Assembly (NCBI GenBank): GCA_964270895.1
Contig: OZ185441.1
DNA length: 64,000 nucleotides
Strand: one strand, 5' to 3'
DNA from: Podarcis filfolensis
Lineage: Eukaryota
Shown: piece after piece, positions 1-64,000 of the stretch
How positions within the stretch are numbered: the stretch's first letter is position 1
Layout: every line of letters begins with the position of its first letter
Position numbers and translations under genes: made by a program
The notes under the pieces: model-generated
What the model was told of the DNA's origin: nothing
Seen by the model: the letters and a program-made list of their open reading frames with translations, nothing else
The model's database searches: none

Positions 1-364
1 CTCTAAGGAAAGTACAGTTTACAAATTCAAGTTCTGAGACCTGAGTGTAGGAAAGAAATTCCAGGGACCCTGGCAAGAGAACCTCTGGCACAATGAGGTC
101 TGTAAATATGAGCCTGCGAACTAGCAGGGCCTCCAGAATGTCAGTTATCTCTGTGTTTGGCTTGATTCCAGAAGAACCTGCAAATTGTTCCAGATTTCCT
201 CCTCGAAGCTCATATGTGGTGGCTGGAAGGCACTGAATGAAGTTATTCGCCTCTAGTGAACAAACACAGTGACGTAGGGACTCTGTAAAGTTACAGTTGG
301 CTTTTGCTTTGGGGAGTTCCAGTCCCAGGAGAAGGGAGAACACAAAGGCCTGAGTTCTGAGCAT
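1..364 (-). CDS. CD14: Monocyte differentiation antigen CD14, N-terminal part (ORF runs off the window start)
   Basis: Manual reverse translation from gcaccATG at 364: MLRTQAFVFSLLLGLELPKAKANCNFTESLRHCVCSLEANNFIQCLPATTYELRGGNLEQFAGSSGIKPNTEITDILEALLVRRLIFTDLIVPEVLLPGSLEFLSYTQVSELEFVNCTFLR, with no stop. It has a signal peptide, the C..CVC..QC pattern, GGNLE.F and AL.VRRL, matching human CD14. Acceptor cttttctcttttcag precedes the exon start at 374. Syntenic with TMCO6. Missing from the ORF track because no stop codon lies in the window. Confidence 0.92.
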   Translation of the reverse strand, partial: MLRTQAFVFSLLLGLELPKAKANCNFTESLRHCVCSLEANNFIQCLPATTYELRGGNLEQFAGSSGIKPNTEITDILEALLVRRLIFTDLIVPEVLLPGSLEFLSYTQVSELEFVNCTFLR

Positions 365-681
365 GGTGCAAACCCTGAAAAGAGAAAAGCCACAGTTGTT
401 GTTGTTTTTTTAAAAAAATTGTTAATGATTTTTTTGTTTTACAAAAGCACATGCCAGAAAAGTCATAGTTAAATCACAACATTATTTCCTAAAGTGTCAG
501 CAACCATCTGTATGCTGCAGGATTTGACAGATCGCATGGGAAGTCAGTGGGAACAACGTACTCCAAGTAATGCCACACACTTCTGAGGTTTTAACTATTT
601 TCCCATCCTGGATTCCTTTGCTAGTGGGGATGGGAGAGGTAGCATGGCAGCCGAGACCCTCAAATGCCTCTTCCCTCTAGA

Positions 682-684
<3 letters not shown>

Positions 685-733
<49 letters not shown>
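685..733. repeat. (TA)n microsatellite forming the tail of an L1-type insertion
   Basis: About 24 TA units seen directly. Confidence 0.95.
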
Positions 734-736
<3 letters not shown>

Positions 737-1229
737 AAATATAATTTTTATTGATACACAAGAAAAAAGAAAAAACACAAATACACACAGTAATAACCAT
801 AGATACATAATTTTCTTAACAAACAATAAAACATATATTGGTCTTAACACTAAAGACCCAACCTCCCGTCTATTCCATATTTCGATTTCATATTACTTAT
901 TGCCAATACACACTTTTATCATAATTAAACTTTTTCTTCATATATCTAATTTCTTATATCTACCTTGCAACTATTACTGAAGTTCCTCGAATGCTGCTAC
1001 AGAATTTTAAACAACTATATTTATTTTTCAAATATTCTTTGAAAACCTCCCATTTTGAAACAAATTCCTGTTTTGATTTATTCTTTATTTTTTCTGATAG
1101 GCCGTCTAATTCAGCATATTCTGTCAGCTTTTGGATCCAATCTTGTATAGAGGGGATTTCATTACTCTTCCATTTTGCCGCGATCAGAACTCTTGCTGCC
1201 GCCGTCGTAGATAAAAAGATACCCTTCCA
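689..1229 (-). mobile_element. 5'-truncated L1-clade LINE 3' end with 17-bp TSD
   Basis: The reverse complement matches the ORF2 C-terminus and 3'UTR of the copy at 23185-23822 (GIF..TAAARVLIAAKWKSNEIPSIQDWIQKL). TSD tccctctagaaactata at 672-688 and 1230-1246. Confidence 0.88.
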
Positions 1230-3966
1230 TCCCTCTAGAAACTATAATGGAGACACAGCGCAGGTTTGGCCTTGTGATGCTACTTGCGCCACTATGCCAG
1301 TTTCCACTCCTGGCTCAGCCCCACCTGCATTTCCAGCCGAAACAAACACCTCACAGGCTTGCACAATAGCGGTGTGTCCAAAACCTTCCCTCACATAGAA
1401 AACTAGCACCCCAGGGAGAAGCTAGAGCACTTTGTCCTGATAGACAAGTTTTCTATGTACAATGATTATTTGATTTTATTTTTTGCATGGAAAGGCATTA
1501 AGTCTCATGAAGTGCCACCTGCAGTCAGAAATGGGACACTTGCCTCAGTAAGAGGGTAGGGAAGGAAATTGCTGCTCACTACTTAACAAAAGAAACAGGA
1601 GATGGGTTTTGTTGTTTGTGAGCAATGAGGAGATGGGGAGAGGAGAGGATCTTTTCCCTGGATACTTTTAATTAAAGAGAGAGGGGACACAGCCCTGTCC
1701 GTCTTACTTCAAATAACACATAGCCAAGGAAACACTCCTAACAAACCTATTGTTGAGAGAAATGTGACACAAATGACACTCTTGTGCTACAACTTGCCGT
1801 TGGTTTATGGTTGCATTCAGTGATGTGGGACACAAAATTTTCCAGGGCTTAATTTTTCTGCAGAAAAGTTTACATTTCATAAGTTCTTTAATAACAATGG
1901 GTGCCAATTGCAACTAATTATTAGACAAGCTTGACACTATCAAAGTTCATAGCTTTCTTTACTAAATACAGTACAAGTAAAAGTAAATGTGCTAAATGAA
2001 ATCACTCTCTAAGGGCATCAGATAATCACTATATGCAAATCACCCTATTTGCATGTGCAATTTTTCCTGGAAGACCCACACCACTGACTATGTATAGTTC
2101 ATCCTTAGAAAATAATAATGTTCATGTCTGGGGGTTTTTGTGGGGTTTTTTTGCATTCTGCCAGTTATAGTGCTCTCCTGGAACTGAAATCTATTTAATT
2201 ATTGCTATGTTCAGAAGTAGGTCACAAAGCTAAAATAGAACTGGAAAGTAGTGTAGCGTATGAGATGGCATTTCTTTACAAGCAAGGTATGTCAGAATCA
2301 CAAAATGCTTTTGCATCCTTAGCTGGAAGAAAGCTACCGAACACGGCGGGCGGGTGGCAGGGCTTACTTCTGAAAATACTTGGATAATACGTACCATATT
2401 GTGCTGTACATGTGCCAGAATGGCCCTCTAGTGCTTAGGAGGAGAAAAATGGCATTTCAACAACAAAGCTAAAAGTCACCTACCAACTGCTCTGGAAGTT
2501 GAGACTCGTTTCTGCCACAGATACCCTTCTGCTCCTTTCCACACACAACACGTTGTCTTAGGAACTGTCCCGTTGTGTTCAGTAGCAGCAAAGGGTCAGA
2601 GATTACTCAGTTTTAATTTTCCAGCTGAGTTCTTCCTCCCAACCTGCTTCTAGTTATTTCAGCAGAATTTCACAAGCCTTTTGAGGAACTTCCAACACAG
2701 GAAGATTACATAACGAAGAGCTCCAAACTGGGAAATAGTGAATCGGAAAGTGATCTCAACTTTCAAGTTCATTTCTGAAAAATAACAGGCAGAAGGCATT
2801 ATTGTCAAAAGTAGCCTAGCAGCTACATTTGTTTTACTAATTCCACATGTCCATCCTGCACACACTTCCTGAAAGTCAGGCTAGCTCCCGGGCAGAGGAT
2901 GGTATTTGTTAGTATTCCAGCCACCACCTTAAAGAACAACAAGAGAAGTAGACCAGACTACTCAACCCCAGGCTGGCTCCTATTCAGAGCAGACAGCATG
3001 TGGTTATTGTGGTATGAAAAGCAAACAGTGAAATCGCATTCCTGAGTGCTGCTTTGTACTGGATTTTGGGCTGTCCTGTGCTAATTTTTATGTTGGTGGT
3101 ACGGTACTGATAATGTTCTGATAGTGCTTTTAAGCTTATTTTTGTTTACATTTTTACCAATTTGTATGCTTTGTATATAAAACTCATGCAAATTCATGAG
3201 GATCTATGTAAATAATACTAGATCTGGTTTTTTATCAAGGCCCATAAAGGTTAATAAATGTAATTCAGTAACATGGAGGGAATGCCAAAATACAAGCAGG
3301 CACTTGTAGCATACAAATTGTGAGTGACTATACATGCAATGAATATGCATTTTCTGTTGAATTGATGGCAACCAGTTCCATCATGTTCCCTTCATAGATA
3401 AGGAGGGAGCGGGAAATGGACAGACTTGAATTTCCAGTTTCAACAGACCTGTGGGTTTTTTTTTTAATCTTCTGGGGTGGGGAAGTGAGCTGTCCACATA
3501 AATCAATTAATTTTAGGCTGGCATGACCACAAAGAAACCAAAAGAAACAACCAAGGATGTGGTTTGTTTGTGTTCTTTCTCACTTATGTCTTCATGTGTG
3601 TTAAAAAAATTAATGTGGGGTTTTTTTTTTTTTACCATTTAATCTGCATTGTCCAAGAAGGTATTTTGCTCCCTGAGGGGAAGGAAAAATGTTGTCCTAG
3701 TAGACACAGCTACTAAATTTCACATCAACACTGGCAAAAAGGTCAGCACACATGAAGGCAGCACGCTTGCTCAGGGATCACTGGGCAGGCAATGTGGCAC
3801 CCAGTTCTCTCCCCCTCAGACACCTCACAACTGTACATTGCCCAGCATCTGTGCCTGAGGCAGCCACTTCACTCTGCCTACTATCAAGGCTGGCCCTGCA
3901 GTAGAGCACAAGACTTCTGCATGCAGTTGGCTGCTGGATTTGGCCTGAAGTTGTTAGCCAATCATG

Positions 3967-4302
3967 GGGACACAGGTGGTGCTGTGGGTTAAACCACAGA
4001 GCCTAGGACTTGCCCATCAGAGGGTCGGCAGTTTGAATCCCTGCGATGGGGTGAGCTCCCATTGCTCGGTCCCTGCTCCTGCCAACCTAGCAGTTCGAAA
4101 GCACGTCAAAGTGCAAGTAGATAAATAGGTATCGCTTCGGCGGGAAGGTAAACGGTGTTTCTGTGCGCTGCTCTGGTTCGCCAGAAGCGGCTTAGTCATG
4201 CTGGCCACATGACCCGGAAACTGTACACTGGCTCCCTCGGCCAATAAAGCCAGATGAGTCAGTCACTACTGGACCTAATGGTCAGGAGTCCCTTTACCTT
4301 TA
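3967..4302 (+). mobile_element. Sauria-type (tRNA-derived, Bov-B-like tail) SINE
   Basis: Head gggacacaggtgg..tgtgggttaaacc, B-box-like ggcagtttgaatccc, tail ctttaccttta. TSD tgttagccaatca at 3952-3964 and 4304-4316. Three further copies in the window. Confidence 0.9.
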
Positions 4303-5338
4303 CTGTTAGCCAATCAGGTTCTTGATCGCCAAATATATACTGATTTTGCCAGCTTTCATCATGTCATGGTTGATGTACCTAATTGTCCTAAAAAGGGATT
4401 TTATACAGCCAGTGACCACTGGTATTTTTTGTTACAGATGCAAGAGAAGACAGACGCAAAATGCCTTTGTGATGCTTTATTCATCTTATGATGAATAAGC
4501 AATACTTCGATACACACACATTATTCTAATAATCAATCCCATCAACTGGTTGATCAGGCCAATCAGCTGGTAGGAATCACACTGAACCAGCAGTTGCTGA
4601 GGTTAGATAACGTGGGGTCCCTTTTCAAATGTATACTGTCTATGTGTATATCCTAATGGTGAACACTGGACTTTGTATATGATTTTTATCAAAATGCCTT
4701 GCTTAGGCTGCTCTAGTGTGGATAAGCCCTCAGCCTTCTAATTCTACTTACTTTCAGCAGTCAAAATGTTATGCTTCAGTTAACCTAAGCTATTTTAGCC
4801 ATTTCACCATCGAAATTCCCCTCTTCTATGCTAATATAATTCTCTATTCCTTAACTTAACATATCAATATTTCTTTCATATATTAAAGTTCTTTCCCATA
4901 GCTGGTATGATAACCAAGCATGATTTATTTAGAGGTCCCATCAAAGAGCATTATTTCTGTACTTCTTTATTTCAACATCATCCCCACCCCAACCAAAGCA
5001 TTAATATGAGTAGATTGACGCCTTTGCTGCAACCTGTGGGGTGCTTTCTTTGGGGGAGTTTTGTCTGTAACTCAAACCACCTATCCCGCCCTAAAAATAT
5101 TTGACTTGTAGCATTAACAGTAGGCTTCACTGCAGGGCTATCATAAGCTACCCTCACAATATATCCTTTCTTGCCACAGGGCTACTGAAGTTCACAAAAA
5201 GGAAAAGGAAAATAAACTTACGTTGCTTCATGGGCGTAGTCAGGATTTTTTTGGGGGGGTGCAGAACCGACATGGTTGGTCAGTTAGTAAAGTATTTCTA
5301 TCGTTTTACTTGATCGCGGGGAAGGGCAGTGACGTGTA

Positions 5339-5564
5339 CAGTGGTACCTCGGGTTAAGTACTTAATTCGTTCCGGAGGTCCGTTCTTAACCTGAAACTGT
5401 TCTTAACCTGAAGCACCACTTTAGCTAATGGAACCTCCTGCCTCCGCTGCGCTGCCGGAGCACGATTTCTCTTCTTATCCTGAAGCAAAGTTCTTAACCC
5501 GAGGTACTATTTCTGAGTTAGCGGAGTCTGTAACCTGATGCGTATGTAACCTGAGGTACCACTG
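5339..5564. mobile_element. Tc1/mariner-type MITE
   Basis: TIRs cagtggtacctc...gaggtaccactg flanked by TA on both sides. A reverse-oriented copy is at 11276-11488. Confidence 0.88.
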
Positions 5565-5959
5565 TATTGCAGGGTTGTGGCAAACTGCCCTCTCAGCCTT
5601 AGTTAGACCCCCCCCCGCCAGTCCCAATATTAAACACTGGCCTGCGCTGCAGGGCTGTTGTAAGTCACAAGCTTTCCTCCAAACCCACCCTTCCTGTCCT
5701 CAGTAAGGGGCTGAGAGGGACTGTGTGTGCATTGGAATAGGCAGTGTAAATTATAAGACCCGAATGACCTCATCTCTTTGCTCCTATCTCGCTTCCAAAT
5801 GATGCTAAAGAAAAACCTCGAATTCCTAAGAGCATCCCTCACTTCTGCCCCGGGGAGACGGTTGAAAATAACATCGCAATGTGACAAGGGAACTCATTCA
5901 TCCAGGGAGCTCGACGACTCTACACTTTTTGGGTCTATAGTTCCCTTCATTGAGTTTTT

Positions 5960-6528
5960 CCTTTCCCGGACGGAGTGCGCAGGCGCACTGAGCCGATAGT
6001 TGAAACATCCGCCAACCTGGCTGCCCCTCCCTCTCCTTACTTCCTTTCCTCCGGCCGCAACCCGGTCGGATAACTCTTGAGTTTGTTGTCCTGGCAACCG
6101 CGCGGAGTTGGTCTGTGCCTGGACCAAGGCCTCCGCCCGGCGGCTCTGCTTGTCCATCTCTCTTGTCATTCAGAGACCTTCCTCCTCCTCCTCCTCCCGG
6201 CCTCGCTGGTGTTGGCCCCTGAGAGGCAGGCCCGGCTCCTCTGGGCGGCAGCCCCTTGCTGGGAAGAGGGAGAAGGCCCTTGAGCCGTGGCCTGCGCGGG
6301 GGGAGCCATATCATTGAGTCCATGTCAGGAAAAAAGGCAGGGTGCAAATAAGTATATAATAATAATTGCACGCAAATGTGTGGCTCTGTGGACACGAGTT
6401 GGGAGCCGACAGTAGTGACCGGCTGCTGGTCCTTTTAAAGGGACAGCTCCGCCCCCATTTTTAGGAGGGGTGCTCTATATGTTGCTACCTGCTGCCTAAG
6501 GGGGCAGCCCAGGCTCAGAGCAGGAGCT
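5960..6528. promoter_or_regulatory. CpG island / TMCO6 promoter region
   Basis: CpG-rich. NRF1-like TGCGCAGGCGCA at 5976-5987 and GC box ctccgccccc near 6447. Lies directly upstream of the TMCO6 coding start. Confidence 0.7.
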
Positions 6529-9500
6529 ATGATTTCTCTTGGGTCCGTCCCGGGTGCTGAAGCAGCGGCAGCTGCTGCCTCCCATGGAGTCGCTGGTCCA
6601 AGGAGCTGGAGAAAAAGCCGCTGGGGGCCACGCAACTGCAGCGTGGAGGACCTGCGGACTTGGAGGAGAGAGCAAGAGTCAGGTTTGTGTGTGACTTCCT
6701 TCCGCAGCTTTATTGGGACGAGAGAGGGAGTTGCATATTACTTTGCTCTGTGTGGCAGTCTCATTTAACAAGCTCTTTTTGCTCCTTGTATTGCGGCAGT
6801 TTGATAACAATGTGCTGCTTTGTTTGCAGCTCTACGGAGTGCGCGGAGGCATCAGCAGTTGATCAGCAAGCGGCTTTTGTGTGAAGACACCTTGATGGAT
6901 GAAGGGCAGGTTGGAATGGACAGTGGGGTAGCAGCTCCTTTCTCTGAAGAAGAGGTAGGAAGATCGTCCATTTTTTGAAGTTGATTGGGTCTTAAAGGTA
7001 AAGGGACCCCTGACCATTATGTCCAGTCGTGACCGACTCTGGGATTGCGGTGCTCATCTCGCTTTATTGGCCGAGGGAGCCGGCGTACAGCTTCTGGGTC
7101 ATGTGGCTAGCATGACTAAGCCACTTCTGGCGAACCAAAGCAGCGCACAGAAACGCCGTTTACCTTCTCACTGGAGCGGTACCTATTTATCTACTTGCAC
7201 TTTGACGTGCTTTCGAACTGCTAGGTTGGCAGGAGCAGGGACCGAGCAATGGGAGCTCACCCCGTCATGGGGATTCAAACGGCCGACCTTCTGATTGGCA
7301 AGTCCTAGGCTCTGTGGTTTAACCCACAGCGCCGCCCGGTCTTAGATATTAATAAATGCAGTGCATTTAGTCACGCAACCCTTTGATTTGTTTAGAGATA
7401 ACTGATATTTTTGATTTATAGCTAGCTTATGATCACAGTATATGAAAGTGCCATGCGAGCGAAGCGGTACAACGTCCAAGTAATATTTCAAGTTGATGTC
7501 TTTTTTCTTTCAAAAGAGATGTTAAATAGTTAAATTTCATAGCCCACCGCACCCTGGCCTATGAGACTCCAGGATTGTTTCAGCCCTTCATACCACAGAG
7601 GTGGACAGCAGCAAGAGGCTTCCACCTGAGATTTGCTTTCCCTTCAAGTTCTGTCACTGATTCAGTATTGCTCACTAGCAGATTTCACAGCTGCTGAAAA
7701 ACATCCAAAGAGGAAAAGAAGACAGGGCAACATCTCTGCGTCTCCTTCGACAAGGACTACAGCACAGAGAAAACCAGCAGAAATTCATCAGGTTAGTTAA
7801 TGTGCACTTGACCTGCTGATGCCTATTCCGGGGGTGGGGGGTGGGGTGCTTGTCTGTGTTGAAGTAAATGGAACTATTTAGGTGCAGTACAGCATCTTAC
7901 CTTGTGCAGAAACAACCCAACGTAAGTGGAGAGAGGTCCAACTTCCTTGTTAGCTGGATTTCTATTAGATGTCCATGACCTTGAAAGTGTGGCAGCTCCA
8001 GAGATTAGATGAGCCCCCCAGAAGAAGAGAGGCACTCTGTAGTGCACAGAAATGCTCTCCTCTTCTTCATCCAACAGGGTGTTGAATGCTAGTCTGTTAC
8101 AGTTTCTGTCCTCCCTGCTGTTTTCTGGGTTGAGAAGAGGGCTGAGTATACAAGCCTCCCAAGGACAAACTTTCTTTTAGATTTTGGATGTTTGTTTTCA
8201 CTATTCTTTGGCTGTGGCTAGTGTGTGCTCAACCTCCTGTTTTTTTAAGACAGACTCTAACTTTGAATTGATAACCTGAACTAACTTGTGGGGGTCTGGT
8301 GTGGGAAGAACGGGTAAACTTTATGTTCTGTTCCAGTCTGGGTTAAATAAACTTGCCAATGTTCAATTCCAGTTTGGGCTGGGTGGGAAATAAGTTGTCA
8401 AGTTGTTTAGGTTTGTTAAGTGCCATTCAGTTGGAATTCGCCTGATTTCCTGGGCCATGCAGATGAACAGTAATATCCCATGGGATATTTTTTGATGAGT
8501 GGCTATGTCAATGTAAAAGATAAATACGATTATAACAATGATAGTAGGAGCAATAGTGACAACTACTAGGCTATTGGGATAGGTCCAACTTCACACTTAC
8601 TTTCCTTCAGTAGAACAGATAAGTAAAAAGAGTATGTGATTTGGCAGAGGACTGCATAAAGATGGTGTTTTAATTTTGTAGGCTGGAGGGCAGTATGCGT
8701 GTGCTGATTGGTCTCTTCACTGGCAATCTGGCAGATCTGCAGATGGATGCAGCTCGCTGTTTACATGAACTCTCCCATTCCAGTGACCCTGATGTGGTTG
8801 AGGCGTGTTTGCCGGCAACCTCCTACCTCTTGACGTACCTCTCTGGACACAGTGTAGCCCTAATGGTAAGATCCAGGCTGGCGGTACTTGGCTGTTCCAG
8901 CTTCTGGTAAGGCAAATGAAGTGTGACCTTTTGCCTACACCAGGCTCCACGTTACAGAGTATGAAAACTATCCTCTCCAGCATACTCTTTATTTTTTGAG
9001 TTTAAAAAGTGGCTCAAGATGGAACAAAGTACATTGCTATTGACTTCAACTTAATTGGGTTTTATCTGATAAAACAGGCCCTTTTGCATATTTGAAGCAA
9101 ATGTGCCCCAGCTTAGGCCACTAGGTACCAGAAAAGTGTGGATTAAAGGTCTGAAGAACATGGGAAAGGTAAATGTGAAGACTAGAGAAAGTTGCGGCTG
9201 CCTGGGCCTTTTGCAGTGACATGAACTTGGCTGCAAGTACATCCTGGAATGAGGGAGTGATTGTAGTCCGGCTATAGTTGGAAGAATCATTGTAAGGTTC
9301 ATTGGATAGGAGGTCTCCCATTGAGGGGTGGTAGCAAAGGCTCATATGGATGCTGACCTCTGACAATTGGTGTAAAGTTATTGATCACATTAACATTATT
9401 TTCAGAAGTATATGTTTCCATTGCCTATATTTCTTCTCGCTGCTTGAGCTGTTACATCTCTGCATCCCCAAATCTTCTCAGCTACTCTTCGCTCCAGTGG

Positions 9501-12500
9501 AAATGTTTTCTGTCCCTAGAGTTGTTTGCAGGTATTGTAGCATTGTGCAAGAAGTTGCAGTTATAGAATGGTGAATATGGAGCATGTTCCTCCCTGCTGT
9601 ATTTCAGGAGCTGTGTTTGTACACATTGGGGAACTTGGTGGTTGAGATGACTGCTGTGAAGAAAAAGCTTCTACCTCAGGGCATTATCCCAGTACTGGCA
9701 TCCTGCATCCAGGTAAGTGGGAAACAGTCTTTGCCCAGACATTCTGAATGCCAGCTGCGTACAAGCCTTGTCAAATCAAAGAGTGCATTTGAGTCATGCA
9801 CTATCCATTTACCACTGTTAGAAGAAGTAGAATCCCTCGACTGCATACGCAACACAGAGACTGAGGACTCTGTACCCTGCTGCCCAGAACTGAATGATTT
9901 ATTGTGGCTTATTTCATTTGATTATACAATAACCCATGAAAGCAATTAATAAGATGTTCTCAAAGAGCAGCTTGCTGTTCTTAGCTTCATTAAGCTTTTT
10001 GCTTATATTTTTAACTTCCTGAGAAATGTCTGAAGGAATACAGCAGTTAATCAGCTGTACCCTCCACCCCTGCAACCACGTATGTGTTTCCACAGGGTAC
10101 ATAACACACTAAGGCCTTTTACTCTGATGGTGACTGTTGTACTCTGATTTCAGTCCCCTCATGTGGTGGTGCGGGAAGGTGTTGGCTACGTTCTGTCACA
10201 GCTCTTGCAGTCCAAGGAAGCTCCAGCTGAAATCATACCGTAAGTGGAATAATCTCTTCATTTCAGAATTTGACGTGTATCTCTCTGTGTGCGCATGACA
10301 TAGCCAGCTTCCTTCTTGGTTACGCCAATCCCTTAGAAAAAGTATATGTGCACATGAGGCACCAATCTTGGTGTCACTCATTTACTAACTTACTTACTTA
10401 CTATTTATTTATTTATTTTATTAATTGCATTTATATATCTCCTTTGTCTTCCAAAGAGCTTGAGGTGGTGTACATGCTTCTCCTCCTGCCCATTTCAACC
10501 CTGATGGTGACTGGCTCAAGGTCACCCAGTGAGCTTCATGGCTGAGTGGGGATTCAAACCCTAGTCTCCTGTATGCTGGCAGCAGAAGTGAATCAACCAG
10601 CTCCACAAATAAGCTTTCTATGGGGGCATACTTTAGCTATAATCTTAGTCTTTAACATTAATGGGATGATCTGGCTTTAAAATCCTGAAGATTTCTTTTG
10701 CCACACCAACATCTTTCTCATTGGAGTTTGTGTGGTGTTAATCATTTTAGGCGGTGGACCTTGCCTATGCCATGAAATTTCTTCCATTATTTTATGATGT
10801 CTTTCATATCCTTACTTTACAGTTAGATTCATAAAAAATGTCACTTTTATTTATATCAATGTTGCAAGAAGATCAACCTACAAATTATACTGTATTTTGA
10901 TATGAAGTATCAAGTGTTATCATGTTAATCTTGGTACCTTGTCCTGTTCAAAATACTGTACCCTTTTAACATTCTAAGTTCTGCATGTTAATTAAGCAAG
11001 TAGATAATAAGCTGCACCTTTGGTTTCTGAAATGCTGAAGTTTTGGGGAGGCTGGGAGGGAGGGAGGAAATCATGTGGCTTGAGGAGAGGTGGGTATTGT
11101 TAAAAGGCCATGTCTGATGCCCATGTCCTGACAGTGGAGCTGTTGGGGGAGTTTCATGTGTATCTTCCTCAACCCTTCACTAGAACAGATATATTTAAAA
11201 AAATCAGGTGGTGGGTTTTTTTGGTCAAATATATCTATGCAATGGTAGATGACATGTATCTTGTCCTTAAAACTACAGTGGTACCTCAGGTTACATACGC
11301 TTCAGGTTACACACTCCGCTAACCCAGAAATAGTGCTTCAGGTTAAGAACAGAAATTGGGCTCCGGCGGCGCGGCAGCAGCAGCAGCAGGAGGCCCCATT
11401 AGCTAAAGTGGTGCTTCAGGTTAAGAACAGTTTCAGGTTAAGAACGGGCCTCCGGAACGAATTAAGTACTTAACCTGAGGTACCACTGTATACAGAAAGG
11501 CATGTGTAAAGCTACCAAAAGCAATATCTCACCTCCAACTACTATCACTCTCTGCCTCTGGGATAGTTGAAATGGTTCCCCTAATAACTAAACAGAGTAT
11601 TTTTCTTCTTCTGCCCCCAGCTTGGTCCTAAATTCCACCCTCCCCAAAGACATGCTTCACCTGGTTTGTTCCAACCTGGAAGAAGGAATAGGAGCTGCAG
11701 TGGAATTTGCATGGGGTCTTCACTACATCATTTGTAGGTAAATGTTTCTGTGGTACATAGGAGGTCCTAAGTAGTGGGTTAGGATTCTTGAGTGAGACAT
11801 GGAGGTGGGTTGTCTGTGCATGTTGGTAGTGCACATTGGGAACAAAGATGCAAAGGGCATGGGCCTGACTTCCAGTGTAGGGACGCTTGCACAAATATTT
11901 GCTCCGTAAACAAACTACGTTCCCCACCTCCCACCCCTTTGCTGAAGAAATATGAAGAATGGAAAATGTTGGCTCTTTAATGGCAGATCATTTTTATCCA
12001 TGCCAGTCATCTTGATAAGTGGGCAGTATCCTTCGGTTCTAAATCCTGCTGGTCCCCTGAAGCTGCCAAGTGAGGTTCACCTGAAAATGGCCTAAGACCC
12101 ACTGAGCTAACCCCTTCCTGTAAAGCCAGGGTGATGAGTGAGATAATATAGCAAGGTCACAAAGTCTAACCAGTTTTTCATGGCTACTGTCGCCTGCACC
12201 TTACAACCATTTCTAACATCCCATTCCCCCCACTTTCAACTTTGCATATTCAAAAACTGATTTCACTTGAAAAATGAGCAGACTGAATAGGAGAAAAGCC
12301 TTTTAATGGGTTGGATAGAGGTGGGACTCTACCTAGTCCTACTCAAGTGGGATAGCTGTCCTTTATTTTCCTTTCCGTAGCCGGGTGAACAACTCACTGC
12401 TGATCTCTCAAAGGACTGTGCCATCCCTTGTGCAGCTGTTACTAGAACTGGCTTCTGTGATGTCAACAACTTCAGTTGAGGGTGTAGAACTGGTAAAGTA

Positions 12501-15500
12501 AATAGGAAATATATTTGAGGTGCCAGGCTGTGCCCCCGACTCTCCTTCTGAATGTATTTTTTTCAATTCTCTTGTCAGTTGATTTGTCCTGTGGTGCGGT
12601 GTGTTGCCAATCTTCTTGCAGAAGATGAAGTGGGCGATGTTGAACTCGTGGAACAGGAAGAGAGACTTCTAAGGGCCTTATTTGAATTCATACAGTACTT
12701 TGTCTCCGAACACCTCTTCATTGCCCAGGAGTGTCTGTGGCTCATCAACAATCTGACAGGTATGTCCTGGCACACACAGTTAGCACTAGATGACAAACCA
12801 AGTGGTACTGCTGCCTTGCCTCTCCTTTGTTACCTATTTGAGTCTTCTAATGGGGCAAAGTATATTGACCTTGATAGTACTAAGGCTAGGTAGATCTCAA
12901 CAGTTACAATAAATTGATGAGATTAGCATTTTCTTTTAAAGGTAAAGGTAAAGGTACCCCTGCCCGTACGGGCCAGTCGTGTCCGACTCTAGGGTTGTGC
13001 GCTCATCTCACTCTATAGGCCTGGAGCCAGCGCTGTCCGCAGACACTTCCGGGTCACATGGCCAGCGTGACAAGCTGCATCTGGTGAGCCAGCGCAGCGC
13101 ACGGAAACACTGTTTACCTTCCCGCTAGTAAGCGGTCCCTATTTATCTACTTGCACCCGGGGGTGCTTTCGAACTGCTAGGTTGGCAGGCGCTGGGACCG
13201 AACAACGGGAGTGCACCCCGCCGCGGGGATTCGAACCGCCGACCATGCGATCGGCAAGTCCTAGGCGCTGAGCTTTTACCCACAGCGCCACCCGCGTCCA
13301 GCATTTTCTTTTACAGCCTAATAATTCACTTAACGGGATGGGGGGGGGACCTTTTTGGCTCCACAAGCCAGGTTCTTATCAGGATTGGTAGGTGGGGCTG
13401 CCGGCTTGTCAATCACATGACATCACAATGATATCATGTGCAAGGTGCTGCTAAAAATAAGAGGCTATCCCCCATCGTTTTAGCAGGTTTGTATGGAATC
13501 ACCTGCTAAAACAATGTGAAAAACACCCCTCTAGCAGGAGATTCTGATGCTTACCCCCTTCTGATACATGAATGGGGTTGCATGGAATCCTCTCCTAAAG
13601 CCGGGGGCGGGGGTTGTAGGTGGGTGTCCATTTTAGCAGGTGATTGCAGTGCAAACACCATCCTGAATCAGGGTTTGCATTGAATCCTGCCAGACTGAGA
13701 AGATCTAACCCCCACTCCTAAGCTGAAGTGTGGGGCTTAAATTCTTCAGGATTTAAACCCGCCTGCACACCCATTTAAAGTCACCTGATAACATTGTTGT
13801 CTAGGTGGCATACAGCAGAAGGTATTATTAAAAGTTTCCAGTACAGAGAGGTTTTCAGGCAGACAATATGATTTGTGAGATCTCGTATCCTTGCACCATG
13901 CAGCAAAAAACTAGGGTGACTTGCTCAAGCATCCTAGGCTTTTCTCCTTTGGGGCTGTTTTAGCTGTTAAAGCCTGTTTTAGCTGCCTACTGTAAACATG
14001 CTGAAAGTTTCTTCTGCAGAAGACTCTTCCAGGTAGCTCACTTTTTCTCTGTTGAACAGAATGCCAATAGGGATTGAGATTTTTCTTTCTTTCCCTAGCT
14101 GACAGCATCAGATCATGCTCTGCTTTGCTCAACCCAGACCTCTTTCCATCTCTACTGAAACTCTTGAGCTACGAGAGGCTGAGCTTGCTGGTACGTTACA
14201 GTACTGATCAGGGTTGAGGATGGATTTCCTCCCCTCTATGAACACCAGAGAATTTGAAACTGGATATTGACTTTGTGCAGTTTTGGGAAAGGTGACTTTT
14301 GGCAATTAGGGCTGCCTCTTAATACTGATTGGTATTGGTAGAGAGCCTCACCAAAATCAGCCATACTAGGAAGTATCTATTGGGAACTCCCTAGTGCAGC
14401 TGATTGGCTTTTAGTGTTCGTCAGCTGATGGGAGCTGAGAGCCATCTCTTTGAAGTGTGTTGTGTTCAAATTGCATGCAGATGGACACCTAAGGGGATGG
14501 CTCTCAACAGCCATTTCAGCCACTGATGTGAAACTGGCAATCTGTCTTTTTAAATTATTCTTACTTTATTGTTTGTTCAATTTGTATACCATCCTTAATC
14601 CTTAGATCTCAAAGTGGTTCACAACATAAAAATAGGAGAGAAAAATGCAAAATACATAACAAAAACAAGGAAAAAATACCACAAACCAAATGCAATAACC
14701 TCCCTCCCCTCTCCCATAAACACATTTAAAAGGGTATTTAGTAGAATAAAAATACTAATTTATAAATACTGGATTTGTCAATGGCGATGAGATTCATTCT
14801 GTACTTAAATTCTTCTTAGCACAACTTTTTTTGCTGTTTGGTCAGTTTTTGTCTTTTGGTTCTGTAATACACCAGTTTTCCAAGGGGTTTTAGAGGCTAG
14901 GGAGTTTATTTAATTTATATACTGCCTTTCCCCACAAAGGGAGGAAGTATTCTAAAAGCAATTAAGCGTTTTCTCAACTAGTGATTTCAAGGGTTGCCAG
15001 GAGCAGTATCTTTCAGCCATCAAAAGCTTGGCTAAACAGTAATGTTTTTAAACTCTTCCTGAATGTCAATGGTGAGGGAGACAAATGCACTTCACCAGGA
15101 ACTGCTACTAAGAAGGCTCTGTCACAGGTCAATGCCAGCTAGGCAGCCCTCACCAGCAAGGACTCATCATCTGATTGTAGGGTCCAAGGTGGTTGGTACT
15201 GGGGAAGGTAGTTGAGTCCCAAGCCATGCTAGTATTCCTCAAGGTTCCACTAGCTATATGGAAACCTTCATTTTGCTTGAGGGTGCCCTTCTTGCTTCCA
15301 GCCCAATTGAAATTAAGAGAGATGCATCAGCTAAGGGAACTGAGCAGGCACTACTGAGCACCAGTTCAACAATATAGGAAGTTCTAGATATGTCACTAGC
15401 TGGTACAACTTCCTGAATCTTCAAAGAGGAGGCAGTGAAAAGCAAACAGGCAAGCAATCAGTGCCAGATATTTAAGGCCACAGAAGTTCCTTGATACTAC

Positions 15501-15998
15501 TGTAAAGATTAGAGTGGCAGAATCCTAACCTTAGCCTTTTGGTGTCTTCTTCAGGTTCTGACAGTGCTGTGCAACATAGCTGCTAAGGGCTCTGTCTACT
15601 GCCAGGCGCTGCATCAGAAGGCTGTACTCTTCCCCCTCATTAGCATCCTTGCCCTTCCTGATGACCAAGTCGTGGCTCAAGATCTTGAACTACTGCATCT
15701 CCTCTTCCATCACTGGCCAGAGGTATTTGGCTATCTGTTGTTCCTGTATTTTCTGAAGGCTCAAGAGTCACGAGCAAGCTCAGAACTAACTTTGGTCTTC
15801 TCTTTTTTGCCCCAGGCTGCCGCTGATTTTGTAGGTCAGTCAGGACTACAGGCCCTAGAGCAGCATCAGGATAAACTACAGCTGCAAGAACGGGTCAAAG
15901 TGCTCATTTGGACTGCCAAAGAGCTGACCGCTCTCCCCCAGAATTGTCCCCTTCGTGCTTCAGCTGAAAATCTACCGTCTACTTCCTTACAAAGTTGA
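6529..15998 (+). CDS. TMCO6: Transmembrane and coiled-coil domain-containing protein 6 (ARM-repeat, importin-alpha-like), 12 coding exons, about 538 aa
   Basis: Exons 6529-6682, 6830-6954, 7682-7791, 8682-8865, 9608-9712, 10154-10239, 11621-11737, 12381-12492, 12579-12759, 14099-14190, 15555-15722, 15816-15998. All introns GT-AG with consistent phases. Peptides LEGSMRVLIGL, ACLPATSYLLTYLS, ELCLYTLGNL, AVEFAWGLHYIIC, CLWLINNLT, QSGLQALEQHQ match human TMCO6. The start codon is the least certain part. Confidence 0.93.
6993..7337 (-). mobile_element. Sauria-type SINE in TMCO6 intron 2
   Basis: Reverse complement of the 3967-4302 copy. Begins taaaggtaaagggacccc. Short possible TSD ggtctta. Confidence 0.9.
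10400..10590 (-). mobile_element. Older MIR/Squam3-like SINE fragment
   Basis: Motif aaggtcacccagtgagcttcatggctgagtggggattcaaacc is shared with 41690-41890 and 53955-54240. Boundaries approximate. Confidence 0.6.
11276..11488. mobile_element. Tc1/mariner-type MITE in TMCO6 intron 6
   Basis: TIR cagtggtacctcaggtta...taacctgaggtaccactg with TA flanks. Same family as 5339-5564. Confidence 0.9.
12937..13299 (-). mobile_element. Sauria-type SINE (distinct subfamily) in TMCO6 intron 9
   Basis: (aaaggt)n tail. 14-bp TSD agcattttctttta at 12925-12938 and 13300-13313. Internal segment differs from the other three copies. Confidence 0.9.
14560..15240 (-). mobile_element. Degraded L2-type LINE 3' region
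   Basis: Tail ctttattgtttgttcaatttgtatacc and body motifs (ttccacc/gctactaagaaggc) resemble the L2-like copies at 37810-38410 and 48085-48420. Boundaries approximate. Confidence 0.55.
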
Positions 15999-16241
15999 TA
16001 GTGATACATACAAAGCAGCCATGCTGGCTTGTTGCTAACAAGCCTGTGAACAGAACACTTTCTTGTTTTTCTGAAGAGTGGTAAAAGTAAATATCCCTGA
16101 CACTTCTAGAGAAGCCTTATTCTGTGATGTTTACTGTTCTCTAAACTGTTCTTTAGCCTAGCACTGGGTGTGCAAAGATTAACAATAGTGAGAAGAATCA
16201 ACTTACAGGGAACCATCTTGGCTTAAACAAGATACTTCAGC

Positions 16242-16247
16242 TTTATT
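16242..16247 (-). terminator. Probable NDUFA2 polyadenylation signal AATAAA
   Basis: tttatt on the + strand, about 85 nt downstream of the NDUFA2 stop codon. Confidence 0.7.
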
Positions 16248-16330
16248 TTCTAAGTTGAATTCTTTTATATGCAAGTTACACATAGCAGTGATCTGGAATT
16301 AGACTCAAATTCAGTTGCCATTTGTTTTCC

Positions 16331-19300
16331 TTATGCTTTGCTGTTAACAACATTCTCCAAGGCTTTGGCAACTTGGTCCATGTTTAGGTTATTCAGTGGT
16401 ACACTCTTCTCTCTGCCAAACGCTGAGGAAAACACAAGAGTTGGGTGAAAGGCATATACCATGGACGGTTTTCATTTGAAGAGTTGATTTCAGACACTTT
16501 GATCGAGCCACCATGTGTTTGCAACCTACACTGCTAACAGCTCCCTTTAGACATGCTCTGCTTTACTATATACAGATGTAAATGTAGGCACAGCAATAAA
16601 ACTCAGGAAATGCATACACATGTGCCTCACTTTCCTACAGTTTTACTGACAAGCAGTGTTAGGGAACAAAACGCCCTGCACAGACAATGCATGATACAGG
16701 GATTTCTACTTTCAGGAAGCTACTACATTAAAAACTGAAATGCAGTGTCCAAGGGGGATGTGTTCCACCTATAACCTGAATTGCTTTTGGATGCACTAGC
16801 ACAGACTTGGTGCAAACAAATGCTTTTCAGAAGAGCTGACATTCACTTCTGCTTCAGGGTTGGGGAACAGGATTTGGCCAGCAGGTCCATCCTTAGCTCC
16901 TCCACTTTGTGGACTACCCAGTTGACATCAAAGCTGCCACATCAGATAAAGCTAGAAGAAAGGTTTTCACTATCACCTCAGTCCTCAGCTGCTTTAGCTA
17001 TTGGGAACTCTCTAGTCTGCTGTAGTACTGATGCTATGTCAGTATTTACAGAAGGTGTTAAAGCATATGACTCAATGCCACTATTCTCTATTTAGATGTA
17101 TCTGGCAAAGTACTAGTAAAGAGGCCTCATGGTGCCAGTTATCACAAATATTAAGTCAGGGGCCTGAGCCTTAATTAAGTCAAGACTAGCTAAGTTTACT
17201 TTAAAACTGTTGAAGTTTTTCAACAGCTCCTAAACTTAAGTACCTATTTTGGAAGAAAATGAGTGGGATAAGTGTTGAAACATGAGCCCTTGGGTGGGGG
17301 GAGAGAGGGAGATAATTCATTATTTGCCATAGACCATGTGCTCAATTAAGTTTCCTCTCTGACAGCCACAACCCATTTCTATCCACACTCTTGTCTTCAG
17401 TTTATCCATTTTTCTCTTGATCCCTTCTGCATTACAGAGATGCAGCAATTTCCTTGCCCAACAAAAGCAGCTCTCGTGAACAAAAAAATTCTAACTCGAT
17501 TTTTAAAAAACATTTTTTGTTTAGAAATTCTAAAAGGTAATCCAGGGGGGAAAGCACCCTGGGGACACATATTTCTATCAGAAGAAAGTGCCAGCTCTGT
17601 TCCCACTAGATACTTCATGTAAGCTACTAGCCAACATTTGAAAAAACTGCCAAAGTTTCTGTTGTCTGTCAATGGAAATGTTTTCCGGCATGATCTATTT
17701 GTACAGGAGAGAAAACATTATAGAGCAGATTTGGAGCAGTTGGGGGAGAAAGTGCAAGTGGCTTACTGGGCTGGAGTTGTCCAAGAAGTGTTTCCTAGTG
17801 GCCTTCAACAATAAAAATACAGGCAGGGCTGAAAAGCTTTATTCCTCAAGGAAAGGCTACTACTTGAACTGTCCAACATATTATTTCTACCTAATTGTAT
17901 AGCAAACTTGTAACATACGTCCGTCCCCCCACAACTCACCATATCTAGCCCAGAGCTTGGGTTGCACATCTGAGCACTCTCTGATCAGGATAGGGAAATC
18001 TGGATTTGCTTTCTTTAAAGTCACATAATGTTGTTTAATGAAATCTCTGCAAAGAAGAAGCAAACATACCAGCATGCATTAGGATGAGGGTCTTCTAAAC
18101 TTTCATGAAAAGTCAGTAGGATACAGATAGTGGCTTTCAAGTGTCAAACATTCAGAGAATATTTCCTATATTTATCCGGAGCACAGGGTTTTGGGGACAT
18201 GTTCTAGGGGTCTTGCCATTTTTGAAACAACTGGGTGTGCTCCAAACACATCCAATAAAATTCCAGAGTTGTAGTGATGAGTACACTGTATTTCAGAGCA
18301 GCTTGTCCAACATTACAAATTTCTTAAAAACCCAGTTTCCCATGAACACAGTTTTAAAAACTGAGCTAAAGCTCAGCAAGGCGTGAAGAAAACAATATGA
18401 CTAGTACAGTCAAACCTTAGTTGTTGAACGTAATCCGTTCTGGAAGCTTGTTCAGCTTCTGAAATGTTCAACAACCGAGGCACGGCTTCCGACTGGTTAC
18501 AAAAGCATCCTGCACTCAAGCGGAAGCCGCATCGGATGTTTGGCTTCCAAAAAAGTTTGAAAACCGGAGCATTTACTTTTAGGTTTTTAGAGCCGAAATG
18601 TTTGAAAATGGAGCCATTCAGGAACCGAGGTTTGACTGTATATCACTTTTTTCCTACAATTTTCCCAGTAGCCTAAGAGGTTAATCCAGTAATGTTCGGT
18701 ATATCCTGAGGATACCAGATGTGTTTAAGCTTTAGCAAACTTCTTCAGTAGCATACACTGTATAAGGTAAAGGTAAAGGGACCCCTGACCATTAGGTCCA
18801 GTCGTGACCGACTCTGGGGTTGCGGCGCTCATCTTGTTTTATTGGCTGAGGGAGCCGGCGTACAGCGTACATGTGGCCAGCATGACTAAGCCGCTTCTGG
18901 CGAACCAGAGCAGCGCACGTAAACACTGTTTACCTTCCCGCCGGAGCGGTACCTATTTATCTACTTGCACTTGATGTGCTTTTGAACTGCTAGGTTGACA
19001 GGAGCAGGGACTGAGCAACAGGAGCTCACCCCATCATGGGGATTCGAACCACCAACCTTCTGATCGACAAGTCCTAGGCTCTGTGGTTTAACCCACAGTG
19101 CCACCCGCATCCCTATATAACAGTAACTAGCACAGCACTGGACTTGGCTTTGTGGCTTCTCTGCTCAGCTGGTTACCTGCTATCACAATAAAGTGTTCAA
19201 GGTGGGTTGACCTATTGAATACATCCAAATCAAATTACCATAATCTGTGTTAGGACACCCACAGCACCTTTGTCAAGATAGGAGTATTTATTGGAACCTC

Positions 19301-21109
19301 ATTTTTTACTCTTCCCGCTTCCCCCCTCCATAAAACACGAGTTGGCCTTGTAAAGGTATTGCTTCTAATATCATTATTGGCTGATTAACATCCTTTATCA
19401 TTTAAAATGTGAGGGTTATTTGTATGGTTTCTGTTCTTGTTTTATTAAATATTTTGTGTTTTTATCTTTTATTTTTGTGCTGTGAACTGCCCTGTTATCC
19501 AGATAAAGGGCAGTATACAAATTTATTAAATAAGAAAAATAATATGCCTTTTGGGCTTTTTTCCTTATCAGTCAACATGGTTTTTACCTTTACTTTTGTG
19601 ATTCAAAACCAATGTCCATTCCTAATAGTAAAGCTGGTGCTCTGCTGTTTTTATTGTAATACACACACATTTCTATCAATCTAGTCCAACCCCTGCAATG
19701 CAGGGATCTCAGCTAAAGCACCCATGGTCATCTGCCCTGATGCTTTAGTTCAGATTCCTGCATTGCAGGCGGTTGACTAGATGACCCTCAGGATTCCTTC
19801 TAACCCTACTATGATTCTATGATTCCTTTTTGAGTACAAGTCAACTATGGCTTATTCTGGGTGTGTTTTTTTCAAGCGTTTGATGTGAACACGCAAAAGG
19901 ACAACTAACGGCTGCTATTACTGCCTTTCATGCCGGTGCCCCCCATTCCCTTAGCAAACCAGCAAACTTCACCTTGCGAAACAGAGAGAGGCTAACAATT
20001 CTATGATTCTATGAATACTTAATTGTTTTTAATTATTGCTTTTCCTATTTTTATTTAGCAGTTCTTAATTTTTATCTCTAAGCCGCTTCAAGTCCCTGAA
20101 AGGGAAAAAAGCGGGACATGAGCACGGTAAATATATGATAGTAACATTGAGGATTGGACATGTAACATCTAATTCCTTAAAAATCAGCACTAGCACACCA
20201 CAGGGATGTGTGCTAAGTCCCTACCTGTATTCATTGTATACATATGATTGTGTATCATCTGACCTGTCTACTGCAATTATTAAGTTTGCAGATGACACCA
20301 CCATAATAGGTTTAATAACAGGTGGAGACGAATCAGCGTATAGAGGGGAGGTCCAAAAAATATCTACATGGTGCCTAGGGAACAACTTGCACCTTAATAT
20401 CAGCAAGACAAAGGAGATGGTGTTGGACTTTTGGGGGAAGAGAGGAGAACTAGCCCCACTGTACATTGGGGAGGGCTGTGTGGAGAGAGTCTCTTCCTTT
20501 AAATTCCTAGGAATACAGCACAAGATATTATGGGCTGTCCCGTGAATCCGCTGGATGACACTGCGGAAGAACGGTGCCTCAGGAGAGTGAGAAAATTTCT
20601 CAGGGATGATTCCCACCCTGGCTGGCACTTTATTGATCTCCTGCCCTCAGGCAGAATATATAGAAGCAGGATTAGTCGCACCAACAGGGTAAAGAACAGC
20701 TTCTATCCGTGGGCTGTTAGGCTGCTGAATGAAAAGATAACAACAGGGAAACTGACTTTCGGGTTTGGTGGGTGTGCGTCAGTAAACGAGGGGAATTGAG
20801 ACTAAGAGAGCTGAGTGGAGGTACTCGTGTAATCTCACTGTATACAAATTGCACAAGTGACAATAAAGTATTTCAATTAAATTATAATAAAGCTGCCTGT
20901 GAGAATCTGCCCCCCCCCACGACCTATCAAGCTGCAACCTTCTAAAAAAATGAGCGGAGAAGGCCGGGCTGTCAGGGGAGGGAAAGGCCTCGCCTCGCGT
21001 ACCTGACCCCCTGGCTGGCCGGCGAGCGCTGGCAGAGGTGGATGCGGAGCTCCTTGAGGTTCCGAGAGAGGCCGCCCTGAACGACCCGCGCAGCTGAGGA
21101 GGCCGCCAT
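16331..21109 (-). CDS. NDUFA2: NADH dehydrogenase [ubiquinone] 1 alpha subcomplex subunit 2 (B8), 3 exons, 101 aa
   Basis: Exons 21109-21003, 18046-17940, 16422-16331. Protein [105 protein letters not shown] junctions. Confidence 0.97.
18407..18638. mobile_element. Tc1/mariner-type MITE (second family)
   Basis: TIR cagtcaaacc...ggtttgactg with TA flanks. Internal similarity to 35398-35609. Confidence 0.8.
18763..19113 (-). mobile_element. Sauria-type SINE in NDUFA2 intron 1
   Basis: Same sequence family as 6993-7337, with tail (aaggta)n. Confidence 0.9.
19745..19822 (+). mobile_element. CR1 LINE 3' end
   Basis: gactagatgaccctcaggattccttctaaccctactatgattctatgatt, with the CR1-type (ATTCTATG)n tail. 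A similar piece lies near 36595-36675. Confidence 0.65.
20135..20890 (+). mobile_element. Rex1/Babar-clade LINE, 5'-truncated with an internal deletion
   Basis: RT motifs [61 protein letters not shown]. Then C-terminal D.SHP...[31 protein letters not shown] in another frame. AATAAA at 20862-20867. Confidence 0.85.
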
Positions 21110-21913
21110 CTTGGCACTCGGGGTTCCCCCGCTCCCCGAAGCGCAACCTGCTGGCCAATCGGCGCGTCCCGTTGATTTATTCTGGTCGTCTTCGCGGCCA
21201 ATCAGCACAAGGCGACGGGCGTGGCTATGCAAAGTTCTTCTGGGGAGTCGCGCGGTATTGTGGGTAAATCAACCAATTGCTCAATCAGTCAACGGGGCAC
21301 CGAACCATAGACTTAATTTATAGAGTGATACACCAAAGGTGCAATGCGGGTACTTCTAATTCTACCCCCGCCCGACGCCTCTCTCCCTGGGGCTGAATAG
21401 AGACCGACCAACCCATTGGAAACCCAAGATTTCATGCTCGAGTCTAAATGCATATCAAACAATTAAGATTGGCAAGGCTATTTTCAAAAAATAAAATAAA
21501 ATGTGAGTGTTTGTGTCGAGGGTGACGGGTGACCACATGAAACAAAGCCCAAGTCAGAAGAAGTAGGAACTGCTTATCTTCTTGGTAAACATGCTACATT
21601 CCCGGGTGGATTTCCAGCGTCAATTTTCACGCCCCAACCCCGTGCTAGGGGAGTAATAATAATAATAATAAATACTGTACGTGGCTTCCCAAGTAAACCC
21701 GGATTTTGCTATTGAGACAAATGACAGACAGGTTTATAATATGATGTCTCTCTATATTCTCGATCTCCGCGCAGGGCGTTGTGGGTCACAGGCCCTTCCC
21801 CCGCCTCCTTCCGCCGCGCGGTGCCTTGTGGGAAAAGCGGAGGGGTTTCGCTGCGTTGTTGTTGTCTTGCTTTTTACCTCAGGCCGAGACCCGCGGCGGC
21901 GGCGAGAGCGAAG
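21110..21913. promoter_or_regulatory. Bidirectional CpG-island promoter of NDUFA2 and IK
   Basis: Head-to-head ATGs 804 bp apart. CpG-rich, with several CCAAT boxes between 21150 and 21290. YY1 motif CAAGATGGCGGC overlaps the NDUFA2 start. Confidence 0.8.
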
Positions 21914-24900
21914 ATGCCGGAGCGGGAGAGTGAGTGTCTCCGGAGGGGGCGGGCCGTGTTTCTCCGGGGGGGGGGATATAGTTGCCCGCTGAGGCACCGG
22001 CCGCGTCTGAGAGAGAGCGTTTTCGTCTTCTTCTTAGCCGCCGCCTCGCCCCCTCACGCGCCCCCGGAGTCGGCGCGAGTTGCCGGCGCCCCGTCAGGCC
22101 CGCTGCGCCCCCGGAAGAGCGCGGCCGTGGATCCGGCGCTTCGGAGCTCCCTGCCGCTTGAGACCAGGCCGGCGCCTTCGCCGTGTCCCCCTTTGGGGCG
22201 CCTGCCGAAAACAGCCGCGCTCAGCCTTTCCACGTTTCGATGTGGGGTTGTGAATCTTCCTCGATTTTATCGCCTCACCTTTGTGTCAACCGCTCTGAGG
22301 GTTTTGTGTTGTTTTAACAACCAAGGAATGTGTACATTTTGTGAAATACCGGCAGACAGAGAAATGAACTTAGTTGCGCCTGTGGCACATTGCCTGCGGC
22401 TTAATCTGTAGGTGGCTGGGAAGGAAGGGCGCGATCCTAACTTGGGTAGGCAGTGGTAATCCAGAGTAGCTGTGGGGGAAACGCTGCAGCCCTCCAGGCA
22501 CTGATGTACTACAACTCCCATTTTTCTCTTGCCGTTAGCCACATTTGCTGGGGCTGATGGAAATTGTAGTTTAACAACACTGTGTATGTGTAGAGCCTCT
22601 TGCTCTTTGCTAACTTCGTCTCCAGTCGCTTCCTTGCAGCAGAGGTAGCAGCTGGTTTCATTTCTGAATGAAAACCCTGTAATAATCTGTGCAAATGGTG
22701 TGTTTACATGTTTGGCAGCGCATCATGCGTATCACATTGGCTTGGAATCACTTCTTTTTCTTCTTTCTAGGTGAGCCGTTCTCTAATCCTCTGGCCCCAG
22801 ATGGCCATGAGGTGGATGATTCTCATTCCTTTCACCAGTGAGTAGAACTTTTTGCTACGTTTTGTGTTGGTTCAAGTGTCCTGTTTTTACCATTGCTGCT
22901 GTCCAAGTGTCACTAAACTACTCACTGTGGTGAATGTATTACTGGCTTCCAGCAAGGGTGATTCAAGGATTGCCCACCCTTCTCTTTTCTACCTTAGAGC
23001 CGGGGAGGGGTGGGAATATCCTACCAGTTGTGCTGGGATAGTGAATCCCAAGGCAACCACATGGACAGTCCTGAACTGGAGTTGGGATCAGGGGATTCTC
23101 CATAGCGTCATACAGAGATGCAGTAAGTCATTTGGGATAAGGGGTCTTAGCAACCATGAGCCCGGCTATCAAGACTACTGAAAATATGTGGTGGATATGT
23201 AGGAAAATACAGGTATTCTGGGAGAGTATACATGCAGAACTGCAAAAAATGCTAAAGATCTCTTTCAATAAAAAACCAGAGGCCTACCTCCTGGGAATAA
23301 CAGATTTGGATATTCCACAAAAGATGAAGGGTATCTTTTTATATGCGACGGCGGCAGCAAGAGTTTTGATCGCAGCAAAATGGAAGAGTAATGAAATCCC
23401 CTCTATTCAAGATTGGATCCAAAAGCTGACAGAATATGCTGAATTAGATGGTTTATCAGAAAAAATAAAGAATAAATCAAAACAGGAATTCGTTTCTAAA
23501 TGGGAGGTTTTTAAAGAATATCTGAAAAATAAATATAGTAGTTTAAATTCTGTTGCAGCATTCGAGGAACTTCAGTAATAGTTGCAAGGTAGATATAAGA
23601 AATTAGATTTAATGAGAGCAAATTTAATTATGAAAAAAAATGTGTATTGGCAATAAGTAATATGAATTTGAAGTATGGAATAGACGGGAGGTTGGGTCTT
23701 TATTGTTTGCTAAGAATATTATGTGTCTATGGTTATTTTTGTAATTTGTGTGTAATTTGGTATTTGTGTTTTTTGTTTGTTTGTTTTTCTTGTTGTATAA
23801 ATAAAAAACTTTTTTTAAAAAAAAGACTACTGAAAAGTTCTGGATTCATGCCACTACTACTGCAAAGTACCAAAAGAACTGGATAAGTGGAATTCTAGAC
23901 AGTGCAGATGAGGGAATCATGGGTAGTTCATTACAACTACCAAGTCATGGTGGAACAATAGTGTGTCCTGCAGTGGCCCTAATGCATTTTTTGTTCTGTG
24001 TCCTTGCACCCACCACTGTCTTGCCATCCATCAGCTAATTTTCCTTATTCAACCAGTGGAGGAGGACAGGATAGCCAGGGGTCAGCAAACTTTATTAGCA
24101 GGGGGCCAGTCCACTGTCCCTCAGACCTTGTGGGGGGCCACGCTATATTTTGAAAAAAAGATATGAATGAATTCCTATCCCCCACAAATAATCCAGAGAT
24201 GCATTTTACATAAAAGGACACATTCTACTCATGTAAAAATAAGTTGATTCCCAGACCGTCCACAGGCTGGATTGAGAAGGCGATTGGGCCGGATCCGGCC
24301 CCCGGGCCTTAGTTTGCCTAGCCAATGGATGCCTGTTTTTAGTTTTTGTTTTGCTTGCAGATGTTTTTCAGTCCATACAAGCATGTTGACGATTTGGTAT
24401 CATAAAATGGAATTTGGAAAGTTTTTGTCCTTCAGTAAATCTTTTACCATAATTTGTTGAAGGCAGGATAATGTATTGTGGTTTTTTTTTGGCAGTAAAT
24501 CACAATTGTTTTTATTCTAGATCTAAACTGACCAATGAAGACTTCCGAAAACTTCTTATGACCCCACGAGCAGCTCCAACATCTGCACCACCTTCCAAAT
24601 CTCGCCATCATGAGTAAGCATGCAAGTTCTGTGCTACTTAACAAAACTTTGTTGAGGTCTTTCTCCCTGTCCCCTGCCCACCCCTGGTCAGCTGGTGCAT
24701 ATTTATTCAGTACTTAGTTTTGGCATAAGCTTGTGTATTCTGTATAATTTGGGCACAAAATAGAAATAAACTAAATTCAGAATTAGGTATCTAATGAGGC
24801 TAATACATTGATCTTAAAACAATAGTGATCATGCTTGGCAGTAATAGAACACTTTAGAGCAGCAGTATTGTTTTTAGTGCCCTCTGGATGTTGCTGGATT

Positions 24901-27900
24901 ATAACTCATCACCCCAATCATTGGCCATGCTGGTTAGGGCTGATGGGAGTTGGCTACCAAGAGGGCATCAAGTTGGCTACCCCTGCTTTTGAGTGTTCAA
25001 AGCATTTCACATACATTATATCAGTCCTTACAGCAATGAGAGATAAGATAGTATTATCCTAAATTGTTAATGAGATGGGCAGAGACTGAGAGAACGCTAC
25101 CATATATGACTGGGGCAAAATTTGTTTTGGGGATTTTGCAGCTCCTAGGTTTTGGCAGTATGCTACCTAGCTCTCAAAATCTATATGCACATCTTAAAGC
25201 ATCTTCAAAACTTACTCGGAAGGCTTTCATGGTCACCTTTGGCTTCCTTTGACTGAGCTAGTTGTTTTATTAAATGGCATGAAATGTTCCTAGCACACTC
25301 TCAAAGTTGGGCATTCTGTGAGCACAATTTTTTGTCCTGTTTAGGATGCCAAGAGAGTACAATGAAGATGAAGATCCAGCTGCTCGGAGGAGAAAAAAGA
25401 AAAGGTAAATTGAGAGATTTTGATCCAAAGCTTTCCTAAGGCCGTGATGTTTCCTTAATGTGGAGGAAAAATCCTAAATAAAAAACCTTGCCAGAAAAAG
25501 TTGGGCTCTTGGCTGCCTTCTCGCTAAGAGAGGGATACCCAGTGATTAGTTGACCTTAAAAGAAATATTGTGCCTTATTTATCCCCATTGAATTACCTTC
25601 TGTATAGTGGTGGTAATGGACATCTTCTGAAACACCTGGAAACTTAGTTTTCAGTGCTTCTGCCATCTTGACTTTTACCCTTGTTGTAGTTCTGAGATTA
25701 TACTTGTGACTTCAGTCAGTGATTCACTTAGAGCTTGGTGGGGTATTGCTTATTATCTCTGAAGCTGTTAAGAGAACTGGGAATTCTCTTATAATACCAG
25801 GGCCTGAATATTTCAGTGATAATTGGTTTGTTTTTGTCACGCCAGCTACTATGCAAAGCTACGCCAACAAGAGATTGAGCGAGAGAGGGAGCTGGCTGAG
25901 AAATACAGGGATCGTGCAAAGGAGAGAAGAGATGGTGTCAACAAGGACTACGAGGAAACCGAGCTGATCAGCACAACTGCTAACTACAGGGCAGTGGGAC
26001 CCACTGCAGAAGCGTGAGTGCAGTCACTGCTTTTGCCTTTCTGCTTTGCAATACAATGTGGCTCTGATGTCACGGAGTTCTTTTTATTGCATTAGGGACA
26101 AATCAGCTGCAGAAAAGAGGCGGCAGTTGATTCAGGAGTCCAAATTCTTGGGTGGTGACATGGAGCACACTCACTTGGTGAAGGGTCTGGATTTTGCTTT
26201 GCTACAGAAGGTAAGCCAGATGATACAATCAATAGTAAATCAGCAATTCTCATGTTGGAGAACCTCTTCCCCATGTGTTCAGTGAGATCTCCAATAATGT
26301 ATGTTGTTGATAGCTAAATTGCTATTCCCTTTGCCACCATTCCTTATTTGATATGTAATATCTGTCCCTTTAAGGATTTTTTACTTCTGTTTGATCAAGA
26401 ACACTATGATAATTATGTAGTATTAAACTTGCCTGGAATTTTGGAATAACTCTGGATTATGCTCTTTGCTTTAAGAGCTAATTAATTTTCTGCAATGCTT
26501 TTTCTGAAGAACGTCTTTCATAAATCTTCAGTGTCTTTTATTGGCTGCTAGAGATTTGGTTTTTAAGAGATTGTTGTTGGTTGTTAAGTTATGCAGTTGC
26601 CCTATAACTGCATAAGATAAACTACTTCATATATGTGGTCGCCTGGTACTTCCTCTGTCTGAATGGCCACTGACTGTATTTTTCAGATGCAAATAAAGCA
26701 ACAGGTGGGGGAAATTTGACTTTATTCAGCCTCCACCTTGTTCTGGTGATTTATCTCTTCCTGAAGAGATTAAGGCTATTATAAATAAATAAACAGTACT
26801 GTTGATTTGTTTTTCAGTTACAATATTGTTTATAAATTATTTATAGTTTAGAGTAGTATTTTTTAAGTCTTCATTGAGTTTTCCAACATACATTGTATAC
26901 AGAGCACACATGGTTTGATAAAAATCACACCCACCCAAAATTAGTAACAAAACCAGGAGTAACATAACACTGACAGTCTCATACAAATAATTTCAGGTTC
27001 ATATATTCTGTGTAGATCACCAATTGATACTGCCACACAGGTAACTCCAGAACAACATACATTCCTTTGCCAACGTGTAAGATAAAGGGCATCTAAACCT
27101 TATCCAATTTGTTGGGTTTTGGGCCTCTGCTAGCATTTTGAAGAAAATTTCTCTCTGGTCAGGTGCGTGCTGAGATTTCCAGCAAAGAAAAGGAAGAAGA
27201 GGAACTGATGGAGAAGCCCCAAAAAGAAACCAAGTGAGTGGTAACAAGACAAACTCTGGCTTGTGACTTTCTAGCTCAGGCATAGGCAAACTCCGGCCCT
27301 CCAGATGTTTGGGACTACAGTTCCCTTCATCCCTGACCACTGGTCCTGTTAGCTAGGGATGATGGAAATTGTAGTCCCAAACATCTGGAGGGCCGGAGTT
27401 TGCCTATGCCTGTTCTAGCTTAACAGAGAATGTAGTCTAGAGAAGAGGCGTATTATATCTATTCATTTTGTTTCTCTTTTAGAAAAGATGAAGATCCAGA
27501 AAACAAAATTGAATTCAAGACTCGTTTGGGTAGGCATGTTCATATATGTTCTATGAAGCTGGGTTGCAATGTTGTGACTATCATGGTACCATGAGCAAGT
27601 AGCTAAAATATTCTAGTGTCACCAAATCCCCATCTTTCCTAGGTCGAAACATCTACCGAATGCTATTCAAGAGCAAGGCATATGAGCGAAATGAGCTCTT
27701 CCTGCCAGGGAGGATGGCGTATGTGGTGGATCTTGATGATGAATATGCAGACACAGATATTCCTACCACCTTGATCCGAAGCAAGGCAGATTGCCCTACC
27801 ATGGAGGTATAAGTTATGAATGCTTTCTCTGAATGAGCAGGTGCTTTTCTTGTTGTGTGTATGATGAGGCACGCATTATCTATTGGGGTCTGATACCTTT

Positions 27901-30900
27901 GACTTTCCTTCTAGGCCCAAACAACACTGACTACAAATGACATCGTTATCAGTAAACTGACCCAGATTCTTTCTTACTTGAGGCAAGGCACTCGTAACAA
28001 AAAGTTGAAGAAGAAAGACAAAGGTGGGCCTTGTATTTTGGGATCTGATAGGATGTATGGATTTGATGGGATCTTTTACCATAAGCACAAGGGGCATTGA
28101 AGGGGAAAGTGTCATTAAAATTTGTACAAATTAAACAAATGGCAGGGAGACACCAGAGTTTTGCTTATAAGAATTCTGATCCTTTTTTACCCTGTAGGGG
28201 TGAGTTCCTAGTTGAGGAAACCACTTAAAATGGGAGAAATTAGGGTGAACTGTACTTAATCGGCATCTTCTTGCCTTTTTGGCAGGTGAAGACGCACAAG
28301 CTGAGTGACCTCAACTGTCAAGCTTGTAGTTTCACATGCCACAATGCACAGATGCCACATATATCTGCAATATAGTGTTTTCATTATCCCCTCCTAAGAC
28401 AACAAAGCTGAAACAGATAACATGAATACAGAAGTAGGTTTATTCTGACTTCTCTTTGTTTGTAGGAAAACTAGATGAAAAGAAACCTCCAGAAGCAGAT
28501 ATGAGGTAAGTAAGCTACCTTCTTTGCTGTGTGGATTATCCTCCAGGGTTTTAGCAAGATTCCTTTTAATTGCATTTGGCACCCTTGATGAGAAGCTCTT
28601 ACTTGGTTGAAATGAGAGGTCTTGAAAGCTCCTCCAGCAGACCTTACAAGGGAATAAGTAAGTTGGCTAATTTTGGCTTATCACTCTTCCCAGAGCGCAG
28701 GAAACAGTAATATTTTAGCAAGAAGAAGCCACCGTGGGATCCATCAGATTGGTAGCAGGATTGATTGATGCAGTAATTTGTTCAAGGAGCCTGTAAGAAA
28801 TGTTCTACTGTTTTTGAGGCTAGTGTATATTTATGTTTCTTGCCTTTTTAATTTGTATCTTTTTGGCAAAAAGTATTTTTGAGGACATTGGTGATTATGT
28901 GCCGTCTGCGGCAAAAGTGCCACGAGAGAAGGAGCGAGAGAGGTACAGGGAACGGGACCGAGAGCGGGAAAGAGAGAGAGAGAGAGACAGGGAACATGAG
29001 AGAGATCGTGAGCGCGACCGAGAGAGAGAGCGTGAACGTGAGGAGGAGAAGAAGAGGCACAGCTACTTTGAGAAACCCAAAGCTGATGACGAGGTGAGCA
29101 GACAATACTTTGGCCATGAAAACTTTCTATACTGCCCTTCCTCCAAGGGTCACAGGGCTGGTTACAATATAAAAGCACAAAAATACATAACATAGTAACA
29201 AACAAAAAACAACCACCCACATTTAAAAGGCCATAGATGGTTTAATCAGCTGGAAGAAGAGGAATGTTTTTGCCTGGCACCCAACCACTACTGGGATAAA
29301 ATGGGTATAAATCCACCTAGAGGTAGGGATAATTTGATACTGGTGATTTGTTTTAAATAAGTTGAGACTATGTGTTAAATGGTGCAGATTTTCCAGTCTG
29401 GGCTCAGGATGAATATTTTGGCAAGGGAGAAGGCAGTATACTGTGTATGGAGAAGAATTTGCACTTAACAGGCCTGCACCACTTCACCCTGCTCCCAGCA
29501 AAAGACTGATGTTCATCTTGCTTTTTAGTTGCCATGTTAGAGTAATGTGCTCTTTCTTTCCTCCTTAGCCTATTGATATCGACAAAGGTATGCTTCTTTC
29601 TTTTTTTAAAAAAAATTAAATTGGTTTTTTCACAATTTAACTTTTAACCATTTCAAACATTAAAATAAAAGCTTCTTTTGAGCCAAAGGTATTCTTCTTT
29701 CTTAACCTTCTTATGAAACTGTTTCCAGGACCTGGCTCAGCCAAAGAGTTGATTAAATCAATCAATGAGAAGTTTGCTGGAGCAGGTGGCTGGGAAGGGC
29801 CAGAATCATATCCTTTTTATATGCATGTACAAATGTGTGCTGGCACTGGGTGCAAATGGCTACAGTTGGCTGTTTGATTTATCTTTACTAGCCTCTTTTA
29901 TAGAAAATTGTCTCTCGCTCTAGGCTCAGACTATCATTTGAAGGTGATATTTTCCTCTTGTGTAGTTGGGAAAGCTCCAGAAGACACTGGTCCTTTAGGC
30001 AGAAGCATTTAGTTTTAAGTATTCAGTTGTCATTCATAGGAGATCCTTTCCGTGTATGTTTCAAGTGACCAAGAAGCTGCTGGCCACTGGCTTCTGAGAG
30101 CAAGATGGGATGGGAAGATTTCCTTGCCTTGAACTAATACGGTAGAGTGTTTTAATTACCACTGTGAGACAAACAAGTGTAGGGAAAAGGTATTTCCAAA
30201 TACCTGTAACTTGCCTCATGTGCTGCTGGTGTCCATAAAGAAGTAGCTGCTATAGATGGAGAATTGGAGCAATAAGTGGGGAGGGTCCATCTCTTGCCAT
30301 CAAATTTTGGGGCCATTAACTCCTTGGCTTGCTAAGGAGAAATGAGGGACTTGGTTGACTCTTAAGGACTGCTTTTCTATTCTCCTGTCATCTCATATCG
30401 ATCTAAACTCCCCAATTACTTTGGGTGACAACACTTTCCTATGTCAGATGCTTTCTGACCCTAGATATGCCTGTATATTTTCCCTTAACTTTGGGCACAT
30501 TAAAAAAGCCTGAAGACAAAAAGCAATTGGGTGACTTCTTTGGGATGTCAAACAGCTATGCTGAATGCTACCCTGCAACGTAAGTATTCCTCAAAATGGG
30601 ATGTGGGCTCTGGGGAACCACATGAAGCCAAGCAAGATATTTACTTGCCTTACCCTAATATTTAGTGGACAGTGGGCAGCTGTTTGCAATATTTGTAATT
30701 AAGTACTCCTCTTCACTGGCAAGCTAATTATATTTATCTGGAGTCTTTGCAAATTGTTGAAACTTGGAATTATCCAGAGTTGGGGCTGCAAGTATAAATA
30801 AGAGCATCCAATTGTATCCCTTTTCTTTTTAGCATGGATGACATGGCTGTGGATAGTGATGAAGAAGTAGACTACAGCAAAATGGATCAGGTAAACTGCC

Positions 30901-33414
30901 AATTTGTTAGCTTCAAGATAAGCATTTCTACTTCAGGGTGGGGCTGATATTTGGGGGGAATATTATTAGTTGTGATGTCTCCTAAAGTGTAGATTTCGAA
31001 CTGCCTAAGATTTCACATGACTCTCATTTCCCATTGGACTGTGTGGTGGCAGCTCCTCACACTCTGGCTTAGCTTGTGGCAGAATGATTCTACTGCTTCA
31101 GGCTGCATGTGTGGGACTAATCCTGCCCCCAGCCCAGGTGCTCCTCAGTATAACAACCAACCTCCTTGCAAGTAGAAAACTATTATAGCAAGGGTCAGCG
31201 TGGCCTTAAACGTTCCTCCTTGCCATGATAGTTGTGGAGAGTCCAGTGGAATTTTGGGTTGCTGTTTCTTATGGAGGCCTGCAGAAATATGGTTCTGCTA
31301 CACAGATATATTAAGATTATCTTTTTTCCTCTCTCTCCTCAAGGGAAATAAAAAGGGACCCCTTGGTCGCTGGGACTTTGACACACAAGAAGAATATAGC
31401 GAGTACATGAATAACAAAGAGGCTCTGCCCAAGTAAGTTTGCCACTTGTCCTAAGGGTAAGAATGGGAGAAGCAGAAGCAGTGGGTTATGGTGGGTCCAA
31501 CATTTTAACCTTTTGGGAGGACCCTACAAGTCAGTTGCTTCCTGTAACATTGGTGGGAATGTACATTTAGACCATAGGAAGGCTTTTTTGACCCTAGCCT
31601 TCCTGCTGAAGGAATTTCACCTCCATTCTTGAGTTTTTGCTGTTTTATCTTAGAGCGGCTTTCCAGTATGGAATTAAGATGTCTGAAGGCCGTAAGACAC
31701 GTCGTTTCAAGGAGACCAATGACAAAGCAGAGTTGGATCGGCAGTGGAAAAAGATCAGTGCAGTGAGCATTTTGAGCAGAATGGCTCTTTAGTTATATTC
31801 CCTTTTCCCATCTGAATGTGTAGTTTTTTCAGAACTTTATTCAGAGTACCACAGACACTTTCCAGAGTTTATTTTAAGATTAAGAGAATGGATCTTTGGT
31901 CAGCTTACTCAGTCACATGCATATATTTTCTCCATCTTTATGTATTGGCTCAGTATTCCCAAGTTGTTCTATGATCCTGTTTATTCTATTGCTGCTGAGA
32001 AAGCCCAGCAAGGAAAACAATGCCTCCTCCTATAGAACTTGTAGACTGTTCCTCTGCTTTCCCTTGTGTAACAGATCAAATGCTGATCTAGCCTGCTAGA
32101 TATCAGTTGTTTTCTGTTATGTGTTGTTGCATGCTCCTTTGCTAAACCTCAGTACCTTCCTAACAAAGGAAGCTTTAAAAGTTGTGGGTTGTATCTAATG
32201 GAAGTGGTTTGGTTTGTGCAGTGGAACTGCCCTGTGCCGGTGCTGCCCCCAAACCTGCTCCTGAACAGATCTGAGAGGCATGTGGAGGGAGGGGAAGTTT
32301 GTTGTGCAAGTGGAAGTCCTTGCGCAAACTTAATTATGTCATTGGGTACAACCCTATATACATAATACAGTAATTGTAATGCGGTGATTTTAAATTCTCT
32401 GCAGATCATCGAGAAAAGGAAGAAGTTGGAGGCTGATGGGTTAGTAGAAATGCTTTTACTTGAGAATCTGTTGCTGTATGAGTGCTACTCCTAGAGTCCA
32501 CTCCCTGCTGTGCACTTGCCCTTATGGGTCTTCAACAGAGTGCTGTGACTTAGTTTTGGTGGTCTTGTGATCCAGGGGGTGAGGGTTCAGCATGTATGGA
32601 CTGAGGAATATTCTCCTTGAAGATTTTTGCTCTGATCCATGCATTTTTTTCCACATTCCTAAAAAGTGAGGCCAAATTACACGTTTCACAAGTCCAGTTG
32701 TCCAGACCCCCAACTATGATTCATTAACTATGGGGTGCACATAAAACTGAAATAGGGCCTCAACTTTATTCTGTCACCTCTTAATTGAATATTCAGAATG
32801 CTTTGTGGGTCCGCAGCTGTAGAGTTTTGCCCATGCAATTTATCTGCTATTTCATCCATCCCTTTACAGTTTTATTGCTGGCAATATGCGGGTGCTGATA
32901 GATCAGAATCCCACTGAAATTACCTGCCCATTCAGCCTTCACCATGTCAGCCTTGTACAAAGGCTGAAGCTCTTCTCTGGTCCTTTAGTTCTGGATGCTC
33001 TGCTTGTAACTGGATTCTAGTAGAAGCCTTGTCTCTGCAGTACTTGTTAGCTGAAGGAAAAGGTTTTATGATCTGGCACTTGCCAGAAGGATTCTTTTGT
33101 ATGTTTTAGTAACTTTGCATGTTACCATCCCTGAGGTTATGCAAGGCCATATTTTGTTTCCATGGCTTGGAAGGGTGATATGTATTACTGCACACAGTGC
33201 AGATTCTTCACATTAGTGAGCATGTCTGCTTCTGTGATGGAGTGCAACTCTGAAGATTTGAGTACAAGCCTGAAAGAGTTGAATTAGTGCTGAAGTCCCA
33301 CTGATTGTAAATTTTACTTCCTGCAAGCTGTATTCTGTATTGGACTCTTCTGTATTATGTGTCTCATAAAATGTCTGTGTTTTCAGGGTTGAGGTGAAGA
33401 GACCAAAATATTGA
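21914..33414 (+). CDS. IK: Protein Red (IK, spliceosomal RED protein), 20 coding exons, 555 aa
   Basis: Exons 21914-21929, 22771-22837, 24521-24613, 25345-25404, 25846-26013, 26096-26210, 27163-27233, 27483-27529, 27643-27806, 27915-28023, 28466-28505, 28874-29093, 29569-29587, 29729-29807, 30499-30579, 30833-30890, 31344-31432, 31654-31762, 32405-32439, 33387-33414. Total 1668 nt, in frame. Starts MPERESEPFSNPLAPDG, contains the RE/RD repeat, ends VEVKRPKY. Intron 14 is AT-AC. Confidence 0.97.
23185..23822 (+). mobile_element. 5'-truncated L1-clade LINE in IK intron 2 with 14-bp TSD
   Basis: Open ORF2 C-terminus (MWWICRKIQVFW...PEAYLLGI...AAARVLIAAKWK) ending at 23578, followed by 3'UTR and A-rich tail. 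TSD aagactactgaaaa at 23171-23184 and 23823-23836. Confidence 0.92.
24076..24327. mobile_element. hAT-type MITE
   Basis: Ends caggggtcagcaaact...agtttgcctagcc, with gggccggat..ggcccccgggcc subterminal motifs. TSD not clearly preserved. Confidence 0.65.
27277..27412. mobile_element. Palindromic hAT MITE with 8-bp TSD in IK intron 7
   Basis: 43-bp perfect terminal inverted repeat. TSD ttctagct at 27269-27276 and 27413-27420. Confidence 0.93.
29808..30498 (+). other. IK: U12-type AT-AC intron (IK intron 14)
   Basis: 5' site ATATCCTTTT, branch site TCCCTTAAC at 30481-30489, 3' end CAC. Removing it restores GPES-LKKPEDKK in frame. Confidence 0.93.
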
Positions 33415-33664
33415 AGTTACCGTGAACGCCCGGCCCCTTCAGCTGTATTGGAGATGGGGCTTTGATGGAAGTGTTTAGATCTTCTTCTTGCTCTGGAGCA
33501 AAGCTCTCAGAATCATGTCTTGGGCATATAAGCACAAAGGGCAACTGCTGAGTCTGCTGAGGAACCTTCTTGCCACATCTCCTTGTCCTGTATTGGCAGC
33601 ACTGGTGTCTGTTCGCTGGGAGCCTGTACTTTAGGTTTTTGTGGCTTGTAATCCTTTTAGATGC

Positions 33665-33670
33665 AATAAA
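33665..33670 (+). terminator. Probable IK polyadenylation signal AATAAA
   Basis: Located 250 nt after the IK stop and followed by GT/T-rich sequence. Confidence 0.7.
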
Positions 33671-34095
33671 ATCTCTTATTGATGTCTGTATTACAAACCT
33701 TTTGATCTTTTTCTTTTCTTGTAAGCAGTAATGCAGTTACACTTTCCTTGAATATTATGATGGAGTGGGGGGGTGTATTTGCTTTTGGAAAGTAATGATT
33801 TCTTTTTTCTATTAAAAGCATTATGGCAAGTCTTTCTTGAGTTGATCGTTAGAATATGATGTCAATCGATAATGTTCTGCAAGTGTCTTTACGTTTTTCT
33901 CCTCACTCCCAGCTCATTAATGTCTCTAGGGGAGTGTTTCTAAGAATACTAACAGATTGCAGAGAAGAAAAGGAAACATTTGGATACAGTTTAATTAAAA
34001 ATAAACAGGGAGGTAAACAGCAGATTAACAGCAATTTTATATACTAATTAGCATGTCTTCATCAGATACAACAGGGATTGTGTGTACTTTTGTTA

Positions 34096-34331
34096 CAGTC
34101 ACACTTCATGTTACGTTTTTTCAGGTTGCGTCCCACGGCAACCCAGAAGTACCAGAAAGGGTTACTTCCGGGTTGCGCCGCTCGCACAGACGTGCAAAAT
34201 GACGGCATGTGCATGCGCAGAAGCGGCGAATCGCGACCCGCGTGTGCACAGACGCGCCACTGGGTTGCGTTCTATTCATGTTGCGAATGGGCCTCCGGAA
34301 CGGATCCCGTTTGCAACCAGAGGTACCACTG
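34096..34331. mobile_element. Tc1/mariner-type MITE
   Basis: TA-flanked, with right TIR gaggtaccactg and a degenerate left TIR. Confidence 0.75.
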
Positions 34332-34754
34332 TACTTGTATAAATGTTACACAAATCAGCTGTATTTGAATAATATTTACATAACTTAAAACCATCTACCA
34401 GGCATTGGTGTGGAAAACTGCAGAATAAATCTGGTCTTTTAACCACACAGTTGAGATACTCATCTGGCTTTTATTATAAGTAACCCTGTTAGGGTTAGAA
34501 ACTCAAACTGGCAAGTACTCAATCAGGCCAGTTCCCTCCTCCTCTGGACTTTTCCTTTAACACCCTTGACATTCCATACTTATTGGATGTTCTCAGCATC
34601 TTCAACGAACAGTTGGGCTTTTGGGCTGACATACATGACAGATAATACAGGTGCTTGGGTGCCTGTCCCACTCTTGGCAATCGGTGGGCAAAGTGGTGGC
34701 GGGAGATGAGCCATAGTTTCACTTGGTCAACAAAGTTTCTTAAAAGATCTAGTT

Positions 34755-34842
34755 ACAGGTAGGTAGCCGTGTTGGTCTGCCGTAGTCGAAACAAAATAAA
34801 AAAATTCCTTCCAGTAGCACCTTAGAGACCAACTAAGTTTGT
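34755..34842 (-). mobile_element. Penelope-like element terminal fragment (truncated before the hammerhead core)
   Basis: Near-identical to 51296-51380 (ggtagccgtgttggtctgcc...ccttccagtagcacctta..gaccaactaagtt). The family assignment is inferred from the hammerhead motif in the longer copy. Confidence 0.65.
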
Positions 34843-35397
34843 TAAATCTGTTCATTTGGTCATGAAAAAGGAAGGCTGAAGCACACTGGCTGCTTCCTAA
34901 TTCTTGGGCTTTTGTAGAAAGGCAAACACTAGAAGTTTAGATATGGAAGTGTATAAATTAAAAGTACATTCATTTCAATGAAGTTGAGGCAAAAAGATCA
35001 ATTTCTGTGGGATCTGGAGCACCACCGATTCAGAGCTGTGGTGTGAGAAAACACATCCTTGAAGGACACAAGAGGCTGCTTATAGGGATAAAGTATCCCC
35101 CTTTATCAAATCCCCACACAAACTTCATTTTCATTTTCTCCTAGCGCAAAGGTGAAGCAAATTTAGACTGATACCTTGTCCCACTGTTAGCGTGATTAAA
35201 TAGTTCATTTGGAACTGCATGAAAGTCAATTGAGCACATAAATTCCAGGTAGGGGTACTTTGTGACCAACAGCTGACAATATGAAAGCTAAGAGGGTGTG
35301 GAAAATTGGGTGAAGGATCTAATGTATATGCAACCAAATGAGATGTATCATGAAGTGTCATGAAACGCTGGGTGGGAAGTCAAATAGATTTATTGTA

Positions 35398-35609
35398 CAG
35401 GAAGTCGAACAGAATCCGTTCCGGAAGTCTGTTTGACTTCCAAAACATTCAGAAACCAAAGCATGGCTTCTGATTGGCTGCAGGAAGCTGTGGAAGCCCT
35501 GCCAGACATTTGGGTTCCAAAAGAACGTTCGGAAACCGGAACAATCACTTCTGGGTTTGCAGTGTTTAGGAGCCAAAACCATGGCATTTGGGAATCCAAG
35601 GTACGACTG
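35398..35609. mobile_element. Tc1/mariner-type MITE (related to 18407-18638)
   Basis: TA-flanked, with shared internal motifs (aaccaaagcatggcttctgattggctgcagg). Confidence 0.65.
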
Positions 35610-36237
35610 TATATAGTATGGAAAAGAAGATGTAACTATAAAACTGAAAAAACATGAAAGTATTTTTTAAAAAGCTTTTAACCACAGTCCAAACTACATA
35701 CCTTTTTTGATAATTTTTTTTACAAAAGGGGTTTTTCGGGTGGGGTGCAGGAGATGCCTGCATAATTACCGTAATCATAACAGCAGTGGGGCTTCAGAAG
35801 GGAGTGATTAGCTCAATGCTGGCAGCAACAAAAAGCTTATAGCTGCCCCTGCCATCGTTTCAACTGGAAGACTGGATAATGATGGTTGTCTTCACTATGG
35901 TGTTGCTATACGGGTGTAATTCTGGATTGCATTACAGTGTTGCTGTAAACCTCTCTTTCTGCTTCGATTCTACCTCAAACGTGCATTACGTAGCATGCTC
36001 AATCTCTGAGCTGCTCTGGTGCACAATGCTCTTCCACCATTTGTTTGTTTTGGGGCAGGAAGGGAAAGGAGATTGTTAGCTGCTTTGAGACTCCTTAGGG
36101 TAGTGATAAAGCTGGATATCAAATCCAAACTACTACTACTACTCTTCTTCATCGCTACCAGAGAAATAATATGGATGGATTGCATGGACATTTTTTCATG
36201 GACATGACCATTTCAAAAAGTTTAAAAATCCAACATC

Positions 36238-36413
36238 TGGTGCTTTTTTTCTGGGGGAATGCAGGGGTATGCATACCCCTAAACATTTTGTGAATCCTTG
36301 TACTTTTGTCCATTTACTGTGTTTATTTTTCCTGATCTGAACTATAAAATGGTGATTTTCCTGAGTCAAAATGAGAGTACCCCTAAAGATTTTTTTTAAG
36401 AAAAAATGCACTG
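36238..36413. mobile_element. hAT-like MITE
   Basis: Ends ..gtgcttttttt / aaaaaatgcactg. Internal motifs tacccctaaa and aaaatgagagtacccc are shared, in inverted orientation, with 41162-41296. Confidence 0.6.
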
Positions 36414-36819
36414 TCAACATCACTTCATAGCATTTACACACTGCCTTCCACCATCAGCAACCAGAATCTTTCACACAACTGGGTCAGAAAGAGCATTATT
36501 TGGGCAACACACAATAGTTTCTTTACTACTATTTATAATTTCTGAGCAAATTAAATTCCTTGGAGGTTTTTAAGCAGATGTTAGATGGCCATCTGTCACG
36601 GATGCTTTAGCTGAGTTTCCTGCATTGCAGGGGGCTAGACCCTGGGGAATCCCTTCCAATTCTATAATTATATGACCATAAATTAAATCCAATCAACATC
36701 AGTCAGTAAACACAGTAACTGTGGAAAAACAAGATTTCTTATGGACAGATCGCACAATAATAAGTCAAAACCCAGTTTTCACGAATCCGGCTACCAACCT
36801 TCCCAACAAAACTGGCATT

Positions 36820-37260
36820 AAACAAGGAATCAAATTGCCGCCTCCCGCTTTTAGGCGTCGAACTCTCCTCCTCTAATCGCATCTGCGAGACCGGGAGGGA
36901 AATCCCTCCTCCGCGCCTTCCTCTCCGCCGCGCCAGCATTTCCGGGCGCATCTGCCGGAGCAAGACGCGCGTGCGTAAAAATGGCTGCGCCCGAGCAGGT
37001 GAGTGCCGCGCCTGAGCGCCTCTTGGCAACTAAGCGGAGACCCCTTCGCCTTTGCCAGAGCAAGACCCCGGTGCCCACCGGGGGCCAGGGGTGGCTGCCC
37101 GCCGGCCCTGCGGAGGCTTGCGCGAGCGGCGGCTGCCTTTTCCCTGCCCCGGAAGAGGCTCCGCCAGCCTCGCGTGCTGCTGGAGAAATGCGCCCCCAAA
37201 GAGGGAGGTAGTCGGAGAAAGGCGGGGTTGCCTCCGTGGCCTCTCGAGCCGCCGCTTGAT
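36820..37260. promoter_or_regulatory. WDR55 CpG-island promoter / exon 1 region
   Basis: CpG-rich. YY1-like AAAATGGCTGC at the start codon. Confidence 0.7.
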
Positions 37261-37807
37261 TTATTTATTTTTGCACTTACCGGTAATTTATTTATTATTA
37301 ATGTTGCAATACGTATATGAAATCTTTACATATTGATACATATACGTTATATTCGTAAATTCACATTTTCACATTTCATTATGTACCAACATTTATCCAT
37401 TTCTTATTTCTTGCCCTGTGTCTTCCCTCCACCCGTGGGTGACTTCCTTGTTATTATTTTGGAACTTTATTATTGAGATTGTAATCTTAATAATTTGTAT
37501 CTTAATAATTAAACATTCAGTCTTATATATCTGCTTAGCTTAGCTTAACTTAACTTTGTTGGAGCATCTTTTGGTCATGTATTCTTCTACACATTTCCAT
37601 TCCTGTTTGAGATTTTGATTAGATTGCATTCTAATTGTTGCCGTCATTTGTTGCTAATTCAATCATTTCAAAAAAATTATTTTGCCAATCTTTCAATGTT
37701 GGTACTTTAAGGGGAAGTCGCATACCTTGGGGGCGTGGGCTGAATCTGCAATGTAAAAGGTTCCTCGAGTCTCTTTTGGTGCCATGTGGATTGCAGCATG
37801 TGAGACT

Positions 37808-37863
<56 letters not shown>

Positions 37864-40800
37864 TTATACCCCGCCCTTCCCGGTTCAAAAAACCGGGCTC
37901 AGGGTGGCTAACAACAAATTTAAAACACTTAATTGTAAAAGCAACGTAAAACACAGTATAAAAACATGAGTAACAATAAAATTCAAAGTTCAGAAATCAA
38001 TTTAGGGGAAATCCATCTAATAAGCATTAGTCACCAGGGCTAGCTGGCTGAATTAGTCCTACTTGGGCCAGCAAGGAGGCCAGGGGAGAATTAGCTGTGG
38101 GGTCTCAGAGCGGGTAATCTTCATAAAAGGGGAGGGGGAGGGAAGGGAAGGGAAATAAAAGATCAGGCTGAATTCAAATTAAAGGCCAGGCGGAATAGCT
38201 CTGTCTTACAGGGCCGATGGAAGGAGGTTAAATCCTGAAGGGCTCTAGTCTCATGGGACAGAGCATTCCACCAGGTCGGAGCCATCACTGAAAAGGCCGT
38301 GGCCTTGGTGGAGGATAATCTGACTTCCTTAGGGCCTGGGACCTCTAAACTATGGTTATTCATGGACCTTAAGGTCCTCTGCAGGGCATACCAGGAGAGG
38401 CGGTCCCGTAAATATTTGTCTTGGAAGAGACAACACTTCATGCTAGGTAATTGTATTAAAAGTGTTCAATAAAAGTTTGTAATTTAAAAGAGAGAGGGTT
38501 TTTGCCCCCTAGCTGGTAACTCCCCCTCCCCTTTTTTTAAGGCGCCGGCGGCATATCAATACAGGACAGTACATATCCCATACCGCCCCCTCCTTTCCTG
38601 CCTCGCAGAATGCAGAATACACACATACACCAATTACAACGTTTCAGCACTGCAGGAGCAAAGCTGGGGGCAAGAGTGTTAGGTTCTGTGATGCCTCCCA
38701 TAGTCAGCTTTGCTAACTATGCAATGAGATGACTCACCAGCTTAATGTGAGAGGCATCGCAGAGGAGATGTAGGCATCAGCTGGTCAGGTGAGAATGTGG
38801 TGCACAAGAGAAATCTGGCTTTAAAAAATGCTTGGCAGGGTCAAGCCAGTGACGTTAGTTTTACTTGTCCAAATGCCCCATCTCTGGATGTTTGGATTCG
38901 AGACCCCATTTAATACTGCAGCTGTGGCATTCAGCATTTTGTGTGACCTTGATCTAAACTAGAGCAGGAACCTGGGATGTTTCCGTTAGTGAATGGATAA
39001 CAAGGTTCATGAATGTATGCCACAGATCAGGAAAGGTACTGCCAGGGCAGTTAAAGAGCAGAGTAGAGAAAGCTGTTTTCCTTCAGAAGACGGAAATCCT
39101 CTGCTTGAGGAGAAGAAAAAAGGAACACAAACTTTAGCTAAAGAAAATGCAAGCAGACAATAAGGGATTTTTAGAAAAATAATTGAAGGAGCATGTTGCT
39201 AAAAATAAAGATCATCAACAACAAAAATATTTGAATACATTATATGCAGGAAACAGGTAAGGGGGTGGTTGGAAATTTGGATAAGGAAGTCTCTGAATAC
39301 CAGTTGCTGAAAACTGTGAAGGAGGAGGGTGCAGTTGTGCTCAGGTCCTGCTTGAATGCGTCCTGTAGGGATCTAGTTGGCCACTCTAAAAACAGGCCTA
39401 GACAGGTTTTGGGACTGATCCAGTAGGACTTTTCCTATGTTCTTACGTGAGGTAGGTGGCTGTGCTGATTCAGACATGTATGGCAATCAGCTATTGCTGT
39501 ATAATTCATGATTGGCATGGACTGGACAATTCTAGCCTGACTCCAAAGGAAAGCACAAAGCAAAGGTAGTTGTTTTGGCCCATTATAAAAATTCCATAAT
39601 GCATAGTATAGCAATTTTGGTTGACCTAATAAAGGTGTTTGCCTATTATGTATTTTGGAATTGCACAAAAAACCAGAAAGTTCTATGTTGGTACATCAAG
39701 ACCCATCAGCGGTTGGTGAAGACCAGGCATGTCTAAACCAGTTCTGAATAGATCGACCAATATATAACATAGTGCCTATGATGGTGACCTCTGAAAGTTG
39801 AGGATTGTAGGGCCTCTGTGGAGTTCTGATTCTTCCCTTTTATTCCCCACCAAGGCATATTCAAGTGAGGAGGAAACAGAACCTGAGCCTAGACTTCGAG
39901 ACACTCCTGAAGACATTTCCCTTGAGGCAGCAGCAAACACCATTGCTTTCCACCCTTGTCGGGATGTCCTAGCTGCTGGAGACGTGGATGGTGATGTCTA
40001 TTTGTGAGTACAGCTTCTCTGAGAAAAGTACTGATGGCGTAACTGGGTGAGCCCTTAGGGGGTGATGTAAGAATGAAACCCAAAGAGTGCTCCCCCTTCC
40101 CATATCAGTAGTCCAGCAAGTCAGAGGACTTACATTGTCGGTTTGCACTATAGGGAAAACCTATCATGACCTAGTTGTCTGATGAATGAGAATCTCCTGC
40201 GTAAGAGAGCCTGGTGATGGAGCTGTTCTAGAGCCTTTTTCTACCCAACACCCCAGTTGCTGGCAGAAAATACATTCTGCAGCCAGATGAAGGTATGCCC
40301 AGAAAGCCTTGCAAATATTAATAATATTCCACTTGCAAGTTTTTGGTTCCTTCATCTGTTCATATCAAGGGGTCAGTTTGAGGGCTCATAAGCAGGGCAT
40401 GAAAGCAACAGCTTTCATGGCTGCAGAACTGGGGAGTTTCAAGACACAATCCTACAGATATCTAGCTTGTCCTTCCTTTCAAAAATAAAATAAAATAAGG
40501 TTGTTATCAATTTTTGTTGTGTACCATATCTTAGACTGAAATTCCCTTTTCTTCTTCCTCTTCTTCTTCATTGAAATTCCCTTTCAGCTCTTCTGCCAAT
40601 CTTCCTTCAGTACAATTTTCATCTTTAAATATAATTTTTCCAGTTGCTTTCAACAGGTTCTTTGATTATCCCTCCACCTTTTTCAATATTTCAGATATTC
40701 GTATTCCTGTTTGGAAGGTGGGAACAAGGAGCTTTGGTCTTCAGGACATCATTTAAAATCCTGCCGGGAAGTGTCCTTTTCCCATGATGGACAAAGTGAG

Positions 40801-42162
40801 TACTTCCCTCTTTGGGGCTCGTTTATTTCATGGTTCCTAATTATGCAGTGTCTTGGAGACGCCTTCACTAGAACAATGAGCTTCTTCTGCTTATCATCCT
40901 GGAGAAGGGGTGTTAAGACTGCAATCCCAGGCACACCTTTGTGGGATTAAGCCCCCTTGAACAGAATAGGATTTCTGAGTAAACCTGTATAAGTCTGTTT
41001 GAATCCCAGCAGGAGAAAAAGCTTAGAGTAAACTTCTTAAAAATGCATTATGGCGTGACAATTTACTAGATATTTATGTTGATCCCAAAATAGCAAGCAA
41101 GTATGTTGGCTGTTGATCACAGTAACAGGCAATGCAGTTTCATACTGGAGAACATTACATACAGTGCTTTTTTCTAAATAAAATGTTTAGGGGTACTCTC
41201 ATTTTCCTACTCATATAGAAATACTGACCCTCAATGAGGCCAATCTTAGATTCACAAAATGTTTAGGGATATGCGTACCCCCAGAAAAAATCACTGAATG
41301 TATACGTTAACAGATTCTTGAAGAATTATCTGTATGTCATTATTTGCAGATTAACATTTGTCTTCAATAAACTTCTGAATAACGCTGGGACAATGTCCTT
41401 TGAATATTTCTGGAAAGTCTAATCAAATAAACAGGACTGCTTTTATACTCTGTGGTGTAGCTGCTCATGGATTTCGATGTGAAGTTCTGGCTATTCTGTT
41501 TCAGAAGGGAGTCAGCAAATATTCCCTTTAAATTGCTGAGTATATCCAGTGATCTGTGTGTTCATCTCCATTTTCTAGAGCTCTTTACGGTGTCCAAAGA
41601 TAAATCCATTCATATTCTAAGTGTGGAGGAAGGTCGTCTCGTGACCAGGTTCTCCAAGGCTCACAAGTAAGCATTGGGGACTTCTTGATTGTTTGCTTTT
41701 ATAGGAGTGCACTTACTCCTTTTCCTCCAAGGAGCTCAAGGTGGTGTGCCTGGTTCTCCCCCTTCACATTTAATCCCCACAGCAACCCTGTGAGACAGAT
41801 TAGGCTGGGAGGACATGACTGGCCTTAGGTCACCCACAGAGTTTCAAGCCCTAGTGGGGATTTGAATCTTGGTCTCACTTCCTAGTTCTTCCATCAAGAT
41901 GGTACTTCCAGTAGCCAGCAGGAAATCCGCAAACCTTCCTTGCATAAGCATCCACAGGACTGGACTGCAAGGAAGGTTTGCGGATTTCCTGCTGGCTGCT
42001 AGAAGTACCATCTTGCAAGCGCAAAGGGTTGCTACACCTGCATCATTGCAAGCAGTCAGCCTCCTGTCATCAACCATCCTGTGGCCTTCATGGCATGTCA
42101 TTGCAGGGTGGTTGTGACCTAGAAAGCCCTACACAGCTTAGGTTCCGTGTGTGTGTGGTTAT

Positions 42163-42226
<64 letters not shown>

Positions 42227-42449
42227 GTGTATATATGTTGTTGTTGTTGTTTAGTCGTTTAGTCGTGTCCGACTCTTCGTGACCCCCTGGGCCAGAGCAC
42301 GCCAGGCACTCCTGTCTTCTACTGCCTCCCACAGTTTGGTCAAACTCATGCTGGTAGCTTCAAGAACACTGTCCCACCATCTCGTCCTCTGTCATCCCCT
42401 TCTCCTTGTACCTTGTCTTTCTCAACATCAGGGTCTTTTCCAAGGAGTT

Positions 42450-42530
<81 letters not shown>

Positions 42531-45048
42531 TATATAAAGTGTGTATATGTGTACTATATATAGAGTCTGTATATGTGTACTATATATTTATAGTACACAT
42601 TATATATAGTATATACACACTATAACCTTTCACCACCACTTGGGGGGCAAAGCAGGGCCAGAGATTGTGTGACCTGGGGAGAGTTCTGATGGCCAAACCA
42701 AGAAGCCTTAAGGGCTGCCTTTTGGCCCTAGGCCAGGTTGCCCACCGTTGCTTTAAACCCTGCCTGTACCTCTATTGTTATTCCCTTGTACACTTCATTC
42801 AGGGTGAGGAGGGAATACTGGGAGCAGGAAGTTGGAGAGCGTTGACCCCTTGAAGTTAATGGACATGACTGACAGGTTCACTATTTTCATCTGCAGCTGG
42901 GCCCTCATCATGGTTGACTACAACCCATGATTAGGGCCCAAGTGCAGATGAAGTAAGTCTTGACATCTTTTAGGGAGGAGAAATGAATTTTCTCTTGCTC
43001 GTGTGGCTCCCATGAGAGGAGTGTACGGGGAAAGAATTTTCTTCGTTCATAGGATCAGAAGAGCCTCTCTATCACGCCCCTCATTCTGCCCTTTAGCGCA
43101 GTTCCAGTTTGCTTGCCTTCTTCATGGTCCCTCTGTGGGGCTGTTGAGACCTTGCAGAGGTCTCTGAGAGGGAATAAGGCACTTGTGTAATATAGTGGCT
43201 ATCTGTAGCGTGGATTCTGCTGCTACAACTCTGGAATTTCCACAGTACTGCTCTGAACAGTCTGCTGGTGATAGATGAGCACTTGTTTGCCACAGGAGAT
43301 GACCGTGGGGAACTGAAAGTGTGGGATCTGCGCAAAGGCACCTCCATTATGGATATGAAACAGCATGAGGAATATATCAGTGACATGGCTGTCGATGGGA
43401 ACAAGAAACTGCTGCTCACCACCAGGTATTCCTGAATTCTCCAGTTTAAACAAAGGGATTAGTGGGCTTGATTTATTCTCCCTCGGTGGTGGTGGAGACG
43501 CTTTGACTGCAGTGGGCCACTGAAATGGATATCTATTGATATCCTGAAATGTACAGATGCTTCTGGGGGGCAGAACACCAAACTAACTGGAAACACTTGG
43601 AGCCGCAAGTGATTCTGCTGCCTTGGATGCTCCCGATAAGTAAATGATCACTGTGTTCCATTCTGTTTCTTGCAGCGGAGACGGAACTATGGGAGTCTTC
43701 AACATCAGGAGAAGGCGCTTTGAGCTGCTCTCAGAGCCTCAGAATGGAGACCTGTCAGCCGTCGCTTTGATGAAGGTCAGCCCTATTCCTCAGCGGCCCC
43801 TGAGGAGCCGCTGCTGCAGAACTGATAGGGACTGATAAGCTGAACATTTCTGGGAGCAGCGACTTAAAAACATGTTCTTGCCCCCAAAAGTATGCATTGA
43901 TGGGCAGCATAATATTCCTATTTCATTGGCATTTATTTGCTTTAGACCAAGACAGAAAAAGGCCTTTGGTGGGTATGTCTTATGGTTCTTAGCTGATGGT
44001 GAGGGGCAAGGCTTGCCAGCACCTTTAGGTGGGCACCATTGCCATTCTGAGAACGAGGGAGGTGTCCATGGTGAGTTCCAGCCCCCCTTTTTCTAGGAAA
44101 ATAGCACTGGTGAGGGGAATCATGACAGTGCTTTTTTAGGGTTAAACAGTATTTATTTCTTGTTTGCTGCTCAGAGAGGAAAGAAAGTGGCCTGTGGCTC
44201 CAGCGAGGGAACCATTTACCTCTTCAACTGGGATGGTTTTGGTGCTACTAGTGATCGGTTTGCACTGAAGGCGGAGTCCATTGACTGCATGGTTCCTGTA
44301 ACAGAGAGCATTGTGTGCACAGGCTGCACTGATGGAGTCATCAGGTGAGAGGGCATTGGGTTGTTTGTCAACCTGGGAACCACAGGCTTATCCTGAAACC
44401 TGTGAGTATAGGGCGATATACAAATTACAGTGCACATCTCTAGAGGATTGTTGTTAAGATTTGCATTCCCCCCCTTTTAAGCTTCATTCTTGCCCCGATT
44501 GTGGTTGGTTTATACAGCTTTGTATAGTTTGTTATGGTAGCATCTAATTGTTTTGCAATAATTATATTCCATAAAGCAATTAAACCTTTAAAAGGAATTT
44601 CGAGCCCTAGAAAGATTCCTTTCCCAACCCTCACCGGAGCATCTTAAAGTGCAGGTAGAATGAATTTCAGGAGCTGTTCTGGAGGAGCTGGCTTTTCCTT
44701 AATCAGGCCTTTTCCTGTTGTTTCAGGGCCGTGAACATCTTGCCCAATCGGGTGATTGGCAGTGTTGGGCAACATGTTGGGGAGCCTATTGAGCAGCTAG
44801 CCAAAAGCCATACTGGCCCATTTCTGGCCAGCTGCGCCCATGACCAGAAGGTGAAGTTCTGGGACATCTCTTCGCTTAACTCAGTCATTGTGGACGATTA
44901 CAGAAAGAAAAAGAAGAAAAGTGGGCAGCTGAAGTCTTTGAGTCTCAAGGCATTTGGTACCGGGGAGGATTTCTTTGCAGGCTTGAGAGAGGAGGCAGCA
45001 GAGCCAAAGGATGAAGACTCCAGTGGCACAGAAACGGATAGTGACTAA
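36981..45048 (+). CDS. WDR55: WD repeat-containing protein 55, 8 coding exons, about 375 aa
   Basis: Exons 36981-36998, 39855-40003, 40695-40795, 41579-41666, 43246-43425, 43676-43775, 44175-44344, 44727-45048. Total 1128 nt, in frame. Peptides [64 protein letters not shown] match human WDR55. Confidence 0.95.
37260..37760 (-). mobile_element. L1-clade LINE 3' fragment
   Basis: The reverse strand reads as an L1 ORF2 end ([14 protein letters not shown]-like) plus an AT-rich 3'UTR, with a T-rich tail at the left edge. No TSD identified. Confidence 0.6.
37810..38410 (-). mobile_element. L2-type LINE 3' end with (TAA)n tail
   Basis: (TAA)n at 37810-37863. Reverse ORF with [18 protein letters not shown]...KTELF, typical of an L2/CR1-group C-terminus. 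Confidence 0.75.
41162..41296. mobile_element. hAT-like MITE
   Basis: cagtgcttttttct...agaaaaaatcactg terminal inverted repeats. Confidence 0.65.
41690..41890 (-). mobile_element. MIR/Squam3-like SINE
   Basis: Same family as 10400-10590. Confidence 0.6.
42163..42222. repeat. Compound (TA)n(GA)n microsatellite
   Basis: Seen directly. A second compound (TG)n(TA)n lies at about 42450-42527. Confidence 0.95.
42237..42447 (-). mobile_element. Bov-B/RTE LINE 3' end
   Basis: ttgttgttgtttagtcgtttagtcgtgtccgactcttcgtgacccc...catctcgtcctctgtcatccccttctcctt...aacatcagggtcttttcca is the reverse-complement 3' end typical of Bov-B. Confidence 0.8.
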
Positions 45049-46625
45049 AATATGTGCACGGATCAGATGTGAGCAGCTCTCCCCCCTGAAGGGACCTTTA
45101 TAACCTAATACTGTTTGAAACTAATGTTTTTGCAGAGATTTGGGTGAACAAACAGCAGGATATTGGGCGAAGGTGTGGGAGCCTAATGAAATCCGTACTG
45201 CAGTCTTCTGGGTACTCCTGCAATCCAGTGAAACAAATATATGTTTCCCCAGCAAAGTCATGAGAAAGGCATGGCCTGGCTGCTACAAAAGGGGAAGGTG
45301 TAGATCTCAAGTTACCCAGGACAAAGCCTGTGCTTTCTGTTGGAAGAGGAGTATCTCATGGAATGAAAAGGCTAGAAAACAGGATTAATACTAGTGAGGA
45401 GGAAAGTTGTTGGTCTTGTATGTATGTACTGGTTTAACTGCTACTTTCAAAGGAGGGTGGCCAGACACAAAAAGGGGATAGGGCTCCTGTTCTCTGAAAC
45501 ACAGAACATGACACCACAGAAAATGTCGGCCTGTGGCTGATTGACCCCCAATGCCCTTTTTAATGTGCTGTGGGAAGGGGGATTATTGGTTTGCTGTCTT
45601 TATTATGTATTTTATGGATTTTATATTGTAATTTTATGTTGTGAACCGGAACTATGAAGGGCAGCATACAAATTTAATAAATAAAATAAACAAAACCCAG
45701 CTTAAATATCATCTTATCAGATTTCAGATGGAAAGGAGATTGCAACACTTATTTCTTTCAAAACAATTTTAATATTCAAGTGCCTAGGTTTCCAATGTTA
45801 CGTATTCATTCACTATTTTTGATGAACATTAAAAAGTCAAAGAATTTTAAGGGAGTCTGCCTGATCCTTTCCCTAAAATCTTCATACATCCCATTTGTTA
45901 TTCACTGGGAACTTTTTCTAGTGTTAAAAAGGCACCTGGTGTTCTGCTCTTAAGAGGCAAATGAAGGAATTCAGGGGAACACCATCCTGAATCCCCAGGA
46001 AGACATAATCAGTACAGGCGGGTTTCTTCCTAAAGAAAAAGGGTGGATTGTAGAGCAGCACACAAGGAACTTGTTACATACCAGCCTTGCGCATGAAAAA
46101 TTGTCCAATGCCCCACGCCTAAAGCTACAAAACCAATTCAAACTGTCACAAACAAGTGAGAAAGCTCTCCAAACTCTTAAATAAATACAAAGAAGAATAA
46201 AGTTTTCTATGTGTAAACAAAGAAGATAAGCAGCCCTAAATCTTGGTGTTGAAAGGTGCAGGAGTCATTCCTATAGTTTTACACAGTACTTGCTATGCTT
46301 GAGGGGCAGAAATAAAGTTGCAAATGAAAGATATGCCCCCAGCTTAAGATTGCCTGCCGAGAAATACGCATGCATTATTTCCCCAAACTGAAAAGGATAC
46401 TTAAATAACTAACCAAAAACAATTTAGTACTGAGATCTGCATGGACAACTTTTTTAAATCTAACAAGACTCCAAAAGCAGCAATGCTTCCTGCCAAAAAA
46501 CAAAACAAAACAAAAAAAAGACAAGATGTCAGGCACACTTTCTCTCCCCATGGATTTTATCCAAGCTGGTTTTAGTGGGCAAGGACAGGACACACAGACC
46601 TCTCCCGAACTTGAAGACTGTTCTC

Positions 46626-49600
46626 TTACACCATTGGGCATCCTGTTGGAAAGAGAAATAGGTTAGGCTTTAGGGTTGCCAACATACAGAAAAGCAGTCA
46701 ACACACTCAAAACAGGGAACAACCAGGAAGGCACCTATTCTGCAAACATACAAGGCAGGAAAACTCCTTTTTTGAAGTGCTTGGAGGCTGAAAAGGCCTG
46801 GCACTGGCCTCCACTTGTCTCACCCTCTATCCTTATTGTTATCTCTGTCTCCTAGGGATACCCCAGAGGCATTCTCTCTCCAGGCAGCCTAGCCTGGAAA
46901 GTTGAAAGAATTTGTAGTGCGAGGGAACTCCGGCCAGGTTCCAATGTTATCTAGGGCACCCACAGGCACTGTGTTGTAGGCTCAAGCAAGTGAAGCAAAG
47001 TTTTCTACCTCCAGCTTTAACTTACCCCTCTCAGCCCTGTGCTCTTCTATATAAAATGCTGCCACCATTCATTAGCTTCAATCTCTCAGTGTAGCAAGTT
47101 TCATATTCCTATCACTTTGTGCTGGGTGAAAAGAATAGGCATCCTTCTTTGACAAAAGATTTACTGCTTAAAGAGCTGCTAATTTAGGTAGGTTCTACCT
47201 CCTTATGTCAATTTTATAATGGTTAAAAGCCCCATGACCTAGCTGAAGATTTCACGTGCCTTGCTCACCATCTGAGAGGCCTGAAGGCATCCTAGTGTCT
47301 CTTTGCTGCCTTCAGCAAATCTGAAGCACTGCTTCCAAGATGAAGTTGTGCAAGGACACTTACCCAGAGCTTTGAGTAGCTGCAGTGCCACTGCATTCTT
47401 GGCCTTCTCATGCGCCTCCAAGCCAGAACGTTCTGGCTTGATCCAGATAAACCCACTGAAAGGTGATGGATATTTAGGTATCACCACTTGATACCAGAAC
47501 TGTAACCATCCTTCATGATTCTTTTGCATACATTTTGTAAGAAATACAGGGAGCCCCAGCTGCCGTTCCTTGCATTGCAAATTCAGGTAGTCCAGCACAC
47601 TGCCCACTGCGGGTTGCACAGGCCCAGAAGGTGCTTTGTAGGGGACATCTCTGTGGGGGAAATTGGATGGTGGAATCTCTGGAAAGCCCTGAATGGAGGC
47701 ACTGTGGAGTTCCTGTTTTATATTTGGTTTTAGCCAATCCACTTCAATGTCATCTCCACAGAGGCACAAACTACCTGCGGAACAGAAGAAACAATTTAAA
47801 ATTTGGTTCAAATATAGGCCTCTCCTCACAGTATTCCACCTGCAATTTACAGCAACGCAGGAAAAAATAAAAGTAGACTACATATGAAAGAGACAGCTTA
47901 AAAATATATATATGAATACTAATTGCATTGCTTGCATAATTTGAGTTTGTATGTATGCACTAGTGATAGCTCCAAAGATCTCATCTACATTAAGTGATGT
48001 AATAGTTCTCATAGTGGTTAATATTGTCACTGAAATTTCCATGAAGGTGAAATTGACAGGTAACTAGGTGACCAGTGCCACTTAATAATAATAATTTCAT
48101 TATTTATACCCCTCCCAGCGGCTTCCAGAAAAATATATTTTTAAATAAAAAAGCCAAACATTAAAAACTTCCAGATATATGGCTGCCTTCAGATGTCTTC
48201 TAAAAGTTGTAAAAGTTCTTTATCTCCTTGACACCTGAAGGGAGGGCATTCCACATGGAGGGTGCCACTGCCAGGAAGGCCCTCTGCCTGGTTCCCTGAA
48301 ATTTCACTTCCCGCAGTAAGGGAACTGCCAGAAGACCCTTGGAAGTGAACCTCAGTGTCTGGGCTGAATGATGGGGGTGGAGTTTGGCCCCTGTACTTGA
48401 GTGGTGGATACAATGAAGAGCCAGCTGCACCCCATGCTCCCAGCCTCTATTGCCTATGGTACATGAGACTTTACTGCTATATTTAGGAGACAAACCTTCC
48501 ACAAGCGCTTTCCTGGCGATTGCAGCAGCCTGGTGGGAGCTGTATTTCACCTCTGCCAACTGCCTCTCCCTTCTGAAAGGGCTTGGGTGCAAGGAAACAC
48601 TCAGGACTCCGGCAGTAAGTTCCTGCAGCATTGGAAGAAAGTGTCCCTCTCTCACAGAGAGAGACAAACCATCAATGGAGAGCTCACACTTGTCAGTACT
48701 TCTGCAGACCAAAATGGGGTGGCCGGCCTGGATTTCAAAGGCGTTGAGCACGGCAATAGCATCCTGGGCACTGCGTCTGTTTGCGTATTTTGCATAGGCA
48801 AAGCCACGGTTAAGCCCGCTGAACGTCATCATGAGACGAAATTCATAGAGCCTCCCAACACTCTGGAAGAGAGGAATTAGTTTATCCTCATATATATCCT
48901 GTGGAATCTTCCCTATGAAAATCTCAGAGCCAGGTGGTGGAACACTGCCAGTCCAACCTGCGGAAAAAGAAAAAGACGACGCATAATTGACTTGACTTTT
49001 TTAAAAAAATGTTCCATACAAGGAAAACAACTCAGCAGTTGTACAGAAAAGAAAAATAGCAGCTGATGGTTGTCATTTTAGACGTTCCAATAAAGGAATC
49101 AAATGAAAGTGTCTCTCCATAAGGTTCCATGAGTTGATGGAGGGTGAAAATAATGCTTGATTGTCTTAAAGTAAATAAAAGGATTCCATGTCCTAACCGT
49201 CTTGGCATTTATACCAGCTTCATCCCCATAGAAGATTCTACAGCAAAGGGAAAGACTTCAGGCAGTAGCGTACGTGAATGCAGGCCTTTAGTTTTTAGCA
49301 ATTTTTTTTTACAATTCTGTACAATAAGCAAGTAAAATAGAAAGACTTCATGGAGCTTCTATGGGCTTGGGCATTAGCAGGGAAATCCAGGCTCCCCTCA
49401 CCCACTTTGGGGGGACTCCAGCAACCAGTAATGACAATTGAAAGGTGGTAACCTTTCAATTGCCTCCAAGCAGCTGAAGTACATACAAGTATTTCTAAAA
49501 GTGATCCTTGGGTCACAGATCTGTGAATCCCAGGCGGATAATCTTCCACCTACCTGGTGGGGGGCCACCGTATTTCCTCTGGCCATTGATCTGTACCAGT

Positions 49601-49683
49601 TTGATTCCCGTCTCTTCCACCCAAGCCAGAAGGGCAGTTTTTTTAGCCTGGTTTACTTCCTCGCTCCACGCAGGAGAAGACAT
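46626..49683 (-). CDS. DND1: Dead end protein homolog 1 (germline RRM-RRM-dsRBD-like protein), about 339 aa from the first confidently placed ATG
   Basis: Exons 49683-49554, 48957-48496, 47774-47364, and a probable terminal exon 46642-46626 (GCPMV*). Peptides [66 protein letters not shown] match DND1. The first and last exons are less certain; there may be an additional coding exon at 49999-49982. Confidence 0.92.
48085..48420 (-). mobile_element. L2-type LINE 3' end in DND1 intron
   Basis: Reverse ORF tail [21 protein letters not shown] and a (TAA)n-like tail at about 48083-48095. Confidence 0.65.
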
Positions 49684-49949
49684 CTACAAACACAACACAG
49701 AATCAGGGGGGGCCTTGGGTCATCTTTCGTAATTTGGCACCCCCAAGCATATATTCTCCATAATGAATCTTCTCGATCCAGCTGCCCTGATGGCACTAAG
49801 TGGGGCCCATATTCAGGCCCTTCCAGAAGCAGCAGCCCAGGAACGACGAAGCTTTTGCTCCGCAGCCCCATGAAGCAGAGCGTTTGTTTCTGGAGCACCT
49901 GGGGAACATTCAAGGCACTTTGGGGTCACAACGACCCCGGGGCTGCACT

Positions 49950-51000
49950 AACAAGCCGCTCGGGGGAGGAGTGCAGCTAACCCGGCCAGCTTCGGCCATT
50001 GAAAAAGGTAATGCCCCTCCTGGGCGCGTCCCTCCACGCGGGCGGATTCCGAGCCCGGAGCGCAGAAGTTGAGCAGGTTTTGAAGCAGCGAAAGCCTAAT
50101 CGAGTTTTTCTTTTTTGGGGGGTGGGAGGTGGGGAAACCGGACCAGTACCTCCGTAATCAATCACGGCCAAGAGCGGTCTCGCGAAGACACGTGTCAGTC
50201 GTGAAACACACTGCGCACCCCTTATTTCAGAAACCAAGAGCCTGTTCCCAACTCCTTCGGCGCATTATTATTTTTTTTTGGGGGGGGGGGGGGGGAGTCC
50301 GTTTGCGCGAGAGGACCTCGTGCCGCGCAGCCGACTCCCCCCGCATAACATTGAACTTGCATGGCGAGGGAGGGAAGTAGCGACGGCGGCGCTCCAAAGT
50401 CAGCCCGCCTTTAAGCGCCACGAGATTCTCTCCCAGGTAAGAAGAGCATCCGCAGGTCCGTCTTTGCGCCAGGCGAGCTCTCCGCCCGCCCAAGAACTAG
50501 ATTTGGCTCAGACTCCCCCCCCCCCCATTTCTCTTCCCTCCTACTGGAAAAAGCTAAGAGGCTTCAGTCTACCAACCTGCGCGCCATCCATAGCGCCCTT
50601 CTCGGCCAACGCCTTCCCAGCCACACCCTCCTCCTTGGCGGGGGCGGCCGCTCCTTTTCTAGCCCGGGGGGGAGTTGCTCCCCAGGCCGCTTTCCTCTGC
50701 TGATTGGTAGATTAACAACCCGCCCCCGGGGCGGGGGTCCTGCCTGGTCAGCGGGATCCCTTGCGCGCGCGGCAGGCGCCGTCGGCTTCTTTTGCAGAAA
50801 GTGCGTGAAGCCCGCCCTTCGCTTCGACCCCGAGATCGTTCCCACCACTTTCCAATCCTTTGATTAGCTAGCCCAGACCATTCACACGTGACGCAGCCAA
50901 ATAATAGCGGACTAGGGCCATTAAGCGCGCCTTGCATAGCGCCGGCGGCCTGCTAAGTTCAGGCGCCCGGAGAGCAGCGGCGCCCCCTTGCAGGCTGAAC
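49950..51000. promoter_or_regulatory. CpG island upstream of DND1
   Basis: High CpG density. GC boxes (ccgccccc/ggggcgggg near 50720-50738), CCAAT boxes, and E-box CACGTG at 50885-50890. Confidence 0.7.
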
Positions 51001-51295
51001 TCCTTGGGGTTTTTTTTCCGTAATAAAGCAGCACAGGACCACATTTAAAAATATTCAGAGCTGCTGGTGGGCTATTTATTGAACAGCCTTATGTTGCTAA
51101 CGCGGCAAATTGGGAGGGTTTCTTTTGTTGGTGGTGGCAAAGGCTGAAAGGTCAACTCCTCCCCTCCCATATTATACAGAAATTCAACAGGTGACTATTT
51201 TCTAGGGAGAAAAATTTGACCAATGTCTCACCCTTCCCTGTGGCACAGCCTGCCACCATTGTTGTGCTGACCAGAGAGAGAACTCCTTTGAAGGA

Positions 51296-51425
51296 ACAGA
51301 TAGGTAGCCGTGTTGGTCTGCCATAGTCAAAACAAAATTTTTTTTCCCTTCCAGTAGCACCTTAAAGACCAACTAAGTTAGTTCTTGGTATGAGCTTTCG
51401 TGTGCATGCACACTTCTTCAGATAC
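51296..51425 (-). mobile_element. Penelope-like element terminal fragment carrying a hammerhead motif
   Basis: Shares sequence with 34755-34842 and additionally contains a CTGAAGA-stem-GAAA core. PLE pseudo-LTRs are known carriers of minimal hammerheads. Confidence 0.7.
51388..51425 (-). ncRNA. Minimal type I hammerhead ribozyme motif
   Basis: Minus strand GUAU CUGAAGA A GUGUG-CAUG-CACAC GAAA G C U C|AUAC. Helix I GUAU/AUAC, helix II 5 bp, palindromic AGCU helix III, CUC cleavage triplet (cut between 51392 and 51391). The motif is seen directly; activity is not shown. Confidence 0.78.
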
Positions 51426-52082
51426 ACATATATGCGCCTTTGAAGGAGGGACTCATTCAGCATGCAATCCACTATGTGTGAAAGACACCTTCACCCAATA
51501 CTTAAGAATTAAAGAGAACAGGAAGGAGAGATAAGCCTGACAAGCTGTGAAAACTCCTGAAATATTTGCAGGATAGATTGTCCACACCTGAGTAAAGCAC
51601 CATTATTGTTAATTGAAATACCTGTGAATCACTCACAAAGGCTTCACCAACTTCACTATTCTGCCCAGTCCACACCAGCACCCCCCTTTAAATATATCAT
51701 GGTAAAGATTGTAAGGGTTGCTGTTGCTTACATTTAACTGTACCAATCTGGAGCTCACCTTAAAGACAAGCAATTTTCATACAAGTTTGGCTGGGCACAA
51801 GGCCCATGTTCACTCTTTTGAAAACTTTGGCTATTCTTCTGTTATTTTGCTTAGGGAGAAGTAAGCAGTTCCTGTGAGTAATAATAGGGCTATCAGGTCT
51901 GCTCCTGAGGCAACACCTGGCCAAAGCTAAAACCAATTATATGACATGCAGAGGACTGGTAAAATAGCACCCCTGCTGTGAAATGTGCTTAATTTGAGAA
52001 ATGCAATGGTGGCTGCGCATCATGTTTGTGTAGCTGAAAGGGAAAACATGAACACAGCAGAAAGCATGGGGTTGTAATAAGC

Positions 52083-52088
52083 TTTATT
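52083..52088 (-). terminator. Probable HARS1 polyadenylation signal AATAAA
   Basis: tttatt on the + strand, about 350 nt after the HARS1 stop codon. Confidence 0.65.
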
Positions 52089-52436
52089 AATATAATGCTG
52101 ACAGATGAAGTCAGAACAGGGAGAGTGCATAGACCAGAATGCTGAAAGTGTCATGCACTCTCCCTGTGTAAACACCAAGATGCTCACAGAGCAGATGGCG
52201 TTCCCTAGAAAACAACTCAAAAGGTTTTTTTGAATTATTTTATAGGAGCAACTTTAAAAATAAAATAAAATAATGTCCTGTCACTCCTCAAATCCAGTGA
52301 AAAGCAGCTTCATGGTAAAATAAATACAGCTTTGAGGACCGCCCCCCCACGTCCAGGGATATATTATGAGCAAAACGGGCATTATGTTTTGAAAAGGGTC
52401 TCAGCAAATCTTCCCAAGGGAATCCAGTGAAAACCT

Positions 52437-64000
<11,564 letters not shown>

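Follow-up and report, generated by a model that had tools for sequence, protein, structure and literature searches.

A very young, unfixed Penelope-like insertion carries a minimal hammerhead ribozyme motif, most likely an inert passenger, between HARS1 and DND1

Minimal type I hammerhead ribozymes are found in the pseudo-LTRs (pLTRs) of metazoan Penelope-like elements (PLEs), including those of a turtle and of snakes (Cervera and de la Pena 2014, PMC4209133). One Schistosoma minimal monomer tested in that work was inactive and the dimers were weak. The hammerhead of an anole PLE requires the protein encoded by the ORF of the element, unprocessed RNA is the main template, and RNA-seq gave no ends at the cleavage site; the template has to include the first 172 nt of the ORF for the anole protein to act on it (PMC11167929). 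According to PMC8557442, the role of hammerheads in Penelope elements has yet to be settled.

We analyzed a stretch of 64,000 nucleotides (the window), in which the minus strand reads as a hammerhead motif from position 51425 to 51388:
51388..51425, minus strand: minimal type I hammerhead (helix I of 4 bp, helix II of 5 bp, helix III reduced to AGCU), from sequence and descriptor search.
The catalytic core CUGAAGA is followed by one extra A, helix I is formed by GUAU and AUAC, and helix II is closed by a CAUG loop; next come the GAAA box and the AGCU palindrome. The cleavage triplet CUC places the predicted cut between 51392 and 51391. The motif and the cut thus stand as the initial annotation had written them, and so does its assignment to the Penelope-type minimal type I hammerheads, since the structural features are present and the motif lies in a PLE pLTR. 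These features are the CUGANGA and GAAA boxes, an NUH triplet and helices I and II, together with those listed for PLEs in PMC4209133, i.e., an extra nucleotide after position 9, a G10.1-C11.1 pair and a palindromic remnant of helix III. By its sequence, the motif is a hammerhead in every structural respect that was checked, and its build matches the published PLE minimal hammerheads. The annotation had also proposed that helix I was truncated at the insertion edge; we rejected this, since long copies of the element share all four pairs and the window copy retains 6 native bases upstream of C3.

A generic minimal-hammerhead descriptor matched the window once, at 51425-51388, and gave no matches in 100 block shuffles. 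Rfam covariance models returned no match at E values up to 10 within 51200-51600, and no hammerhead was among the 24 matches of an Rfam scan of the whole window. The search with hammerhead models suggested earlier was therefore positive for the descriptor and negative for Rfam, and the minimal form apparently lies outside the Rfam models. Compared with shuffles, the fold had z-scores that do not stand out (-0.44, -0.88 and +0.77), so fold stability is no evidence either way. Helix II with its loop (51400-51413) is a perfect 14-nt palindrome, which could offer a second pairing route for two copies. The predicted two-copy fold is dominated by this self-complementary stretch, the AGCU duplex contributing only -2.5 kcal/mol, as computed by a program that cannot represent a true double hammerhead.

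The hammerhead forms the front end of a 141-bp insert (51296-51436) bracketed by identical 11-mers. The parts of the insert, its flanks and a related fragment elsewhere in the window are as follows:
51437..51447: upstream copy of the target-site duplication (TSD), 11 bp, from flank comparison, the empty-site joint and fold prediction; predicted pairing joins its minus-strand CUUCA to the UGAAG within the catalytic core.
51428..51436, minus strand: 9-nt filler at the 5′ junction, with no match to element sequence upstream of the core, from comparison with the element.
51296..51427, minus strand: element-derived part of 132 nt, which starts 6 nt upstream of C3, includes the A/T tract and stops where the tail does, pLTR matched to a long copy (L081).
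51296..51327, minus strand: tail of ~32 nt that holds the element ATG (51324) and the ORF up to codon 9 (MADQHGYLS), from sequence; the concept of a tail follows PMC11167929 and PMC3846280.
51285..51295: downstream copy of the TSD, 11 bp, from flank comparison and the empty-site joint.
34751..34843, minus strand: sister pLTR fragment of another subfamily, lacking the hammerhead core, from comparison with the element.
The 132 nt differ from the pLTR and ORF start of L081 only within the A/T homopolymer tract, and the insert ends 29 nt into the element ORF. The window copy is a single arm: an inverted partner is missing, and the copy starts downstream of the TATA motif. A non-LTR retrozyme array, which would consist of tandem head-to-tail units each with a hammerhead, was rejected, since we see a single TSD-flanked copy and the family has an ORF-bearing master element. 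The sister fragment has no clear TSD. It does lack the core, as had been noted, yet it does not stop just short of it: it begins 38 nt downstream of C3, which is 8 nt beyond the cut site, and belongs to a different subfamily.

The 1.507-Gb genome contains 6,023 exact copies (3,038 + 2,985) of the 34-nt core (51421-51388), a density of one per 250 kb, and the reversed control does not occur. As can be seen from long copies, the hammerhead-bearing sequence is the pLTR of a Penelope-like element. One of these, L082, has an intact ORF of 910 aa with Pfam matches to RVT_1 (E 4.6e-12) as well as a C-terminal GIY-YIG domain (E 3.5e-05); the pLTR with the hammerhead comes after the ORF stop, and matching sequence precedes the ATG. 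A pLTR adjoining a single ORF for RT and C-terminal GIY-YIG is the arrangement of an EN+ PLE. The linker between RVT_1 and GIY-YIG carries a CX4CXXC motif at residue 770. According to PMC8557442, a CX2-5CXXC linker between RT and EN is a mark of Neptune and Nematis, and vertebrate occurrence (bioRxiv 10.64898/2026.07.22.740005) favors Neptune over Nematis. The element would thus be a Neptune-type PLE, a call that draws on the linker and not on an RT tree.

Other PLE hallmarks are found as well, i.e., partial tandems, inverted 5′ copies and an optional tail in the family, and a tail with an 11-bp TSD in the window copy. Many family copies have inverted 5′ partners or stand in partial tandems, as is known for PLEs (PMC8557442, PMC3846280). 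Read by eye, family copies mostly end at the T-tract or ~30-40 nt beyond it, and these positions match the optional tail that has been tied to two internal RT start sites (PMC11167929). Several copies deserve mention in their own right. The 910-aa ORF (L082:2032-4761, minus strand) has an inverted, 5′-truncated partner upstream, and the same ORF at L081:625-3405 is interrupted by one in-frame stop just before YIDD. Some copies (in L079 and L082) have C rather than A at the variable core position 7, which marks a sub-lineage. Among the places listed, repeats of ~190 bp arranged head to tail and including the ORF start (G000:C12:55904650-55905259, four units, and G000:C5:25797762-25797982) are possibly retrozyme-like arrays. 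One fold-back insertion is met eight times with the same flanks (L001-L008, G000:C1:87000-258000), i.e., it lies inside a segmental duplication or array.

The 5′ junctions were mapped in a set of 85 copies whose anchor lies downstream of the ribozyme, namely 84 of the first 100 places listed and one neighbor; 14 places in a segmentally duplicated block and 2 from one further locus were omitted, and both arms of inverted pairs as well as six rows from one locus are counted. Junctions at -8 to 0 relative to C3 account for 43 of the 85, with peaks at -6, where the window copy also begins, and at -4. A further 23 lie upstream of this interval and 19 inside or after the core, and none of the 85 falls in the cut-site zone (+28 to +34). 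By exact genome-wide counts, 8,117 copies of the stretch from +30 to +61 compare with 7,842 copies of that from +23 to +61 (96.6%), which runs 7 nt across the cut, and 6,023 copies of the stretch from 0 to +33 compare with 1,992 of that from -11 to +33 (33%). The copy junctions carry no cleavage footprint, and there is no step at the cut site. Since 96.6% of copies run through the cut and 43 of 85 start at -8 to 0, the copies appear to derive from uncleaved RNA.

A TATATAG motif at -37 is followed 30 nt later by the A (-7) of an initiator-like TCAGT, a distance that fits the consensus spacing between TATA and initiator. These observations are most simply explained if reverse transcription runs off the 5′ end of uncleaved, pLTR-initiated RNA, with a start site that is placed from the DNA alone. 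A splice acceptor (TTTCAG before the core) is a less likely source of the junction peak. Penelope of D. virilis does have a TATA-less internal promoter and an intron (PMC2377424), the end of which abuts helix I (PMC4209133); however, the 43 copies share no common upstream exon. A pile-up of junctions before the hammerhead was not found in the PLE-hammerhead literature consulted, the supplements of which, e.g., Fig. S2 of PMC11167929, may hold it.

With run-off from uncleaved RNA as the preferred source of the junction peak, the window copy can be given a plausible history. The element protein would nick the DNA with an 11-bp stagger, reverse transcription would begin internally, at the tail end (51296) some 30 nt inside the ORF, and the short leader of an uncleaved, pLTR-initiated RNA would be copied to its 5′ end, which likely lies just before the hammerhead. 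The junction would then be closed with 9 filler bases, and the copy would lose the promoter and retain the whole ribozyme.

In three of three longer contexts, fold predictions pair the native sequence 10-25 nt upstream of C3 (taken from the copy L084) with the catalytic core and the start of helix II; RNA starting at -7 does not contain this upstream sequence. Because of this predicted pairing, we tentatively put forward a further reading, which we regard as rather unlikely: the hammerhead, which would sit at the extreme 5′ end of pLTR-initiated RNA, immediately after a TATA and initiator, might act as an off-switch on the element mRNA rather than as a processor of tandem precursors. The upstream stretch would block it in read-through (tandem) RNA and release it only in promoter-started RNA, and only uncut RNA would be copied. 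If so, a cut would remove the cap and the first 37 nt.

The neighborhood of the insert contains the following features:
52083..52088, minus strand: AATAAA, likely the HARS1 poly(A) signal, from sequence, its use being presumed; HARS1 is identified by Pfam on the upstream exons.
50001..51000: CpG-rich region, likely the DND1 promoter, from CpG density.
48497-48958 and 47365-47775, minus strand: DND1 exons with RRM and DSRM, respectively, from Pfam.
On the minus strand, HARS1-type exons upstream of the motif match Pfam tRNA-synt_His and HGTP_anticodon, and DND1 exons downstream of it match RRM_1 and DND1_DSRM. Judged by the C-terminus, 52496-52437 is likely the last HARS1 coding exon. The AATAAA (52088-52083) precedes the motif by ~660 nt, and CpG density rises below ~51000, ~400 nt after the motif. 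Neighbors, strand and distances are therefore those given in the initial annotation. Between the insertion and the DND1 CpG island there is a second AATAAA (51075-51080, minus strand), a potential backup poly(A) signal for HARS1 read-through. Within the 30 kb next to the window, a CpG island at ~69-70 kb is likely the HARS1 promoter. Short hairpin-forming stretches at 27303-27386, 41912-41997 and 42878-42956 of the window gave sub-threshold matches to miRNA families and are probably repeat-derived.

Four of the 24 listed DNA runs were compared at the insertion site (X3, organism A; X6, organism B; X14, organism C; X15, organism D), the best-matching runs X1 and X2 being outside the four. In three of them, X3, X6 and X15, which come from three studies, a single contig runs from 51284 straight on to 51437, leaving out 152 bases and sharing 11 letters between the two sides, which is exactly the empty site; such contigs show that the empty allele is present and not that the filled allele is absent. 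X14 gave no contig across 51172-51452. X3 shares its organism label with the runs that best match the window, although it comes from another sample and study, and the window is assigned to organism A by word share. X3 and the window differ by ~1% (20 letters in about 2,010), so X3 may represent another lineage. Family contigs number 3,579-9,278 in each of the four runs. The family is thus common to all four runs and the insertion at 51296-51436 is not. Outside the homopolymer tract, the window copy has no substitutions relative to family copies, and hence shows neither age nor a sign of selection. The insertion is very young and unfixed, and is no conserved feature of the HARS1-DND1 gap. Absence from close relatives had been named beforehand as counting against a role at this locus, and the site is indeed empty in X3, X6 and X15, the run labeled organism A among them.

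Folding predictions depend strongly on context. In the isolated motif, helices I and II form, with a pair probability of 0.64-0.96 for helix I. With at least 30 nt of the real upstream flank, the pair probability of helix I is predicted to be at most 0.02 in seven of seven window contexts, because the core loses its UGAAG to pairing with CUUCA of the target site and the 5′ strand is taken up in a hairpin with the filler. Native element contexts are also often predicted to misfold. For native RNA beginning at the putative transcription start, helix I reaches 0.76-0.88, 0.0 and 0.39-0.45 at 47, 77 and 137 nt, respectively, so the prediction is length-sensitive. No second core that could serve as a dimer partner in cis is present in the window or in the adjacent 30 kb. 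In HARS1 read-through RNA, the lone monomer would probably be too slow to affect termination.

We consider it very probable that the locus holds a very young, unfixed 141-bp insertion of a Neptune-type PLE whose hammerhead is an inert passenger, because of the TSD, the near-identity to the pLTR of long copies, the thousands of identical cores and the empty site in related samples. This agrees with the fallback of the initial annotation, an inert remnant, which fits best. Against it stand a fully intact core, the sense strand and a position in the usual termination zone; in addition, the family, if transcribed, could supply many trans partners, and the element protein, which by analogy with the anole element may help cleavage, is encoded intact in the genome. 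An alternative is a new, still segregating allele with an incidental effect, in which HARS1 read-through RNA is occasionally cut, in trans with element RNA or with help of the protein, and interference at the DND1 promoter is slightly altered. An intact core in sense orientation, with the AATAAA 660 nt behind it and the CpG island 400 nt ahead, an autonomous element in the genome and the protein-assisted cleavage shown for the anole PLE (PMC11167929) are all compatible with such an effect. We nevertheless judge it improbable, since the core is predicted to be sequestered by its flank, no cis partner is found in the window or the adjacent 30 kb, and the copy has only 29 nt of ORF, while the anole protein, of another clade, needed 172 nt. 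Moreover, the 5′-OH left by a hammerhead cut is a poor substrate for yeast Rat1p and has been proposed to short-circuit Xrn2, letting the polymerase escape (PMC2702688), so that a cut could hinder rather than help termination.

Least probable, and largely refuted, is a domesticated terminator or insulator guarding the germline gene DND1. Position and strand speak for it; the site is, however, empty in three of four runs, so that the fixation and conservation at the orthologous site that mark a domesticated host ribozyme are not seen in X3, X6 and X15, and the copy shows no divergence from its family that would indicate age or selection. Chance is also sufficient for the position near the HARS1 end, since 0.2% of 1.1-kb same-strand intervals are expected to hold a core, i.e., ~44 placements downstream of gene ends if 20,000 genes are assumed. 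The role in HARS1 termination and DND1 shielding suggested earlier is thus unsupported, given the empty site, the chance placement, the lack of a cis partner and the flank predicted to block the fold.

With the passenger insertion as the preferred reading, the locus itself matters little, as a single unfixed copy among about 6,000; it is useful as a clean example and a test case. The genome-wide counts give population-scale support to the in vitro result that uncleaved RNA is the template and put the likely transcript start directly before the ribozyme. With a germline promoter only 400 nt away, a filled/empty polymorphism at this site would permit an allele-specific test of any effect on host transcription. 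If the off-switch reading were true, thousands of promoterless stubs, the segregating one beside DND1 among them, would provide natural pairs of filled and empty alleles with which to ask whether host RNA is ever cut by minimal hammerheads in vivo.

The motif shares with those of PMC4209133 a helix I of 4-5 bp, the extra nucleotide lying between position 9 and position 10.1, G10.1-C11.1, the palindromic 15.2-16.2 and the lack of a real helix III, and in both cases most copies are dispersed singly and come from truncated elements. Helix II has 5 bp here and 7-8 bp in the Schistosoma families, and the present family, with 6,023 exact cores, is very uniform; in this it resembles the young D. virilis case and differs from the variable families of the same paper. 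PAc (Poseidon_Ac) of Anolis carolinensis (Frangieh et al. 2024, PMC11167929) is likewise a lizard PLE with a hammerhead at the junction of pLTR and ORF, an internal RT start giving an optional tail, and uncleaved RNA as the template, as determined in vitro there and suggested by the copies here. PAc belongs to the Poseidon clade and has its ATG inside stem II, whereas here the ATG lies ~97 nt after C3 and the cysteine linker is of the Neptune/Nematis type.

The pLTR of Pen2a from Adineta vaga (Arkhipova et al. 2013, PMC3846280) has a TATA and an initiator-like motif and the ORF start at the pLTR end, as here; its 31-bp tail, TSD of 8-10 bp and, in many copies, inverted 5′ partner have their counterparts in the present family, whereas the window copy is a single arm that starts downstream of TATA. 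Intronic hammerheads of amniotes are conserved across species. Host-associated amniote hammerheads (intronic or in the Clec2 3′ UTR; PMC6765202) resemble the present one in being near or in a host transcript; in contrast to those conserved cases, the motif between HARS1 and DND1 is unfixed, multi-copy and located beyond the poly(A) signal.
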